From assembly GCA_017608385.1 (NCBI GenBank), contig JAFCFZ010000001.1:8734-72733 (forward strand): 64,000 bases of DNA. Direction: 5' to 3'. The stretch's first letter is position 1; each line of letters starts with the position of its first letter. Below are positions 1 to 64,000 of this stretch, in pieces. The notes beneath the pieces were generated by a model that was not told the origin of the DNA, made no database searches, and saw nothing but the letters and a program-made list of their open reading frames with translations. This stretch comes from Candidatus Parvarchaeota archaeon (GTDB lineage: Archaea > Nanobdellota > Nanobdellia > B33-G15). A program made the position numbers and the translations under genes.

Positions 1-552
1 TCCAAATCCACTTCCTGAAGGAGATACTGTAATTGTTTCGGTTTCAAATCCTCTAGCTCTTTGAAGCCATGCTCTTGACATGTAACCATGAATAGGTTGA
101 CCAACCATATATCCTGAAACAAGAATCTTGTTTCTTATCAAATATTCCGCAGATGTAGAATTTTTCATATAAATTCTATCTCCTCCCATCAAAACTTCAT
201 AATTAATATTCTCTGCCATCAAAGGTTCAAGAAAAGATTCTGTGAGATTCCATGCATCTTGATTCATACTTTCTACCCATAAACTTCCTAATAAATCTAA
301 AACGCTTCTATCATAATCATTAATTTTTATGTAATCTCTTAAAATTAAGTCTTGAATAATTGGATTACTTATGATATCTGAAATCTCTGTTTTTTGCAGC
401 ATGGAGAGCGCATCACTCGCTGTTTTGAAATGAGTAGTATAAGTTTTAGTGGGAGTATTGGGAGTATATTGAGTTGAAATGTACATCATAGTTGAACTTA
501 TCAAAACCATCATTGCAAATAAAAGATCTATCATTGCAACTTGTGATTTCAT
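1..552 (-). CDS. Class III signal peptide (type IV pilin-like) protein, partial because the 3' end runs off the window; last gene of a 4-gene pilin operon
   Basis: Minus-strand ATG at 552..550 overlaps the stop of the upstream ORF (ATGA). The N-terminus MKSQVAMIDLLFAMMVLISS has a basic residue, then S-Q, then a hydrophobic helix with an acidic residue about +5 from Q, which is the prepilin pattern. The ORF stays open to position 1. Confidence 0.5.
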   Translation of the reverse strand, partial: MKSQVAMIDLLFAMMVLISSTMMYISTQYTPNTPTKTYTTHFKTASDALSMLQKTEISDIISNPIIQDLILRDYIKINDYDRSVLDLLGSLWVESMNQDAWNLTESFLEPLMAENINYEVLMGGDRIYMKNSTSAEYLIRNKILVSGYMVGQPIHGYMSRAWLQRARGFETETITVSPSGSGFG

Positions 553-1058
553 CTCCAAACCTCCATTTGCATTTTTGCGGGAATGTTTTCTGTTTCATTA
601 TCTAAAAGAAAAAATCTATAGATTGGAATAAGGATGTATGGATCTGAAGGAGGATTTCCTTTTGTATAATTTATTTGGGTAGTGTAATTAAAAACAGAGG
701 TAATATTTATGAAAAGATTGTATCCAGAAAGGCCAATGCTAGAGATAATGTTATTGGTACTCACATTCATCAACATATCCAACTTATTTTTTGAAACAAC
801 AAAATTTTCTTTTTCTAGACCTAGTTGGATATAATCTGAATCAGTCCAATTAGAAGGAACTCCTTCTGTTCTTAACAATAATTCAGATGAATAAACTGCC
901 CTATCATAAAGTTCATTTTTTTCTATTTTCTGATTTTTTTGATCGACAGTAGAATAAACTGATGAATTCAAAAAAATAATGAGGGTCATGAAAATAACTA
1001 CAGCAATGATTACTTCAAATGTAAATATTTGTGCTTTACGAGATGATAATAGTCCCAT
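549..1058 (-). CDS. Type IV pilin-like protein (class III signal peptide)
   Basis: The N-terminus MGLLSSRKAQIFTFEVIIAVVIFMTLIIF has K-A-Q followed by a hydrophobic helix with an E. Its start overlaps the upstream gene by 23 bp and its stop overlaps the next ATG, so the genes look translationally coupled. Several N-x-T/S sites are present. Confidence 0.5.
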   Translation of the reverse strand: MGLLSSRKAQIFTFEVIIAVVIFMTLIIFLNSSVYSTVDQKNQKIEKNELYDRAVYSSELLLRTEGVPSNWTDSDYIQLGLEKENFVVSKNKLDMLMNVSTNNIISSIGLSGYNLFINITSVFNYTTQINYTKGNPPSDPYILIPIYRFFLLDNETENIPAKMQMEVWR

Positions 1059-1431
1059 TTTGATTACTCACCCAATTTTTTCCTTTTGAAAGGATTCCTG
1101 ATATAGATTTAGCAACTATTTCTTTAGAAATGATATTTCCTCTAAAACTAATCAAAACTAAATCATTAGAAAGAGAAATATTGTATTTCTCCCCTAACAA
1201 ATATTCATCAATATAAAGAGTGGATGAAAATCCATCCCCTTCAAAAACAACTGTATTTATCCTTTCAACGGTTTTATCAAGGATTTGACTTGCTCTTAAT
1301 CCAATCACTGAATAACTATAATCTATTGTTTTTAGATATGAAGCAGTTGTTATCGCAATACTACCCAAAAATAGAACTGAAATAAGGATAATTATTTCCA
1401 TTCCTAATTGTGATTTAGTAGAGAGAGACAT
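1036..1431 (-). CDS. Type IV pilin-like protein (class III signal peptide)
   Basis: The N-terminus MSLSTKSQLGMEIIILISVLFLGSIAI has K-S-Q, then E at +5 and a hydrophobic segment. It overlaps both neighbouring genes. Confidence 0.5.
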   Translation of the reverse strand: MSLSTKSQLGMEIIILISVLFLGSIAITTASYLKTIDYSYSVIGLRASQILDKTVERINTVVFEGDGFSSTLYIDEYLLGEKYNISLSNDLVLISFRGNIISKEIVAKSISGILSKGKNWVSNQNGTIIIS

Positions 1432-1819
1432 TCACATATCCTCCTTCTGCCTTGATTTTTAGAAGATATTCTCCTTTACTTATTGGAACAGAAATAGTGA
1501 TATTAAAATTTGTATCAGAAAATATCTCAGAAACTCCTGCAGGAGTACTTACATAAACAGAAAGGGTACTTCCTGTTGAATTTATGTTCACTACATTTGA
1601 AGGAACATGAATTCTTAATGGAATTGTAGCTGGACTTCCTTGAGTATAAACAAATTCAGCAGCATCTCGGACTCCATCAACAAAATCTTGAGCATAATTA
1701 ATAGATATTTGATAGCCTAAGCCATTTGAATAATTAAATAAGTATACCCAAAGAGGAGTTAAAATCAATAAAAACCCAAAAACAATACTCATATACTCTA
1801 TAGAGACTTGTGATTTCAT
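1415..1819 (-). CDS. Type IV pilin-like protein of the euryarchaeal QxSxE[FY] type; first gene of the operon
   Basis: The N-terminus MKSQVSIEYMSIVFGFLLILTPL has the QVSIEY motif typical of EppA-processed pilins, followed by a hydrophobic helix. The remaining 134 aa are beta-rich and carry N-glycosylation sequons. Confidence 0.55.
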   Translation of the reverse strand: MKSQVSIEYMSIVFGFLLILTPLWVYLFNYSNGLGYQISINYAQDFVDGVRDAAEFVYTQGSPATIPLRIHVPSNVVNINSTGSTLSVYVSTPAGVSEIFSDTNFNITISVPISKGEYLLKIKAEGGYVNVSLY

Positions 1820-1892
1820 TCAAACGTTATTCCTCATGGCTGAGATTTAAATATGTCGAAAAGATTTAAAGAACTCATGATGTAATTACTTT

Positions 1893-3335
1893 ATGAGGTT
1901 TTTATCACTCCCTGTGATTTTACTTTTGATAATTGGGATTGCTTTTTCAAGTCCTGCTCTTTTTGGATTCACAATATTATCAGATAAACAGTCCTATGTT
2001 CCAAATGATACAGTGAATTTGCAAAATATTGTTCTTTATGGTGTTGATAATCCTGCTTATGGAGCTAATGTCACAATACATCTTTATGATCCTAACAGAC
2101 TTTCTTTTCTGAATTCCTCTTGTTCTACTGATGAAAATGGAATTTGTAATGTGAATTTTACACTAGGTAATGAATTGGGCTATTGGATTGTAAATGGAAT
2201 TACCGAATTATCTGGAAATAGCATAATGAGTGTTATTCTTCTTGATATTCATGAGGAAATTTGTGGGGATGGGTATTGTGATATTAATGAACCTGGAAAT
2301 TGTGAATTAGACTGTGGAAAAATGAATGGGGGTGTTTGTTCATTAGATCAAGAATGTTATTCTGAATCTTGTTGTCATGGAATATGTAGAGATGATTGTC
2401 CTCATTGTGGGGATGGGTATTGTGATTCAGGGGAAATTTGTGTTTCTGATTGTGGAGAAGACATAGATACTGTAATTGAAGAAATGACTTCTTCTGGTTG
2501 GGGTTTCTTTGTAAGTGTTGGAATGAAAATTCATTCTGAGACATATTTTCAAACCTCTCAAAATTCAATATTAGAATTCGAAGTAGTTGTTGAAAATTTA
2601 GTTAACTCAACTAAAGAAGGAGTTTATCTCAGATTCGAAGGTGTCTCAGATCCTAATTTCTTTCCTGAAATAACTGATATAAATCCCTTAACAAATCAAT
2701 CCTTTGTTGTTTCCATTCCAATCTTATCTGGAGAAGATTTAGGAAATAAAACAATTGAAATGATTGCTGTTTCAAATAGATCTGTAAGTAATAGAGTGGA
2801 TATCACAATAAATGTGATTGAGACAGAATTTGATTCTCTTTTTAATTGCGTATTACAAGAATGTGAAATTCTTTGTTGTGAAAATTATGTTTGTTGTGAA
2901 GGTGTTTGTAGAACCTCTTGTCCTTATTGTGGAGATGGAATTTGTTCAATTGGAGAAAATTGTTTGTGTTCTGATTGTAATTCTTGTGAAAACAGTGAAA
3001 TTACAGGAAACAAAGAAGAAGCAGAGTCCAAAATCACTCAAGCAGAACTAGCAATTCAAAATGCTTTTGTTTATGTTTTTCAATTAATGATACAAGAATC
3101 TAAAGATTTCCTAGAAATTGCTAAGAATAATTTTGTGATATTTGATTATTCTCAATCAATTGTAATGGCTAACAATTCTCTAGAAACAACAAACAAAACC
3201 CAAATTTATGAATTCCTAAGTTATGGGAGTGTTGTACTCCTTTTCAGCTTGTTTTTCATCAACAAGTTTTATAAATCTCGAAATCAATCAAGAAAATATG
3301 GCAAAAGTATCAGTAAAAGGAAATCTAGGCGTTAA
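1893..3335 (+). CDS. Secreted cysteine-rich repeat surface protein with a C-terminal TM anchor
   Basis: An N-terminal signal or TM helix (LPVILLLIIGIAF) is followed by three CGDG[YI]C...DCG cysteine-rich modules (EEICGDGYCDINEPGNCELDCG, CPHCGDGYCDSGEICVSDCG, CPYCGDGICSIGENCLCSDC). The C-terminus has a hydrophobic helix and a basic tail (VVLLFSLFFINKFYKSRNQSRKYGKSISKRKSRR). There are many N-x-S/T sites. Confidence 0.55.
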   Translation: MRFLSLPVILLLIIGIAFSSPALFGFTILSDKQSYVPNDTVNLQNIVLYGVDNPAYGANVTIHLYDPNRLSFLNSSCSTDENGICNVNFTLGNELGYWIVNGITELSGNSIMSVILLDIHEEICGDGYCDINEPGNCELDCGKMNGGVCSLDQECYSESCCHGICRDDCPHCGDGYCDSGEICVSDCGEDIDTVIEEMTSSGWGFFVSVGMKIHSETYFQTSQNSILEFEVVVENLVNSTKEGVYLRFEGVSDPNFFPEITDINPLTNQSFVVSIPILSGEDLGNKTIEMIAVSNRSVSNRVDITINVIETEFDSLFNCVLQECEILCCENYVCCEGVCRTSCPYCGDGICSIGENCLCSDCNSCENSEITGNKEEAESKITQAELAIQNAFVYVFQLMIQESKDFLEIAKNNFVIFDYSQSIVMANNSLETTNKTQIYEFLSYGSVVLLFSLFFINKFYKSRNQSRKYGKSISKRKSRR

Positions 3336-3984
3336 AAAGCCATTAGTTCTTGTCGGATTTTATAGTCCTGGTTTAATTGGAACCTTAGTTTCACAATATC
3401 TTGCTAAAAGAACCAAAGCAAACCAAATAGGTCATTTAGAAACAGAACTTCCTCCTGTTGCTATGATATCTAAAGGTAAGGTAGAACATCCTATAAGAAT
3501 TTACAGTGTGAAAAAAAAGAATATGATCATTATCTCATCAGAATTACCTATCCCTCCAAACAATGCAGATGCTATAGCAAAAAGTATTGTAGAATGGGTC
3601 AAAAAAATAAATGGAGAAATAATTTGTATTGAAGGAATGATGGCAAAAAAAGCAGATAAATTATTTATGGTAACTTCTAAAAAGAATCTTAAAACAAATA
3701 TCCAATCTTTAGGAGAGGGAATTATAATGGGTATAACTGGTGCTCTTTTATTAAATTCTTCAGAAAAGAATGTTCCAACTACATGTATTGTTGCAGAAAC
3801 AGAATCACTAATGCCTGATGGAAAAGTTTCTGCTAAGGTAATTGAAAAAATGAATGAATTATTCAAATGGAATATTGATGTTGCTCCCTTATTAAAAGAA
3901 ACTCTATTATTTGAAAAGAAAATGAAGGAAATGCCTCAAATGAGAAAACCACAGTCTTCTGAGATGGGAAGATTATATGGTTAA
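3298..3984 (+). CDS. PAC2-family proteasome assembly chaperone (PbaA-like)
   Basis: Taking the internal ATG at 3298 (MAKVSVKGN), the sequence KKPLVLVGFYSPGLIGTLVSQYL...ELPPVAMISKGKVEHPIRIY matches the conserved PAC2 N-terminal pattern. The C-terminus ends ...RLYG, which resembles the HbYX motif used for proteasome docking. Confidence 0.55.
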   Translation: MAKVSVKGNLGVKKPLVLVGFYSPGLIGTLVSQYLAKRTKANQIGHLETELPPVAMISKGKVEHPIRIYSVKKKNMIIISSELPIPPNNADAIAKSIVEWVKKINGEIICIEGMMAKKADKLFMVTSKKNLKTNIQSLGEGIIMGITGALLLNSSEKNVPTTCIVAETESLMPDGKVSAKVIEKMNELFKWNIDVAPLLKETLLFEKKMKEMPQMRKPQSSEMGRLYG

Positions 3985-4334
3985 CATATCTGTTCTATTT
4001 CTGTACCATTAACTAACATAACTTCACATGGAAAATATGCTGAACAATTATTTTTACAATAATCGAGAGTGATCAAATAATTTATGTTAAATCCTGCAAG
4101 AAAAATTTGTCTCATTTCAAAACAGTCATTTCTACATTTGTTCTCTAAATCTGAATTATATGTATTTATACATCCTGTATATTCTGAACTCATACAACAA
4201 AGATTGTAATCAAATGAGCAACAAAGCCTTTCATTTACAAATCCACAATTAAAGTAAGTTAGACTTATAAACAAGACAAGAGGAATTGAGAAGAGTAATA
4301 AAAGTATTCCAAAAAGAAATGGTTTAAGTTTCAT
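3981..4334 (-). CDS. Small secreted cysteine-rich protein
   Basis: An N-terminal signal-like helix (MKLKPFLFGILLLLFSIPLVLFISL) is followed by a 90-aa domain with about 13 Cys. I did not recognise a family. Confidence 0.35.
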   Translation of the reverse strand: MKLKPFLFGILLLLFSIPLVLFISLTYFNCGFVNERLCCSFDYNLCCMSSEYTGCINTYNSDLENKCRNDCFEMRQIFLAGFNINYLITLDYCKNNCSAYFPCEVMLVNGTEIEQIC

Positions 4335-4383
4335 AAAATTTAGAATAAGCCCATATTTAAAATGTTTTTCAATTCAGAAAGGT

Positions 4384-4391
4384 TTAAAAGA
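4384..4391 (+). promoter_or_regulatory. Putative archaeal TATA box for the 5S rRNA gene
   Basis: TTTAAAAG is centred about 24-28 nt upstream of the predicted 5S start and is preceded by a purine-rich BRE-like stretch (AAAGG). Confidence 0.4.
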
Positions 4392-4411
4392 ATAAAGGAA
4401 GGTATAATTTT

Positions 4412-4528
4412 TGCCCACGGTCATAGTTTTGGGGGAAACACCCGTTCCCATTTCGAACACGGAAGTTAAGCCCCAAAGCGTTATTGGGTGTACTGTCTAA
4501 CGACGGGAAACCAGTGAGCTGTGGGCAC
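4412..4528 (+). rRNA. rrf: 5S ribosomal RNA, stand-alone and not linked to 16S/23S
   Basis: The sequence contains the conserved 5S core ...GGTCATAG...CCCGTTCCCATTTCGAACACGGAAGTTAAGCCCC...GTACTG.... The terminal helix pairs 5' TGCCCACGG with 3' CTGTGGGCA. The region is GC-enriched relative to its flanks and is about 117 nt long. Confidence 0.85.
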
Positions 4529-4558
4529 TCTTATATATCTGATTTGATAATTTTTTTT

Positions 4559-4816
4559 ATGGCCAATCCATATGAAGAGGTTAAGAGATTGTTTGACCTA
4601 GCTAAAAAAAATCCAAACAATACTAAATATATCGAAACAGCTAGAGAGATCATGAAAAAGCAGAGAAAAGCCCTTCCAAAAGAACTCTCTGATAAATTCT
4701 GCAAAAAATGCAATATCTACTTTATTCCTGGTAAAAACTGTAAAGTTAGAATATCTAACAAATCAGTTTTCATTCATTGTGAAAAATGCAATACACTCAA
4801 AAGAATAAAAGCATAG
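4559..4816 (+). CDS. rnp4: RNase P protein component 4 (Rpp21/Rpr2 zinc-ribbon protein)
   Basis: I trimmed the ORF to the internal Met (MANPYEEVKRLFDLAKK) because the upstream part overlaps the 5S rRNA. A basic N-terminal helix and C-terminal CKKCNIYFIPGKNCKVRI...CEKCNTLKRI match the Rpp21 zinc-ribbon pattern. Confidence 0.6.
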   Translation: MANPYEEVKRLFDLAKKNPNNTKYIETAREIMKKQRKALPKELSDKFCKKCNIYFIPGKNCKVRISNKSVFIHCEKCNTLKRIKA

Positions 4817-4854
4817 CAAAAGATTTAAAACATGTTTTGATTTAAGGAGTTTAT

Positions 4855-5289
4855 ATGGTTACAGTCAATGATGTTCAAGGAAAAGAATTAGTAGACCTTC
4901 TTGGGGTAAAAATGAAGTCTATAAAGGAAATAAGTCCTCCAGAATGGTCTAAATTTGTTAGAACAGGACTTCACAAACAAAGACCACCTGTTCAAGAAGA
5001 CTGGTGGTTTACTAGATGTGGAGCTATTTTAAGAACTATTTATGTTCATGGCCCAACAGGGGTTGAAAGATTAAGAACAAAGTATGGTGGTAGAAAGGAT
5101 AGGGGTGTCAGAAAAGAACACTTCAAAAAAGGAAGTGGAAATATAATCAGAAAGTGTTTACAGCAATTAGAAACTGCTGAATTGATTGAAAAAGATAAAA
5201 AAGGGAGAAAAATAACCAAAAAAGGAATGAAACTTGTAGACAAAACTGCCATGGAGTTGATTAAAAATGCAGGAAAATCAACAAAATGA
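4855..5289 (+). CDS. rps19e: Ribosomal protein S19e
   Basis: The motifs PEWSKFVRTG, DWWFTRCGAILRTIY, GVERLRTKYGG, HFKKGSGNIIRKCLQQLE are characteristic of S19e. Confidence 0.85.
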   Translation: MVTVNDVQGKELVDLLGVKMKSIKEISPPEWSKFVRTGLHKQRPPVQEDWWFTRCGAILRTIYVHGPTGVERLRTKYGGRKDRGVRKEHFKKGSGNIIRKCLQQLETAELIEKDKKGRKITKKGMKLVDKTAMELIKNAGKSTK

Positions 5290-5503
5290 ACAGATAAAAA
5301 GAATGATTTTGTTTAAGTTTTTGACAAAAAAAGCAAGGGAAAGAATTAATATCGTTCGTTCAGCAAATCCCAAACTTGCTCAATCAGCTGAAATGGCAAT
5401 AATCGCTGCTATTCAAAAAGGAACAGAGAAAGTTGATGATGAAGAGTTAAAAAAGCTCCTCCAAATACTTTCACAAAAGAGAAAAACCAAAATAAAGATG
5501 TAA
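5267..5503 (+). CDS. PDCD5/TFAR19-like dsDNA-binding protein
   Basis: The pattern ILxxxLTxKARERINIVRSANPKLAQSAEMAIIAAIQKG...LKKLLQIL matches the PDCD5 family. It sits in the conserved S19e-PDCD5-L39e-L31e order. Confidence 0.6.
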   Translation: MQENQQNEQIKRMILFKFLTKKARERINIVRSANPKLAQSAEMAIIAAIQKGTEKVDDEELKKLLQILSQKRKTKIKM

Positions 5504-5504
5504 A

Positions 5505-5675
5505 ATGGCAAGAAACAAGAGAAAATCCGTGAAAACAAGACTTCTGAAAGCAGGGAAGATAAATAGACCCGCTACTTATTGGGCTATTGTTAGGAAATTT
5601 GGAAAAAGAGGACACAGATGGAGATTAAACCCTCAAGCTAGAAGACATTGGAGGAAAGATAAAATTAAGGTGTGA
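5505..5675 (+). CDS. rpl39e: Ribosomal protein L39e (56 aa, too short for the ORF track)
   Basis: ATG at 5505 gives MARNKRKSVKTRLLKAGKINRPATYWAIVRKFGKRGHRWRLNPQARRHWRKDKIKV with TGA at 5673-5675. It is very basic and fits the L39e pattern. Confidence 0.75.
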   Translation: MARNKRKSVKTRLLKAGKINRPATYWAIVRKFGKRGHRWRLNPQARRHWRKDKIKV

Positions 5676-5677
5676 AT

Positions 5678-6124
5678 ATGAAAGAAGGAGAAACAAGGCT
5701 ATACACTGTACCATTAAGAAGAGGGTATATGAAAAAACCCATTTGGAAAAAGACAAATGCAGCGGTTAAAACATTAAAAGCATTTCTCATAAGACATACT
5801 AAAATGGAGCCTAAGATACTAAGGGAATTAAATGAATATTTATGGTTAAGGGGAAATAAAAGGCCTCCAACAAGGGTTAAGATTAAGACTCTTATAAAAG
5901 ATGGTTTTGTTTATGCTAATTTAGAAGATAAAGAGATAATTATTGAGGAAAAGGAAGAGAAGAAAGACAAGACAAAAGAAGAAAAGAAGAAGGAAAAAGA
6001 AAAGAAGAAGGAAGAGAAAGGAGATAAGACAAAAGACGCTCCTGCACCAAAAATAAAGGAGAAAACAATTAGAGCATCCCCACAAAAAGGTATTAAAAGA
6101 AGGGTCATTCCTAAAAAAGAGTAG
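5678..6124 (+). CDS. rpl31e: Ribosomal protein L31e with a Lys/Glu-rich C-terminal extension
   Basis: MKEGETRLYTVPLRRGYMKKPIWKKTNAAVKTLKAFLIRHT...YLWLRGNKRPPTRVKIK is an L31e core. The last 60 aa are low-complexity (KEEKKDKTKEEKKKEKEKKKEEKGDKTKDAPAPK). Confidence 0.8.
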   Translation: MKEGETRLYTVPLRRGYMKKPIWKKTNAAVKTLKAFLIRHTKMEPKILRELNEYLWLRGNKRPPTRVKIKTLIKDGFVYANLEDKEIIIEEKEEKKDKTKEEKKKEKEKKKEEKGDKTKDAPAPKIKEKTIRASPQKGIKRRVIPKKE

Positions 6125-6132
6125 GTGTTATT

Positions 6133-6309
6133 ATGTTTCTAGTAAAAGGAGAATATCAAAAAGGGAAGGAGAGAATTACATTTAATATGGTTGTTAATGA
6201 AAAAGATGAGAAGAAAATTCATGAAAAGGTCCTCTCAGAAATTGGAGGAAATCATAAAGTAAGGAGAAATAAAATCAAAATTAATGGGGTTGAGAAAATT
6301 GGTAAGTGA
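6133..6309 (+). CDS. rplX: Ribosomal protein LX (L18Ae/L20A family), 58 aa, not in the ORF track
   Basis: ATG at 6133 gives MFLVKGEYQKGKERITFNMVVNEKDEKKIHEKVLSEIGGNHKVRRNKIKINGVEKIGK with TGA at 6307-6309. Both the pattern (MxxVKGxY...GxNHxVKR...I) and the position between L31e and prefoldin alpha fit LX. Confidence 0.55.
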   Translation: MFLVKGEYQKGKERITFNMVVNEKDEKKIHEKVLSEIGGNHKVRRNKIKINGVEKIGK

Positions 6310-6721
6310 GATACCTAAAGGATTATCACAGGAAGAAATTCAAAACAAAGCAGTAGAAATGGAAATGTTAAGGCAGAATATGCAGCAATTAGATCAACAA
6401 TTGATTGCATTAGAAACAAGAAAAATGCAAATTGAAGAAGTTTTGAAGGCAATTACTCAAATAAAGGGTGGAGAAGACATTTTACTCCCATTAGGTCCTG
6501 GTTTCTTTATTAAAGGTAATTTGAAGAAAACTGACAAAGTTATTGTTGCGGTTGGAGCTAATATGGCTCTTGAGAAGAGGATGTCTGAATCAAAAGATGA
6601 CATTGAAAAGAATTTGAAGGAAATTGATAAGATATCTAATAATCTTAAATCTGAATTATTAAGAGCTTCTGAACATATGGAAGAAACACAGAAAATCCTA
6701 ATAAAGTACTATGGCGGTTAA
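6284..6721 (+). CDS. pfdA: Prefoldin alpha subunit; start codon uncertain (6284 overlapping rplX, or internal Met at 6356)
   Basis: The protein has two long heptad coiled-coil arms (MLRQNMQQLDQQLIALETRKMQIEEVLKAI ... EKNLKEIDKISNNLKSELLRASEHMEE) flanking a beta hairpin (LLPLGPGFFIKGNL...VIVAVGANMALE). It lies in the conserved position upstream of ftsY. Confidence 0.65.
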   Translation: MGLRKLVSEIPKGLSQEEIQNKAVEMEMLRQNMQQLDQQLIALETRKMQIEEVLKAITQIKGGEDILLPLGPGFFIKGNLKKTDKVIVAVGANMALEKRMSESKDDIEKNLKEIDKISNNLKSELLRASEHMEETQKILIKYYGG

Positions 6722-7748
6722 AATGCTAGGATTTCTGAAAAAAAAGCTGAAGAATGCTGTTGAAGAAGTTAAAAAAAAGGTAGGGTCTGAAACTCCTGAG
6801 GAAGTTAAGCCAAAGATTTCTAAGAAAGCTCCAAAAATTTCAAAAAAGCCTGTTTCTAAAAAACAAGTCAGAAAAGAAGTTATCGAAGAAGAGACTCAAA
6901 AATTAGGCTTTCGTGAAAGGGTTAAACAAAGATTCATTAAAAAAATAAGTGCCTCTGAATTTGAAGAAATATTTTTCGAGTTTGAGATGGCTCTTTTAGA
7001 GAATAATGTTGCTCAAGAAGTTGTAGAAAAACTAAAATTAGATATGAAAAAGGAATTTGTTGGAGAAGAAACTAAAAAAAGGAGAACACTAGAAAAAGTG
7101 ATACTTGACTCATTTAATGAGATCCTTATTGAAGGTAAATTTAAGATCCCAACCAAAAAGCCCTTTGTTTGTATGTTTATTGGAGTAAATGGTGTTGGTA
7201 AAACAACAAGTATGGCTAAGTTAGCATATTATCTCCAAAAAAAGAAGAAAAAATTGGTTTTTGCTGCATCTGATACTTTTAGAGCTGCTTCTATTGAACA
7301 ACTAGAAAAACATGGAAACAAACTAAAAATAAAGGTGATAAAACATAGTTATGGGGCAGATGCTGCTGCGGTTTCATTTGATGCAATAAACTATGCTAAA
7401 AAACATAATCTTAATTTTGTTCTTATAGACACTGCTGGGAGAATGCATTCTAACAAAAATCTAATGGATGAACTAAAGAAAATTAAAAGAGTTTCCAATC
7501 CTGATTTTGTGTTTTTTGTTGCTGATTCATTAACTGGAAATGATGCAGTTAATCAAGCTAAAACATTCAATGAAGAAATAGGATTTGATGGAATCATTCT
7601 AACTAAATCTGATGTTGACCAAAAAGGTGGAGCTATTATCTCAGTAAGTTACGTCACTGGAAAACCAATATATTTCCTTGGGATGGGACAAAATTACAAA
7701 GATTTGAAACCTTTCAAGAAGCAAGAGATCTTGAATAAAATAATTTAA
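6711..7748 (+). CDS. ftsY: Signal recognition particle receptor FtsY
   Basis: A Lys-rich N-terminal region is followed by an NG domain with GVNGVGKTTSMAKLA, DTFRAAS, DTAGR, LTKSDVDQKGG. Confidence 0.85.
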   Translation: MAVKMLGFLKKKLKNAVEEVKKKVGSETPEEVKPKISKKAPKISKKPVSKKQVRKEVIEEETQKLGFRERVKQRFIKKISASEFEEIFFEFEMALLENNVAQEVVEKLKLDMKKEFVGEETKKRRTLEKVILDSFNEILIEGKFKIPTKKPFVCMFIGVNGVGKTTSMAKLAYYLQKKKKKLVFAASDTFRAASIEQLEKHGNKLKIKVIKHSYGADAAAVSFDAINYAKKHNLNFVLIDTAGRMHSNKNLMDELKKIKRVSNPDFVFFVADSLTGNDAVNQAKTFNEEIGFDGIILTKSDVDQKGGAIISVSYVTGKPIYFLGMGQNYKDLKPFKKQEILNKII

Positions 7749-7789
7749 ATTAGTACAACGCCAGGAGCAGGATTTGAACTTTAACGAAC

Positions 7790-8683
7790 TCACATTCTTC
7801 TCAAAATATCGATTCTCTTTTCAGCTGGAGGATGTGTGGCAAATAAACTATCTAAAGCTGACTTTTTTGGATCAAAAAAGAAGATATGAGATACTGCTTC
7901 ACTTACTTTGAGACGATTTTTATTATGTTTAGATATTTTTTCAAGTGCATCTGCCAATGAATCGGGATTTCTGGTTAATTGAGCAGAACCCGCATCTGCC
8001 AAATACTCTCTCTTTCTTGAGATTGCTAGTTGGACTATTCTTGTGATTATGGGAGATAATATGGCAAGAATAATTGCTACTATCAAAAGAACCACTTCAA
8101 CTCCACTCTTATCCCTACTTCTATTTCCTCCAAACCACCACATCCTGATCATCATATTGCTGATTATAGCAACTAAACCTACCAATACTGCAACCAACAT
8201 TGAAAATCTAATATCATAATTTCTTATGTGAGCTATCTCATGAGCCATTACTCCTTCTATCTCATCTCTATCTAATTTTTTGAGTGCTCCTGTTGTTATA
8301 GCTACCACTGATTTACTTGGATCTGTTCCAGAAGCAAATGCATTGATGTCTTCAGAAGGGATCACATAGACTTTGGGTTTAGGAATCCCTGCTGCAATAC
8401 TTAATCCATCCACCACATTATGTAAGTGTAAATATTTCCTCTCATCAGCTAATTTAGCTCCCGTAGCTGACAAAACTACTTTGTATCCCTGTTTGTATCC
8501 AGCATAAATGTAAATTAAAACAAGGATCACTCCCATACTGATTATTATATAAGAATATTCATTGAAAAAAAAACTAATAATAATAATTAAAGAAAAAAGG
8601 ATTACTCCCACAAAAAAAGCAAGTGCTACGGATTTTCGCTTATTCGAATTAATTTGGTCAAAAACATCTATTCTTTGCTTCAT
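7790..8683 (-). CDS. htpX: HtpX-like M48 zinc metalloprotease
   Basis: It has the HEIAHIRNYD (HExxH) motif and four TM segments, and pairs with the neighbouring LemA gene. Confidence 0.75.
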   Translation of the reverse strand: MKQRIDVFDQINSNKRKSVALAFFVGVILFSLIIIISFFFNEYSYIIISMGVILVLIYIYAGYKQGYKVVLSATGAKLADERKYLHLHNVVDGLSIAAGIPKPKVYVIPSEDINAFASGTDPSKSVVAITTGALKKLDRDEIEGVMAHEIAHIRNYDIRFSMLVAVLVGLVAIISNMMIRMWWFGGNRSRDKSGVEVVLLIVAIILAILSPIITRIVQLAISRKREYLADAGSAQLTRNPDSLADALEKISKHNKNRLKVSEAVSHIFFFDPKKSALDSLFATHPPAEKRIDILRRM

Positions 8684-9246
8684 TATTCAAACTTCACATT
8701 TACCGGTGCTCTTTCGCTTGCGGCTATTTTTATAAATTCCTTGGCCCTTCTTCCCATAATGGCTGAAAACCATCTTCCTGGAATTGTTGTCACAGAATTG
8801 TTGTAAGTCAATATTGAATCATTGTAGTATTGTCTTGAGTAAGCTATTTTGTTCTCTATTCCTTCTAATTGTTCTTGTAACAATTTGAAGTTCTCGCTTG
8901 CCTGAAGTTTTGGGTAATTTTCAGCTATAGCAAAAACAGATCTTAAAGCAGATGTTAGTTGGTTACTTGCGTCAACCCTACCCTGTAAATTTCCTGCCTT
9001 TAACATATTTTCTCTTGCTTTAGTGACATTACTGAATATCTTTTTCTCGTGTTTTGCGTATCCTTTCACTGTTTCAACCAGATTTGGTACTAAATCTGTT
9101 CTTTTCTTGAGTTGTACATCAATTTGAGACAAAGCGTTGTCGATTCTATTACCCATTATAACGATTTTGTTATAATAGTAAAGTAATCCCAGGACAAATA
9201 GGAATATTGCTCCTACAATAACTCCAAAGATTATCCATTCAATCAT
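8683..9246 (-). CDS. LemA family protein
   Basis: An N-terminal TM helix is followed by the LemA core (NALSQIDVQLKKRTDLVPNLVETVKGYAKHEK...YYNDSILTYNN). The LemA-HtpX pair is conserved. Confidence 0.7.
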   Translation of the reverse strand: MIEWIIFGVIVGAIFLFVLGLLYYYNKIVIMGNRIDNALSQIDVQLKKRTDLVPNLVETVKGYAKHEKKIFSNVTKARENMLKAGNLQGRVDASNQLTSALRSVFAIAENYPKLQASENFKLLQEQLEGIENKIAYSRQYYNDSILTYNNSVTTIPGRWFSAIMGRRAKEFIKIAASERAPVNVKFE

Positions 9247-9325
9247 AATTTAATATCCATGAAACTCAAATATAAACTTTCACATGAATCGTTAATGATA
9301 TAATAGCTGTTTTAACTTCAAAATT

Positions 9326-10150
9326 ATGGATAGAGGAGTACTAATGGAAATTAGAAGAGAGTATAGACAATATCGTGTAGAAAGAAAAGCATGGGAAGAA
9401 AGAACAGAGAAAAAAAGAGACGAACAACCTTCTCTAAATCAAATAGCAGAGAAATTAGATATAGAGGGCGTTACTGCTTCAAGAAAAGCAAAACAATACA
9501 ACTTATTTGAAGATTATTTAAAGAAATTATTAGAAATGAGGGGGGAAGAAATAATACAAGAAGGTTATCTTTTTTATCAGGCATTATCTAATGATTTTGT
9601 TAGGTTAATACATAAAAAAGTTAATGGTTCAAAAGATAAAAATTCATTTAATTTCCTTGTTTCTGAAGGTTTAGAACATCTATTAAGATCTTGGAAGAAA
9701 AAGAAGAGATTGGTGAGTGGAAAAAAACCCAAATTTTTGAAAAAGGATGGTTTAGTAGGTGTCCTTGTTGAAGATTTTATTGAGGAAGGACCTGTAGACA
9801 TAAAAGAGATGATGGATAGAAAGGATAAGGAAGACCAATTCACAGGACTTTATGACTTAGTTCTTTTGGACAAGAGTTTTTGGCAAACACCATTAGTGTT
9901 TTCTTTAACACGGCTTATTCCCCATTCTACCTTTACAAAAACAATTACACCTAAGTGTATAAGAAATGAACATCTTCAAAAATATGAAGTAAGTTTACCT
10001 TTTGGTTTTGAATACTTGATTGAATTAGGATTAGTAGAATTAACAAGTAGAACAATGAACAAAAGTAAATACGCTCTTACAGACGATGGTAAAAGATTTG
10101 CAAAAGCAATTAAACAAACTAAAAAATATCTTGGAATTTCTAGTCCTTAA
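9326..10150 (+). CDS. Hypothetical protein with HTH-like segments at both ends
   Basis: This 274-aa protein has a charged N-terminus, an HTH-like stretch (SLNQIAEKLDIEGVTASRKA) and a winged-helix-like stretch near the C-terminus (KYALTDDGKRFAKAI). I did not recognise a family. Confidence 0.35.
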   Translation: MDRGVLMEIRREYRQYRVERKAWEERTEKKRDEQPSLNQIAEKLDIEGVTASRKAKQYNLFEDYLKKLLEMRGEEIIQEGYLFYQALSNDFVRLIHKKVNGSKDKNSFNFLVSEGLEHLLRSWKKKKRLVSGKKPKFLKKDGLVGVLVEDFIEEGPVDIKEMMDRKDKEDQFTGLYDLVLLDKSFWQTPLVFSLTRLIPHSTFTKTITPKCIRNEHLQKYEVSLPFGFEYLIELGLVELTSRTMNKSKYALTDDGKRFAKAIKQTKKYLGISSP

Positions 10151-10453
10151 TGGAAACATTTAAAAGGTGTTTTCTGCTTGTTGAAAAGCAATGTTAAGAA
10201 CAATGTTTGTGCAAGAAGGAAACACCATTAGAAATATGGTAAGAGAAGGAGAAATTGTATTTGCCCCTTCATTAGGTGGTAGAATTACAAGAGAAAAAGA
10301 CAAACTCTTTCTAATTACTAGCACAAAGAAGATTGAAATTCCACGAGATTTGATCCATAAAATCAAAATCAGAAAGGAAAATAACAGAAAAATAGCTTAT
10401 TCTGAATAGATTACTTTGATAGTAACATTTAAAAACTAAAGAAAGGTCCTTTT

Positions 10454-10545
10454 AGTGAACAGGATGTATGAAGATCACGGTCTTCATGTGACAAACTAGA
10501 TTCGCAAGGATTCTGTGAGTTGGAGGAAACTCCGTCTTGTTCACT
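10454..10545 (+). ncRNA. Candidate structured RNA element (GC-enriched multi-stem) immediately upstream of SRP54
   Basis: The region is about 45% GC while its flanks are about 25%. An 11-bp outer stem pairs AGTGAACAGGA (10454-10464) with TCTTGTTCACT (10535-10545). Inside it there is a 7-bp hairpin ATGAAGA-TCACGG-TCTTCAT (10468-10487) and a GGAG-GAAA-CTCC GNRA hairpin (10522-10533). The strand is not established. Confidence 0.35.
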
Positions 10546-10628
10546 TATATTTCTATAAATAGCCAATAAAATTTCTTTTTTGGATTATCCTGAATAGATT
10601 TAAAAACCTGCTTTCTATTGAAATTTTC

Positions 10629-11921
10629 ATGTTTGATGGCGTTAAAGGGATATTTAAGAAAATATTCAGAGCAGGATATGTAGATGAAAAACTCTTAGAG
10701 GAGATTATAAGAGACTTACAAAGAGAATTGATTTCTTCGGATGTAGATGTTAAATTAGTTTCACAAATATCAAAAAATATCAGGGAAAATATACTTAAAA
10801 AAAGAAAAGAATTCAGCAAAAAAGAACAGATTGTCAAGGCTATTTACGATGAATTGGTTAATTTATTAGGAGAAGGTGGAAAAATAGACATTTCTAAGAA
10901 ACCATATAAGATTTTATTAGTTGGTTTATTTGGTTCTGGTAAAACAACCACTTCAGCAAAATTAGCAGCACTTTACAAGAAAAAAGGATACAAAGTACTC
11001 TTATTAGGTGTAGACACATTTAGACCCGCTGCTCAAGAACAATTAAAGCAATTGGGAGAAAAAATAAGTGTTCCTGTTTATGCTGAGAAAAAAATGAAGG
11101 ATACTTTCAAATTATTTGAAAAGGACACTAAAAAATATGATGTTATAATTACAGATTCAGCAGGAAGGGACGCTTTAGATAAATCATTGATAAAGGAAAT
11201 AAAGGAGATAAATAAGAAATTCAAGCCAGATAATACTCAATTAGTTTTAAGTGGAGATATCGGACAAAATGCGAGGAAACAAGCAGAAGAATTCCACAAA
11301 AACCTTGCAATTAAGGGAGTTATTGTAACAAAGTTAGATGGTACTGCTAAAGGAGGAGGAGCTTTAGTTGCTTGTTCTATTTCCGGAGTCAAAGTTAGTT
11401 ATGTAGGTGTGGGGGAAAAAATAACAGATCTAGAAGAATTTCATCCAACAAGATTTATCTCAAGAATAACAGGTATGGGAGATTTAGAAACCTTATTGGA
11501 AAAAGCCGGGGAAATAATTGATGAGGAAAAAGCAGAAAAAGATGCTAAAAAATTCATGTCTGGTGATATTAACTTGCTTGATTTGTATGAGCAATTAGGA
11601 AATTTAGAACAAATGGGTTCTTTAGATAAAGTAATGAATATGATTCCTGGACTATCTATGGCTAAACTTCCAAAAAAAATGGATGTCGAAGAGGAAAAAA
11701 TGAAGAAATTCAGAAATGTTATGGATTCCATGACCAAAGAAGAACTAGAGAATCCAAAATTACTTAATGCTTCAAGAGTCAAACGAATAGCAAAAGGCGC
11801 TGGAGCAACTGAATCAAATGTCAGAGCTTTAATAAAGCAATATAATACAATGAAAAAAGCAGTTAAAGGCTTAGGAAACAAAAAATTAATGAAAATGATG
11901 AAAAGGTTTGGGTTAGGATGA
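10629..11921 (+). CDS. srp54: Signal recognition particle protein SRP54
   Basis: The N domain and G domain carry GLFGSGKTTTSAKLA, DTFRPAA, DSAGR, TKLDGTAKGGGA, followed by a Met-rich M domain (MNMIPGLSMAKLPKKM...LMKMMKRFG). Confidence 0.9.
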   Translation: MFDGVKGIFKKIFRAGYVDEKLLEEIIRDLQRELISSDVDVKLVSQISKNIRENILKKRKEFSKKEQIVKAIYDELVNLLGEGGKIDISKKPYKILLVGLFGSGKTTTSAKLAALYKKKGYKVLLLGVDTFRPAAQEQLKQLGEKISVPVYAEKKMKDTFKLFEKDTKKYDVIITDSAGRDALDKSLIKEIKEINKKFKPDNTQLVLSGDIGQNARKQAEEFHKNLAIKGVIVTKLDGTAKGGGALVACSISGVKVSYVGVGEKITDLEEFHPTRFISRITGMGDLETLLEKAGEIIDEEKAEKDAKKFMSGDINLLDLYEQLGNLEQMGSLDKVMNMIPGLSMAKLPKKMDVEEEKMKKFRNVMDSMTKEELENPKLLNASRVKRIAKGAGATESNVRALIKQYNTMKKAVKGLGNKKLMKMMKRFGLG

Positions 11922-12076
11922 AGTGCTCAATTTGTAAAAAGAATGTAGATGAAACATTTTTAAACAAAATAAAAGGAACTTATGTAAAGGTAAAAGGTAA
12001 AAAAAAGCCTGTTTGCCAAAAATGTCAATTAAAAAATAAGGATGTTGGAGAGAAATTAAGACAAGTTTTTAAATAA
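11918..12076 (+). CDS. Small zinc-ribbon protein (52 aa), hypothetical
   Basis: Its ATG overlaps the srp54 stop (ATGA). MKCSICKKNV...PVCQKCQLKN gives two CxxC pairs. It was not in the ORF track because it is under 60 aa. Confidence 0.4.
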   Translation: MKCSICKKNVDETFLNKIKGTYVKVKGKKKPVCQKCQLKNKDVGEKLRQVFK

Positions 12077-12095
12077 AACTATAGTAGTGATTAAA

Positions 12096-12386
12096 ATGGT
12101 AACAAGATCTCATGGACCAAGAAGGGATACAAGAAAGAAATTGAGAAAAACCGCAAGGACTAAAGGTAAAATTAGCACTAAAAAGCTCATTCAAACATTG
12201 AAACAAGGTGAGAAAGTGGTAATAAAACCCGAGCCAGCTATTCAAAAGTCTCTACCTTTCAAAAGATTTATTGGTAAGGTCGGTGTGGTTTTAGGTTCAA
12301 GAGGAAAATCATATTTAGTAAAAATAAAGGATGGAAACAAAGAAAAAACAGTTATTTGTAAACCCATTCATTTAACCAAGGTGTAA
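12096..12386 (+). CDS. rpl21e: Ribosomal protein L21e
   Basis: MVTRSHGPRRDTRKKL...KKLIQTLKQGEKVVIKPEPA...GKVGVVLGSRGKSYLVKIKDG is the L21e pattern. Confidence 0.8.
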   Translation: MVTRSHGPRRDTRKKLRKTARTKGKISTKKLIQTLKQGEKVVIKPEPAIQKSLPFKRFIGKVGVVLGSRGKSYLVKIKDGNKEKTVICKPIHLTKV

Positions 12387-12388
12387 AA

Positions 12389-12733
12389 ATGTACGATTAT
12401 GAAGTTTTAGAAGAGAAACCGGTTTCAATAGCTGAAGCTAAAGAAATAATGAAAAAAAATAGTTCAAAAGAGATGACATTTGAACAAAAACAATCATATG
12501 AGCATGTAAAGAAAATGTCAAAATTAAAAGAAAAAGATGCTCTCAAATTAAAAGAAGAATTGGGGGCCTTGAGTATAAGAAAACTCAAAGAAATAAACAC
12601 AATCAGAATAATTGATTTACTTCCAACAACTCCAGAAGAATTAAGATTTATTCTCGCTGACACAAAAACAATATTTGATAAAGAGGAAGCGGATAAGATA
12701 TTAGAAGTAGTGAAAAAGTATGCAAAGAGGTAA
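12389..12733 (+). CDS. rpoF: DNA-directed RNA polymerase subunit F (Rpo4)
   Basis: The sequence (VSIAEAKEIMKK...EQKQSYEHVKKMSKL...ALKLKEELGAL...IIDLLPTTPEELRFIL...ILEVVKKY) matches RpoF, and it sits in the conserved L21e-RpoF-DUF655 order. Confidence 0.7.
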   Translation: MYDYEVLEEKPVSIAEAKEIMKKNSSKEMTFEQKQSYEHVKKMSKLKEKDALKLKEELGALSIRKLKEINTIRIIDLLPTTPEELRFILADTKTIFDKEEADKILEVVKKYAKR

Positions 12734-12738
12734 AGAAA

Positions 12739-13284
12739 ATGATTCAAAGAAAAAAGGAAGAAAAAGCGATAGTACTAGACTTCCTGCCTCATGGATATCC
12801 ATTTTCTAATCAAAGAACCCCAATTATTCAAATTCTTGGAGAAAATTATATGACTCTTTTGGAAGCAGTTCCAAAAACAGGGGTATTTCTAAAACCAAGA
12901 GATGAGGTTTACATAGGTCCTGAAAAAAGAGATCAAGTCCATCATGTTGTTGGAAAGATAGAATATGAAAAAATGACTCAAACAGCAATAATGATTTTAG
13001 AAGAAATTGTAAAAGAAGTTGTAAAAGAAAAGGAAGAGTATTATGTTAATTTCTTCAATAAAGCATGTTCATTAACTACAAGACTTCATCAATTAGAATT
13101 AATACCTGGAATAGGTAAAAAACATATGTGGAAAATACTTGAGGAAAGAGAAGAAAAACAATTTGAAAGTTTTGAAGGTATCAAAAAAAGGATTGATTTT
13201 CTTCCAGATCCAGAAAAGAGCATAATAAAGAGGATAATGGCTGAATTTGAGGGGGCAGACAAATACAAGATTTTTGTTGGTTAA
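12739..13284 (+). CDS. DUF655-family protein with a C-terminal HhH-like region (conserved archaeal RNA/DNA-binding protein)
   Basis: The sequence VLDFLPHGYP...IIQILGENYMTLLEAVPKTG...ELIPGIGKKHMWKILEER follows rpoF as in most archaea. Confidence 0.6.
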   Translation: MIQRKKEEKAIVLDFLPHGYPFSNQRTPIIQILGENYMTLLEAVPKTGVFLKPRDEVYIGPEKRDQVHHVVGKIEYEKMTQTAIMILEEIVKEVVKEKEEYYVNFFNKACSLTTRLHQLELIPGIGKKHMWKILEEREEKQFESFEGIKKRIDFLPDPEKSIIKRIMAEFEGADKYKIFVG

Positions 13285-13285
13285 C

Positions 13286-14017
13286 ATGTTAGAAAGATTC
13301 ACATTCAAAACGGAATACAAAAATACAAACCAATACAAAAATGCAGCAATCTTATCTATTATTATTTCAATTATTCTTATTCTTATGGCAGCAATTTTAT
13401 TTGATTTTTATTCATTGGCTTATACATTAGGAATTGGGGCAATGATTTACCAATTCTATGCTTTTTTCATAATATTTGAAATGTCTAAAAAGAAAATGAA
13501 AATAGGTAGTCATATTGTCACATTCTTGATGTTTTTTTTATTAATTACTGCAGTCATAATGGTCATAAAATTTGACAGAGCCAAGATAAGAGAGAACCCA
13601 ATGGGTCTTGCTTTAGGATTTTTAACAATAATTACTCCTGTGTTTTTTTGGGAAGAATTCTTTAAAAAAGCTGAGAAAATATTCAAGCCATTATTGATCC
13701 TTTTACTGTTGGTTCCTCTAATGATTCCAGGATATGCCCAAAACGAGACAAATGGAACATTACAGCAAGTAAGCAACGTCTTAGACTATGCGAAAATAGC
13801 TGTGGACTATGTCTCAGGAATTTTTGGTTTTTTTGGAGGGATACAAACAACAATACAAAACATGTTCGGTCTTGATCCAGGACAAGCCCAAATAATCAAC
13901 ATAGGGATTATCTTGGTGGTGCTCTATTTATTTTTGAGAACAATGAAATGGATTGTTAAGTGGATTATTCTAATATTGTTCGTATGGATTGCTCTTCAAG
14001 TAATAGGAATAATTTAA
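13286..14017 (+). CDS. Polytopic membrane protein, hypothetical
   Basis: It starts at the ATG just after the DUF655 stop and has about 7 hydrophobic helices. No family was recognised. Confidence 0.4.
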   Translation: MLERFTFKTEYKNTNQYKNAAILSIIISIILILMAAILFDFYSLAYTLGIGAMIYQFYAFFIIFEMSKKKMKIGSHIVTFLMFFLLITAVIMVIKFDRAKIRENPMGLALGFLTIITPVFFWEEFFKKAEKIFKPLLILLLLVPLMIPGYAQNETNGTLQQVSNVLDYAKIAVDYVSGIFGFFGGIQTTIQNMFGLDPGQAQIINIGIILVVLYLFLRTMKWIVKWIILILFVWIALQVIGII

Positions 14018-14469
14018 TAAGAGTTAGAAAATTGGATTGTGATTTTATCTGACTTATACAATTCTATATTTATTTTAGTACCGGAGATGTAATATCCAGA
14101 CAATTCAACACTCAAGGGAAGAGAAGCATCCAAACACTTTCTAATCCCAACCGATTCAAGATTCACACAAAACTTTCTCCCAATAATTGAAAGATAATAA
14201 ATAGACTCAATTAGTTTATCTGGAAAATCGATTTTATATGTTAAATTAACTGAATTTGTATCTTTTGTTAAGGAATATATTTTCAAAAAGGAAGAATCAA
14301 CATAATTCAAAAAATTGTCCATGCCTTCTTCATAAACATAATCTTCTACATTTGGTAAGAATAAACTAGATAAAAATACTGCAAGGCCAATAACTAATGT
14401 AACACCAATAGTAAAGGTGATAATTTCACTAATAACCACTGCTTGGGCTTTCATATTACTTAGCCACAC
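14014..14469 (-). CDS. Possible pilin-like or secreted protein with a class III-like signal
   Basis: The N-terminus MWLSNMKAQAVVISEIITFTIGVTLVIGLAVFL has K-A-Q followed by a hydrophobic helix with an E. Confidence 0.35.
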   Translation of the reverse strand: MWLSNMKAQAVVISEIITFTIGVTLVIGLAVFLSSLFLPNVEDYVYEEGMDNFLNYVDSSFLKIYSLTKDTNSVNLTYKIDFPDKLIESIYYLSIIGRKFCVNLESVGIRKCLDASLPLSVELSGYYISGTKINIELYKSDKITIQFSNSY

Positions 14470-15295
14470 TAAAAAGATCGAGTATTGTTTCTATTTTGTC
14501 CTTCTTTTTGTTGAGTCTTTCAAGAACTTGTCTATATGTTTCTTCAGTTATCTCTCCTTTAGATAATCTGGAATCTAAACTAGATATTTCCTCATCCACT
14601 GACTTTAATGAAACAGATATCTTTTCTTCAACTGAAACTCCTTTTTTAGGGATCAATAATGCTTTTTTCTCTGTTTTTTCCTTGTGTTTAACATATTTTG
14701 AAGCCAATTCATTATATGTTTCATTCACATCTTCTTCTAAAATTCTAAAACTATCTCTTGTTTTTTCCCTAGCATCTCCTGCGAGTATTAATTTCAAATC
14801 GCTTTTTTCAGACTCAACATCATAAATTCCAGATATCTTTAGCCAGACTTCCATAATTAATGTTCTTTTGATAAAATAAATCAATGATGCTAAAACCATT
14901 GTAATTATTGAGAATAAAAGGAGTTGTATTGTTGTATTTCCTCCAGGTAATAGGTATAAATAAAAAATTAATGAGAAGATACCAACAACTGCAAGAAGTT
15001 TCCATAAAAGACCATATTTAGGTCCCTTTCTTATCTTTTTGATTCCTTTTATTATAGACTTAACAGGTTTGAGTCTCCCTGACCTGAATATGTCTTCCAT
15101 TTCTAGATCTTCAAACTTAGTGAATTTATTGAGAATTGGAAAATAACCTAACTCTTGCATAATTTCAGAAGAAAAAACCCTAACTTCTTCAGGGTCTCCT
15201 GACCTTATACTAAGGTCTTGATAAAGATATTTGTTCTTTAATTTATTAGTTTGAAACTCATCTTCTATTTTTTCAACTCTTGGTTTGAAAAACAT
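14456..15295 (-). CDS. Membrane protein with a C-terminal SHOCT-like domain
   Basis: Two central TM helices are followed by a charged coiled-coil tail and the C-terminal SRLSKGEITEETYRQVLERL, which matches the SHOCT motif. Confidence 0.45.
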   Translation of the reverse strand: MFFKPRVEKIEDEFQTNKLKNKYLYQDLSIRSGDPEEVRVFSSEIMQELGYFPILNKFTKFEDLEMEDIFRSGRLKPVKSIIKGIKKIRKGPKYGLLWKLLAVVGIFSLIFYLYLLPGGNTTIQLLLFSIITMVLASLIYFIKRTLIMEVWLKISGIYDVESEKSDLKLILAGDAREKTRDSFRILEEDVNETYNELASKYVKHKEKTEKKALLIPKKGVSVEEKISVSLKSVDEEISSLDSRLSKGEITEETYRQVLERLNKKKDKIETILDLFSVAK

Positions 15296-15601
15296 GATTA
15301 TATTCTATAATGTGTTCTTATAAAGTTTTCATTAGTCAAATTAAGTAATCTTAAATATTTGTATGAATAGTTTCAATTGTGAAAAGAGAATACCAATTTT
15401 TGATAAAGAGTATCAATAAAAAGAATTTTAGCAAATATGTTTTCATATCTGTAATATTCTTCATAATAATGATGTCCCTTTTTCTTATTCCAACTGATTG
15501 TGAGGCTTTAACAGGAAGTTATGTTAATTATGGTGACAAGAAATTAACTTTTAAAAAATGCAAAAATGTTTATGGTCTTGAAATAGGTTTGGCTGATTTT
15601 A

Positions 15602-16153
15602 ATGAATGAAAAATTCAAAAAAGAAGACAAGAGAAAATTGTTTCATTTGATTCTTGGGATAATTATAGGTGTCTTTGTAGGTTTGGATAGATTAATTGGA
15701 TTGGTTTTATTATTGGCTTTATTTTTTTGGGGAGTACCTCACTATATCTACTCTAAAAAAAGACAAACTCCTATCACTCTAAAACGAATAATGGAAATTG
15801 TTGAGAGAGAAGGGAAGAAGGGAGAAGGTGCTTTAACTTTTGTCCTTGGTTGTTTAATTGTTGTTTTAATATTTCCAAATGATTTTTCCATTCCTGGAAT
15901 TTTTGTACTTGCTTTTTCAGATGCTATAGCATCAATGGTTGGAATATTACATGGAAAAAGAGGGAAAAACAAGACAGTAGAGGGTAGTATTGCTTTTTTT
16001 CTTGCTTCAATAGTTGTTCTTAATTTCTTTTTTAGTTTTTACATGGCAGTTGTTGTTGGATTCTTGGTTGCTGTAATTGAATATTATGTAAAGAGAGATA
16101 ATTTGATAATTCCTTTTTCAACATCTTTATTGGTTTATATCCTTCCAATTTAA
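15602..16153 (+). CDS. CTP-transferase family membrane protein (CDP-archaeol synthase or dolichol kinase-like)
   Basis: This 183-aa protein has about 5 TM segments and the motif AFSDAIASMVGILHGKRGKNKTVEGSIAFFLAS, which resembles the CdsA/CarS/DolK cytidylyltransferase signature. Confidence 0.45.
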   Translation: MNEKFKKEDKRKLFHLILGIIIGVFVGLDRLIGLVLLLALFFWGVPHYIYSKKRQTPITLKRIMEIVEREGKKGEGALTFVLGCLIVVLIFPNDFSIPGIFVLAFSDAIASMVGILHGKRGKNKTVEGSIAFFLASIVVLNFFFSFYMAVVVGFLVAVIEYYVKRDNLIIPFSTSLLVYILPI

Positions 16154-16777
16154 AACAGGCTTAGAAAATCTTTCGTAATCATCTCTTATTCTAGGACATG
16201 CAAAATTTATCCAAAAATCAATAGTATCAAAATTAACAAGTTCTTCAGGAATCAATGTCTCAAAAAGAAAAACATATGATTTTTTTCCTTTTTTTTCCAA
16301 TATTTTTTTGGTTTTCAACGCATTTTCAAGGTTAAATTGGCCTTTCTTAGTGGATACTAATAATCCAATGTTCTTTGCTATTTCAAAATCAATTAGAAAT
16401 TTTGTTTTGATCGCTTCGTGTTTCATTATTTCTCTTTCGCTTATCTCCTCAATATTTTTTGAGTCAAGAAGATAAACAGGTTTTCCAGTATTTCTCTTTA
16501 TTTCAATTGCATGAAACTTTCCAGAACCAAGCAAAAGAAAAACATCTGCCTTATTATTCTTTACATTCTCTACATTACAACCTAAAACTTGTCCAGCCAT
16601 TATTGTTTTCTTATGCTTTTTCAAAAAGGAGAATAATTGTTCTGCTTGTTTTTTATTTTGAATTATGTAAACTATTGCAAGTTTTTCATATTCTGAAACT
16701 TTTTTCAATACCTTATCTAGAAATGGCTTACTAAGCCTTTCCTCAAAATAATACGGGACAAATTTTACTTCCATCAT
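16127..16777 (-). CDS. Dph2-like protein (compact, 216 aa), putative diphthamide synthesis
   Basis: GQVLGCNVENV, LLLGSGKFHAIEI and FACPRIRDD resemble the Cys-containing motifs and the GDGxFH motif of Dph2. It is only about two thirds the usual length. Confidence 0.35.
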   Translation of the reverse strand: MMEVKFVPYYFEERLSKPFLDKVLKKVSEYEKLAIVYIIQNKKQAEQLFSFLKKHKKTIMAGQVLGCNVENVKNNKADVFLLLGSGKFHAIEIKRNTGKPVYLLDSKNIEEISEREIMKHEAIKTKFLIDFEIAKNIGLLVSTKKGQFNLENALKTKKILEKKGKKSYVFLFETLIPEELVNFDTIDFWINFACPRIRDDYERFSKPVLNWKDINQ

Positions 16778-16811
16778 TAACCTTTTATTCTTATCTTTTT
16801 AATTTGTTCTT

Positions 16812-17516
16812 ATGTGGTTAATAGATGAAAAAGGTAGAATACATTTAACAGATAAGGAAGTGTTGGAAACTGATTTAGGAAAAGTTAAACTAGCCGGTGA
16901 GGTGGGTGACACACTCAAATCTCACACAGGTAAGAAATTCTTTATAATCAAACCAGAAATCCCAGATATGTTCAAAAAAATGAAAAGAGGTCCTCAAACA
17001 ATAAGAAATAAGGATATGGGCCTTATAGCTGTTAAAACAGGATTAAGAGAAGGGTATAATGTTCTGGATGCTGGCGCTGGTTCAGGATTCTTAACTTGTT
17101 TTATGGCAAAAGTAGTTGGAGATAGTGGAAGGATTTATGCCTATGAAAGAGAAAAGAGATTTTCTAAAATAGTAAGAGAAAATGTGAAAAGACTTGGATT
17201 GAAAAATGTCGAAATTATTGAAAAAGATGTTTACAATGGGATTGATCAAAAAAAATTGGATTTGATTACACTAGATCTTCCAGAACCTTGGAAAGCATTA
17301 AAACATGTTAAAAAAGCTTTGAAAAAATCTGGATTTTTGGCTGTTTATCTTCCAAATATGACTCAGGTTCAAAAATTCCTTGAAAAAAATAATATGTTTC
17401 TTGAATCAATAAATGAGATACTTCATAGAGAATGGGAAATTGAAAATAGAATATGTAGACCTAAACATCATATGTTAGGACATACTGCTTTCATTTTAAT
17501 ATTAAGGAATTTTTAA
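16812..17516 (+). CDS. trmI: tRNA (adenine-N1)-methyltransferase TrmI (Gcd14 family)
   Basis: An N-terminal beta domain is followed by a SAM motif (VLDAGAGSGFLTCFMAKVVGDSGRIYAYE) and the downstream DLITLDLPEPWKALKHVKKALKKSGFLAVYLPN. Confidence 0.75.
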   Translation: MWLIDEKGRIHLTDKEVLETDLGKVKLAGEVGDTLKSHTGKKFFIIKPEIPDMFKKMKRGPQTIRNKDMGLIAVKTGLREGYNVLDAGAGSGFLTCFMAKVVGDSGRIYAYEREKRFSKIVRENVKRLGLKNVEIIEKDVYNGIDQKKLDLITLDLPEPWKALKHVKKALKKSGFLAVYLPNMTQVQKFLEKNNMFLESINEILHREWEIENRICRPKHHMLGHTAFILILRNF

Positions 17517-17729
17517 TTTTCCTTCAGTTATTCGTTGGATAATAATGGCTACATCCTGTCCGGATTTGGCTTTTATGCACTTTCCTTTCAGGAGATTTTC
17601 ACATTTTAAAGTTTTAAAACATCTTCTACAAAGAACTGTTTTTTGAGATTTTCTAAATCCAACCGGTTTTCCACATTTATAACAAAAACATATGTTCCAC
17701 ATAATACTGGAAACAGTACCCAAAAGCAT
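17502..17729 (-). CDS. Small zinc-ribbon protein, hypothetical
   Basis: This 75-aa basic protein has CYKCGKP...CRRC...C...C. It is weak, and could alternatively be a spurious ORF in a divergent intergenic region. Confidence 0.3.
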   Translation of the reverse strand: MLLGTVSSIMWNICFCYKCGKPVGFRKSQKTVLCRRCFKTLKCENLLKGKCIKAKSGQDVAIIIQRITEGKLKIP

Positions 17730-17756
17730 AAAAATGTTTTTTAACCATTTCTTTTT

Positions 17757-18707
17757 ATGAGTGACATGGAAGCAATAAAAGATATTTCCGGTGTAGGAGA
17801 AAAAATAGCTGAAAAATTAGAAGAGGCAGGATACACCGATTTAATGGCCATTGCAGTGAGCCCTTCTGGACAATTAGCAGATGATGCGGGTGTAGGAGAA
17901 GCTACAGCCAAAAAAATAATTCAATCAGCCAGAGCAAGCTTAAAAATGGGTTTTATGAGTGGCATGGACGTTCTTGAAAAAAGAAAGAGTGTTGAATATA
18001 TCACAACTGGAAGTCCAGAATTTGACAGATTAATTGGAGGAAAGGGTGTTGAAAGTCAAGCAATTACTGAAGCTTTTGGAGAATTTGGTTCTGGAAAAAC
18101 ACAATTAGGTGCCCAGTTGGCAGTTAATGTTCAACTACCTAAAGACATGGGTGGATGTGATGGTTATGCTGTATGGATTGATACAGAAAATACTTTTAGA
18201 CCAAAAAGGATTATGCAATTGGCTGAAAAGATGGGATTAGATCCAGAAGAAGCACTAAAAAGAGTGAAAGTGGGTCGGGCTTTCTCAAGTGACCATCAGA
18301 TGTTATTGGCTGAAAAAGTAGCAGATTTAATTGAAAATGAAGGGATTAACGTCAAAATTGTTATTATGGATTCCCTCACAGGATTATTTAGAGCAGAATA
18401 TGTAGGAAGAGGTACTTTAGCAAGCAGACAGCAAAAATTAAATTCACACTTACATACACTTCAAAGACTTGCAGATAGATTTAATCTAGCAATTTTTGTT
18501 ACTAATCAAGTCATGTCAAGACCAGATACCTTTTTTGGAGACCCTACTAAAGCAATAGGGGGCCATATATTAGGTCATGCAGCAACATACAGGCTTTATT
18601 TAAGAAAGAGTAAGGGAAATAAGAGAATTGCAAGACTTGTTGATTCTCCTTGTCTTCCGGATGGGGAAGCTGTATTTACTGTTAGTGAAGAAGGAATTAG
18701 AGATTAA
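17757..18707 (+). CDS. radA: DNA repair and recombination protein RadA
   Basis: An N-terminal HhH region ([17 protein letters not shown]) is followed by Walker A ([10 protein letters not shown]), an IDTENTFRP segment and Walker B (LIVMDS). Confidence 0.9.
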
Positions 18708-19808
18708 TTAATGTTTTTTTCTGAAAATTTTCTTTTTTAGGTAGAAAGTATAGATTAAATATATTATCACAACACCAATAAATGCAATGAAGAGACCTCT
18801 ATAAGTTGAATTACTCCATATTGTTGCAAATGCATTCAATACTGAAGAAGGTAAAACTATTCCAAAAATCCCATAATCATATTTTATTAATTGTTCTTCT
18901 CCATCATTATCAATATACATTGCATATGCTGCCAATATCTTTGAGTCTTTAGGAATATCAATATTTTGTGAAAAAGAAGTATTAGTCATTGCAGAAACAT
19001 CCTTAGCAAAAACATAGTCTTGGACTCCTTCCATTGTGAAATAAGAAACAGTGATGCTTATGTTTTGTCTAATATTTCCCATATTAGATAAATTAACATT
19101 CATTATAGTGTAATTGTTTTGAATAATTTCTGTTTCAAAAAAGACTTTTACATTAGGGATAACTACAGCAAAATCAACAACAAAATCAACTCTCTCATTT
19201 AAACCTCCAGAATTAGTGCCTATAAATGTTAAATTAAAATTTCTGTTAGAAACAGGTTTTACAAGCGAAATATTTATAGTCCTCTCTCCATTTCTTGGAA
19301 GATTGAATTGGGTAGGACTTATAGTAATGTCAACATTTCCCTTTAATTCCCAACTAACATCCAAAGGAACATTTCCAGAGTTTCTTACGAGTATATCTTC
19401 ATTTGTTATGTTTTTGAAACAAATAAGAGTAAAGGTCCTTGTAGAAGGTAGGAGCATTGGTGTAGGAGATATTGTTAATTGTTTTCTATAGTTAGTGCTT
19501 CCTTCTGAAGTTGTAAATGATAAGGTTATATTGTAGTTTCCAGCAGGAATATTGGAAGTGGATAATATTTTAGCATTGTCTATCAAATAAGTTATTGCAC
19601 TTTGACTCTCCAATGTTTCATTATATCCTTCTCCTAACAAAGTGAGAGTATAACTCACGCTTTGACTCTCATCAAACGAGATAGTATAATCAATTTGAAC
19701 ATTGTCGTAAGCAGTAGCAGTTGATTTACTAAGAATCATATCATATGAAACTGCATTTGTAATCCCTACCATAAGAAATATAGTAAGTAATCCAAATAAT
19801 TTCTTCAT
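18708..19808 (-). CDS. Secreted or surface protein with an N-terminal signal and a C-terminal TM anchor
   Basis: The start is taken at MKKLFGLLTIFLMVGITNA. It has a beta-rich body with many N-x-S/T sites and the C-terminus GLFIAFIGVVIIYLIYTFYLKKKIFRKKH (a TM helix and a basic tail). Confidence 0.5.
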   Translation of the reverse strand: MKKLFGLLTIFLMVGITNAVSYDMILSKSTATAYDNVQIDYTISFDESQSVSYTLTLLGEGYNETLESQSAITYLIDNAKILSTSNIPAGNYNITLSFTTSEGSTNYRKQLTISPTPMLLPSTRTFTLICFKNITNEDILVRNSGNVPLDVSWELKGNVDITISPTQFNLPRNGERTINISLVKPVSNRNFNLTFIGTNSGGLNERVDFVVDFAVVIPNVKVFFETEIIQNNYTIMNVNLSNMGNIRQNISITVSYFTMEGVQDYVFAKDVSAMTNTSFSQNIDIPKDSKILAAYAMYIDNDGEEQLIKYDYGIFGIVLPSSVLNAFATIWSNSTYRGLFIAFIGVVIIYLIYTFYLKKKIFRKKH

Positions 19809-19845
19809 AAAAAAGAGAATCATAAGAGGAAATATATAGGTTTTG

Positions 19846-20505
19846 TTATTTTGGTTTTAAAGATTTGAAATAATCACAATAATGTCTTACTGGACAAAGA
19901 AGACACTTTGGATTTAAAGATTTACACATTTCTCTGCCGTGCTGGATAAGCAGGACATGAAACTTGTAAGATAATTCATCAGGAACTTCATTATTCAATA
20001 TTATTTGAGTTTTAGATGCACTTGTCTTTCCCACAAAACCTATTCTTTGAGAAACTCGATGAACATGAGTATCAACAGGGATTATTTCTTTTTTAAACCC
20101 AAAATTAAGGACTACTGCGGCTGTTTTTGGACCAATCCCTTCTAATTGTTGTAACCATTCCATTGCTGTGTTAACATCCTCTTTTCCAAGAAAATCAATA
20201 TTCAATTCTCCTCTTTTTTCAAAGATCTTCAACAGGCTTTTTTTGATTCGCTTTGCTTTAATATTAGGTAATCCGCCTGATTTTATGATTTTAGCTATTT
20301 TTTTTTCTTCTGCCTCCAAAACAGTATACCAATTTTTGAAATGCTTCTTCAAATTTGAAAAAGCTCTACTGCTATTTTTGTCAGAAGTGTTTTGAGATAA
20401 TATTGTAGATACCACTAAACCAATAGGATCAATGTTTTTAGGTGCCCAATCAGGAACACCATACTTTTCTTCCAAAATTTCTAAGATCTTTTTGAGATTC
20501 TTCAC
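19846..20505 (-). CDS. nth: Endonuclease III (HhH-GPD DNA glycosylase with a 4Fe-4S cluster)
   Basis: It has the HhH-GPD core (LEGIGPKTAAVVLNFGF..IPVDTHVHRV) and a C-terminal C-x6-C-x2-C-x5-C cluster (CKSLNPKCLLCPVRHYC). Confidence 0.85.
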   Translation of the reverse strand: MKNLKKILEILEEKYGVPDWAPKNIDPIGLVVSTILSQNTSDKNSSRAFSNLKKHFKNWYTVLEAEEKKIAKIIKSGGLPNIKAKRIKKSLLKIFEKRGELNIDFLGKEDVNTAMEWLQQLEGIGPKTAAVVLNFGFKKEIIPVDTHVHRVSQRIGFVGKTSASKTQIILNNEVPDELSYKFHVLLIQHGREMCKSLNPKCLLCPVRHYCDYFKSLKPK

Positions 20506-20636
20506 AAAATAAGAGTGTTATCTTTTCTTATATCTTTTAGCATGATAAGAAAAATTTATAAGCAAAATTATGGATAAATACATCATGCAAGGTGATTATT
20601 TTTGCCTGGAGAGAAGTTCCACCTAAATTTAATTCT

Positions 20637-20722
20637 GGCGGGGTGACCGAACGGCCAGGTGGTCGGCTGCAAAGATTTATCACAGCTACCGACATAATTG
20701 GGTTCGACTCCCAACCCCGCCT
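20637..20722 (+). tRNA. tRNA-Cys(GCA) with a 15-nt intron in the anticodon loop
   Basis: The acceptor stem pairs GGCGGGG with CCCCGCC. The T arm is TTGGG-TTCGACT-CCCAA and the discriminator is U73, which is a Cys identity element. The anticodon stem pairs GTCGG with CCGAC, and the loop reads CTGCAA, so U33 and anticodon GCA. About 15 nt (AGATTTATCACAGCT) are inserted after position 37. There is no encoded CCA. It lies 16 bp upstream of cysS. Confidence 0.75.
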
Positions 20723-20737
20723 TTCGGAGGAATTCAT

Positions 20738-22117
20738 ATGAAAATATATCTATATAACACATTAACAAGAAAAAAAGAGAAATTTGTTCCAATAAAGAAA
20801 GGAGAAGCAGGAATATATTGTTGTGGGCCTACTGTTTATGATTATGCTCATATTGGGAATTTGAGAGCTTATTTGTTTGAAGATATACTTAGAAGAATGT
20901 TTCTTTACAATAATTACAAAATAGATCATGTCATGAACATAACTGATGTTGGACATCTTACTTCTGATGCTGATGAAGGGGAAGATAAAATGGAGAAAGG
21001 AGCGAAAAGAGAAGGAAAAGCTGCTTGGGATATTGCTGAAAAATACACAAAAGCGTTTTTCCATGACACTAATCTTTTAAATATAGTAAGGCCAGAAACA
21101 ACACCAAAAGCAACAGACCACATAAAGGAAATGATTAAGTGGATTAAGAAATTAGAAGAAAAAAGATTTACATACAAAACATCTGACGGAATTTATTATG
21201 ATACTTCTAAATATGAAAAGTATGCTGATTTTGCAAAACTTAATTTGGAAGGCCTAAAAAAAGGTGCAAGGATTGAGTTTTCTAAGGAAAAAAAGAATCC
21301 TTCTGATTTTGCTTTGTGGAAATTCTCTCCTTCTGACAAAAAAAGAGATATGGAGTGGGAATCTCCGTGGGGAAAGGGATTTCCAGGATGGCATATAGAG
21401 TGTTCTGTCATGTCTATAAAGTATTTGGGAAAACAATTTGACATTCATTGTGGTGGAATAGATCATATAAATGTTCATCATACTAATGAAATAGCTCAAA
21501 CAGAACCAGTTATTGGTAAAAAATGGGTTAATTATTGGCTTCATAATGATCATCTGGTTTTGAAAGAAGGAAAAATGAGCAAGTCTGAAGGAAATTTCAC
21601 AACCTTACAAACCTTGATCGATAAAGGGTTTGATCCTTTAGCTTTTAGATATCTTTGTTTTGGTGCAAATTATAGGACTAAAATAGAATTTTCCTGGGAA
21701 GGAATGAAAAAGGCACAACAATCTTATGATTCTCTAAGAAATAGGGTTTCTCTTGCTAAAAAGGAAAATGGAAAGGAAAACAAAAAGCTCTTTGAAAAGT
21801 TTGAAAAAGAGTTTCATGAAAGAATCAATGATAACCTTGACACTCCACAAGCAATGGCTATTGTTTGGAATATGATAAAATCAGATCTTTCTGGAAAAGA
21901 AAAAATAGAATTAGTCACAAAGTTTGATAAAATTCTTGGATTGGATTTATTGGAAGAAGAAGAACTCCCAGAAAATGCATTAGATATGATCAAAAAAAGA
22001 GAAGAAGCCAGAAAGAATAAGAATTGGAAAACAGCAGATAGAATAAGGGAAGATCTTGATGGAATGAATGTTTTTGTAGAGGATACTAAAGAAGGAACAA
22101 TATGGAGAATCAAATAG
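20738..22117 (+). CDS. cysS: Cysteinyl-tRNA synthetase
   Basis: It has a HIGH-type motif (CGPTVYDYAHIGNLR) and KMSKS (KMSKSEGN), plus the zinc-binding Cys at CGG. It is class I aaRS length. Confidence 0.9.
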   Translation: MKIYLYNTLTRKKEKFVPIKKGEAGIYCCGPTVYDYAHIGNLRAYLFEDILRRMFLYNNYKIDHVMNITDVGHLTSDADEGEDKMEKGAKREGKAAWDIAEKYTKAFFHDTNLLNIVRPETTPKATDHIKEMIKWIKKLEEKRFTYKTSDGIYYDTSKYEKYADFAKLNLEGLKKGARIEFSKEKKNPSDFALWKFSPSDKKRDMEWESPWGKGFPGWHIECSVMSIKYLGKQFDIHCGGIDHINVHHTNEIAQTEPVIGKKWVNYWLHNDHLVLKEGKMSKSEGNFTTLQTLIDKGFDPLAFRYLCFGANYRTKIEFSWEGMKKAQQSYDSLRNRVSLAKKENGKENKKLFEKFEKEFHERINDNLDTPQAMAIVWNMIKSDLSGKEKIELVTKFDKILGLDLLEEEELPENALDMIKKREEARKNKNWKTADRIREDLDGMNVFVEDTKEGTIWRIK

Positions 22118-23003
22118 GCTCTGCATCAAAACCTCTTTTTACTAATTCTTTAGCAAATTCTTTGTTGAATCCATGAGTTACATATATTTTTTCAGGATTA
22201 ACTTTTTCAGCTGTTTCAATCAAACCAGGAAAGTCTGCATGATCTGACAATGGAAAGGTTACATCATGACCTACTATATCTTTAGCCCAACCTGAAAAAA
22301 ATGCTCTTTTTGCCTTGAAATCTATTTTTGTTCGAGGAGGAGTTATAAAAACAAAGGGTTTTTTGTCAAAATTATGTTTTCTTGCTTCTCTAAAAGTCAT
22401 AAATCCATTTAAGTCAATCCCAAATCTAGAATAAACGCTGTTCATTTTAAGCATTGATCCATGAACAAAAACAGGATGTTCTAAATCTTCAAACAATTTC
22501 GCAAGGAGTTGGGATTTTCCCAAAGAATATGCATAAGCAACAACATTATTTCCCTTATTCAATTGTTTATTTATCCAATCTAATGAAGAAATCATTACTT
22601 CCTCTGGTTCTGGTAAAACATAATCTTCTCTTCCAAAAGTAGACTCCATAATCAAAATGTCTGCTTTTTTTGGAAAAAACTTATTCATGAATAGTCTTTT
22701 CCTATCTGAAAAATCTCCAGTATAAAGAATAGTCTGGTCTCCTTCATACAATAAAGCAGCTGATCCTAAGATGTGTCCTGCATCAAGAAGTTTAACATTT
22801 TTAGGTAAATCAATAACATTTTTTGGATCAAAATTGTATCTTGCTTTCATTAATTCAACTGTCTCAGGGGTTGCTATTATCTTTCCTTCCATTATCTTGT
22901 GATCTGCATGTGCATGAGAAACAAAAGTGATATCCGCTTTATGGTCCATTCCTATTTTTATTTTACCATCTACAATAGTTTCATTTTCCTTATCAAAATA
23001 CAT
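22110..23003 (-). CDS. Metallo-beta-lactamase fold hydrolase, possibly a beta-CASP-like nuclease
   Basis: HAHADH, AGHILGS and YTGD motifs, plus a late SDHADF motif, are consistent with an MBL fold and possibly a beta-CASP nuclease. It is compact at 297 aa. Confidence 0.5.
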   Translation of the reverse strand: MYFDKENETIVDGKIKIGMDHKADITFVSHAHADHKIMEGKIIATPETVELMKARYNFDPKNVIDLPKNVKLLDAGHILGSAALLYEGDQTILYTGDFSDRKRLFMNKFFPKKADILIMESTFGREDYVLPEPEEVMISSLDWINKQLNKGNNVVAYAYSLGKSQLLAKLFEDLEHPVFVHGSMLKMNSVYSRFGIDLNGFMTFREARKHNFDKKPFVFITPPRTKIDFKAKRAFFSGWAKDIVGHDVTFPLSDHADFPGLIETAEKVNPEKIYVTHGFNKEFAKELVKRGFDAEPI

Positions 23004-23007
23004 TTTA

Positions 23008-23904
23008 TTAGCCAGTTATCTTATCTTTGAGTCCACTTATAATCTCATTGGCTGAAACCCCTATCCCTGCTCCAGCTAGAGCTCCACCCATATTTTTTCC
23101 TATGTCTCCTAAAACATCAAAGAAACGAGTAGGGAAAAGTATCTTTGTTGAAGATCCTCTTCCTAACTCTTCTAATGCTTTTATATAGAAATACATCAAT
23201 GCTTTGTCTTCTAATTTTCCTGCTGCTTCCCCTACAACTTCCACCATTACTCTCTTTGCTTCAGCTAACAATCTTTGAGCCTGTAATTGTTGTGCTGCTA
23301 TTTCTTTTTGTTGCATTGCAACTGCTATCTCTTCTGGTGGTGTTAATGATCTAATTTGTAAGGTAGGTATGTCAATCCCCCATCTCCACAGTTCTCTTCT
23401 AACAGCATCTTTTACCAAATCATTCAAATGATTTAATTTTGAGAATAAATCTCTCATATCAAGATTAGCCATGACATTTCTAACCTGAGAAATTAATAGA
23501 TTTTGTATTGCTTTTTGATAATTTTCTATTTGAAGAACTGCTTTTTGAGGATCTACAACTCTATAATAAACCAAACTATTTACTTTTAACCTCAAATCGT
23601 CTTTTGTGAATACTAAAGGAACTATAACATCAAGCATTCTTGTTCTAACATCAATTTTTTGAAATTCTTTTTCAAAAAAAGGTATAACAACACTCCATCC
23701 TGGTCCCCCTATCCTATTAAATCTTCCAAATCTGAATATTATTGCTCTTTCATACTCATCATATTTTCTTACAAAGAATTTGTAAAACAAGGCTATGAAA
23801 AAGATCAGGCCTAACAGGTAAGTGAACCATCTAAACCATGTAAAAACATTATAGGCCCAAATAAACACGAAAATACCAAAAACTAAGAGTATTTCTCCAA
23901 GCAT
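23008..23904 (-). CDS. SPFH/band-7 (stomatin/prohibitin-like) membrane protein
   Basis: An N-terminal TM helix is followed by a band-7 core (VDVRTRMLDVIVPLVFTKDDLRLKVNSLVYYRVVDPQKAV) and a coiled-coil tail. Confidence 0.7.
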   Translation of the reverse strand: MLGEILLVFGIFVFIWAYNVFTWFRWFTYLLGLIFFIALFYKFFVRKYDEYERAIIFRFGRFNRIGGPGWSVVIPFFEKEFQKIDVRTRMLDVIVPLVFTKDDLRLKVNSLVYYRVVDPQKAVLQIENYQKAIQNLLISQVRNVMANLDMRDLFSKLNHLNDLVKDAVRRELWRWGIDIPTLQIRSLTPPEEIAVAMQQKEIAAQQLQAQRLLAEAKRVMVEVVGEAAGKLEDKALMYFYIKALEELGRGSSTKILFPTRFFDVLGDIGKNMGGALAGAGIGVSANEIISGLKDKITG

Positions 23905-23943
23905 ATAAATTCCATATAAAACAATTAATTTAATACTTTCGTA

Positions 23944-25014
23944 TTAGAAAAATTTCTCAATTAATTTAACTGTTATATTTGTATTTTTAAGATATTTTAT
24001 TGCATAATGTACAGGTTTTTTAAATATCCTGAGGATCAATAAACCATAACTAAGCTTTTTTCCAATTACTCTTTTTATCTCTTTTTCATATCCTAAGATT
24101 TCTTTTTTTCCATTTTTTAATGCTAGATCAATGAATTTAGCCCCTTTTATCGCACTAAGAATTGCACAATATATTCCTTCTCCTGAAATAGGATAAATAA
24201 ATCCTGCTGCATCTCCAATTAATATTATTCTATTTGAAGCAAGATTGGCCTTATTATTATAAACAGGCAAAACCCAATTATCTATCTTATTAAAATCAAT
24301 CTCCAAAATCAGACCAAATTCCCACTCTAATTTCTTAATAAATTCCTTAAAAGCAGCCGTTGTTTCCAAAATATTCATATCTCCTCCAACCCCAATTGAA
24401 ATATTATTTTTTCTTGGAAATACCCAACCATATCCTCTTTTAATTGAATCAGTGTAAATATTGAATTTGTTTTTAAATATCTCATTTATTTTTTTCTTAC
24501 TCATTAAAATTTCTTTTGAAGAACTTTTTGCGTATTGTCTCTTACCTTTGTTTAAATATCTATATACAATACTTGTGGGACCATCAGCACCAACCAAAAA
24601 TTTAGCAGAATATCTTTTTCCTGAGACAGTTTCACAAACAACTTCATCTTCTTTGTTTTCAATTTTAGAAACCATTTCACCTCTAATTATCTTTGTCCCT
24701 GCTTTTTTTGCTTTATTCTCAAGAAAACCATCAAAATTCTTTCTTGTTACAGTGACTCCACTATATTTTTCATGTGAAAGCTCTAAAACTTTTTCTCCAG
24801 AAAATATTCTTGTTCCTCTTATTTCACATTCTATTATATCTTCGGGAATATCTCCTACTAAATCCAATGTTTTTTTAGATATCCCTCCTCCGCATGGTTT
24901 TTCCATGATTTTGGGATCTTTTTCAATTAGTAAAACATCAATGCCTTTTTCAGATAATTCTTTGGCTATTGTTGATCCTGCAGGACCAGCACCTACAACA
25001 ATAACATCAAACAT
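23944..25014 (-). CDS. Geranylgeranyl reductase family FAD-dependent oxidoreductase (digeranylgeranylglycerophospholipid reductase-like)
   Basis: It has an N-terminal Rossmann motif (MFDVIVVGAGPAGSTIAKELSEKGIDVLLIEKD) and the downstream LVGADGPTS and IGDAAG motifs. Confidence 0.8.
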   Translation of the reverse strand: MFDVIVVGAGPAGSTIAKELSEKGIDVLLIEKDPKIMEKPCGGGISKKTLDLVGDIPEDIIECEIRGTRIFSGEKVLELSHEKYSGVTVTRKNFDGFLENKAKKAGTKIIRGEMVSKIENKEDEVVCETVSGKRYSAKFLVGADGPTSIVYRYLNKGKRQYAKSSSKEILMSKKKINEIFKNKFNIYTDSIKRGYGWVFPRKNNISIGVGGDMNILETTAAFKEFIKKLEWEFGLILEIDFNKIDNWVLPVYNNKANLASNRIILIGDAAGFIYPISGEGIYCAILSAIKGAKFIDLALKNGKKEILGYEKEIKRVIGKKLSYGLLILRIFKKPVHYAIKYLKNTNITVKLIEKFF

Positions 25015-25110
25015 AAAAAGAAGTCATATGTGTTGGATAAATATTTTTTCATTCAAAACTTTTTTAATTATCCAGATATTTAAGATTCCTACTGATTCGG
25101 GGGTGAACAG

Positions 25111-25380
25111 ATGACAGAGATTAGTGAAGTGTTTATCGGCAAAAAACCTTTTATGAACTATGTAACTGCTGTGGTTATGCAATTTAATTCTGGTTCAAAA
25201 GTAACCTTTGTTAAAGCAAGGGGACAACACATATCCAGAGCTGTTGATGTTGCTGAAGTGGTTAAAAATAGATTTGTCAAAGATATTGAAGTAAAAGAAG
25301 TAAAAATAGGTTCACAAGATTTTGAGTCTGAAGGTAGAAAAATAAGGGTAAGTACTATTGAAATTGCGCTAGGAAAGTGA
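25111..25380 (+). CDS. albA: Chromatin protein Alba
   Basis: This 89-aa protein has KKPFMNYVTAVVMQFNSG..VTFVKARGQHISRAVDVAEVVKNRF, which is the Alba pattern. Confidence 0.8.
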   Translation: MTEISEVFIGKKPFMNYVTAVVMQFNSGSKVTFVKARGQHISRAVDVAEVVKNRFVKDIEVKEVKIGSQDFESEGRKIRVSTIEIALGK

Positions 25381-25431
25381 TTTTTTCTATTTTATTTAAT
25401 GTTTTTAAAATACCAAGAATATAACTCTCTA

Positions 25432-26139
25432 ATGATAGATGTTCATTGTCACCTTAACTCAAAGGATTTTGATAAGGATTTAAAAGAAGTAGTTGGAAGA
25501 GCTAAAGACATAATCATAATTGATGCTGGCACAGACTATGAATCAAATGTAAAAAGTTTGGAAATCTCTAGAAATTTTAAAAATGTTTATTCTTGTCTTG
25601 GAATGGAACCTTGTTTAAAGGATTTTGAAAGGATTAATGAATTAATCTTCAATAACAAGCAAAATATTGTTGGAATTGGGGAAGTAGGACTTGATTATAA
25701 GATATGTAAAGAAAGAGAAGATGAAGATTTCAGAAGATTCATAAGATTGGCAAATAAATTCAATATTCCTATTGTAGTACATAGTAGATGGGCTGTAAAA
25801 CCTGTTTTAAATGTTTTAGAAGAGGAAGAAGCAAAAAAAGTCATTTTGCATGCTTTTTCTGGAAATATTAAGGAAGGATTGAGAGCAGTGGAAAATAACT
25901 GGTTTATTTCAATTCCAACTAGTATCAAATGGGCTGAACAAAAACAAGAAATTGCTAAAGCAATTCCAATCAAAAACTTGTTAACTGAAACAGATTCTCC
26001 AGTTATGTGGGAAGGTAGGAACGAACCCAAAAATGTGGAGTTTGTTGTGAAAAAAATAGCCGAAATAAAAGATTTAAGTGTTGAGAAAGCCGATAAAATA
26101 ATAACTTCAAACGGAAAAAAGGTGTTTAGAATTGGTTGA
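25432..26139 (+). CDS. tatD: TatD family metal-dependent DNase/hydrolase
   Basis: The start is taken at MIDVHCHL, the canonical TatD N-terminus. It also has GIGEVGLDY, VVHSR and a downstream LTETDSP motif. Confidence 0.7.
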   Translation: MIDVHCHLNSKDFDKDLKEVVGRAKDIIIIDAGTDYESNVKSLEISRNFKNVYSCLGMEPCLKDFERINELIFNNKQNIVGIGEVGLDYKICKEREDEDFRRFIRLANKFNIPIVVHSRWAVKPVLNVLEEEEAKKVILHAFSGNIKEGLRAVENNWFISIPTSIKWAEQKQEIAKAIPIKNLLTETDSPVMWEGRNEPKNVEFVVKKIAEIKDLSVEKADKIITSNGKKVFRIG

Positions 26140-27025
26140 AATTACATTTTTAGGAACTGGAAACATGTTTCCTACTGAAAGGAGGAACCATCCATCAGTT
26201 TTGTTAAGATATAATGGGGATCTTATTTTATTTGATTGTGGAGAAGGAACACAAAAACAACTGAGAAAAGCCAAGATTCCTCCAACTAAAATCAAGTATA
26301 TTTTCATAACCCATTGGCATGGAGATCATTCTTTAGGTCTTCCAGGAATGTTTCAAAGTTTAAGCGCTCATGGAAAAAAAGAGAAATTAATTGTAGTAGG
26401 TCCTGCAAAAACAAAAGAAAGAATTGAATACATAAAAAAAGCGTTTACTTGGTATGAAAACTTTCAAATAGAAGTTATAGAAGCAAAAAATGGAAAAGTA
26501 ATCGAAACAGATGAATGGATAATAAAAGCGATGGAAGTGAAGCATGGAACTCCTTGTTTAGCTTATTCTTTTGAAGAGAAAGAGAAAGTTAAAATCAATA
26601 TTGAATACACTAAGAAATTTGGTTTGATTCAACATCCTTTACTTGGCAAATTGCAAAAAGGCCAAACAATAGAGTGGAAAGGGAAAAAGATAACTCCAAA
26701 AAAAGGTACTTTCAAAAAAAAGGGAAAAAAGATAACTTATATTACAGATACAGTATTTTTTCCTGAATTAATTGATTTTTCAATGGATTCTGATGTAATT
26801 ATTTCTGAGTGTTCCTTTATGGATAGAGATACAGAAATGGCTCTTGATAAGAAACATATGATTACTTCTCAAGTTGGGATGTTGGCTAAAAAATCTAATG
26901 CAAAAAAACTATTATTATTTCATATTAGTCCAAGATATTCAAACGAAAAAGAGGTTGTTGAAGAAGTAAAAAAAGTTTTTGAAGAGGCTAAATTAGTTAA
27001 TGATTTAGAGAAGATTAATGTTTGA
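26132..27025 (+). CDS. rnz: Ribonuclease Z (tRNA 3' processing endonuclease)
   Basis: The sequence reads ITFLGTGNMFPTERRNHPSVLL...LFDCGEGTQKQL...FITHWHGDHSLGLPGM and ends with an MBL C-terminus (LLLFHISPRY). Confidence 0.8.
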   Translation: MVEITFLGTGNMFPTERRNHPSVLLRYNGDLILFDCGEGTQKQLRKAKIPPTKIKYIFITHWHGDHSLGLPGMFQSLSAHGKKEKLIVVGPAKTKERIEYIKKAFTWYENFQIEVIEAKNGKVIETDEWIIKAMEVKHGTPCLAYSFEEKEKVKINIEYTKKFGLIQHPLLGKLQKGQTIEWKGKKITPKKGTFKKKGKKITYITDTVFFPELIDFSMDSDVIISECSFMDRDTEMALDKKHMITSQVGMLAKKSNAKKLLLFHISPRYSNEKEVVEEVKKVFEEAKLVNDLEKINV

Positions 27026-27064
27026 GGAAAAAGATTTAATATAGTCACCACTTAATTATGAGTA

Positions 27065-27631
27065 ATGGATAAAAAACTAATAAAAGATCTTCTTCAAGTA
27101 ACACAAACTGTTGAAAAATTTGTAAAGGAAAATAATATTTCTGGAATTAAGAATTGGTCTGACCATATTATACATTCTGCTACCATTTATCAAGATAAAT
27201 ATTCAATAAAAACAGCCGTTTTAGTTTATGCTTTATCAAATATCTTAGGAGACGATAGATTCAAGATAAAATTCAAAAAAGAGTTTAATACTTTCAAAAA
27301 AAGGGTTCTTACTAATTTAAAAAAAGCAATATTTTATCTTGAACATAAAAATATTCAAGGTTTTGAAACAGAAATGACGGATATTTTAAGAGCAATTGCA
27401 AAAGCAGACGCCAAGTTTTCTGAACATCTTGGAATAATTCTTAGAAAAGCTAAGATAGTCAAAGGAAGTTGGATGCACCATCATGGGATTACTATGGGGA
27501 GAATTGCAAAATTATTAGGAATTACAAAGTGGGAATTAATGAGAAAAGTAGGAAGTATGAAAGAGGATATTCCTGAAAACATTGATAGATTAAAAATAGC
27601 TAGGGAATTTTTTGGTGTTAAAAATGTCTGA
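27065..27631 (+). CDS. Hypothetical protein with a C-terminal HTH-like motif
   Basis: This 188-aa helical protein has a likely helix-turn-helix, GITMGRIAKLLGITKWELMRKVG. It overlaps the next gene by 20 bp. Confidence 0.35.
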   Translation: MDKKLIKDLLQVTQTVEKFVKENNISGIKNWSDHIIHSATIYQDKYSIKTAVLVYALSNILGDDRFKIKFKKEFNTFKKRVLTNLKKAIFYLEHKNIQGFETEMTDILRAIAKADAKFSEHLGIILRKAKIVKGSWMHHHGITMGRIAKLLGITKWELMRKVGSMKEDIPENIDRLKIAREFFGVKNV

Positions 27632-28319
27632 AAAAATAATTGTTTTTGATTCATCTACATTGATCTCAATGTCAAATGTATGTATTTTAGATATATTCAG
27701 AAAGCTCAAGGAGAGATCAAAAATTAGATTTGTTATAGGTCCAGAAGTAAAAAAAGAGGTTGTTGATGATGCTTTGAAGGGAAATAGATTCAAATTTTCT
27801 GGGTTAAGGATTATGAGGCTTATTAAAGAAGGAATTATTGAAGTAATAGGTAATTCACAGATAAATGCAGAATCCCAAAATCTATTGAATATTGCAAACA
27901 GAGTTTATTCCAAAAAAAGATCAAACGTAAAGGTAATTCACAGGGGAGAAATGGAATCAATTGCCCTAATGAAATTTTTGAAAACAGATATGTTAGCTTG
28001 TGATGAAACAATAATGAGATTGTTTTTAGAAGACCCTGAAGAATTAAATTCACTTCTCACTAAACGGCTAAAATCTAAAATAGTTTTTGATAAAAAGATA
28101 CACAAACAGTTTATGAATGGAATTAAGATAAAGGTGATAAGATCTGTTGAAATTGCTGCGATAGCTCATCAAATTGGTCTTTTTGAACCTTTTAGAGATA
28201 TTGTCTTCAGAGGAAGTGCTCAAACTCTTAAAGGAGTTTTGTGGGCTTTGAAAGTCAGTGGTTGCGGTGTTTCTTATGAAAATATGGAAGCATATGTGAA
28301 AGAATTAGTTGGAAAATAA
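27624..28319 (+). CDS. PIN-domain-like protein, hypothetical
   Basis: The start is taken at MSEKIIVFDSSTLIS, which has the N-terminal acidic Asp strand of PIN domains. Further acidic positions lie in GPEVKKEV, HRGEMES and LACDET. There is no zinc ribbon. Confidence 0.4.
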   Translation: MSEKIIVFDSSTLISMSNVCILDIFRKLKERSKIRFVIGPEVKKEVVDDALKGNRFKFSGLRIMRLIKEGIIEVIGNSQINAESQNLLNIANRVYSKKRSNVKVIHRGEMESIALMKFLKTDMLACDETIMRLFLEDPEELNSLLTKRLKSKIVFDKKIHKQFMNGIKIKVIRSVEIAAIAHQIGLFEPFRDIVFRGSAQTLKGVLWALKVSGCGVSYENMEAYVKELVGK

Positions 28320-30908
28320 TTAAATGTCATTTAATTCTGAAAAATCAAAATATTCTAAATCATCTGATTTTTCTTTTGGTTTTTCCTCTAAAGGTTCTTC
28401 TGGACTTTCTTCTTCATCTTCTCCTTTAAAATCGGGTATTTCATCAAATGTTTCTGATTTCTCTTCAAATTTTGGTACTTCTTTTTTTGGTTCAGAAGTA
28501 TAGGCTTCTATATATTTACCCATTTTTGGGATTCCTTCTACTTCCCTCTCAATATTTCTTACTTTCTCAAGAAGCATTTTTCTTTCAAATGATGCGATTA
28601 TACTTCTTGTTTTAACAACAACATCTGGACTTACTGAGATGGAATCTATTCCTATATCAACTAAAAATTCAGTAAAATCAGGGAAAACGCTTGGTGCTTG
28701 TCCACAAATACCCACAGGTACCCCATTTTCATGAGCCTTTTTAACTAAATATTCAATAGCTCTCTTAACTGCTAAGTTTCTCTCATCAAAATAACCCATT
28801 TTTGCTAATTTAGCAGAATCCCTATCTACACCTAAAACTAATTGAGTTAAATCATTTGATCCGATGGAAAAACCATCACATAATTTTGCAAATTCATCTG
28901 CAAGGAAAATGATACTTGGAACTTCTGCCATTAACAAAACCTTAAAATTCTTACTTCTTTCTAATCCTTCTTCTTTCATAATCTGAAGAATTTTCTTAAC
29001 TTCCCAAGTATTTCTTACAAATGGAAGCATTACCCATAAATTCAAAAGATTTTTTTCAGTTCTTACTTTTCTAACTACTTCACATTCCAATCTAAATGCT
29101 TTTTCAAATTCTGAACTTATATATCTTGAACATCCTCTCCAACCAATCATGGGATTATTTTCTTTTGGTTCAAATTTATCTCCACCCTTTAAATCATGAT
29201 ATTCATTTGTTTTAAAATCTGAAAATCTAAGGATAACTGGTCTTGGATTGACTGCGGATGCTACTTTTGTGACTCCTTCAATCAACTTATCAACAAATTT
29301 GGATTCCTCTCCTTTTTCAATTAAGGCATTTGGATGTTCACCTATTTCAGAAGCAACTATAAATTCCTCTCTCATCAAACCAATTCCATCAAATGGAAGG
29401 TTCTTGTATTCATCTATTTTTTCAGGAGCCCCTAAATTCATATATACTCTTGTGGCTGTTACAGGAGCTTCATAATGGAATCCTATTTCTTGTTCTGGTT
29501 TTTTTTCTTCTATCTTAGTGAGACCCATATAAACAAAGCCACTCGTACCATCAGCTGTGATTTCGTCGTTGTCTTTTAATGTAGTGGTGGCTTTTTCTGT
29601 TCCAACAATTGCTGGGATTCCCATTTCCCTAGAAACAATAGCTGCATGACATGTCATCCCACCTTCATCAGTAACAATTGCTGCAGCCCTTTTCATTGCT
29701 GGAACCATATCTGGATCTGTCATCTTAGTTACAATAACATCTCCTTGCTTGACCCTTTCTAATTCAGATTTATCTTTGATTAATTTGACAATACCAGAAC
29801 CCATTCCAGGGCTTGCTCCTAACCCTTTTAGAACTGGATCTCCTTGAGGTTTAGCTGCGCCTTCTTTTGGTTTTGGGCCATCTTTTTTTATTGTTGTTAT
29901 TGCTCTTGATTGAACAATGTATATTCGTCCCCTTTCAATTGCCCATTCAATATCTTGTGGCTTTTGATAATGTTCATCAATTTTCTTAATCATTTTAGAG
30001 AGTTCAATTATTTCCTCATCTGTCATTATTTGTGCTTCTTTCTTTTTATCAGGAACTTCTGTGACAATTGTTTTTCCAGTTAATGGGTCCTTAATCTTCA
30101 TTTTTGTTTGTTTCTTAATTTCTTTGGTTGTAATTTCAAATGAATTTTTATCAACAAGGTATCTGTCTGGATTTATTTCACCAGCAACAACAGTATCCCC
30201 TAGTCCCCATCCTGCTTCAATCATAATTTCTGGTGCACCTGTTGAGGGATCTGAGGAAAACGCAACTCCTGCTTTTTCAGCATCAACCATTTTTTGCACA
30301 ACAACTGCTATTTTTACCTTCATGTGAGGAAAATTGTTTGTTTCTCTGTAAAAAATTGCTCTTGAAGTGAACAAAGAAGCCCAACATGCTTGAACTGCTT
30401 TTGCAACAGCTTCATCTCCCTTGATATTTAAGAAGGTGGCTTGTTGTCCTGCAAAAGAAGCTTCTGGCAAATCCTCTGCAGTTGCAGAAGATCTTACTGC
30501 TATGAACTGTTTATCTCTTGACATCTTCAATAAATCAGGTTTTTTAGAATCAGGAACATTTAATTCTGGAGCCCTTCCACTCATATCTAAATATGCCTTA
30601 ACAATTTGTCTCTTCAATTCGATAGGCATTTTTTGTTTAATAATTGATTTTTGTATTTGATTAGCAACATCTTGTAACTTAACATTATCATTAACATCTA
30701 ATCCTTCTAAGATATCTGTAATATGACTTTTTAGATCAGTACTTATAATAAAGTCCCAATATGCATCTGCTGTAACAACAAAACCAGGTGGGATTGGAAA
30801 TCCTTTGTTATACATCTCTCCTAGATTTGCTCCTTTTCCACCAGCAACATCTAATGAGTCTTTATTTAGTTCTTTAAACCATCTTATATATTTTGAATTT
30901 TGGGTCAA
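28320..30908 (-). CDS. ppsA: Phosphoenolpyruvate synthase (pyruvate, water dikinase) with an acidic C-terminal extension
   Basis: The N-terminus reads WFKELNKDSLDVAGGKGANLGEM. It has a central phosphohistidine region (GGMTCHAAIVSREMGIPAIVG) and a C-terminal PEP-utilising TIM barrel. The last ~90 aa are very acidic (EDEEESPEEPLEEKPKEKSDDLEYFDFSELNDI). Confidence 0.85.
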   Translation of the reverse strand: MTQNSKYIRWFKELNKDSLDVAGGKGANLGEMYNKGFPIPPGFVVTADAYWDFIISTDLKSHITDILEGLDVNDNVKLQDVANQIQKSIIKQKMPIELKRQIVKAYLDMSGRAPELNVPDSKKPDLLKMSRDKQFIAVRSSATAEDLPEASFAGQQATFLNIKGDEAVAKAVQACWASLFTSRAIFYRETNNFPHMKVKIAVVVQKMVDAEKAGVAFSSDPSTGAPEIMIEAGWGLGDTVVAGEINPDRYLVDKNSFEITTKEIKKQTKMKIKDPLTGKTIVTEVPDKKKEAQIMTDEEIIELSKMIKKIDEHYQKPQDIEWAIERGRIYIVQSRAITTIKKDGPKPKEGAAKPQGDPVLKGLGASPGMGSGIVKLIKDKSELERVKQGDVIVTKMTDPDMVPAMKRAAAIVTDEGGMTCHAAIVSREMGIPAIVGTEKATTTLKDNDEITADGTSGFVYMGLTKIEEKKPEQEIGFHYEAPVTATRVYMNLGAPEKIDEYKNLPFDGIGLMREEFIVASEIGEHPNALIEKGEESKFVDKLIEGVTKVASAVNPRPVILRFSDFKTNEYHDLKGGDKFEPKENNPMIGWRGCSRYISSEFEKAFRLECEVVRKVRTEKNLLNLWVMLPFVRNTWEVKKILQIMKEEGLERSKNFKVLLMAEVPSIIFLADEFAKLCDGFSIGSNDLTQLVLGVDRDSAKLAKMGYFDERNLAVKRAIEYLVKKAHENGVPVGICGQAPSVFPDFTEFLVDIGIDSISVSPDVVVKTRSIIASFERKMLLEKVRNIEREVEGIPKMGKYIEAYTSEPKKEVPKFEEKSETFDEIPDFKGEDEEESPEEPLEEKPKEKSDDLEYFDFSELNDI

Positions 30909-31429
30909 GTACTCACCTTTTTGACTTGAAGTTTAAATTTGCAAGGAAGTTTTTTTCCTGCTTTGTCTAAAGCCATTTTGGCTTTTTCAATACCGTTCTC
31001 ATCAACACCTACATACATTATTTCCTGATCTTTTTTAACTCTGGCTGCTGATCCAATAGTTTTACCAAAAGCTTGTTTCATGCCTTTTTGAAATCTATCT
31101 GCTCCAGCACCTTTAGCAATTGGGTTTTCCCTTAAGATGTGATGAGGATGAACTTTGATATGAAAATGATATGCTTTTCCTAAATTGCTACTTAAAACCC
31201 TGTTAGAAGCAACTCTAGCAGATTCTAAAGAAGCATCTCTTATCTGAATAGGGTCTTTTGAAAATAATCCAACTCTATGGGAAAATTCCCTTGTTCTATC
31301 ACCCATATGATATATTGTTATCTTTGAATGTGGAGCTCCAGGAACAAATCCCTTCTTCTTATATCTACTTTGTCTTGTATATGGTCTTTCTAATTTATTA
31401 TAGCATCTTGCTGGTCTTAATTTTGCCAT
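30905..31429 (-). CDS. rpl10e: Ribosomal protein L10e (uL16)
   Basis: MAKLRPARCYNKLERPYTRQSRYKKKGFVPGAPHSKITIYHMGD is the L10e pattern. Confidence 0.85.
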   Translation of the reverse strand: MAKLRPARCYNKLERPYTRQSRYKKKGFVPGAPHSKITIYHMGDRTREFSHRVGLFSKDPIQIRDASLESARVASNRVLSSNLGKAYHFHIKVHPHHILRENPIAKGAGADRFQKGMKQAFGKTIGSAARVKKDQEIMYVGVDENGIEKAKMALDKAGKKLPCKFKLQVKKVST

Positions 31430-31521
31430 AGCAATCTCCAATAGTAATCAAATTTAAAGCTTTTTGTTTTTGAAATGGAATAAACAACAAAAAATTGAAG
31501 TAAAAAATATTGAGATTAAGT

Positions 31522-32061
31522 TTAAGCGTGAGCTGGTTGTGGCTGAGCCGTTTCTGTTAAAATACCTTCTAACTCTGAAAAGTCAATATTTCTAACTCTT
31601 TTCCAATCCTTAGAATCTCTTTTATCTCTACCTAAAGCACTCTCATAAACTTCAATTATTTTTTTGATTGATTCTTTACAAGGTATACTCTCAAGTCTTT
31701 CTTCAAGTTCTTTTGATTTTTTTATTGCTGATTTTCCTTTTATTTTGTGGTGAATATAATGCCCTACAACAGGAATGATAATTGAAGCAATTGTAGCTGT
31801 ACCAATTGTTAACATATTTTCTGGAGTTGGTTCCATTGCGAAAGGCATGATATATTTATCAATTAATCCCATTTTAACTAAATATGCTGTTCCGCCTAAT
31901 TCTCCCAAAAAAAATCCATGCATTATTTCATAATAATCCGCTTTCGCTAATTCTCTCTTATTTTCCAAAATATCTAAAACTAAATCATAACGTTCAGAGG
32001 TTGTGAACTTTTTCACATCTTCTTTTGTTAAATTTCCTAAATCTTCTTTAGTTATTTTCAT
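31522..32061 (-). CDS. Hypothetical protein
   Basis: This 179-aa protein has a central hydrophobic helix and a charged C-terminus. No family was recognised. Confidence 0.35.
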   Translation of the reverse strand: MKITKEDLGNLTKEDVKKFTTSERYDLVLDILENKRELAKADYYEIMHGFFLGELGGTAYLVKMGLIDKYIMPFAMEPTPENMLTIGTATIASIIIPVVGHYIHHKIKGKSAIKKSKELEERLESIPCKESIKKIIEVYESALGRDKRDSKDWKRVRNIDFSELEGILTETAQPQPAHA

Positions 32062-32160
32062 TATTTTATAGTAGTTATAATCATTTAAATATATTTACAT
32101 TTAATAAAGGTTTTGAAAAACTAATTAGATTTAAATCTGTAAAAATTTAACAATATAATT

Positions 32161-32577
32161 ATGGATCCTCTTCTAGACCTAGCTAAAAAGGAGGTTAGGA
32201 TAAGTGACCATATTTTAACAGTTACAATGCCAATGTTAAAGGATAAGAAATTAATCTTGTCTGCAACAAGTCATTTGGAGAATTCTATCAATCATATAAT
32301 GAATTATTTTATAAGAAAGTCAAAAAAACCGATTCCACAAGATAAAGACCTTCTACGAAGGATGTTTATACAACATTACACGGGTCCTCAGGAAATAATA
32401 GACATTGTCAAAAAGATAGACAAGATAAAGAATATGAAGCAACGAGAACAAATAAGCTTCATAAAAGGGAACGATGTAGTCATTCTAACTAACAATTACA
32501 AAACCAATGTTATTAAAGAAGAGGAAATTAAAGAAATTTTAAGTGAGTTAAAAATGTTTTTGGCAAAGCTCGGGTGA
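32161..32577 (+). CDS. Hypothetical small helical protein
   Basis: This 138-aa protein contains LLRRMFIQHY, which matches Rx4-6H-x-Y (a HEPN-like signature, weak). It is 5 bp from the next gene. Confidence 0.35.
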   Translation: MDPLLDLAKKEVRISDHILTVTMPMLKDKKLILSATSHLENSINHIMNYFIRKSKKPIPQDKDLLRRMFIQHYTGPQEIIDIVKKIDKIKNMKQREQISFIKGNDVVILTNNYKTNVIKEEEIKEILSELKMFLAKLG

Positions 32578-32581
32578 AAAA

Positions 32582-32953
32582 GTGATAAGAAGCATTAGTG
32601 TTGAGATTGAAAAAGCAAGAAATTTGGTAAATAACTTTGAAAAACTTCCTGCAAGAGACATAAAGAATATTGTTCAATATTTAATGAGTGCGATTAATAT
32701 GAGATTAATCCATGTTAGTCAAGAATTTGAGGATTTTGATAGGGATTTTTTAGTTGCTTATGAAAATCAAATTCTTTCAAAAGACATGGGAGAGATGTAT
32801 TTTTACTTAAAAGGACTCTACTCAAAGGAGTTCAAAAAATCAGACAGAGACATGGTTATTGTGAAAGGATGGAAAAACAATTTTTATATAAAAAAAACAT
32901 ATTTCAAAAACATAATTGACTCTGTTGAACACTTAATTGAATTAATGGATTAA
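32582..32953 (+). CDS. Hypothetical small protein
   Basis: This 123-aa protein appears to be in an operon with 32161..32577. No family was recognised. Confidence 0.35.
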   Translation: MIRSISVEIEKARNLVNNFEKLPARDIKNIVQYLMSAINMRLIHVSQEFEDFDRDFLVAYENQILSKDMGEMYFYLKGLYSKEFKKSDRDMVIVKGWKNNFYIKKTYFKNIIDSVEHLIELMD

Positions 32954-34012
32954 ATTCAAAGCTATTTCTTCTGCACCATTTGTCCCAACATCTGCTTTTT
33001 CAAGCTTTTTCTTGTATTCTTCGTGATTATCAAAAAATGCGTTTAATTTCTCTTCAATTGCCTCACTAGTAAACCTATTTCTTGAATAGAAATAGTCTCC
33101 AAATCCAAGTCTTTTAACTAAATGAGCATTCATAAATTGTTCAACATGATTCTTTATTGGAAACATGAAAATAGGTTTTTTGTAACCAATTGCCTCAGAA
33201 ATGGTTGAATATCCTCCTAAGGTTATTATTCCCTTTGCTTTTCTAATATAATTTTCAGAAAGAAAGGGGTATAGATACATGTTTCTTCTTTTCATCTTAT
33301 TTTTGAAGAGATTATTGGTAGATATTACAAATTTCTTGTCTTTGAATTTAGGTAAAATTTTGAAAAGAATATCTAACATATCATTAGAAAAGTCAGAACC
33401 ACCTAATGTAACTAAATAATAATCATCTTCTTCAACAACTCCTCTCTCTTTTCTAAGAATTAATCCTGTGTATTCTATCCTTCGGATATGTGATTTAGGT
33501 CTATAAAAGCAAGGAACAAAAACTTTTTCAGAATTTCTTATTAAAAAGCCCATCATTTTTTCTATAACTACTAATTGATTCTTCATATTATTTGGTACTG
33601 AAACTCTCTTAGATTCATCCAAAGCAACAATATGGTTGGTTAAAGAGTAAATTCTTTGATTTTTACTAAGAGCAACCAAAAAAGAGGTAGGTTCTGAGTC
33701 TGAAAATATTAAATCTGGTTTGAAACTATCTATTAATCCAGCAATTTTTAGATAATTCTTTGTCATTTGGATAGGATAATCAAGATTTCTCGCAATAGAA
33801 GCAGAAAGATCAAAAGCAAATTGCTTTTTTCCAAAACTAATGCTATCTATTTTAATCGGGGAGTGTCCCTTTTGTTTTAAATAACTAAATGAATAATCTG
33901 AAGCAATAACCTTACATTCTGCTTTTCCCTTTAATTGTCTTAGAATTGCATCAACTCTTGTTGCGTGTCCTAATCCTACTCCTAAAACCGAAAAAAGTAT
34001 CTTTTTTTTCAT
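32942..34012 (-). CDS. GT-B fold glycosyltransferase (family 1/28, MurG/MGT-like)
   Basis: The N-terminus is MKKKILFSVLGVGLGHATRVDAIL (a G-rich loop with His). The C-terminal half has ITLGGYSTISEAIGYKKPIFMFP, the donor-binding region. Confidence 0.6.
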   Translation of the reverse strand: MKKKILFSVLGVGLGHATRVDAILRQLKGKAECKVIASDYSFSYLKQKGHSPIKIDSISFGKKQFAFDLSASIARNLDYPIQMTKNYLKIAGLIDSFKPDLIFSDSEPTSFLVALSKNQRIYSLTNHIVALDESKRVSVPNNMKNQLVVIEKMMGFLIRNSEKVFVPCFYRPKSHIRRIEYTGLILRKERGVVEEDDYYLVTLGGSDFSNDMLDILFKILPKFKDKKFVISTNNLFKNKMKRRNMYLYPFLSENYIRKAKGIITLGGYSTISEAIGYKKPIFMFPIKNHVEQFMNAHLVKRLGFGDYFYSRNRFTSEAIEEKLNAFFDNHEEYKKKLEKADVGTNGAEEIALNLIH

Positions 34013-34632
34013 ATCAAATAAAAACTCTCCCCATATTTACAATTAGCTTGTTTGCCATAATACACTGCTTTGGCCTCCATTAGGTATTTCAAAGGCTTGA
34101 CCCATATCCATTGGGACTTAAATGCTTCAAGAGCCCGCATCTTTTTGTCAAAGGTGTCAGATATGTCATGAATTATAAATGGTTTATATTTGAACCAATT
34201 CCACAAATTTATTTCAAATTTGAAGGATTTCCCTTGAAATTTGGTTGATTTGAGAAAACGATTCATTATTTGATTAACAGCTAAATGATCTCCATGACCA
34301 TCAAATTCTGAATGATAAAAAACTCTGTCTGGCTTATGTCTTTCAAAGATTCTTCTTAATTCTTCTCTCTTATCTTGATTAAATTCTTCTTTTATTTTAC
34401 CATCTTTTAAACCAAGAAAATATGTTCTATGTGTTCCTAATATTCTACTTGCTTTTTTTACTTCTTTCTTTCTAATTGTTATAACTTCTTCTTCAGGCAC
34501 CCAAAAAGGCCATCCTTGACCATAACTAAAGATTACTGTAACTACTTCTTCTTCCGGAGAGGTCTTTGCTATTGTGCCTCCTACACCTAAAACTTCATCA
34601 TCTGGATGTGACGCAGCCACAAGAATTGTCAT
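34009..34632 (-). CDS. PIG-L/LmbE family N-acetylglucosaminyl deacetylase
   Basis: The start is taken at MTILVAASHPDDEVLGVGGTIAK, where AHPDDE is the family zinc-binding motif. HxxH lies downstream (GHGDH). Confidence 0.7.
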   Translation of the reverse strand: MTILVAASHPDDEVLGVGGTIAKTSPEEEVVTVIFSYGQGWPFWVPEEEVITIRKKEVKKASRILGTHRTYFLGLKDGKIKEEFNQDKREELRRIFERHKPDRVFYHSEFDGHGDHLAVNQIMNRFLKSTKFQGKSFKFEINLWNWFKYKPFIIHDISDTFDKKMRALEAFKSQWIWVKPLKYLMEAKAVYYGKQANCKYGESFYLI

Positions 34633-34636
34633 GTTC

Positions 34637-35137
34637 TTAATTATTTTCAACGTAATTATATAACTTATCAAATTTGTATTTGTACTTCAAACAAAAGATT
34701 CCAAAGAAAAATCCTAAGACAGAACCAACTAATATATCATAGAGATAGTGAGTTCCATTATATACTCTTGAAAAAGCCACAAAAAAGGCTAATAAGTAGG
34801 CATAAACTCTTTTTTTAGGATAATAATAGGAAAAAATCACTGCAAGGAAAAAAGCGTTTGCAGAATGAGCTGATGGAAAGGAATAGAAAAAGTCTGAGGC
34901 TCCATACAAAGGTCTAGGTCTCATAAAAAACAATTTTAAAATAAACACTATCATATTATTGAAAAGAAACCCTACAAATGCAAAAAAACCTCTAGAATCA
35001 TCTTTTACAAACCAATAAACAAACAAAAAAGCAAGAATTAAAGCTGATGAGAGAAAAATATCAAAAATTAATGAGAAAAAATCAAAGATGGGACTCCTAA
35101 ACTGAGAGTAAATCAAAAACGATATAAATTCATCCAT
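34637..35137 (-). CDS. PAP2 superfamily phosphatase (integral membrane)
   Basis: It has the KxxxxxxRP (FFMRPRP), PSAHS (FPSAHSA) and SRxxxxxHxxxD (SRVYNGTHYLYD) motifs and about 5 TM helices. Confidence 0.7.
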   Translation of the reverse strand: MDEFISFLIYSQFRSPIFDFFSLIFDIFLSSALILAFLFVYWFVKDDSRGFFAFVGFLFNNMIVFILKLFFMRPRPLYGASDFFYSFPSAHSANAFFLAVIFSYYYPKKRVYAYLLAFFVAFSRVYNGTHYLYDILVGSVLGFFFGIFCLKYKYKFDKLYNYVENN

Positions 35138-35138
35138 A

Positions 35139-35366
35139 TCACTGCACAGCTATCATTGTAGTGGTTCTTTTGATTTCTTTGTGTTTTCTTGTACCAATAA
35201 CAAAGTCTTGCAATCCTGCCATGGAGTCTACTTCTATTTTTGTTACTAAGTCATATTCTCCATAAACTACTGCAACATCCTTAATTTCTTTTTTCTTCAT
35301 TAAACTTGAGGATATCTTTGTTTCAGATCCTGGTTCGACCACAAATAATACATAGGCAACAACCAT
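35139..35366 (-). CDS. Stand-alone Lrp/AsnC C-terminal ligand-binding (RAM) domain protein
   Basis: This 75-aa protein has VVEPGSETKISSSLMKKKEIKDVAVVYGEYDLVTKIEVDSMAGLQDFV, the AsnC-type RAM domain pattern, with no HTH. Confidence 0.55.
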   Translation of the reverse strand: MVVAYVLFVVEPGSETKISSSLMKKKEIKDVAVVYGEYDLVTKIEVDSMAGLQDFVIGTRKHKEIKRTTTMIAVQ

Positions 35367-35385
35367 TTAGCATCACCAATTGATT

Positions 35386-35904
35386 TTAATCACTCTGTCT
35401 TTTAATTATTTTCCTATTTACAATTGATGAGTTTGGAAGGATTACTAAACTCTTATCTTCTAGCTCAATTTCAGTAAAAACAAGGTTTACTTTGGTAATT
35501 TTTCCTTTAACGCCACTTATTTCCACAAAATCGCCTTCCACAAATATTTTTTGTCTCATTATCAGAAACCCAGATAATGAATTTTGAATAAATTCCTTTA
35601 TAGAATAAAGAATGATTATCAAGAATGAAATTATCATAAAAACTCCTGCTATATTCAATACAAAGTCTCCTACAGGAAATTGGTAAATAGCTAATAAAAA
35701 CGCAAAGAAATACACCACATATTTTGTCCCATTTGCTATGAAAACCCCAGTAGACTCATTCATTTCCAAAGTTCTTTTGATTTGTGGTTTAGAAAGAATG
35801 TGTTCCAACAATTCCTGCAACATTCTTCCACCTAACAATCCTAATAAAATCGAAAGAAATGCAATTACAAAAGGTAATGGTTCCATTTTTAAAGAAACAA
35901 ACAA
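35386..35904 (-). CDS. Small MscS-like mechanosensitive channel family protein
   Basis: Three TM helices are followed by a beta domain (FVEGDFVEISGVKGKITKVNLVFTEIELEDKSLVILPNSSIV) that is typical of MscS. Confidence 0.55.
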   Translation of the reverse strand: MFVSLKMEPLPFVIAFLSILLGLLGGRMLQELLEHILSKPQIKRTLEMNESTGVFIANGTKYVVYFFAFLLAIYQFPVGDFVLNIAGVFMIISFLIIILYSIKEFIQNSLSGFLIMRQKIFVEGDFVEISGVKGKITKVNLVFTEIELEDKSLVILPNSSIVNRKIIKRQSD

Positions 35905-35937
35905 GGTTTTTATAAAAATTGTCTTTTACATATTATT

Positions 35938-36732
35938 ATGTCAACAAACCTTTCTGCAGGTTCTTCTTCTGCTGAAGAAGAATATTCTGCAGCTAAAGAC
36001 AACAAGGCAAAGATTGCTGCTCTAAAAAAAATGATTAGTGAGGTGCCAAAACATAAGGGTACTGAGAAATTGATTGCTCATCTAAGAAGAAGAGTGTCTT
36101 TGTTAAAAGAAGATGGAGGGAAAAAAGGAGTCCGTAAGCATGGAATAAAAAAAGAAGGAGATGCAAGAGTGGTATTATTCGGAACTCCTAATTCTGGAAA
36201 ATCATTTTTACTGAATAAAATAACTGGGAAAGAGGTAGCATCTGGCCCAGAACCATTTGAAACTCAAAAACCAGAAATAGGAATGATTGATTATGATGGT
36301 GTTAAAATTCAATTAATTGAATTACCGAGTGTTCACAAAGGGTATGCAGATAAGAGAAAAGGATATCTTAGTTTAGCATGGACTAGTGAATTAATTATTG
36401 TGTTGGGAGATAGAAAGCTCTGTGAGGAAGAGTTGGAAGGAATTGATATTAAAAAGATATTTCTAAAAGATTTTAAGAATATTAAAAAGATTATTTGGAA
36501 AAATCTTGGTTTGATAAAAGTATTCACCAAAGCTAGAGGTAAGGGAATTGGTGGAGCAATGGCTTTAAAAAAAGGGGCTAAGATAAGAGATGCTGGAAAT
36601 AAAATTCATAAGGATTTCATAAAGGATTTTAAGTTTGCTAGATTATGGAGAGACGGTTCAATTCCAGGTAAAATAATTGGACTAAATTATAAATTAAAAG
36701 AAAAAGATATTATTGAGTTTCGCACTGATTAA
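35938..36732 (+). CDS. DRG/Obg-family GTPase (short form)
   Basis: A basic N-terminal helix leads to KEGDARVVLFGTPNSGKSFLLNKITG (G1) and IQLIELPS (G3). The C-terminal KEKDIIEFRTD is TGS-like. Confidence 0.6.
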   Translation: MSTNLSAGSSSAEEEYSAAKDNKAKIAALKKMISEVPKHKGTEKLIAHLRRRVSLLKEDGGKKGVRKHGIKKEGDARVVLFGTPNSGKSFLLNKITGKEVASGPEPFETQKPEIGMIDYDGVKIQLIELPSVHKGYADKRKGYLSLAWTSELIIVLGDRKLCEEELEGIDIKKIFLKDFKNIKKIIWKNLGLIKVFTKARGKGIGGAMALKKGAKIRDAGNKIHKDFIKDFKFARLWRDGSIPGKIIGLNYKLKEKDIIEFRTD

Positions 36733-37889
36733 AAATATTGAAACAATTTCTTTTGAGTTTGATGAAAATCCATTGCTTTTGATTTTAAAGGGCCTAACAT
36801 TGTTTTTATCTCTTCCAATGTTGTTTTTCTCTTGTTTATCATTGCCTTTTTTGCAGCTTCTCTGACAACCCATACCCCAAGTGGAACACTATAAGATGGA
36901 TCTACTTCTCTTATTGCAATGACTGTTGCTTGTTTCTTAATTTTCATTAAATAATCCAAAATAGGAAGTCTTGAAGCATAATAACCTCCTGCTGTATTCT
37001 CAGCATATTTTTTTCTGCCTTCAAAAGGTTCATAATCCGAACTAACTTTGACATAATCTCCCCTCCACCAGAAAGTATTAGGATTCCATAATTCAAACAA
37101 CTCAAATGCCCAATTATTTGGCATAAGAAATATTTTGAAAGTATTTCCATAATGGCCTCCTTCAAAAACATAATAATCGTTGATAACAGGATATCTCCTT
37201 ATTTCTTGCATCATTGATTTTCCTAGAGAATCATCGGTTGCAGTAATCCCCCATCTAGTTGGAACAAGTCTTTTCTTTATTCCCAATAATCCTGCACTAA
37301 ATATTTTTTCAAGATAATAAATGCTAAATTTCTTGCTATAAAGTTGATAAAGTCCTTCTACTGCCTTTATTTCATCATTAACAACTTTCTCAACCTTTAT
37401 TGGGACTTTAGGATTATCAACTACTCTCATGTAATCCAATTCAGATGAAGGACCAACAGGAGCCATCTCCTTAGTAAACATATTTCCTATTGGTGCTTTT
37501 TTAAGATAAATTTCAACATCAACTGGTTTGATAGACATTGCTATCTCCTGGAACTTTTCAATAACATCTTTTCTATTTGTTCTAGAATTTACTAAAGAAG
37601 TTCGATAATTGATTATGTTTTGCATTGGAATATTTTGTAAACTCCAAAAATCAGGTGCATCGTATATCCATGCATTTTCACTTTCTTCCATTGGAGACAA
37701 CAATCCAACATTCATATTAGGATAATTAGCTCTTCCAACAAAAATTCCTGGTGGTGAAGATCCTGCAAAGTCTTTCTTAAACTTAGTTGGTCTTGCATAA
37801 AATTGGAGCTTTTTTAATAAAGGGCAAGGATTCAAATTACAATAATTCTTTCCTTTACATACCATACATAATTCTGGATTAATATCCAT
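36729..37889 (-). CDS. NreA-like protein (archaeal DNA repair-associated), putative
   Basis: The N-terminal Cys cluster CMVCKGKNYCNLNPCPLLKK resembles the NreA N-terminus. The rest is a conserved-looking globular protein of 386 aa. Confidence 0.4.
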   Translation of the reverse strand: MDINPELCMVCKGKNYCNLNPCPLLKKLQFYARPTKFKKDFAGSSPPGIFVGRANYPNMNVGLLSPMEESENAWIYDAPDFWSLQNIPMQNIINYRTSLVNSRTNRKDVIEKFQEIAMSIKPVDVEIYLKKAPIGNMFTKEMAPVGPSSELDYMRVVDNPKVPIKVEKVVNDEIKAVEGLYQLYSKKFSIYYLEKIFSAGLLGIKKRLVPTRWGITATDDSLGKSMMQEIRRYPVINDYYVFEGGHYGNTFKIFLMPNNWAFELFELWNPNTFWWRGDYVKVSSDYEPFEGRKKYAENTAGGYYASRLPILDYLMKIKKQATVIAIREVDPSYSVPLGVWVVREAAKKAMINKRKTTLEEIKTMLGPLKSKAMDFHQTQKKLFQYF

Positions 37890-38008
37890 ATAGAAAGGTC
37901 AAACTCCTATTTTAAAAGAATTCATGTATTCCTTACCACTATTTATCAAAAGCTTTATAAAATAATGAAATTGGTTAACAATATCAAGCTTGAACTATGT
38001 GATGATAG

Positions 38009-38563
38009 ATGGGATTTTATAAGTATCTAAAAGAAAACAGGAAAATTATTTCTGATAAGAGTAAATTAATTTCTTGGAGAAAGCAAACAACTATGGTTAG
38101 AATTGAAAAACCAACCAAAATAGATAGAGCTAGAAGTTTGGGTTACAAGGCTAAACAAGGTTTTGTGGTTGTTAGAGTAAAAATCAGGAAAGGTATGAGA
38201 AAAAGACCTAAACCATCTATGGGAAGAAAACCAAGCAAATCTGGTAGGTATTTTCCACCAGGAAAATCATTACAAAGCATATCAGAAGAAAGAGTTCAAA
38301 AGAAATTCATTAATATGGAAGTTCTTAATTCATACAAAGCTGGAGAAGACGGAAAAAGCAAATGGTTTGAAGTTATTTTAATTGATAGAAGTCATCCTGC
38401 AATCATTAAAGACAAAGATGTTGGAAGAATTGCGAAAGAAAGAAAAAGGGTTCTTAGAGGATTAACAAGCGCAGGAAAAAGGGGTAGAGGACTTCATAAA
38501 AAGGGAAAGGGTTCCGAAAAAACCAGACCAAGCATAAGAGCTGGAGGGAGGAAAGGGAAATGA
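38009..38563 (+). CDS. rpl15e: Ribosomal protein L15e
   Basis: MGFYKYLKE...LISWRKQTTMVRIEKPTKIDRARSLGYKAKQGFVVVRVKIRKG is the L15e pattern. Confidence 0.85.
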   Translation: MGFYKYLKENRKIISDKSKLISWRKQTTMVRIEKPTKIDRARSLGYKAKQGFVVVRVKIRKGMRKRPKPSMGRKPSKSGRYFPPGKSLQSISEERVQKKFINMEVLNSYKAGEDGKSKWFEVILIDRSHPAIIKDKDVGRIAKERKRVLRGLTSAGKRGRGLHKKGKGSEKTRPSIRAGGRKGK

Positions 38564-38877
38564 TGCCAGGAATGAATCCACGTGATATTCAAAGAATTAT
38601 GAAGCAGTTAAATGCTAAAAAAATAGATGCTGAAGAAGTTATAATCAAAACAAAAGAAGGGGAATTAGTCATAAAAAATCCAGATGTAACTCAGATGGGA
38701 GTTAGTGGAAATACTGTTTTTCAGATTATGGGGGATATTGAAGAGAAATCAACTCAAGAAGATAGTAATGATGTTAAGTTAATTATGGAAAAAACCGGAA
38801 AAGATGAAGATACAGTAAAAAAAACCCTTGAAAAGAATGAAGGTGACATGGCCCAAACAATTTTAGATCTCTCTTAA
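38560..38877 (+). CDS. nac: Nascent polypeptide-associated complex protein (NAC alpha, NAC plus UBA)
   Basis: A NAC domain (EEVIIKTKEGELVIKNPDVTQMGVSGNTVFQIMG) is followed by a C-terminal UBA (VKLIMEKTGKDEDTVKKTLEKNEGDMAQTILDL). Confidence 0.8.
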   Translation: MMPGMNPRDIQRIMKQLNAKKIDAEEVIIKTKEGELVIKNPDVTQMGVSGNTVFQIMGDIEEKSTQEDSNDVKLIMEKTGKDEDTVKKTLEKNEGDMAQTILDLS

Positions 38878-40484
38878 TCTTTCATCAATAATTCAATGAT
38901 TCTTGCATAAGCTGGTCTTGTGATAAATATTCCTACACTTGTGGCAATTATTGTTGTTATTGCAAATCCTCTTAAAACTCCAGCACCAGCAACTGCCAAA
39001 GGAAGCATTGTTGCTACTGTTGCTGCGAATGCTGCGATTATTATGAAAAAGGCATGTTTTAATCTGGATTTTATACTTTCAATTCTCCTTTTGTCTCCCC
39101 TTCCATGGAGAACTTCATCAGTCATAACTATTTGATCGTCTACTCCTGTTCCAACTGCTGCAATAAGTCCAGCTATTCCTGCTAAATCAAGAGTCCATTG
39201 TAAGAGTGCAGCAACTCCTAAAGTAATGAATATTTCAGATAAAGTCACAAATAATATTGGTAAAGATATTTTCAAGCTTCTATATCTCAAGAAAACAATA
39301 ACTTCTATTCCAAAAATAGCCATCAAGAGCACAAAGAATATGTTTTGTGCAAATTCATTTCCCAATTGAGGAGAAATTATTTCTGTTCTTTCAAGTGTCA
39401 TTGGAACTGGAAGAGTTCTTGATTGCAACAATGCTTGTAATATCTTCATTTCTTTTTGTGATTCAATTTGTGATTCTCTTGCTCCACTTATGGAAGGGTT
39501 TGTAACTGTTTTTCCCTTTAAGTTTGAAGAAATTCTTAACTCAGTTCCTACTGGCTCTCCATCAATATAAAATCCAATTGATCCATCCAAATAACAACCG
39601 GAATCCGTACAATCAACAACAGACATATTAGAAGTAGCATTTGCAAATTTTGCAGCTCCTTCTTGAGAAATGAATATTTCAAAGTTAAAGCTCCAAAAAA
39701 TGCTTCCATCAGAAGACTCTTGTGGAGTTATTTGAGCATAACATCCTGTTCCACCAATACATACTGATAAAATATCATTTCCAGTAAAAATAGTCTTATT
39801 CCCTATTCTTGCCTCAAAATTACCTTCTCTTTCTAATAGTTCTTGTACCTGTTCAGGTCCTACTCCTGCAAATTCCAAACGGAAATATTGGTTTCCTGAA
39901 AAATCTTGGACATAAGATATTGGTATTTCTTTTATTCCAAAAATATTCAATCTTTGTTCAAGAACTGCAATAACATTTTCTACTTCATCTTGAGTTAAAG
40001 TTTTATTGGGTTTCAACAAAACTTTAGTCCCTCCCTCTATTTCAAGACCAAATTCAATATTGGTGTCTCCTATCTCCTCTACAAAAAATCCAATGTTTGT
40101 TTTATTTTTTAATTCTCCTGGGAAATACATTTCACTAAAGGTTGAGAATACATAAGGAAGTGTTTCTCTTTTAAATTCAACAGTAACCGCTTCTGAAGTA
40201 TTTAGTTTGGAAGTGGCTTGAACAAAATCCCCCATATTATTGATTTCATAACCATTTATGTTTGTGACAACATCACCTATACTTATTCCATAAAAAACAG
40301 CGGGCTCCTTAACTGATGTTATTTCTAAACCTACTTTATCAAAATTAGGATGTATCCAAAAGAAACTTGAAAACAAAAAAGCAAGAACTAAAATAATTCT
40401 CCATTCCTGCAATATTTTGATGATTTTTTTGTTCATTTCTTTCTCTCCATATAGATTCTTTGAAGTCCTGCACTCAATATCCAA
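38874..40484 (-). CDS. secD: Protein-export membrane protein SecD
   Basis: A large periplasmic domain is followed by a 6-TM SecD/F C-terminal bundle (ILQALLQSRTLPVPMTL..., GVDDQIVMTDE). It is downstream of secF. Confidence 0.75.
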   Translation of the reverse strand: MDIECRTSKNLYGEKEMNKKIIKILQEWRIILVLAFLFSSFFWIHPNFDKVGLEITSVKEPAVFYGISIGDVVTNINGYEINNMGDFVQATSKLNTSEAVTVEFKRETLPYVFSTFSEMYFPGELKNKTNIGFFVEEIGDTNIEFGLEIEGGTKVLLKPNKTLTQDEVENVIAVLEQRLNIFGIKEIPISYVQDFSGNQYFRLEFAGVGPEQVQELLEREGNFEARIGNKTIFTGNDILSVCIGGTGCYAQITPQESSDGSIFWSFNFEIFISQEGAAKFANATSNMSVVDCTDSGCYLDGSIGFYIDGEPVGTELRISSNLKGKTVTNPSISGARESQIESQKEMKILQALLQSRTLPVPMTLERTEIISPQLGNEFAQNIFFVLLMAIFGIEVIVFLRYRSLKISLPILFVTLSEIFITLGVAALLQWTLDLAGIAGLIAAVGTGVDDQIVMTDEVLHGRGDKRRIESIKSRLKHAFFIIIAAFAATVATMLPLAVAGAGVLRGFAITTIIATSVGIFITRPAYARIIELLMKD

Positions 40485-41317
40485 GTATTAATCACATCAA
40501 AGAAGATTGCAACAAACAAAACAAAAGCAATGTGTTGAATAATTGCTACATTTGACAAAACCAACATTATTGAATAAGTAGTGATGGCTGCAACATCCAT
40601 TGTTAATTCTGTTTTAATGGCTCTCCTTATCCTGCTCATCAAGGTCCCATCTCTTCTCTTAATAATGTTAGTTGCTAACAAAATGTCAGATTCAGTAGAA
40701 TAAGCAATAACCATCAAAATAGCACCGATTGTAGCTATGGAAAAGCTTATGTTGAATATTGCAAAAATTCCTAAGACACTGATAACATCCAACATTGTGG
40801 AACCCATGATAGATATGGCTGGAATAAAGCTTCTAAAGTAATAATAAATAACTAAAGACATCAAAAAGAAGGCAAGAATTATCACTCCGATTGAGTCAAC
40901 CAAAAAAGAAGAAGCAATCAGTGCCGATTGAGAACTTACACTTGTGTTTTCACTATCTAAAACAATACCTAATTCATTTCCTAAATCTTCCAAAACATTA
41001 GAATAATTCAATTCTTTCCCTACTTGAATATCATAACCAATTGTATTTCCAGAAATGTCTCTTAATTCTCTAACAACAACATCTTCTGTTGAAAATAAAT
41101 TGTTAGAAATCTGTTTTAAGTTATTAAGATCATATTGTTGATTTGTGTAAAAAGTTATGGCGGTTCCTCCCTTTATTGTAATATCCTGTTCAAAGAATTC
41201 TCCTGTTGTTGCAAATCTAAAAACAAGAGCGCTTATCATAAATATTGAAATTATTATTGGAATTACAATTAGCTTTTTGTAATTATCATCATATAATTTC
41301 CATATCTTCTCAATCAT
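40433..41317 (-). CDS. secF: Protein-export membrane protein SecF
   Basis: This 294-aa protein has an N-terminal TM helix, a small extracytoplasmic loop and a C-terminal 5-TM bundle. It overlaps secD by about 50 bp. Confidence 0.7.
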   Translation of the reverse strand: MIEKIWKLYDDNYKKLIVIPIIISIFMISALVFRFATTGEFFEQDITIKGGTAITFYTNQQYDLNNLKQISNNLFSTEDVVVRELRDISGNTIGYDIQVGKELNYSNVLEDLGNELGIVLDSENTSVSSQSALIASSFLVDSIGVIILAFFLMSLVIYYYFRSFIPAISIMGSTMLDVISVLGIFAIFNISFSIATIGAILMVIAYSTESDILLATNIIKRRDGTLMSRIRRAIKTELTMDVAAITTYSIMLVLSNVAIIQHIAFVLFVAIFFDVINTWILSAGLQRIYMERKK

Positions 41318-41383
41318 GAAATTTGGTTTTCTTGAGTATTAATAAATCTTACAGTTGTTGTTTATTTCAAAACATCAAGCGGT

Positions 41384-43435
41384 TTAGACTTGTTCTAACA
41401 AATTTTCGCCTATTTTTTTACCAAGAATATCTATAATTTTATCTCTATTTTTTCTTATGTCTTTTACATCTTTGATACCTGCTCTAAACAATTTTCTTCC
41501 CCTGTATCTACCAATTCCTCTAAATCTAACCAAAGCAAGTAGTTCTTCCTTGATTCCTTTAACAACCCTTACTCTTAATTTAGTCAATTCCTTTACATGT
41601 TGTTTTGAATCAACAAGATTTGCTATTTCTGAAGAAGCATAAAGAACCCAATCTAAATTTCTAACTCTATTATAAAGTTCTCCAGGAGAAACTCTATATT
41701 CTTTCAAAATAGAATCCTCTGTTCTTTCGTTAATCCATTCAAACATTACTAGAGCTGTTTTGAAAGATGAAAGAAACTTCTCATAATCATAGTCCCATGG
41801 ACTTGGTTCTTCTTGAATAAGTATGAATTCCCCTAATCTCATTTGTATTTCAGGAAATTCTTTTGGATTTACTCTCATCAATGGGTGCATTTCTGCAGTG
41901 TTACACACCATTTGTAGATATGCAAAGTCTTTCTGTGGTTCTTTTCCAATCAAACAATCTGCAATATGTCTTCCTGTTTTTGGATCAAGATATAATTCAC
42001 TTATTCTATTTCCAAGAGGAGTTGCAAAGAATCCTCCTTCTTTTTCCTCAACCATTCCCCCCTCAATAAGTAAAGAGATTATCTTATCTATTTTTGATTC
42101 TAATTCCAAAATGTTCCCATATTGTTTTGCCCAAAATGTTTTTGAAAAAAAGTTTTTTAGGTCATTAATATTCCTTGTAGACATGCTCGCAATAAGAGCA
42201 AGAATATGAGATCTTAAAACTGGTTCTGAAGATAATTTTGAAAATATTTCTTCAGTATCTGAATTGATATATTCTTCAAAAATAATGTCTTTTTGATCTT
42301 CTGAATTTGCTATACATATTGCTTCTCCTTCTTTATCATAATCTGGTCTTCCTGCTCTTCCTGCCATTTGTTTATATTCTAAAACTGGAATTCTAACTAC
42401 TCTTCCAACATATCTTGTCAAATCTCTAACAACAACCCTAAAAGCAGGGAGATTCACCCCCATTGCCAGAGTAGGAGTAGCACATATTGCCTTTATTTTT
42501 CCCTGTTTGAATCCTGCTTCAATCAATTTTCTTTGTTCAGAAACAAGACCTGCGTGATGGAAAGCAACCCCTTTTTCTACAAAAGAAGAAATTTTCCTGC
42601 ATTGCTCTGTTGGAACTCTTAATGAATGGAGTACTTTATCAGCAAGTTCCTTTTCATTACCAACATTTTTTTCAGAAAGAACTCTGGCAAGACTCTCTGC
42701 AAATCTTCTTGAAGAAACAAAAAATATGATTTGTTTTTCTTTTTTTAGAGTGTCCATTAAAATAGATATTTCTGCTCTTCCTTTGTTAATCACTTCTTCT
42801 TTTTCATTCTCAAAGAATATATTATTATCATAAAACACTCCTTCCTTTAATTGAACAGGCCTATAATCACTTTCCACTAAATCTGCATTTATCCATTCAG
42901 CAATTTCTCCTGCGTTTTTTATTGTTGCACTTAAACAAATAAATTGAGAATTTAGGTGAAGTAATTTTGTCATTAATATTTCTAGAGTAGGTCCTCTTGA
43001 AATATCATTTAACATGTGGACCTCATCAATCACAACAGTTGCAACGGAATTTACCCACAAAACTCTATGTCTTAACAAAGAATCCATTTTTTCAGAAGTA
43101 GTAATAACAATATCATACTTATCCAACCACTTATCAGACGAGTCAAAATCTCCTACAGAAAGTGCTGTTTTAAAATCAGGATATTTTTCAGTAAAATAAT
43201 CATATTTTTCATGTGCTATTGAACGAAGAGGAACTATGTAAAGCATTTTTCCCTTTTCCAACATAAGGTTATTGATTCCTGCCATCTCTGCAACAAGGGT
43301 TTTACCTGATGCAGTAGGTGAAGCTATTACAAGACTTTTCCCATCAAAAAGGCCTTTTTCCACTGCTTTTTGCTGTGGAGGTCTTAAAACTTCAAAACCA
43401 AGCCTCTCTTTTATGTTTAAAGGGACTTTTTTCAT
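41384..43435 (-). CDS. hel308: Ski2-like DNA helicase Hel308/Hjm
   Basis: It has motif I (IASPTASGKTL), DEVH (VIDEVHML), motif III (LSAT) and motif VI (QMAGRAGR), and a C-terminal winged-helix and HLH region. Confidence 0.8.
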   Translation of the reverse strand: MKKVPLNIKERLGFEVLRPPQQKAVEKGLFDGKSLVIASPTASGKTLVAEMAGINNLMLEKGKMLYIVPLRSIAHEKYDYFTEKYPDFKTALSVGDFDSSDKWLDKYDIVITTSEKMDSLLRHRVLWVNSVATVVIDEVHMLNDISRGPTLEILMTKLLHLNSQFICLSATIKNAGEIAEWINADLVESDYRPVQLKEGVFYDNNIFFENEKEEVINKGRAEISILMDTLKKEKQIIFFVSSRRFAESLARVLSEKNVGNEKELADKVLHSLRVPTEQCRKISSFVEKGVAFHHAGLVSEQRKLIEAGFKQGKIKAICATPTLAMGVNLPAFRVVVRDLTRYVGRVVRIPVLEYKQMAGRAGRPDYDKEGEAICIANSEDQKDIIFEEYINSDTEEIFSKLSSEPVLRSHILALIASMSTRNINDLKNFFSKTFWAKQYGNILELESKIDKIISLLIEGGMVEEKEGGFFATPLGNRISELYLDPKTGRHIADCLIGKEPQKDFAYLQMVCNTAEMHPLMRVNPKEFPEIQMRLGEFILIQEEPSPWDYDYEKFLSSFKTALVMFEWINERTEDSILKEYRVSPGELYNRVRNLDWVLYASSEIANLVDSKQHVKELTKLRVRVVKGIKEELLALVRFRGIGRYRGRKLFRAGIKDVKDIRKNRDKIIDILGKKIGENLLEQV

Positions 43436-43485
43436 AAAAGAAAGAAATCAAAAACATTATATATTTTAATCGATAGGTTCAAAAT

Positions 43486-44604
43486 ATGAAAAAATCTCAA
43501 AATGCTGTGCCTGCTATTCTTTTCTTATTTTTGGGGCTTTTTTTGTTTTATGTACTAATGATGACACCTAGTCAAATGGAAGGGCTTTTTGGAGATGACT
43601 CACCAACAACAAATGTTTCACAGGGAATTTCAGAAGAAGTTGGTTTGGTAGGAGGTTCAAGCGGAACAGAAATAGTTGGAACAAGGGATTTTCCAGAGTT
43701 TTTTGTTGCTTATCCTAGTGAGAGGACATTGAGGCACCACGAGAATCAGTTTACTTTATCCTCTAATATTTTTTATTCTGATTCTAAATATTATGATTTT
43801 GAAAAAGGGGACAATACTAAAGGAGTGCAAATATACATGAATATTGCTTCTTTGACAGGAGGCCCTTCATTAAGAGTTCTTCTTAATGGAGTTGAAGTGG
43901 GAACTGTACCCTCTGCAGGAGAAACAACATTAGAAATTGATGAGGCTCAACTTAACTCAAGTAATAGAATTTTGGTAGTTTGTCAATTCCAAGGATGGGC
44001 TTTCTGGGCAGGAGAAACATGTAATTTTGATGAAATGAATATTTATATTGAGAATTTTGAAACCAAAGACAGTAATTTCTCAAGAAATTTTGACATAACT
44101 GAAAAAGAAGCATATGCTTCATTTGTTGTTCTAAATTTCAGCATTGGTGAAAAAACAAATGATGGTGACATTATTGTTAGCATAAATGATGTAGAAGTTT
44201 ACAAAGACAACCCTGTTGAAGGAATATACACTGTAGAGGAAGAAATGAATATCCTTCAAACAAATAAACTACTTGTTCAAGTAGAAACAGGTGGGATTTA
44301 TGAAGTCAAAAAAATGACTTTAGGATTTAAAATGGATCAAATAGCTGAAAAAATGCCAATTATTGATTTTTACCTTGATGATACAAATTCTGACATAATT
44401 GTTAGAGTTTATGTTGAGGAATTAGTTCTTGGACCTAATATTCTAAATCTAAGAATGGAATCAGCAGGAGTGACATATCAAATAAGTCCATTAAGGGCAG
44501 GTTGGAATGAGATCACAATAAATAAAGAACATCTTAGATTAAGAAATTCAATGAGACTATCTTCAAATGGTTTAGTTGATATTGACCACATTGAGATAGA
44601 ATAA
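43486..44604 (+). CDS. Large secreted protein with a class III-like (K-S-Q) N-terminus
   Basis: MKKSQNAVPAILFLFLGLFLFYVLMM is followed by a 340-aa beta-rich domain. I did not recognise a family. Confidence 0.45.
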   Translation: MKKSQNAVPAILFLFLGLFLFYVLMMTPSQMEGLFGDDSPTTNVSQGISEEVGLVGGSSGTEIVGTRDFPEFFVAYPSERTLRHHENQFTLSSNIFYSDSKYYDFEKGDNTKGVQIYMNIASLTGGPSLRVLLNGVEVGTVPSAGETTLEIDEAQLNSSNRILVVCQFQGWAFWAGETCNFDEMNIYIENFETKDSNFSRNFDITEKEAYASFVVLNFSIGEKTNDGDIIVSINDVEVYKDNPVEGIYTVEEEMNILQTNKLLVQVETGGIYEVKKMTLGFKMDQIAEKMPIIDFYLDDTNSDIIVRVYVEELVLGPNILNLRMESAGVTYQISPLRAGWNEITINKEHLRLRNSMRLSSNGLVDIDHIEIE

Positions 44605-44613
44605 GGTGCAAAA

Positions 44614-46233
44614 ATGCCTATTGAAGAAAAATGGTTTTTTGAGGAGGAGGAGGAAGAGGATTCTGATGGAGAGTCTTCTGACTCTGATGGAGAGTCTTCT
44701 GACTCTGATGGAGGTTCATCTAAAAAACAGGGGGGCTGGGCCTACATAATAATGAGTATTGTTTTTGGATTTGTTGGATTTCTTATTTTAGGATTATTGG
44801 GTGGTTTTCTTCTCTTTATATTTCCATTAATTATCTGGTACTTTGGACCAGGAAAGGGAGTCAATTTTGTTATTTTGATTCTTGCTGCTTTTTTGGGATT
44901 GTGGTTTGGTGGAATTTTAGCAGCATTTCTTCTTCCTCTCCCAATTGCAGCTTGGTTATTTAGTGGTTCTTTCTTTGGAGAAGAAGGCGAAGGTAAATTT
45001 TTAAGAGGAATGTTAAGTATTGCTGCATTTATTCCGTTTTTCCTCGTATTTTTGTGGCCAATGATAGGAAGTTTTTTTGGATCTCAAGTTGCAATGGTTG
45101 GAACAAGCTTTGATGATTTTATTGGTATGATAAGTTCTCAAAAAGATCTTTTGATGAATGCAGATTATCAAAGATATTTAGGAGTTCAACAAAGTGTTTA
45201 TGATACTTCTTCACAAACTTATTCAAGTCCTACTACTAGTTTTGAGATAAACAGTTTTACTATCTCTCCTGAAAGTGGATGTTTTGAATTAAACACAATG
45301 AACTTTTTTGGTGTTGTAAAAAACACGGGGACTTTGAATATTGAAGGTATGAAAACGGGATTTTATTTAGATCCCACTCAAATAGGAACTAATTGTGAAC
45401 AAACAATCACCCAAATGGGGCACAAATATAAATGTCTTCTTGGACAAGAATGTATTATGGGGAAATGTGGGCTTGTTTTAGGAGAATACTTCTTAAATGC
45501 TGTTGAACCAGATTGTACATCTCATCCAAATCATGAGAGATGGGGATGTTATTGTGTGGATGAAGATGAAGTTAATACTATGAATACATTATATCCAAAT
45601 GCAATTGGAACATTTACTAAAACGATTGAGATGATTGATCCAAGTGATCCTCTTGATGTTGTAGACGCTATAACATGTAGGTTATTTGCTTATGCTCAAG
45701 CAGAATATACTGTTAGATCAAGATTAGAAGTTTCAATGATAAACTCTGAGTATTACATACTTAAGGGATTAGTATTTTCATCTGTCCCAGCAGTTCAATC
45801 AATAGGTCCTGTTCAATTGAGAATGGGTGTTGGAACACAACCAATTATTAACAACGAAGATAAAAGAGTTTTAACTGTTGCTCTTGGTAATGAAGGAAAT
45901 GGAGAATTAATTGATCTCAATAGTGTCTCATTATATGTCCCTACAGAATTTTCATCAGCAGGATGTGAAGGAGGTCAATTTGTTAGAACAGTTTGTTCAA
46001 GCGCTCCATCTAATATAGATAATTGTGAGGAAATGAGAAGTGAGGGATATAATTTATTTGTATTAGCAGTTGAAGCAACTCCCTATTCCTCCTATTCATG
46101 CTCATTAACTATTAATGAAAATATAAAGAATCTAGGTGGTGAAAACCGAAGATCATTTGTATTTTTAGCAGATGCTTCATATAATTACATGGTCAAAGCT
46201 CCTGCATTCATAACAGGAAATAGGTGTGTTTAA
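44614..46233 (+). CDS. Polytopic membrane protein with an acidic SDGESSD repeat N-terminus and a Cys-containing extracellular C-domain
   Basis: The N-terminus reads EEEEEEDSDGESSDSDGESSDSDGGSS. It is followed by about 6 TM helices in roughly 180 aa, then a roughly 350-aa soluble domain with about 12 Cys. Confidence 0.5.
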   Translation: MPIEEKWFFEEEEEEDSDGESSDSDGESSDSDGGSSKKQGGWAYIIMSIVFGFVGFLILGLLGGFLLFIFPLIIWYFGPGKGVNFVILILAAFLGLWFGGILAAFLLPLPIAAWLFSGSFFGEEGEGKFLRGMLSIAAFIPFFLVFLWPMIGSFFGSQVAMVGTSFDDFIGMISSQKDLLMNADYQRYLGVQQSVYDTSSQTYSSPTTSFEINSFTISPESGCFELNTMNFFGVVKNTGTLNIEGMKTGFYLDPTQIGTNCEQTITQMGHKYKCLLGQECIMGKCGLVLGEYFLNAVEPDCTSHPNHERWGCYCVDEDEVNTMNTLYPNAIGTFTKTIEMIDPSDPLDVVDAITCRLFAYAQAEYTVRSRLEVSMINSEYYILKGLVFSSVPAVQSIGPVQLRMGVGTQPIINNEDKRVLTVALGNEGNGELIDLNSVSLYVPTEFSSAGCEGGQFVRTVCSSAPSNIDNCEEMRSEGYNLFVLAVEATPYSSYSCSLTINENIKNLGGENRRSFVFLADASYNYMVKAPAFITGNRCV

Positions 46234-47264
46234 TGGATTTGAAAAAAATAATACCAATATTGGCAGTGGTTTTGGTACTTGGATGTATACAAGCTCCAGC
46301 AGAAGAAACCAAATTAATGGAATCTGAAGGATTAGGAATTCTATTATTCGGACTTCCATCTAATCCAGAAAATCCTGTTATAGAAATTGAAAAAGTTCCC
46401 GCTAATTCAGATGCCTTTCTTAGTCTTATCTTAAGAAACAATGCAGAAGGAGACATAGCTAAAGATATCACAGTTAGTCTAGACAATGTTGAGCCGTTTG
46501 ATATTGTAGAATGTGGAGATCAACATTCTCCTGTTGCTCAAAGAACTGAAGCATGTTATGGAAGTATATATGATGACAGACTTGAAGATGACTATAGAAC
46601 ACACAGAATAAATGAGATGAGACCTGATGAAGAATTAGAATTTTTTTGGGTGTTAAAATCTCCATCTAAACTAATAACGGGGGGTTTGTATTATCAACAC
46701 CCTATTTATGTAAGTGTGAATTATCACTATCATACAAGTATCTATACTGGTGTTGCTGCAATGACCTTTCAAGAGTATTCTTCAAGAAAATCTGGAGGAG
46801 GAAGTTTAACAGGAACTAGTACTTCAAGTGCAGGAGAGGTAATTGTTTATTCCCAAACAAGTGAGCCTATCTTATATGTTCAAGGTTCTCCTGGTTCATT
46901 TGTATTGAAATTATTAATAACTAATAGAGGAAATGGGATCCCAAAACCGAATGAAAAAGTCAACTTAACTATTGAGTTTGATAAAAATCTTGTTGAATTA
47001 AATGGAGAAACAACAGTTGATGTTGCAAATCAAAATCAGTTAAGATGGTTTAATACAGAATATGGAGCAAACAAACAAGATAGAGAATCATTATTACTCC
47101 AACAAATAGAACCAATCAATTTGATATCAAATTCTTACACAATAAATGTTCCTTTCAAATTATTGGAAAGTAATGCTAATTACCAAATTTTACCTTTTTA
47201 TGTGAGAATCAGTTATGATTATTCTTTAGAAAGTCAGACAGCATTAGGGGTGATACCAACTTGA
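46224..47264 (+). CDS. Lipobox-like secreted protein
   Basis: The N-terminus MDLKKIIPILAVVLVLGCIQAPAEE contains the lipobox-like LVLGC. It is beta-rich with N-glycan sequons and overlaps the next gene. Confidence 0.5.
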   Translation: MCLMDLKKIIPILAVVLVLGCIQAPAEETKLMESEGLGILLFGLPSNPENPVIEIEKVPANSDAFLSLILRNNAEGDIAKDITVSLDNVEPFDIVECGDQHSPVAQRTEACYGSIYDDRLEDDYRTHRINEMRPDEELEFFWVLKSPSKLITGGLYYQHPIYVSVNYHYHTSIYTGVAAMTFQEYSSRKSGGGSLTGTSTSSAGEVIVYSQTSEPILYVQGSPGSFVLKLLITNRGNGIPKPNEKVNLTIEFDKNLVELNGETTVDVANQNQLRWFNTEYGANKQDRESLLLQQIEPINLISNSYTINVPFKLLESNANYQILPFYVRISYDYSLESQTALGVIPT

Positions 47265-48136
47265 AAAAATATATACCTCTCTTTCTAGTGTTGCTTGTTC
47301 TTGGATGTATTCAACAAGAACCTGAAACAAATGACAAAATAATAACTTTTAACGGTTTGACAATTGTTTCATTCTCTGCAGACATAACCAACTTATTACC
47401 AGGAGAAACAACAGATTTGGAACTTTATATCAGAAACATTGGTGACTTCACTGCAGATAATATTGAGACTAAATTAATTGGTTTAGGTGAAATGACTGCA
47501 TTAATGAGAGGTTCCCCTCTAACAGAATTAGAACAAGCAGATTATGATTCATTTTCATGGGAATTAACAGCACCAAATATAGCTGGATTTACAACAGAGG
47601 TACCAATGACCCCTCAAGCAACAGTATATTACAAATATTTTTCACAGGCTTGGTCTGATGTAAATATTGTTCCTTCTTCATATTCTGAACAAGTAACTTC
47701 AGCAAATGGTACTTCCTCAGCTCCAATTGACATCACTATAACCCCAAGTTCAACTCCTTTGAGAACATATAGAGACAATATGCCTCTAAACATCCATATA
47801 GATTTAACAAATAGAGGGGGGGGAGGAATAGCATATTTCGAAAGTGGAGTTGAAAATTCAGCAAAAGCCAATTTTGTTGAGAATATAGTTATTAGATTCC
47901 CATCAGAATGGATAATTACAGATGATTCTTGGACCCTTTTAGGGGATAATGGTGCTGAAAAAGTATATTCATTGGGATGTTCTAGTGAATCCATTGTCCC
48001 ATATATCTGTCCTTCTGGATATAGTAAAGTGGGGAGTTCTTGTATTCAGTGTCCTTCTGGATATAGTTATAATGTAGAAGTTGGATGTGTTTTAGAAGTT
48101 GCAATAATTGATCCGGAAGTTTTCAGGATACAATAA
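47261..48136 (+). CDS. Lipobox-like secreted protein with CPSGY repeats; its C-terminal part appears to continue in ORF 48108..48626 after a +1 frameshift
   Basis: The N-terminus MKKYIPLFLVLLVLGCIQQEPE carries the same LVLGCIQ as the upstream gene. The C-terminus starts the repeats ICPSGYSKVGSSCIQCPSGYSYNVEVGC. The ORF ends 11 codons after a T4 run (48120-48123) where the reading frame switches. Confidence 0.5.
   Translation: MKKYIPLFLVLLVLGCIQQEPETNDKIITFNGLTIVSFSADITNLLPGETTDLELYIRNIGDFTADNIETKLIGLGEMTALMRGSPLTELEQADYDSFSWELTAPNIAGFTTEVPMTPQATVYYKYFSQAWSDVNIVPSSYSEQVTSANGTSSAPIDITITPSSTPLRTYRDNMPLNIHIDLTNRGGGGIAYFESGVENSAKANFVENIVIRFPSEWIITDDSWTLLGDNGAEKVYSLGCSSESIVPYICPSGYSKVGSSCIQCPSGYSYNVEVGCVLEVAIIDPEVFRIQ
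48008..48121 (+). repeat. 114-bp perfect direct repeat, copy 1 (copy 2 at 48243..48356)
   Basis: The 114-bp sequence TGTCCTTCTGGATATAGTAAAGTGGGGAG...ATTGATCCGGAAGTT is identical at both sites. A diverged 121-bp copy of the same coding unit lies between the two. Confidence 0.85.
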
Positions 48137-48626
48137 GGTTGGGGTCTTTTGTATAACATGTCCATCTGGATATACCTACGACATGGAGATTGGTTGTATA
48201 AAAGGAGAGGATATACTCTCAACAGAATCTACAGACCCTATTTGTCCTTCTGGATATAGTAAAGTGGGGAGTTCTTGTATTCAGTGTCCTTCTGGATATA
48301 GTTATAATGTAGAAGTTGGATGTGTTTTAGAAGTTGCAATAATTGATCCGGAAGTTATAATTGATCCGGAAGTTGCTGATCCTCTTTGTCCAAATGGTTC
48401 TGTGGAAGAAGAAGGAAAATGTATTTCAACAGATTCAGAAAGTTGTACAATTGATGATTTGAATTATAAATTAAGATTAACTCAAGGTAATTCAAACTTA
48501 GTTATAGTTCCATTCAATATCAGTCAAGTAGACACACCAGTAACTGAAAGATTCTATGTGAATATGACTTATGGATATAAATTGAATTCAAATCCAATAA
48601 CAATAACAATAATTCCCTTAATCTAA
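48108..48626 (+). CDS. CPSGY-repeat protein fragment, probably the C-terminal continuation of 47261..48136
   Basis: It has no signal peptide of its own. It continues the repeat motif (GYNKVGVFCITCPSGYTYDMEIGC, ICPSGYSKVGSSCIQCPSGYSYNVEVGC, IIDPEVIIDPEV, CPNGSVEEEGKC). Confidence 0.45.
   Translation: MIRKFSGYNKVGVFCITCPSGYTYDMEIGCIKGEDILSTESTDPICPSGYSKVGSSCIQCPSGYSYNVEVGCVLEVAIIDPEVIIDPEVADPLCPNGSVEEEGKCISTDSESCTIDDLNYKLRLTQGNSNLVIVPFNISQVDTPVTERFYVNMTYGYKLNSNPITITIIPLI
48243..48356 (+). repeat. 114-bp perfect direct repeat, copy 2
   Basis: It is identical to 48008..48121. Confidence 0.85.
48339..48374 (+). repeat. 18-bp tandem duplication (ATAATTGATCCGGAAGTT x2) encoding IIDPEV-IIDPEV
   Basis: It is read directly from the sequence and abuts the end of repeat copy 2. 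Confidence 0.8.
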
Positions 48627-49846
48627 AAAAAGTCAGTTATTCTTCTCTCTTTCATAACTATTGGTTCTCCATAAACACCATCATATCCTGGTTTAACTTG
48701 GAGTTTATTATTTCTCATCAAAGCAACCATATCCCCTAACTTTCTATTTATTGCAGAAATATTTTCAATTGGAACATTAAGAAGAATATTAAACTCATTA
48801 TCAAATTTTTCAATAAAAGAATTATAAATATCCCATGCTTTTTTAGTTGCTATGCCTGTCTCCTCTACTTTTGAAATTAATTCTTGAAAAGGGAGAAGTT
48901 TTTTGAAAGGAATACTATTTTCAGGAACAAAACCCAATTTCCTATCTGCTAACTCATCAACTCTGTAATCAACACCAATTGTAAGGGGTTTTCCACATTT
49001 TGGACAAATCCCTTTAACCTTTTTAGTTTCAGAGGGTTTCATAACAACATTACAAGATCTATGTCCATCATAATGATATTTCCCATAAGCTGGTTCAGTT
49101 TCAATAGTAAAGAGAAATTTTTCTTTTGTTCTTATTGCTTGTATAATATTATCATATGTTGGATCATCAATATCAAAAACATTACATTCTCTTCCTATTC
49201 TCCAGGGATATGGTGAATGACTATCACTGTTTGAAATCAATGTGTATTTATCCAATTGACTTAATCTCCAATTCATTTCTGGATCACTTGACAATCCCGT
49301 CTCCAAAGCAAAAATATGTTTTGTCATATCTTCATAACAGTCTTCCACTGTATCAAATCCACTTTTAGAACCAAAAAGTGAAAACCAAGGTGTCCAAATA
49401 TGTGCAGGAATTATTTGAATATTTTTGTCAATTGATTTGAGGATTTCTACTAATTCGGGGGACTTAATTCCTAAAATAGGTCTACCATCTGAAATTAAAT
49501 TCCCTCTTTTACCAAGAACATCTATTATTTGGTAGGCTGAATCAAAACTAGGCACGGTGATTATATGGTGAATCTTCCTAACTTTATCTCCCTTTTTGTA
49601 GATACATGATATTTCTCCAGTTAACATGAATTTCATACCTTTGTGATCAAAAAGACCATTGTTCAAATCAGATAACTGGGGTTTTATTTCATCTAACCAT
49701 CTCTTAAATGTACAATCTCCTGTTGCTAAAACATGTAAACCTTTCATCTTTCCATATTTAGTCATGATTGAAGGTATCATCTTATCAGAAGTTCCTCTAG
49801 CATAAGGTGAGTGTAGATGTAAATCTGCAAATAACATTTTAACCAA
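48623..49846 (-). CDS. PHP-domain endonuclease, EndoQ-like, with a C-terminal zinc ribbon
   Basis: The N-terminus LFADLHLHSPYARGTS...GLHVLATGDCTF...MKFMLTGEIS resembles the EndoQ/PHP N-terminus. The C-terminal part has GICPKCGKPLTIG, a zinc ribbon. Confidence 0.5.
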   Translation of the reverse strand: MVKMLFADLHLHSPYARGTSDKMIPSIMTKYGKMKGLHVLATGDCTFKRWLDEIKPQLSDLNNGLFDHKGMKFMLTGEISCIYKKGDKVRKIHHIITVPSFDSAYQIIDVLGKRGNLISDGRPILGIKSPELVEILKSIDKNIQIIPAHIWTPWFSLFGSKSGFDTVEDCYEDMTKHIFALETGLSSDPEMNWRLSQLDKYTLISNSDSHSPYPWRIGRECNVFDIDDPTYDNIIQAIRTKEKFLFTIETEPAYGKYHYDGHRSCNVVMKPSETKKVKGICPKCGKPLTIGVDYRVDELADRKLGFVPENSIPFKKLLPFQELISKVEETGIATKKAWDIYNSFIEKFDNEFNILLNVPIENISAINRKLGDMVALMRNNKLQVKPGYDGVYGEPIVMKERRITDFF

Positions 49847-50573
49847 TATAATTAATTGATTCTTTTTCTAAATTCCTTTTTGAAGACCTTCTTTTTGGTT
49901 CCTCAACAAGAGTCATTTCTTTCATCTTTTTGAGGTCTATTTTAAATCCTAAATATTCAGAAAGGAACTTAACTATTTTCCTGGCGCCTTTTACACCAAG
50001 ATAAGCTGGATGAGCATAAGTGTCAACAAGAAGAGAAAATCCTTCAAAGCCATTTTGTTGTGCTAGTCCTAATAATACTCCTGCAGCACCTATTACTACA
50101 CTAACGCAAGAAGGATCTGTACAAACCCCTCTTTTACCTATTTTTGAAAGTGTTTTTTTACTGGTTGCTACAGTATGTAATTTAACTATTTTAGGAACTT
50201 TTCTATGACCTATCCCACCTAAAGTAATAATTTCTTTGACTCCTAAATCTCTTGAAACTTTTAGAATTGCTTCTGATATCCTATAAGTCCCTGGTTCTGA
50301 TGAAGCTTGAGTATCTCCAATCAAAAGAACAATGTCTCTTTTCTTGTTTTTTATGAAGTAAACCTTTAAATTTGGAAGAGTTACCAAACTCTCTTCAGAA
50401 ACAAAAACAGAATGAGGTAAATCATCAGAATAAATAGTACAATATTCTTCTGCTTTCAATTCTTTTGCAATAAAATCCACAGATATTTTTGCTACATTTC
50501 CTATTCCTGGAAGCCCTTCAACTAGTATTGGATTTTTTAGATTTGGTTTCTTTTTCTTCTTGATTAATATCAT
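49839..50573 (-). CDS. PAC2-family proteasome assembly chaperone (second paralog)
   Basis: ILVEGLPGIGNVAKISVDFIAKEL...DLPHSVFVSEESLVTLPNLKVYF is the PAC2 N-terminal pattern. The C-terminus is charged. Confidence 0.5.
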   Translation of the reverse strand: MILIKKKKKPNLKNPILVEGLPGIGNVAKISVDFIAKELKAEEYCTIYSDDLPHSVFVSEESLVTLPNLKVYFIKNKKRDIVLLIGDTQASSEPGTYRISEAILKVSRDLGVKEIITLGGIGHRKVPKIVKLHTVATSKKTLSKIGKRGVCTDPSCVSVVIGAAGVLLGLAQQNGFEGFSLLVDTYAHPAYLGVKGARKIVKFLSEYLGFKIDLKKMKEMTLVEEPKRRSSKRNLEKESINYIG

Positions 50574-50715
50574 TTTTTGTCATTCTCCTGTATTTTCCAT
50601 ATTTGTCTTCAGGTGAAAACTTTGGGGGCTTATTTTGTATTGTCTTTTTTTCACAAATAGGACATTTCTCCTTCAAAGTGTATTCTCTGCATTTATCGCA
50701 GAAAAGTATCATCAT
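50518..50715 (-). CDS. nop10: H/ACA RNP protein Nop10
   Basis: It has the Nop10 zinc ribbon CDKCREYTLKEKCPICEKKT plus PPKFSPEDKYGKYRR, the Nop10 signature. Confidence 0.8.
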   Translation of the reverse strand: MMILFCDKCREYTLKEKCPICEKKTIQNKPPKFSPEDKYGKYRRMTKNDINQEEKETKSKKSNTS

Positions 50716-51476
50716 AATAATACCTTAAATTCCGTGTTATTTTTCTTGCTCAAAGATTCCATTTCTTCTAAAAAAGAATTCATTATCTTTTCTCCTTCTT
50801 TGTAATCATTTGTAACAAAAAAAACCTCATATTTTGGAGCAGCTCTGTATTTTAATTCTATTTGAGGAACTTTTTCAGATGCCTTTGAAAATATTTGTTT
50901 TATCATTTCTGATCCATCGGGATTAAGGTTTTTTATGAAAAGGTCCTTTTTGATTTTGATTTTCTTTCTTGCAATTATTGCTTCAACTTCTTTTATCATC
51001 TCTTTTTTCCATTCATTATTTATGCTCAATGAATCAATAACTTCTATTCCTTTTCTTTGAACAAGTTTCATAAAATCTCCAAGACTATTGTAATCCTTTA
51101 AAATCTCTTCTTCAACGTCCTCTGATGTTCCTGTTTTCAGTTTTTTTCCAATGAATTCAAGAAGTTTATCAAATCTTTTTGAAAGTCTCCATTCAGCAAA
51201 TTTTCTCTTTTTTTCTCCTTCCCTTACTCTCTTAAGAGAAACATCAACATATCTTTTATCATAATTTATTCTCAAAGCAATGCAAATAATTTGTTTTTCA
51301 TGTTGAATATAATCTTTAATGTTCTTTATTCTCCCACTTGCAACTTCTGATATATGTAGCATTGCATCTTGGTTTTCATACTCATCTAAAGAAACAAATG
51401 CTGAATGAGGAGAAATACTCTTTACAGTACATACAAGAAGTTCATTTCTTTTAGGTAAACCTCTTTTAAGTTTCAT
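50712..51476 (-). CDS. eif2a: Translation initiation factor 2 alpha subunit (aIF2alpha)
   Basis: An N-terminal S1 domain (LPKRNELLVCTVKSISPHSAFVSLDEYENQDAMLHISEVAS) is followed by a helical domain and a C-terminal alpha/beta domain. It sits in the conserved L44e-S27e-eIF2alpha-Nop10 order. Confidence 0.8.
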   Translation of the reverse strand: MKLKRGLPKRNELLVCTVKSISPHSAFVSLDEYENQDAMLHISEVASGRIKNIKDYIQHEKQIICIALRINYDKRYVDVSLKRVREGEKKRKFAEWRLSKRFDKLLEFIGKKLKTGTSEDVEEEILKDYNSLGDFMKLVQRKGIEVIDSLSINNEWKKEMIKEVEAIIARKKIKIKKDLFIKNLNPDGSEMIKQIFSKASEKVPQIELKYRAAPKYEVFFVTNDYKEGEKIMNSFLEEMESLSKKNNTEFKVLL

Positions 51477-51661
51477 TCTAGTACTTCCAAAACTTTTGCC
51501 TTTATTTTAGACTTTCCTCCAGTAGGTTCAACAAGCAATGATTTACATTTAGGACATTCAACTTTACTGGCTGCACTTCCAAAAACTACTGCTTCTGTTT
51601 TACATTTAGGACATTTTATTTTCAAAAACCTAGATTTTGGAGTTTGTATCATATCACTCAT
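51473..51661 (-). CDS. rps27e: Ribosomal protein S27e
   Basis: Taking the internal start MSDMIQTPKSRFLKIKCPKCKTEAVVFGSAASKVECPKCKSLLVEPTGGKSKI gives a 62-aa C4 zinc-finger protein. The ATG overlaps the L44e stop. Confidence 0.8.
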   Translation of the reverse strand: MSDMIQTPKSRFLKIKCPKCKTEAVVFGSAASKVECPKCKSLLVEPTGGKSKIKAKVLEVLE

Positions 51662-51951
51662 TGCATTTCCACCTTTTTTGCTCTTTTTCCTTTTTTTGGT
51701 GTTTGTGATTTTCCACAATCAGGACATTTATATCTCAAATCAATCTTTTTTGAGGATTTTGCACCATATTTTGCTCCTTTTTCAGGTTTAGGTCTTGGAT
51801 ATCCTCCATAACCAGCTATTTTTGATTTGAATCTTCTTTGTCCTTCTTTCATAGAACCTCTTCTTCTACCAGATTTAACTATTGAAGTCGTATGTTCGGT
51901 GTGTTTCTTACATTTTGGACAGTATCTTCTATTTTTCTTTGGAATTTTCAT
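51658..51951 (-). CDS. rpl44e: Ribosomal protein L44e
   Basis: The sequence MKIPKKNRRYCPKCKKHTEHT...KSKIAGYGGYPRPK...RYKCPDCGKS is the L44e pattern with its C4 zinc finger. Confidence 0.85.
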   Translation of the reverse strand: MKIPKKNRRYCPKCKKHTEHTTSIVKSGRRRGSMKEGQRRFKSKIAGYGGYPRPKPEKGAKYGAKSSKKIDLRYKCPDCGKSQTPKKGKRAKKVEMQ

Positions 51952-52525
51952 CTTTGATCTCCTCTACTTTACCTCTTTTGGTCAAGAGGTCTGATAACTC
52001 TTCAGAGAGATTTCCCATATCCTCTTTTGAGAATGGACCATAACTCTTGTTATTCCAAACAAATGGAGCTACGTCATCTAAAAATCTCACGAGTTTTGTT
52101 TTACCCACCCCTTCTCCTTTTTTAACCTTTTCCGCTGATGTAATTGCCTTTGAAACATTATTTCTGTGCTGTTTTACAGTGTCTAAGGTCTTTTCAAAAA
52201 GCTTTTTCTCGTGTTCTAACATATTTGAAGTATTATGAATACTTATTTCTTTTTTAGCTGACAAAATTGCATGATAAATTATTTTCTTTTCTCTTAATTG
52301 GAATAAAATATCAACAACCCTAATAGCATTTTCCATCTCAACCCTGGCTCTTTCTTCCATCTCCTTTGAAAAGGGGTTATTGTCTTTTTTGTTTTTTGAA
52401 ATAATATTTTTTTTATCTTGAAGATATTCTGAGATTTCTTGAAGAAAATCGTCTCCCAAATCTTGAATGCTTGAGCTTTCTTTTTCTCTTCTTTGCATAT
52501 TTCTTATCTCAGAATAAGTTATCAT
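51929..52525 (-). CDS. GINS complex subunit (Gins51/Gins23-like), putative
   Basis: The N-terminal MITYSEIRNMQRREKESSSIQDLGDDFLQEISEYL matches the archaeal GINS A-domain start (Y.E.R...REK.S..L..L..DFY..V..YL). It is adjacent to the primase and PCNA genes. Confidence 0.45.
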   Translation of the reverse strand: MITYSEIRNMQRREKESSSIQDLGDDFLQEISEYLQDKKNIISKNKKDNNPFSKEMEERARVEMENAIRVVDILFQLREKKIIYHAILSAKKEISIHNTSNMLEHEKKLFEKTLDTVKQHRNNVSKAITSAEKVKKGEGVGKTKLVRFLDDVAPFVWNNKSYGPFSKEDMGNLSEELSDLLTKRGKVEEIKDENSKEK

Positions 52526-53817
52526 TTTTTATTACCCAATTTTTTCTTGTATTTCTGGTTTTTAAAGCTATATGTGACTGGATTTTTGATTTGTTTACAT
52601 ATATTATCAGGAAAACAAACTTTCATATCTTTATAGTATCCTTTATTATCACAATTGGGTGGAAGATATCCAATATTTCTAGAATACCATTTTATCTGAC
52701 TTTTGATATAATTTGGTCTAAGGGGTTCTGGATTTTTTTTATTCCACTCTTCTAAAGTATTTTCAATCATTTTTTGATCCCATCCTACTAATCTTAAAAA
52801 AGTAGCTAAGACAAAAACACTTCTCTTTCTTCCATCTTCAATGCCTTGAAGGATCTTTTTTATACATGGAGGAAAGAATTTCTCTGGTATTGCTTTTTCA
52901 GGAATAACATATTCTTTTCCCAAATCTCTTTTTAGGCTCTCTTCCACATCTTGTCTCTGAACAAAGTCATATGCTTGTGAAAAGAGCCACTTAGCTTCAT
53001 TCTTTTTTCCTTTTTTTGTGATAAATTGCTTTTCAAAAGAGACTTTATCCTTTTCTGCCATTTTCCTATCAAATTCTAAAATTTTATCCTTATCAACAGG
53101 GATACTAACTAACCATGTTTTTTCATTTAATGAATAAGGCATTCTGATTAAATGTCTACTTGAAATAGCTACTGAATCTATTGAAATGACTTGAGAAGGA
53201 TCAAAAACACCATCTATAAAGAGTTCTTTTTCTTTTTTGCCTGATTCCTTAGCAATTTTCTCAATGCTTCCTTCATAATCAATTAGTTCATTGGAAAGCC
53301 TTCCAGATACCATTTGCATTATATACTTTGCAATGTTTTGAGCTGCCTCTGGAAACAACTCCATAGTAGGTTTTCCATTGACTGCTGGAGGAAATGTCTC
53401 AAATGGAACAGCTATATGCCATCCTGTTCCTCCTGAAAATTTAACAGAAATATTCTCTAGTTCATGATATTCTAATGCTTTTACAACTAAATGAGCGCAT
53501 ATCCTTCCATAATCAAAAACACTAGTGTCAATATCTAGTATCAAATCCCACCCCGATCTGATGTTATCCATTTCTTTTTTACTCATTTCAGAACTAAGCA
53601 TCATGGGATTAATCCATCTCTCTTCACTCATATGAAAACTAACAGCTCCATTTCTGACCCAATCTTCTAAATCAGATTGGTATCTAAGGGTTTGAGGTCT
53701 CCTCCCAAAGCCACCATCACGGAATTTAGGGGAAATTTCTCTATTCTCTGCTTCCTTGAGAATTGCTTGTTTAACTTCCTCTCTAGAATAATACTTCAGG
53801 ATATCACTAATCTTCAT
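52522..53817 (-). CDS. priSL: DNA primase, with the PriS catalytic domain fused to a PriL-like Fe-S C-terminal domain
   Basis: The PriS motifs are LILDIDT (DxD) and FSGGTGWHI (SGGRGYH-like), with a zinc knuckle nearby. The C-terminal 100 aa (FFPPCIKKILQGIEDGRKRSVFVLATFLRLVGW...YLPPNCDNKGYYKDMKVCFPDNICKQI) resembles the PriL C-terminal Fe-S region. I saw no separate priL in the window. Confidence 0.5.
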   Translation of the reverse strand: MKISDILKYYSREEVKQAILKEAENREISPKFRDGGFGRRPQTLRYQSDLEDWVRNGAVSFHMSEERWINPMMLSSEMSKKEMDNIRSGWDLILDIDTSVFDYGRICAHLVVKALEYHELENISVKFSGGTGWHIAVPFETFPPAVNGKPTMELFPEAAQNIAKYIMQMVSGRLSNELIDYEGSIEKIAKESGKKEKELFIDGVFDPSQVISIDSVAISSRHLIRMPYSLNEKTWLVSIPVDKDKILEFDRKMAEKDKVSFEKQFITKKGKKNEAKWLFSQAYDFVQRQDVEESLKRDLGKEYVIPEKAIPEKFFPPCIKKILQGIEDGRKRSVFVLATFLRLVGWDQKMIENTLEEWNKKNPEPLRPNYIKSQIKWYSRNIGYLPPNCDNKGYYKDMKVCFPDNICKQIKNPVTYSFKNQKYKKKLGNKK

Positions 53818-53870
53818 AGAAATAATTCTGGTTTTATAGTTTAAAAAATTCTTGTATAAGGTATCACTAA

Positions 53871-54611
53871 TTAATCTAATTCTGTTCTGGGTGCTAAAAC
53901 AAATTTTAGGCTTAATTTATCTTCAACTCTATATTCTAATTGAACTGGATAATCTGTGCTAAATTTTATTGTCAAATCATCTGAAAAAGAGGATGGTTTT
54001 AACATTCTTTCAAGATAATCTATTCCATATCTTGATCTCCCCACTCCTTCAAATGAAAATCCCTTGGTTTCTTTATTAAGAAGCATATGAAAACCTTGAG
54101 AATTTCCTTCAGAACTCATTTCAAAACCTTTTTCAGAAGCTTCAAAAACAGCTGCTTCAGAAATCATCGAAGCATCTGTGACAACATCTTTAAAGAGTTT
54201 TGAGGTAATATTCAATGTACATCCAAATTCTAAAGGAGGTATTGATTGTTCAGAATCAAGAGGTTCAATTAAAGGTAATAAGAAGTTTCTTACTGAATTT
54301 CCTTGGAAAAGTATTTTTAACTTATTTTCTTCATCCAATATTTCCATAACTAAAATGTCCTCTGGTCTTGCTCTTTTCAAAATTTTCAACAATAAATCTA
54401 GATTTATTGTCATCAAAGTGTCTGATGCTTCAAAAGAATCAAAAGCAGTATTATTAATATTTAGGATCACCATAGCAGCTCCAGCAGGATCCATTGCTAT
54501 TAGTTTCATTCCTGTTGGACTTAATTTGAATGTTCCCTCAGTAACTAAAGAAGATATAGAATCTAATACATTTCTTAAAAATGAAGGATCTGAGGTTCTT
54601 AATTTGAACAT
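53871..54611 (-). CDS. pcn: DNA polymerase sliding clamp PCNA
   Basis: This 246-aa protein (MFKLRTSDPSFLRNVLDSISSLVTEGTFKLSPTGMKLIAMDPAGAAMVILNINNTAFDSFEA) shows the two-domain PCNA fold pattern. Confidence 0.8.
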   Translation of the reverse strand: MFKLRTSDPSFLRNVLDSISSLVTEGTFKLSPTGMKLIAMDPAGAAMVILNINNTAFDSFEASDTLMTINLDLLLKILKRARPEDILVMEILDEENKLKILFQGNSVRNFLLPLIEPLDSEQSIPPLEFGCTLNITSKLFKDVVTDASMISEAAVFEASEKGFEMSSEGNSQGFHMLLNKETKGFSFEGVGRSRYGIDYLERMLKPSSFSDDLTIKFSTDYPVQLEYRVEDKLSLKFVLAPRTELD

Positions 54612-54664
54612 AGATTAAGGGTCTTGTTTTGATTTTATATATTTTTAGTAATGAAAGTATCTAA

Positions 54665-54883
54665 TTAAAAAGAAAACAATCTGCTAATTCCCGCCAGTAA
54701 CACTCCAATTATAATCATTAGAAGGGGTATTGTTAATCCAAAACCAAGTAAATCGAATATTGGGACTGTCATATCAAATGGTAATGGTATTAAATTCATA
54801 AAAAAGACAACGCCTAACACAGCAATAATAATTCCTAATAACAAAAATTTGGTTCTATTACCCATCATTAGAGCCTTTTTCAT
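54665..54883 (-). CDS. Small two-TM membrane protein, hypothetical
   Basis: This 72-aa protein has two hydrophobic helices. Confidence 0.3.
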   Translation of the reverse strand: MKKALMMGNRTKFLLLGIIIAVLGVVFFMNLIPLPFDMTVPIFDLLGFGLTIPLLMIIIGVLLAGISRLFSF

Positions 54884-55211
54884 TTAGAGACTTAGTTTCC
54901 TTTTCTTTAAATTTATTGTGAAAATCAATATATTTGAAGTAAATTTTTGTGTCAAGATCTTTCATATTTTGGATTACCTCTGCTTTTATTTCGGACGTTT
55001 CAATAACAATTCCTATTGTTCTTACTAAGGAACCTATTTCTAAGTCTTTCAACATTTCATCTGAAGGAACTAAAACAGTTGCTTTTCCTTCTCCATCATC
55101 TAATACAAAATAACCAGAATCATCTTTTTCTACAATAGTTCCAAGAATCGCCATCCTTTCACCAGGAATCATATCTTTGATCCTGCTTGGCTTTGTAACC
55201 TTTCTTTCCAT
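54858..55211 (-). CDS. OB-fold nucleic-acid-binding protein (RPA/SSB-like), putative
   Basis: IKDMIPGERMAILGTIVEKDDSGYFVLDDGEGKATVLVPSD fits an OB-fold ssDNA-binding pattern. It is immediately upstream of PCNA. Confidence 0.35.
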   Translation of the reverse strand: MERKVTKPSRIKDMIPGERMAILGTIVEKDDSGYFVLDDGEGKATVLVPSDEMLKDLEIGSLVRTIGIVIETSEIKAEVIQNMKDLDTKIYFKYIDFHNKFKEKETKSLNEKGSNDG

Positions 55212-55287
55212 AGAAAAAGATTGTTTTTTCTTATTAAAAAATTAGCTGATAGTTATTAATATATAACAAAAAGTATTATGTTAAATA

Positions 55288-56373
55288 ATGAAAATGGTTG
55301 TAAGTTCTTGGATTCCTAGAAGTCATTTACATTTACTAGAAGTAAAAAAATCTTTGGACAAATTAAGTTTGATAATAAGCAATATCTCTCTTGAAGAAGA
55401 ATTGAAATGTTATATAGAGGGTTTTAGAGGTTACAAAAAGATAAAGTTTAGTATGAATCAAAATGGATTATATTCTTTTGTTTTGGAGAGTAAAAAAAGT
55501 TTAGAGGAAATAAGAGATGATATGTTTTATTTGTTTTTGGAGAGAATTGTAAAAAATTCCCACAAAGTTACATATAAACAAATAAAAAGAGATATATTGA
55601 AACCAGGAATAACAGTAACAATTATTTCTCCAAAAAAAGAAATGCCAAAAGAAAGCATTAAAATTGATGAATTTATCTTAAAATACGAAAAAGATTATTC
55701 AAAGAGTGAAATTAATTATATTTCTGGTCCAGAAAAAAAGGCAATATTATTAGCAGAAGACATTAATCTGTTGACTCTACTTTCTAAATCAAATTATGAT
55801 ATGATGGATGAAATGGAATTAGAATACCATAAAGCAGATAATATCTTTAATCTCTTAGGAAGTGAAATAGATCCAAAATCCTTGAAAAAAGTGGTTTTTT
55901 CTTTAGATTTAGTAAAAAAAAGGGCAGGAGAGATTATATCTAAAATAGAACATGGGGGTCAAGTAATCCAAAGGTTAATTAATAATTTTGAAAAAAACAA
56001 GTTTTATGAAAAAATTGAATTGAACAAATGGAGTTATCAAATAAAATCTGATCACAATTATGTTTTGAATCTGTGGGGTCTATTATTGAATTTTTTAAAA
56101 AATATAGATTTTGCAGCTGAAACAAGATTGACTTATCAAGAAATGATCGAATCAAGAAGAATACAGGGACTTTTAAGTATAGACAGTGCGGCAGTGATTT
56201 CTTCTCTTTTTATAGGAATATTCTTTTCAGAATTTGTAGGGGTAGGTGGAATTGTTCTACTCTTTGTTTTCTTAATTACTTGGATGTTTCTTTATAGGTT
56301 TTTTAAGACACTAAAATCGAAAGTTAGTGGTAAAGAATTAAAAGAACTAGGTATTGTAAAAAAGAATAATTAG
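55288..56373 (+). CDS. Hypothetical protein with C-terminal TM helices
   Basis: This 361-aa protein is helical and charged, with two C-terminal hydrophobic helices. No family was recognised. Confidence 0.35.
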   Translation: MKMVVSSWIPRSHLHLLEVKKSLDKLSLIISNISLEEELKCYIEGFRGYKKIKFSMNQNGLYSFVLESKKSLEEIRDDMFYLFLERIVKNSHKVTYKQIKRDILKPGITVTIISPKKEMPKESIKIDEFILKYEKDYSKSEINYISGPEKKAILLAEDINLLTLLSKSNYDMMDEMELEYHKADNIFNLLGSEIDPKSLKKVVFSLDLVKKRAGEIISKIEHGGQVIQRLINNFEKNKFYEKIELNKWSYQIKSDHNYVLNLWGLLLNFLKNIDFAAETRLTYQEMIESRRIQGLLSIDSAAVISSLFIGIFFSEFVGVGGIVLLFVFLITWMFLYRFFKTLKSKVSGKELKELGIVKKNN

Positions 56374-56693
56374 CTGTATTCTCTCCAGACCTTTTTACAT
56401 TTAGTACATTTATAAAATATAGTTGGTGCCTCATCACCTGCCCTTGTTTGTTCTACCCAAAAATATGCTGATTTATTACCACATTTTCTACATTCTTTAT
56501 CTATTTCAGGAAGTGTAATCTTCTCATCCTCATCTTTTATCAAAACTATCTTTTGTTTTTTTTCGCCCTTTTCAATTATTTTTTTATTGGTGTTAGAATA
56601 TTTATCACACTTTTTACAATAAAAGCTTCTTTTCCCCTTGTGCTCTTTTGGTACTAAAATACACCCACACTTCTGACAAAACATACTTCTCAA
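56370..56693 (-). CDS. tfs: Transcription factor S / RNAP subunit M (TFIIS-type zinc ribbon)
   Basis: An N-terminal Zn ribbon (FCQKCGCIL...YCKKCDK) is followed by the C-terminal TFIIS ribbon CRKCGNKSAYFWVEQTRAGDEAPTIFYKCTKCKKVW with its acidic hairpin. Confidence 0.8.
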   Translation of the reverse strand: MRSMFCQKCGCILVPKEHKGKRSFYCKKCDKYSNTNKKIIEKGEKKQKIVLIKDEDEKITLPEIDKECRKCGNKSAYFWVEQTRAGDEAPTIFYKCTKCKKVWREYS

Positions 56694-56721
56694 TAAGAAA
56701 CAGCCTTTTTTTTAAACCTTT

Positions 56722-57279
56722 CTAAATTCCTAAAAAGTTATGGAGGATTGCTCTAGGGTATCCTAAGATAGGAATAGCAATACCTGCCTTTCCTAAAATT
56801 TGATCATATGTTATATTTATCTCAAAAATACCTATTCCTATATTTGCATCTCCTTTTGTAGTGTAGAAATATATTTCTCCTTGTTTTTCTCTAGCAATAA
56901 CTCTGTGAATTATGGAACTATTTGTATATTTGTAAGGAACATAAATGATTACATCTCCAACATTAATGTCCTCAGGTAAAACTCTTACAACAGTAACAGC
57001 ATCACCTGGGTTTAATCCATTTAGGAATGGAAATTCTGAATAATTTATGCTTCTGGAATCAAGCCAATCAAAATAAGTTGTATTAACATTTTCAGCATGT
57101 ATCATACTTCCACTTAATACTGAAACAACATCCTGCCACCCCATTATTAACAAAAATCCAGGATAAGCAATAAATTTTAGAAGTAAATAAGAGACAATAA
57201 TAAACGCAATATAACTTTGAGGAGACTCATCTTCCCATAAAAATTTCCATATTTTCTTCAAAGTCTTTTTGATGTCCAT
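56722..57279 (-). CDS. Archaeal-type signal peptidase I (S26B)
   Basis: An N-terminal TM helix is followed by VLSGSMIHA, which carries the catalytic Ser, and then a beta-rich catalytic domain. Confidence 0.6.
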   Translation of the reverse strand: MDIKKTLKKIWKFLWEDESPQSYIAFIIVSYLLLKFIAYPGFLLIMGWQDVVSVLSGSMIHAENVNTTYFDWLDSRSINYSEFPFLNGLNPGDAVTVVRVLPEDINVGDVIIYVPYKYTNSSIIHRVIAREKQGEIYFYTTKGDANIGIGIFEINITYDQILGKAGIAIPILGYPRAILHNFLGI

Positions 57280-57309
57280 GCAAATTAAAAAAGGAGAGAT
57301 ATTTTAAGT

Positions 57310-57564
57310 TTATTTGATTTCCAATTCTTTCCATTCTTTACCTAATGATTTGAGTGCTGAAACCACTGTTTTCTTTGGGTCTCCTTTTGACTTGACAAGA
57401 AGTGCCATTTCATCAATGAGAGGATGATCTTGTTTATAACCAGAGATTAAAACATCCTTATTTTCAGCAAGTTTATGTCTCAACATATTAATCAAAGTGG
57501 TTGTTTCTCCCTTAACACGAACCTTTATTGTTTCCTTGTCTATCTTTTCTATTGAGATTTCCAT
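57310..57564 (-). CDS. rpoL: DNA-directed RNA polymerase subunit L (Rpo11)
   Basis: This 84-aa protein has GETTTLINMLRHKLAENKDVLISGYKQDHPLIDE, which follows the RpoL pattern (E.HTLGN.LR..L..DV.FAGY...HPL). Confidence 0.65.
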   Translation of the reverse strand: MEISIEKIDKETIKVRVKGETTTLINMLRHKLAENKDVLISGYKQDHPLIDEMALLVKSKGDPKKTVVSALKSLGKEWKELEIK

Positions 57565-57595
57565 GAATCTTCCAAAAAAGAATGTATTAAAAAAC

Positions 57596-58267
57596 TTATG
57601 CTTGTCTTAAAGAAATTGAAATTCCTTTGTTAGATATCTTGTATGCAAACAAACCTTGCTTATGTTTTGTTCTTCTCATCTTAACCACTTGAAGGCTTCT
57701 GTCAAAATCTCCCCCCAATCCACCATAGTGTAATACAATAACAGAATCTGATAAAAACTCCTCTACTTGGAACCTTGAATATCCTTTCTCGGCAATAATC
57801 TCTGAAGTCATTATAGCTGTACATCCATTATTCTTCACTGTCTTTCCTAATTCATAAATATTTTTTCTTAATTCATAAATATCTTTTAGATAAAATCCAA
57901 TTCCAGAAATAGAGTCTATAACAATTCTCTTTATTTTGTTTCTTTTCAACAAAAGTGAGAACTCCTGCTTAAATTTATCATATTCAAAAGGAGAAAAATG
58001 AAGTAATTTTATTTTCCCGCTCTTTATGTGTTTTTCCAAGTCCCAACCATATGCGGAAGCATCTCTTATAAGATCCTCAGCTGTTTCTTCAAATGAAACA
58101 TAAAGACCATTTTCACCATCAAGAGCACCTTGTATTAAAAATTGTAGAGAAAATGTGGTTTTTCCAGTACCTGGTCCGCCAGAAAGAAGAATAACACTTC
58201 CTAATTCTAAACCGCCATTAGCTATTTTATCCAAACCAGGAATTCCAGATTTTATTCTTAACCCCAT
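57596..58267 (-). CDS. KaiC-like / RadB-like RecA-superfamily ATPase
   Basis: SGIPGLDKIANGGLELGSVILLSGGPGTGKTTFSLQF and an IVLH... segment are Walker A and B motifs of the KaiC-like family. Confidence 0.7.
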   Translation of the reverse strand: MGLRIKSGIPGLDKIANGGLELGSVILLSGGPGTGKTTFSLQFLIQGALDGENGLYVSFEETAEDLIRDASAYGWDLEKHIKSGKIKLLHFSPFEYDKFKQEFSLLLKRNKIKRIVIDSISGIGFYLKDIYELRKNIYELGKTVKNNGCTAIMTSEIIAEKGYSRFQVEEFLSDSVIVLHYGGLGGDFDRSLQVVKMRRTKHKQGLFAYKISNKGISISLRQA

Positions 58268-59163
58268 TGATTTTTAATATTCTTGAAACATTTAAAAACT
58301 TACTTGATATGGTTTTATTCATGATAAAAACTCCATTTAACTATGGAAAAGAAGTATTTGATAGTCCTAAGTCCGCAGTAGAACAATTTCTCAAAAAAAG
58401 TGGGGGAAGAGACAAAGATTTTATTGATTCAGGTATGAAAATTTTCAAAAATGAGGACAAATTAAGATCTTTTCTTCATGAATTTTATTTGTTAATGACA
58501 AAACAAAGAATTAGAGAATCTTACACTCCAGACATACTTGCCTCTCACTTAATTAATTCTTCAGAAGAAATAGATAAGATAATCAATACCTTTTATGAGA
58601 GAGCTAGTGAAATTTATGGACTTTATAGACCAGAGAAGTTCAAAAAACTAGATATTCAAAAATTAATAAAAAATATTGAAAAGGAAAAAGAAGGAGAAGA
58701 AGGAGATATGGGTTTTTATCTTGATAAAAAAACTCTTATTCTTTTGAAATCATATTCAAAACAGATAAAGGAATTGATAAAATTAAGAGAGGAAATAGTC
58801 AAAAATATTGAAACACTCATGAATTCATTTGCTAAGAATCTAAGTAAAGTATTGGGAGAGATGTTAGCCGCAAAAATTATCTCTATTGCGGGTTCATTAA
58901 AGAACCTAGTAAATATGCCAAGTAGCACTATTCAAGTATTGGGAGCTGAAAAAGCATTATTTAGACATTTAAGAAGTGGAACAAAACCACCAAAACATGG
59001 TGTAATAATTCAACATCCAATTGTTGCAAAAGCAAAGAAACAAGATAAAGGCAGATTTGCAAGGACTGTAGCTTCAAAAGCAGCAATTGCTGCTAAAATA
59101 GATTATTTTGATGGAGAATTCATAGGAGATAAACTTTTGAAAGAGTTGGAGGAAAGAAGATGA
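58267..59163 (+). CDS. nop5: C/D box snoRNP protein Nop5 (Nop56/58)
   Basis: A coiled-coil region is followed by NOSIC and Nop domains (LGEMLAAKIISIAGSLKNLVNMPSSTIQVLGAEKALFRHL...PKHGVIIQHPIV...KGRFARTVASKAAIAAKID). Confidence 0.85.
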   Translation: MIFNILETFKNLLDMVLFMIKTPFNYGKEVFDSPKSAVEQFLKKSGGRDKDFIDSGMKIFKNEDKLRSFLHEFYLLMTKQRIRESYTPDILASHLINSSEEIDKIINTFYERASEIYGLYRPEKFKKLDIQKLIKNIEKEKEGEEGDMGFYLDKKTLILLKSYSKQIKELIKLREEIVKNIETLMNSFAKNLSKVLGEMLAAKIISIAGSLKNLVNMPSSTIQVLGAEKALFRHLRSGTKPPKHGVIIQHPIVAKAKKQDKGRFARTVASKAAIAAKIDYFDGEFIGDKLLKELEERR

Positions 59164-59834
59164 AAAAGACAAGAGTTCAAGGTGTATTTATGCGCGGAAG
59201 AGACTTAGCTACTCTAAATCTTGACAAAGGAAATTCAGTTTACAAAGAAGTGTTAGTAAAAGATGGAAAGAATGAATATAGAATGTGGAACCCTAAAAGA
59301 AGCAAGTTAGGCGCAGCAATTATGAAAAATATAAGGGGAGTGAACATCAAAAAAGGAGATAAAGTTCTTTATTTGGGTGCTGCAAGTGGTACTACACCTA
59401 GTCATGTTTCAGATATTGTTGGTAAAGAAGGCTATGTATTCTGTTTAGAAATGTCTGCTAGGGTTTTGAGAGATCTAGTTTTTGTTGCAGAATCAAGAAA
59501 AAACATGTTTCCTATTTTAGCAGATGCAAGAAGTATTGATTCTTACAAAAATATGGTTCCAGAATGTGATGTAATCTATCAAGATATCGCTTCACCTCAA
59601 CAAACAGACATTTTAATCAGAAATTGTGATGAGTTCCTTAAAGATGGAGGTTATGTTTATTTTGCAGTTAAATCAAGGAGTATAGATGTCACTGCAAATC
59701 CTAATAAAATTTTCCAAGAAGTAGAAAAAAGACTAAAAAGTCATTTTAAGATTATAGATAAAAAAAGGCTTGAACCTTTTAAAAAAGACCATATGTTTTT
59801 TGTTCTTGAAAAGAAAAGAGTTTTAAACAAGTAG
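59160..59834 (+). CDS. flpA: Fibrillarin (rRNA 2'-O-methyltransferase)
   Basis: MWNPKRSKLGAAIM, VLYLGAASGTTPSHVSDIVG and DVIYQDIASPQQ are fibrillarin motifs. It is paired with nop5. Confidence 0.9.
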   Translation: MKKTRVQGVFMRGRDLATLNLDKGNSVYKEVLVKDGKNEYRMWNPKRSKLGAAIMKNIRGVNIKKGDKVLYLGAASGTTPSHVSDIVGKEGYVFCLEMSARVLRDLVFVAESRKNMFPILADARSIDSYKNMVPECDVIYQDIASPQQTDILIRNCDEFLKDGGYVYFAVKSRSIDVTANPNKIFQEVEKRLKSHFKIIDKKRLEPFKKDHMFFVLEKKRVLNK

Positions 59835-59850
59835 ATGTTTTTATAAAAAC

Positions 59851-60063
59851 ATGAAATACCAACAACCTAATGATGTAGAAAAGCTATACATTTTCTCCAT
59901 TGTGGTCCTTGGAATTTGTGGACTTGCACTATTCTATGCAGCAGTTAATTTACCTGTTATAGAGGGTCCATGGCAAACAATTACAGCAGTAATGAGCTGG
60001 ATAAATGTCATGGTTCTATTAGTAGTAGGTGCCCAATTAGAAGGAATCAGAGGAAAAAGATAA
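59851..60063 (+). CDS. Small two-TM membrane protein, hypothetical
   Basis: This 70-aa protein has two hydrophobic helices. Confidence 0.3.
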   Translation: MKYQQPNDVEKLYIFSIVVLGICGLALFYAAVNLPVIEGPWQTITAVMSWINVMVLLVVGAQLEGIRGKR

Positions 60064-60147
60064 ACTTTTTTTTCATTAGTAAATTTTTTAAATCAGTTGT
60101 AGGTGATTAATTTATTCTTATAATATAGGTGGGAGGTGCTATGAGAA

Positions 60148-61767
60148 ATGAATGGAAATCAAAATAAAGCAACACAGCCAATAGTCCTACTTCCAGATAA
60201 TTATTCTAGATTAATTGGAAGAGATGCTCAAAGAACAAATATTATGGCTGCAAGAATTGTTGCTGAAACAGTTAGAACAACTTTAGGCCCTAAAGGAATG
60301 GATAAGATGCTTGTTGATTCTTTAGGAGATATTACAGTTACAAACGACGGTGTGACTATTTTAGAAGAAATGGAAATACAACACCCTGCAGCCAAAATGA
60401 TGGTTGAAATTGCTAAAACTCAAGAAGAAGAAGTTGGAGATGGAACTACTACTGCAGTAGTTATTGCTGGAGAATTACTCAAACAAGCAAATGAATTGCT
60501 TGATCAAGAGATTCATCCTACAATACTTGCAAAAGGATATAGACTAGCATCTGAAAAAGCAGAAGCAACTCTAAAAAAGATGGCAATAAAGGTTGATGAT
60601 AAAAAAAGAGAGTATATGTTAAAAGTTGCAAAAACAGCAATGACAGGAAAGAGTGCAGAAGTTGCAAGAGATAAATTAGCACAGCTCTTGGTTGATGCAA
60701 TTATCCAAATAAGTGATAAAAATGAAGTTGACCTAAACAATGTAAAAATTGAAAAAAGAACTGGTGGAGGAATTGATGATACAGTGCTAATACATGGTAT
60801 TGTCATTGACAAAGAAAGAGTTCATTCAGAAATGCCTTCAAAAATGGGAAATGCTAAAATACTCCTTTTGGATGCTGCTTTAGAAGTGAAGGAAACTGAA
60901 ACAGATGCTCAAATAAGAATAACTTCTCCAGACCAATTACAGGCTTTCTTAGAACAAGAAGAAAAAACACTAAATGACATGGTCAACAAGATTGAGAAAA
61001 GTGGTGCAAATGTTGTTTTCTGTCAAAAGGGAATAGATGATTTTGTTCAACATCTTTTAGCAAAAAAAGGAATTTATGCTGTAAGAAGAGTTAAAAAATC
61101 TGATATGGAAAAGTTGGCAAAAGCAACTGGTGGAAAAATTTCCAATAGTCTCAAATCAATTGATAATGTAGATATTGGGTTTGCAGGAAAAGTTTATGAG
61201 AAAAAATTTGGGGATAATGCCTTAACCTTTGTCACTGATTGTAAAAATCCAAAAGCAGTCACACTCCTAGTAAGGGGAAGTACTGAACATATTTTGGACG
61301 AAATTGAAAGAGCTATTGAGGATGCTCTTGGAGATTTAGGTTCAGTGATAAGAAATGGGACAATTGTTCCGGGTGGAGGAGCTCCTGAAATAGAAGTAGC
61401 TAAAGAATTAGAAGAGTTTTCTCAAGGAATGGCAGGAAGAGAACAATTAGCTGTAAAAGCTTTTGCAAAGTCAATGGAGATTATTCCAAGAACATTAGCT
61501 GAAAATGCAGGTCTTGATCCAATTGATATGATTGTTGAGTTGAAAGCAAGTCATGAATCTGGAAACAAACATCATGGTGTAGATGTTTTCAAAGGAACAA
61601 TTGTTGATATGTTGAAACAAGGAGTAATCGAACCGTTGGAAGTCAAGACTCAAGCAATTAAATCTGCAAGTGAAACAGCTATTCTTATACTAAGGATAGA
61701 TGATGTGATTGCTGCTTCTGGAAAAGAAATGCAAAATCCACAGATGCCTCCTATGGGAGATTACTAA
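60148..61767 (+). CDS. ths: Thermosome subunit (group II chaperonin)
   Basis: It has [30 protein letters not shown] and the group II lid region, over a length of 539 aa. Confidence 0.9.
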
Positions 61768-61801
61768 AACTTTTTAATATATCTTCTTCTTTATTTTTAG
61801 C

Positions 61802-62263
61802 ATGCCTAAAAAGAGTTCTAAGTCTAGTCCTTCTAATAATAGGTTAAAATATTTAGAGGACAAGATTGAACAAATCGAGAAGAAAACAAAAATTCTTGAT
61901 CAGTTTGAGTCTGCCATAACCAAATTAGCAGAACAAACAGATAAAATGGTTACAGTCAGTATAAATTTGCAAGCAAAAATGACTGAATTAATGATAAAAA
62001 CAACAGATCTTACTGAAAATGTCGTTGAGATGGTTGATATTCTAAAAGAAGCAGGTGACCTAGAAATGGATTCGGATAAGGAAGGAGGAAAAATTAGTAT
62101 TGAACCTATTGTTACTGAATTGAAAAAGATGCAAGAACAAAATGCTTTAACAATGAAAGAAATGAAGGGTCTTTTAGATTATATGAAAAAGATGTATACT
62201 AAACAATTAATTGGTGAGGCTGTAAGAAGTAACACAGCTGAAAGTGGCGGTTATGTTATCTAA
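61802..62263 (+). CDS. Coiled-coil hypothetical protein upstream of the pilin array
   Basis: This 153-aa protein is heptad-rich (LEDKIEQIEKKTKILDQFESAITKLAEQTDKM...). It overlaps the first pilin gene. Confidence 0.35.
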   Translation: MPKKSSKSSPSNNRLKYLEDKIEQIEKKTKILDQFESAITKLAEQTDKMVTVSINLQAKMTELMIKTTDLTENVVEMVDILKEAGDLEMDSDKEGGKISIEPIVTELKKMQEQNALTMKEMKGLLDYMKKMYTKQLIGEAVRSNTAESGGYVI

Positions 62264-62723
62264 AAAAGGGATTACACCTGTTATAGCAACGGTTTTATTG
62301 TTGATGATGACTGTTTCTGCAGCGGCAGGAGCATATTATTGGATAACAACTGTTCAATCAAGTCTTCAACAAGATGCTCAAGGTGCTATTGCTTCTTCAG
62401 GTATTAGTGGAGGATTTAGAATAAGTATCCTTTCTGGAGGTATTTCTTGTAATGGTACTTCAGATGAAGTAACAGTTTATGTAAAAAATGCAGGCACTCA
62501 AACCATCCCTGCTGGAACTTGGTATTCTTTCTTAAAAAATACCCAAAACATTGGAGTGGGAACCTGGTCTAGTTCTGAATCTGCTTTTAATTCTGGAAAC
62601 ACTTTAACAATAACCTTTGCACTTGATTCTGGGAATGGAATGTCTTCAGGAAACACATATACAATCCAAGTGAGTCCATCAAAGGGTACATCAGCAACAA
62701 CAAGCTGTAGAGCAACAACATAA
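62253..62723 (+). CDS. Type IV pilin-like protein of the KKGITPVIA class III signal family
   Basis: MLSKKGITPVIATVLLLMMTVSAAAGAYYW is an archaeal flagellin/pilin N-terminal-type signal (K-K-G then I-T-P-V-I-A). The 130-aa Ser/Thr/Gly-rich beta domain has two Cys. The start could instead be 62244. Confidence 0.6.
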   Translation: MLSKKGITPVIATVLLLMMTVSAAAGAYYWITTVQSSLQQDAQGAIASSGISGGFRISILSGGISCNGTSDEVTVYVKNAGTQTIPAGTWYSFLKNTQNIGVGTWSSSESAFNSGNTLTITFALDSGNGMSSGNTYTIQVSPSKGTSATTSCRATT

Positions 62724-62759
62724 AAAATCAATTAAATCTATGTATCATAATAACTATTA

Positions 62760-63224
62760 ATGAATAAAAAAGGAATCACTCCTGTGATTTCTATTGTTTT
62801 AATGATTATGATCACAGTTAGTGCTGCTTCTGCTGGTTATTTTTGGATGGGATCTATTCAATCTAATCTCCAAGTAAGTGCTCAAAATGCTATATCTTCC
62901 ACAGGTTTAGGGGGGAATTATCAAATTTCTGCTTTAGCGGGAGGAGTTATTTGTGAATCAGGAGTTGATGGAACAATTCAAGTTTATGTCTCAAATACGG
63001 GATCAAATAATATTGAAATGGGGGATTGGTATATCTTTGTAAAGGATTCAATAAATGCAAATGTTGGAACTTGGACAAATACTACTTTTCTAAATTCGGG
63101 GGAAACAGTTCCCATATTGTTTGAATTTTTGTCTGGCAGTTCTTTGTCAAATAAAACTCAATATGTTATTCAAATTAACTCACCAAAAGGGGGTTCTGCA
63201 ACAACATCTTGTTTACCTAAGTGA
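62760..63224 (+). CDS. Type IV pilin-like protein, paralog 2
   Basis: MNKKGITPVISIVLMIMITVSAASAGYFW has the same architecture and the same two conserved Cys positions (...ICESG..., ...TTSC...). Confidence 0.6.
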   Translation: MNKKGITPVISIVLMIMITVSAASAGYFWMGSIQSNLQVSAQNAISSTGLGGNYQISALAGGVICESGVDGTIQVYVSNTGSNNIEMGDWYIFVKDSINANVGTWTNTTFLNSGETVPILFEFLSGSSLSNKTQYVIQINSPKGGSATTSCLPK

Positions 63225-63260
63225 TAAACTATTTAAACATTCTTGATGTATGTGTTTAAC

Positions 63261-63755
63261 ATGAATAAGAAAGGTATTACACCTGTTATAGCAATTGTTT
63301 TATTGCTCATGATGACAGTTAGTTCTGCAGCAGCTGCTTATTATTGGATGACCACAATTCAGTCCAACCTACAGCAGCAAGCGCAGGGAGCAATATCATC
63401 TGCTGGTTTAGGTGGAGGTTACGGTATCAGTGTTTTATCTGGAAGTACATCTTGTTTGTATAATGGCACAACAGGTACACAAGTAGACGCTTACCTTAGT
63501 GTTACTGGATCCAACCAAATGCCTATTGGAGATTGGTATGCTTTTGTCGTAGACTCTACTGGTGCGAGTGTTGGTACTTGGTCCAAAACAAGTCAAGCAG
63601 CACTATCATCTGGTGTTGCAACAAAAGTTGAATTTACAAATGTATCAATAGTGACTGCAAGTTACAACCTAACTAAAGCAACAGTATATACTGTAACAGT
63701 TAACTCACCAAAGGGTACATCTGCAACAACAAGCTGCACAGGTAGTACGATATAA
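63261..63755 (+). CDS. Type IV pilin-like protein, paralog 3
   Basis: The start is taken at MNKKGITPVIAIVLLLMMTVSSAAAAYYW. It has the same domain and Cys pair. Confidence 0.6.
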   Translation: MNKKGITPVIAIVLLLMMTVSSAAAAYYWMTTIQSNLQQQAQGAISSAGLGGGYGISVLSGSTSCLYNGTTGTQVDAYLSVTGSNQMPIGDWYAFVVDSTGASVGTWSKTSQAALSSGVATKVEFTNVSIVTASYNLTKATVYTVTVNSPKGTSATTSCTGSTI

Positions 63756-63785
63756 ATAAACCTTTATTTTTTGATTTGATTTAAT

Positions 63786-64000
63786 ATGAAAAAAGGACAA
63801 TCCACAGTAGTTAGTAGCGTACTTATTTCTGGTATTATTATCTCTATAATTAGTCTCACTTATGTGTGGGGCAGACCTTTAATTCAGAAGACAGCAGATA
63901 AATCAAACATTGATTCTGCTAAAAATGACCTAATCAATTTAAAGGATATGATTATTGAGGCAGCAAGTACTGGAAGTACTGGGAGATATGAATTAAATTT
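63786..64000 (+). CDS. Pilin-like protein with a KKGQ-type class III signal, partial because the 3' end runs off the window
   Basis: MKKGQSTVVSSVLISGIIISIISLTYVWG has K-K-G then Q followed by a hydrophobic helix (a FlaK/EppA-type site). The ORF is open to the window end. Confidence 0.45.
   Translation, partial: MKKGQSTVVSSVLISGIIISIISLTYVWGRPLIQKTADKSNIDSAKNDLINLKDMIIEAASTGSTGRYELN

Follow-up and report, generated by a model that had tools for sequence, protein, structure and literature searches.

Three tandem pilin paralogs of a DPANN archaeon as probable major subunits of a non-archaellum type IV pilus

The three tandem paralogs near the end of the 64-kb stretch of DNA analysed here (the window) are very likely the major subunits of a type IV pilus (type IV filament), other than the archaellum, of a DPANN archaeon, and the window ends inside the operon for the assembly of this pilus. 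Systems of this kind are already known, both as the DPANN 'archaellin/FlaI/FlaJ-like' pili (Hamm 2019) and from the TFF classifications of 2016 and 2026. The pilus subunits look unusually like those of the archaellum, the swimming filament.

DPANN archaea are ultra-small obligate symbionts, and type IV filaments are leading candidates for the structures with which they find and hold their hosts. The locus is a clean, complete example of a pilus operon that is apparently common to Woesearchaeota-like, 'Nanoarchaeota' and halophilic DPANN lineages, and it pinpoints the pilins, major, minor and accessory, together with a candidate adhesin of the lectin type.

Results

The three paralogs are archaeal pilins

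An earlier note on this DNA had described three complete paralogs with KKGITPVI[AS] N-termini, a coiled-coil gene in front of them and a fourth, different pilin-like gene behind them, and the open reading frames are as it described (Table 1). The N-termini read MLSKKGITPVIA in paralog 1, MNKKGITPVIS in paralog 2 and MNKKGITPVIA in paralog 3; alternative starts are present at 62244 (GTG) for paralog 1 and at 63243 and 63246 for paralog 3. For the exact proteins, no public names are on record.

Table 1. Features of the pilin locus and its surroundings in the window (a slash within a signal stands before the +1 residue of the major pilins)
Feature	Coordinates	Strand	Description
KaiC-like protein	57596-58267		212 bits against Pfam KaiC
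Thermosome (group II chaperonin)	60148..61767	+	PF00118, on the identical gene in contig L001; context, no functional role claimed
TATA-box-like element TTTTTAATATA	61771..61781	+	About 26 nt upstream of the coiled-coil ATG; read from the sequence
Coiled-coil protein, first gene of the pilus operon	61802..62263	+	153 aa; open reading frame and homologues
Pilin paralog 1	62253..62723	+	156 aa; signal MLSKKG/ITPVIA...; Cys66 and Cys152; one N-x-S/T sequon
Pilin paralog 2	62760..63224	+	154 aa; signal MNKKG/ITPVIS...; Cys65 and Cys151; two sequons
Pilin paralog 3	63261..63755	+	164 aa; signal MNKKG/ITPVIA...; Cys65 and Cys159; three sequons
Minor pilin, first 71 codons	63786..64000	+	Starts MKKGQSTVV..., runs past the window end; 308 aa in contig L001

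Each precursor consists of a short basic leader ending in Gly, a hydrophobic stretch of about 25 residues, a polar helical extension and an Ig-like β domain. The 22 residues that follow KG/ carry no charge in any of the three paralogs or in the fourth gene, and K-G-I-T-P-V is invariant across 17 family members. When aligned, a check that the note had proposed, the paralogs are 47–52% identical over their full length (47% for 1 and 2, 52% for 1 and 3); identity is 58–81% over residues 3–45 and 41–49% over the remainder, so that the β domain is less conserved than the N-terminus. All three proteins carry the two cysteines and the C-terminal SATTSC that had been noticed earlier, and both Cys columns are kept in most of the 17 aligned family members; the pair probably forms a disulphide that stabilises the β domain. 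This domain, previously given as a S/T/G-rich region of 130 aa, is rich in these residues (S, T, G and N make up 44–54% of the positions beyond residue 50), and the length was approximately right, the β domain measuring about 105–115 aa after an N-terminal segment of 48 aa.

The curated model of the archaeal flagellin/pilin N-terminus, TIGR02537, was passed by all three paralogs (41.4, 31.5 and 37.1 bits for paralogs 1, 2 and 3; cut-off 20), and each scored 197–220 bits against the profile of their own family (200 for paralog 2, 197 for paralog 3). The pattern is therefore far beyond chance. At E ≤ 1e-10, the family comprises 575 representative clusters, mostly of 150–170 aa. Against Pilin_N/DUF1628 (PF07790), a model that the note had suggested searching, all three paralogs stay under the cut-off (E = 0.46, 0.004 and 0.12).

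The AF2 model of the pilin consists of a helix (residues 8–48) and eight strands at pLDDT >90; confidence falls below 50 for residues 27–50, the polar part of the N-terminal helix. The top PDB neighbours of the model are archaeal pilins, archaellins and FlaF/FlaG. The closest solved structure, which is also the closest sequence match, is 8fk7, the 'flagellar-like' type IV pilin of Pyrobaculum calidifontis, ahead of FlaF/FlaG, other archaeal pilins and archaellins; the family profile covers its full length (E = 2.5e-10), matches the FlaG soluble domain at E ~1e-4 and Natrinema PilA2 (8gi2) at E = 0.35 only. Considering (i) the TIGR02537 match of all three proteins, (ii) the uncharged stretch after KG/, (iii) the predicted helix and β-sandwich, and (iv) the full-length match to 8fk7, we identify the paralogs as pilins. 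The same N-terminal model, expected fold and homology to a solved pilin support their assignment to the archaeal proteins with a class III (type IV pilin/archaellin-type) signal and bear out the flagellin/pilin-type N-terminus claimed earlier.

The window ends inside a conserved pilus-assembly operon

Paralog 2 and one other query lead to a 7.7-kb near-identical contig (L001), which carries the same locus, and to a 2.4-kb contig. In L001, the complete 308-aa minor pilin is followed by a T2SSE ATPase, directly after the pilins. As L001 stops inside the ATPase gene, the platform, accessory and lectin genes are known from relatives (pilin identity 35–41%) and not from the strain itself. Among relatives with names, the nearest are MAGs of Woesearchaeota and 'Nanoarchaeota'. 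Assembly genes, which the note had suggested looking for past position 64000, lie directly downstream of the paralogs: the ATPase in L001, and in relatives the ATPase together with two genes for the platform.

One gene order recurs in dozens of metagenomic loci: thermosome, coiled-coil protein, one to four pilins, a minor pilin of 220–310 aa, a PilB3/FlaI-like ATPase, a two-gene platform, a pair of pilin-like accessory proteins and, last, a large protein with a LamG lectin domain. Its distal part is laid out in three loci (L035, L036 and L061) as ATPase, platform-N, platform-C, accessory 1, accessory 2 and large LamG protein, and in the first two of these the matches are to an ATPase, two T2SSF genes, a DUF7287-like protein and a Laminin_G_3 protein (68.8 bits). 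The large protein has 930–1120 aa with a ConA/LamG lectin domain, Laminin_G_3 being the sole domain detected. In 9/9 loci that reach the platform (L035, L036, L061, L065, L088, L099, L104, L109 and L115), it is split into two genes; those of L035 and L036 match the N- and C-halves of ArlJ/UpsF. Four of these contigs (L088, L099, L109 and L115) are acidic and halophile-like and have the same operon order. A search of genome contigs with the ATPase returned only a 3.2-kb Woesearchaeota contig (71% identity) and bacterial Tad-like ATPases.

At the upstream end of the operon, the stop of the coiled-coil gene overlaps the start of paralog 1 by 11 nt. The gene lies directly upstream of the pilins in 21/53 judgeable loci, often overlapping the pilin start, and its homologues are 38–72% identical. 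The protein matches nothing in Pfam, NCBIfam or the PDB, neither a TM segment nor a signal peptide is visible in its sequence, and AF2 gives two long helices (10–90 and 101–146; pTM 0.30); we regard it as a conserved, putatively cytoplasmic protein. The adjoining thermosome raised the idea of a prefoldin-like chaperone, which we reject: Pfam Prefoldin is not matched, the two long helices are unequal and lack a β-hairpin, and a Foldseek search with the model gives nothing with E <4. The thermosome gene itself lies upstream of the pilins, at a distance of no more than 2.5 kb, in 27/38 judgeable loci and, counted from the per-locus table, in 16 of the 18 loci with a profile score of at least 100.

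Downstream of the pilins, the fragment of the minor pilin within the window matches DUF7289 weakly (17.3 bits); its orthologue in L036 passes this model (29.4 against 27), in agreement with the earlier reading of a pilin-like gene. A minor pilin directly follows the pilins in 35/60 judgeable loci; a metagenome search with the 308-aa protein found nothing. Candidate transcription signals can be read from the DNA at either end of the array: the element TTTTTAATATA is a possible operon promoter, and a T-rich intergenic tract after paralog 3, with six T at 63767–63772, is a possible archaeal terminator. A scan for sigma-70 promoters and intrinsic terminators was disregarded as inapplicable to archaea.

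Two signal types in one machine

The earlier note took the difference between the KKG/ITPV signals and the K[SAG]Q signals found elsewhere in the window as a sign of two pilin systems with two peptidase specificities. This is not supported by the operon itself, in which Q+1 signals occur. The signal of the minor pilin, MKKG/QSTVVSSVLISGIII, is class III-like and has Q at +1, and minor pilins of the operon and its relatives carry KGQ/S, RSQ/S and KSQ/T; accessory protein 1 carries SRGQ/VD or SKAQ/VD, and the large lectin protein KGQ/FF or KSQ/FF. Because these Q+1 proteins sit beside KKG/ITPV major pilins in one operon, both signal types serve one machine. The coexistence of I+1 and Q+1 cleavage flavours in a single machine matters wherever 'pilus systems' are counted by signal motif.

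The window's other Q+1 open reading frames match no curated pilin family, have no adjoining ATPase or platform gene, and are not matched at E ≤ 1 by small HMMs of the operon's accessory proteins. No A24 prepilin peptidase (PF01478-type) was found in the 64-kb window by a scan of six open reading frames with at least four TM segments and ten further candidates; these are instead an M48 peptidase, SecD/F, PAP2, SPFH, SRP54, FtsY and similar proteins, and a second T2SSE ATPase was not among the open reading frames scanned.

The many further class III-like proteins encoded away from any ATPase speak for another reading of the locus, in which the paralogs would form a short pseudopilus or bindosome-like assembly without a long fibre, serving the secretion or display of other class III proteins such as the Q+1 proteins of the window. 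In archaea, TFF machineries are on record whose function is the display of binding proteins (bioRxiv 10.64898/2026.04.22.720090), and the present system is known from its genes only. However, each subunit is small, has just one Ig-like domain and lacks any module for ligand binding, 8fk7, the nearest homologue, builds a genuine long pilus, and tandem gene copies (one to four) are typical of major filament subunits (PMC4858521). We consider such an assembly improbable.

The ATPase and platform are not those of an archaellum

The paralogs could also be archaellins of a reduced archaellum whose filament is turned by the ATPase and platform so that the cell swims, a mode of movement reported for free cells of Nanobdella aerobiophila, a DPANN archaeon; motile cells do exist among DPANN (PMC11104419). 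Several properties of the locus fit. Among NCBIfam models, FlaI scores highest with the ATPase (429 bits for the full-length L036 protein, 230 bits for the fragment in L001), the structural matches include archaellins, and the segment preceding the first β strand of the paralogs is 47–48 residues long and 50–65% nonpolar, which overlaps the archaellin range (PMC10334743). Paralog 1, furthermore, passes PF01917 Arch_flagellin (31.5 against a cut-off of 29.5); it is, however, the only one of the three to do so, and marginally; paralogs 2 and 3 have no match at E ≤ 1. The subunits, at about 150 aa, are also shorter than most archaellins in the PDB match list.

Properties of the machinery argue against an archaellum. 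The score of the ATPase against FlaI lies under the ArlI cut-off of 550, and the protein scores higher with afGspE (2oap, 431 bits), which does not belong to an archaellum, than with FlaI (4ii7, 300 bits). Its alignment with FlaI and afGspE begins only after about 165–180 residues, and besides PF00437 the L035 and L036 ATPases contain PilB3_C (PF23989; 40.5 bits, cut-off 27). The split platform genes reach 91 and 55 bits against ArlJ, far under its cut-offs (400–570). ArlF, ArlG, ArlH, ArlX and ArlCDE are unmatched among the operon proteins; for the L036 minor pilin, accessory proteins 1 and 2, large protein and coiled-coil protein, no NCBIfam or Pfam match to ArlF, ArlG, ArlX or ArlCDE was obtained, these families being divergent enough for weak homologues to escape. 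The KaiC-like gene, considered as an analogue of ArlH by comparison with the P. calidifontis locus, is weakened as a candidate by its score (47 against 215 for ArlH) and by its linkage to the pilins in 4/17 loci only. The missing Arl proteins, together with an ATPase that is under the ArlI cut-off and closer to afGspE, set the system apart from an archaellum. Ca. Nanohaloarchaeum antarcticus expresses 'archaellin, FlaI, FlaJ' without other archaellum genes, and Hamm et al. likewise read these nanohaloarchaeal homologues as a pilus (PMC6642349). A swimming filament at this locus is very improbable.

That one or two of the paralogs are a pilin-derived ArlF/ArlG-like stator or anchor instead of filament subunits is hardly credible, given that the weak NCBIfam ArlG matches of paralogs 1 and 2 (E = 5e-4 and 0.1), which together with the FlaG match of the family profile speak for it, lie far under the cut-off (20 against 110), that cleavage motif, length of the N-terminal segment and Cys pair are common to all three of these 47–52% identical proteins, and that copy number ranges from one to four among relatives.

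Discussion

For the pilus, we propose the following model. The pilin precursors would insert into the membrane, where a PibD/ArlK-type A24 aspartic peptidase, encoded elsewhere, would cleave after KKG. The hexameric ATPase, acting on the two-part platform, would then pull mature pilins from the membrane and stack them, so that the N-terminal helices make up the core of the fibre and the glycosylated, probably disulphide-stabilised β domains its surface. The Q+1 minor pilin and the accessory pilins may prime assembly or cap the fibre and display the lectin protein as an adhesin. The three paralogs may co-polymerise or serve as alternative surfaces; because their copy number varies from one to four, no fixed division of labour is conserved among them. 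The coiled-coil protein would act as a partner in the cytoplasm, where it regulates the ATPase, serves as its scaffold or is a factor specific to the pilins. Filament formation, glycosylation at the predicted sequons and adhesion are what we infer from these genes, and the likely role of the pilus is attachment to host cells or surfaces.

A further reading, which we put forward as speculative and rather unlikely, is that in this widespread pilin family DPANN archaea have their own version of the 'flagellar-like' type IV pili, a type found until now in Thermoproteales alone: subunits homologous to 8fk7 and FlaF/FlaG, with a partly polar core helix of archaellin length, would be assembled by a FlaI-like ATPase with neither stator nor ArlH. 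If so, filaments intermediate between pili and archaella would be ancient and widespread, and could mark the route by which the archaellum originated or give ultra-small symbionts a minimal apparatus for motility or retraction; the deeply conserved link with the thermosome and coiled-coil genes would, in that case, belong to a module for assembly or regulation that has not been described before. The likeness to the P. calidifontis pilin and to FlaF/FlaG bears on the debate over an origin of the archaellum from pili, as a lead and not as a demonstration.

Comparison with known systems

The subunits of the P. calidifontis pilus (8fk7; Kreutzberger et al. 2023, PMC10334743) and of the DPANN system are alike in being small (about 140–160 aa), in their one Ig-like domain, in an N-terminal helix whose C-terminal extension is polar and in an intramolecular Cys pair (predicted here); FlaF/FlaG are absent from both loci. 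Filaments of the P. calidifontis type are further characterised by ten-strand packing without supercoiling. In contrast, sequence identity is only about 20%, the Cys pair occupies other positions, the N-terminal segment is five residues longer in the DPANN pilins, the KaiC-family gene is not a stable member of the DPANN locus (4/17), the DPANN platform comes as two genes, and the organism belongs to DPANN instead of Thermoproteales.

With the archaellum (ArlB, ArlF/G/H/I/J, ArlX or ArlCDE) the system shares a homologous subunit fold and N-terminus, an ATPase with FlaI as its best curated model, and a long, partly polar N-terminal helix, but archaellum-specific accessory proteins are not found here, and the ATPase and the split platform fall under the equivalog cut-offs. 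By its published description, the Nha. antarcticus system is alike in its archaellin-annotated subunit, its FlaI-/FlaJ-like genes and the lack of other archaellum genes, and this system, interpreted as a host-interaction pilus, is stated to occur in Woesearchaeota also (PMC6642349); Ig/PKD adhesion domains are mentioned in its 'archaellum' proteins, whereas the paralogs described here are single-domain. In Mia14, another DPANN archaeon, LamG proteins have been associated with loci for type IV pili (PMC5498576).

Among the TFF classes, System 2/ATPase clade 2 (Haloferax volcanii PilA1-6 with PilB3-PilC3; Makarova 2016, PMC4858521; Sivabalasarma & Albers 2026) likewise has an ATPase with a long N-terminal extension and PilB3_C, tandem major pilins, a DUF7289-type minor pilin adjoining the ATPase, further DUF7287-like pilin-like proteins and a large adhesin-like protein. 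It differs in its single-gene platform, in that the pilins here are under the Pilin_N (PF07790) cut-off, and in the coiled-coil gene that precedes the pilins here. The split platform is also a defining trait of System 1 (Epd pilus), in which the major pilin is devoid of a globular domain and carries Q at +1; because the major pilins here have a β domain and Ile at +1, the description of an Epd-type major pilin does not fit.

DPANN loci with two platform genes, downstream accessory genes and an adhesin have been described, and this 4A layout is reported for some DPANN/Nanoarchaeota (bioRxiv 10.64898/2026.04.22.720090). The DPANN variant of TFF subsystem 4A (Sivabalasarma & Albers 2026) resembles the operon in its described layout, with two platform genes, ATPase, pilin(s), downstream accessory genes and adhesin, all as seen in the relatives; the pilins specific to 4A are those of arCOG11238 and arCOG06117, and the adhesin described there is PilY-like, whereas the domain detected here is of the LamG/ConA lectin type only.

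A tandem pilin array at the end of the window

The final 2.2 kb of the window hold a pilus region whose genes all lie on the + strand, set among housekeeping genes in AT-rich DNA (30–34% GC); ARAGORN detected no tRNA genes anywhere in the 64 kb of the window. The ORFs and N-termini of the three pilin-like paralogs described in the earlier note were confirmed, as were the two cysteines, which are the only ones in each protein and occupy equivalent positions in all three, and the SATTSC C-termini. Each paralog has one to three N-x-S/T sequons. Overall identity among them is 47–52%, with 58–81% in the N-terminus and 41–49% in the remainder.

Features of the window discussed in the text (↓, predicted cut)
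Feature	Position	Strand	Remarks
Four tandem small ORFs	1-1819 (ending at 558; 549-1058; 1036-1431; 1415-1819)	-	class III-like N-termini
Secreted protein, 480 aa	1893-3335	+	Cys-rich; after the ORFs at 1-1819
Five-TM protein, 256 aa	13247-14017	+	adjoins 14014-14469; family unknown
Pilin-like ORF, 151 aa	14014-14469	-	NMKAQ↓AVVISEI; weak DUF7266 match, E 0.0015
Surface-protein gene cluster	43486-48626	+	
KaiC-family ATPase	57596-58267	-	Pfam KaiC 212 bits; ArlH 47 vs cut-off 215
Thermosome	60148-61767	+	directly precedes pilus region
Coiled-coil protein, 153-aa ORF	61802-62263	+	
Pilin paralog 1	62253-62723	+	N-terminus MLSKKGITPVIA
Pilin paralog 2	62760-63224	+	N-terminus MNKKGITPVIS
Pilin paralog 3	63261-63755	+	N-terminus MNKKGITPVIA
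Fifth gene of region (fourth pilin-like gene of the earlier note)	63786 to window end	+	start only

Their identification as pilin-like proved correct. All three score above the cut-off of TIGR02537, the model for the N-terminal domain of archaellins and type IV pilins; paralog 1 narrowly passes Pfam Arch_flagellin, and all three score below threshold for Pfam Pilin_N. The AlphaFold model, built from 17 homologues, has the pilin fold, with a helix (residues 8–48) and an eight-stranded β domain (pLDDT >90). The family sequence profile alone matches the whole length of 8fk7, the 'flagellar-like' type IV pilin of Pyrobaculum calidifontis (E 2.5e-10), as well as the soluble domain of FlaG (E about 1e-4).

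The family comprises 575 representative clusters at E ≤ 1e-10, nearly all of 150–170 aa. The same N-terminus and β domain are carried by larger proteins of 557–1717 aa (P0057, P0094, P0096, P0105, P0157), one of which has seven copies of the β domain; the ORFs of ~570 aa that follow small pilins in loci L055–L066 were counted with them. These fusion proteins may be pilin-anchored adhesins. Between the window (63243–63755) and L001 (4882–5394), a near-identical JGI contig covering the same locus, the β domain of paralog 3 differs by one residue (MPIGDWY versus MPVGDWY), a strain-level variation inside the pilin.

Conservation of the operon

The window ends within the fifth gene. In L001 its product has 308 aa, a class III-like signal (MKKG↓QSTVV...) and a weak DUF7289 match; next comes part of a secretion ATPase, for which FlaI is the best curated model. 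The whole operon is seen in two more distant relatives on long contigs, L035 and L036 (pilin identity 35–41%), which share the upstream Nop56, fibrillarin and thermosome genes with the window. Its order there is coiled-coil protein; one or two pilins; DUF7289 minor pilin; T2SSE ATPase of 624–626 aa that includes a PilB3_C domain; a pair of separate T2SSF genes, one aligning to the N-half and the other to the C-half of ArlJ/UpsF; a DUF7287-like protein; a protein of 344–363 aa; and a protein of 930–1120 aa with a ConA/LamG lectin domain.

Synteny was surveyed with a small profile per component in 79 further metagenomic loci fetched by pilin alignment, and counts were restricted to loci whose flanks were long enough for a judgement. 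The minor pilin immediately follows the pilins in 35 of 60 such loci and the ATPase comes after in 19 of 39. Nine loci reach as far as the platform, and each of them encodes its two halves in separate genes. Pilin copies number one (20 loci), two (15), three (7) or four (1). The proteins of L088, L099, L109 and L115 are very acidic, which suggests from composition that these loci belong to halophilic DPANN.

The thermosome gene lies at most 2.5 kb upstream of the pilins, on the same strand, in 27/38 judgeable loci (L035, L036, L040, L041, L043, L053, L061, L062, L065, L088, L099, L103 and L118 among them), and in 16/18 of those with a pilin profile score of at least 100 (counted from the per-locus table). 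The linkage of chaperonin and pilus operon is a deep conserved synteny. It spans lineages whose pilins are only ~30% identical, acidic halophile-like contigs included. One subgroup of related contigs (L055–L057, L064–L066, L068) has an extra pilin gene upstream of the thermosome and 1.2–1.9 kb between thermosome and pilin array, without a coiled-coil profile match. The coiled-coil protein is conserved, its gene commonly overlapping the start codon of the first pilin, and has no recognisable relatives; a prefoldin-like identity was ruled out by its predicted structure.

Probably a pilus rather than an archaellum

A marginal PF01917 match, the FlaI-like ATPase and the swimming reported for the DPANN archaeon Nanobdella (PMC11104419) would fit an archaellum. 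However, the full-length ATPase scores 429 against an ArlI cut-off of 550, is nearer to the non-archaellum GspE of A. fulgidus (431 bits) than to S. acidocaldarius FlaI (300 bits), and carries a long N-terminal extension and the PilB3_C domain. The platform is split in two genes, and ArlF, ArlG, ArlH, ArlX and ArlCDE have no match among the operon proteins. The KaiC-family neighbour, divergent from Nop56-fibrillarin, is of KaiC rather than ArlH type and is probably unrelated to the pilus, since it is kept beside the locus in the closest relatives only (4/17 loci). On these grounds we interpret the locus as an operon for a type IV pilus that is not an archaellum, as Hamm et al. 2019 also concluded for Nanohaloarchaeum.

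Two cleavage-site types in one operon

In relatives, signals with Gln at +1 (Q+1) occur in the minor pilin (KGQ↓S, RSQ↓S, KSQ↓T), accessory protein 1 (SRGQ↓VD, SKAQ↓VD) and the lectin protein (KGQ↓FF, KSQ↓FF); accessory protein 2 has KG↓F...E, and the window's own fourth pilin-like gene KG↓QS. As Q+1 proteins sit in the same operon as the major pilins, both flavours belong to one machine, and the two pilin systems with two peptidase specificities proposed in the earlier note are not supported.

The other Q+1 ORFs of the window (1–1819, 14014–14469, 43486–44604) are real, with pilin-like N-termini, and match no curated family and no operon accessory-protein profile. The window ORFs that were scanned included no A24 peptidase, ATPase or platform gene. 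The Q+1 ORFs may encode additional substrates of the pilus machinery. Those at 1–1819 carry Q at what would be +1, commonly with E at +5 (MKSQVSIEY, STKSQLGMEI, SRKAQIFTFEV, MEMKSQVAMID) and adjoin no ATPase or platform gene; Pfam does not identify the five-TM protein as an A24 peptidase. The surface-protein cluster encodes a 372-aa protein with the signal KKSQ↓NAVPAILF, a 539-aa membrane protein with an acidic SDSDGESS repeat and two proteins with lipobox-like N-termini (LVLGCIQ); a Cys-rich segment of ~40 aa, CPSGYSKVGSSCIQCPSGYSYNVEVGCVLEVAIIDPEV, is common to 47261–48136 and 48108–48626.

Proposed mechanism

The class III-type N-terminus, pilin fold, ATPase adjacency and widely conserved arrangement are directly supported, and in relatives the genes for the platform, the minor pilins and the lectin protein are adjacent too. 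Drawing on what is established for type IV filaments, we propose that a PibD/ArlK-type peptidase would cut the precursors after KKG, and that ATP would drive the extraction of pilins and their polymerisation on the two-part platform. The fibre would have a helical core with Ig-like domains outside, presumably glycosylated and disulphide-stabilised. Q+1 minor pilins may prime assembly or cap the fibre, and the lectin protein may be presented for adhesion to a host or surface. In the weakest part of the model, the coiled-coil protein is assumed to be a cytoplasmic regulator or scaffold.

Comparison with known systems

Kreutzberger et al. 2023 (PMC10334743) distinguish archaellins from pilins by the greater length of the core helix, which has a polar C-terminal extension, and place the P. 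calidifontis pilin between the two. The distance from cleavage site to first strand is a constant 47–48 residues in all 17 family members examined, versus 43 in 8fk7. By our own count, in which residue classes may differ from those of PMC10334743, this segment is 50–65% nonpolar, versus 57–71% for archaellins and 80–90% for ordinary pilins in that study; the polar half of the helix has an AF2 pLDDT <50. Segment length and polarity, together with homology to 8fk7 and FlaF/FlaG and the FlaI-like ATPase, raise the idea of the DPANN family as a second, far more widespread group of 'flagellar-like' pili, which we consider unlikely.

Makarova et al. 2016 (PMC4858521) recorded nanoarchaeal ATPases in clade 2 and in 4F, and in one instance could identify no cognate pilins. 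A split platform is the hallmark of System 1 and also occurs in subsystem 4A, in some DPANN/Nanoarchaeota, where accessory genes and an adhesin lie downstream of the platform (Sivabalasarma and Albers 2026, bioRxiv 10.64898/2026.04.22.720090). LamG proteins are linked to pilus loci in the DPANN archaeon Mia14 (PMC5498576). The present operon joins this 4A-like gene layout with a System-2-like ATPase, which has the N-terminal extension and PilB3_C. It is a well-preserved DPANN type IV pilus operon, ordinary in kind and raised somewhat above the ordinary by the flagellar-like traits of its subunits, the deep thermosome/coiled-coil synteny and the presence of both signal types in one operon.
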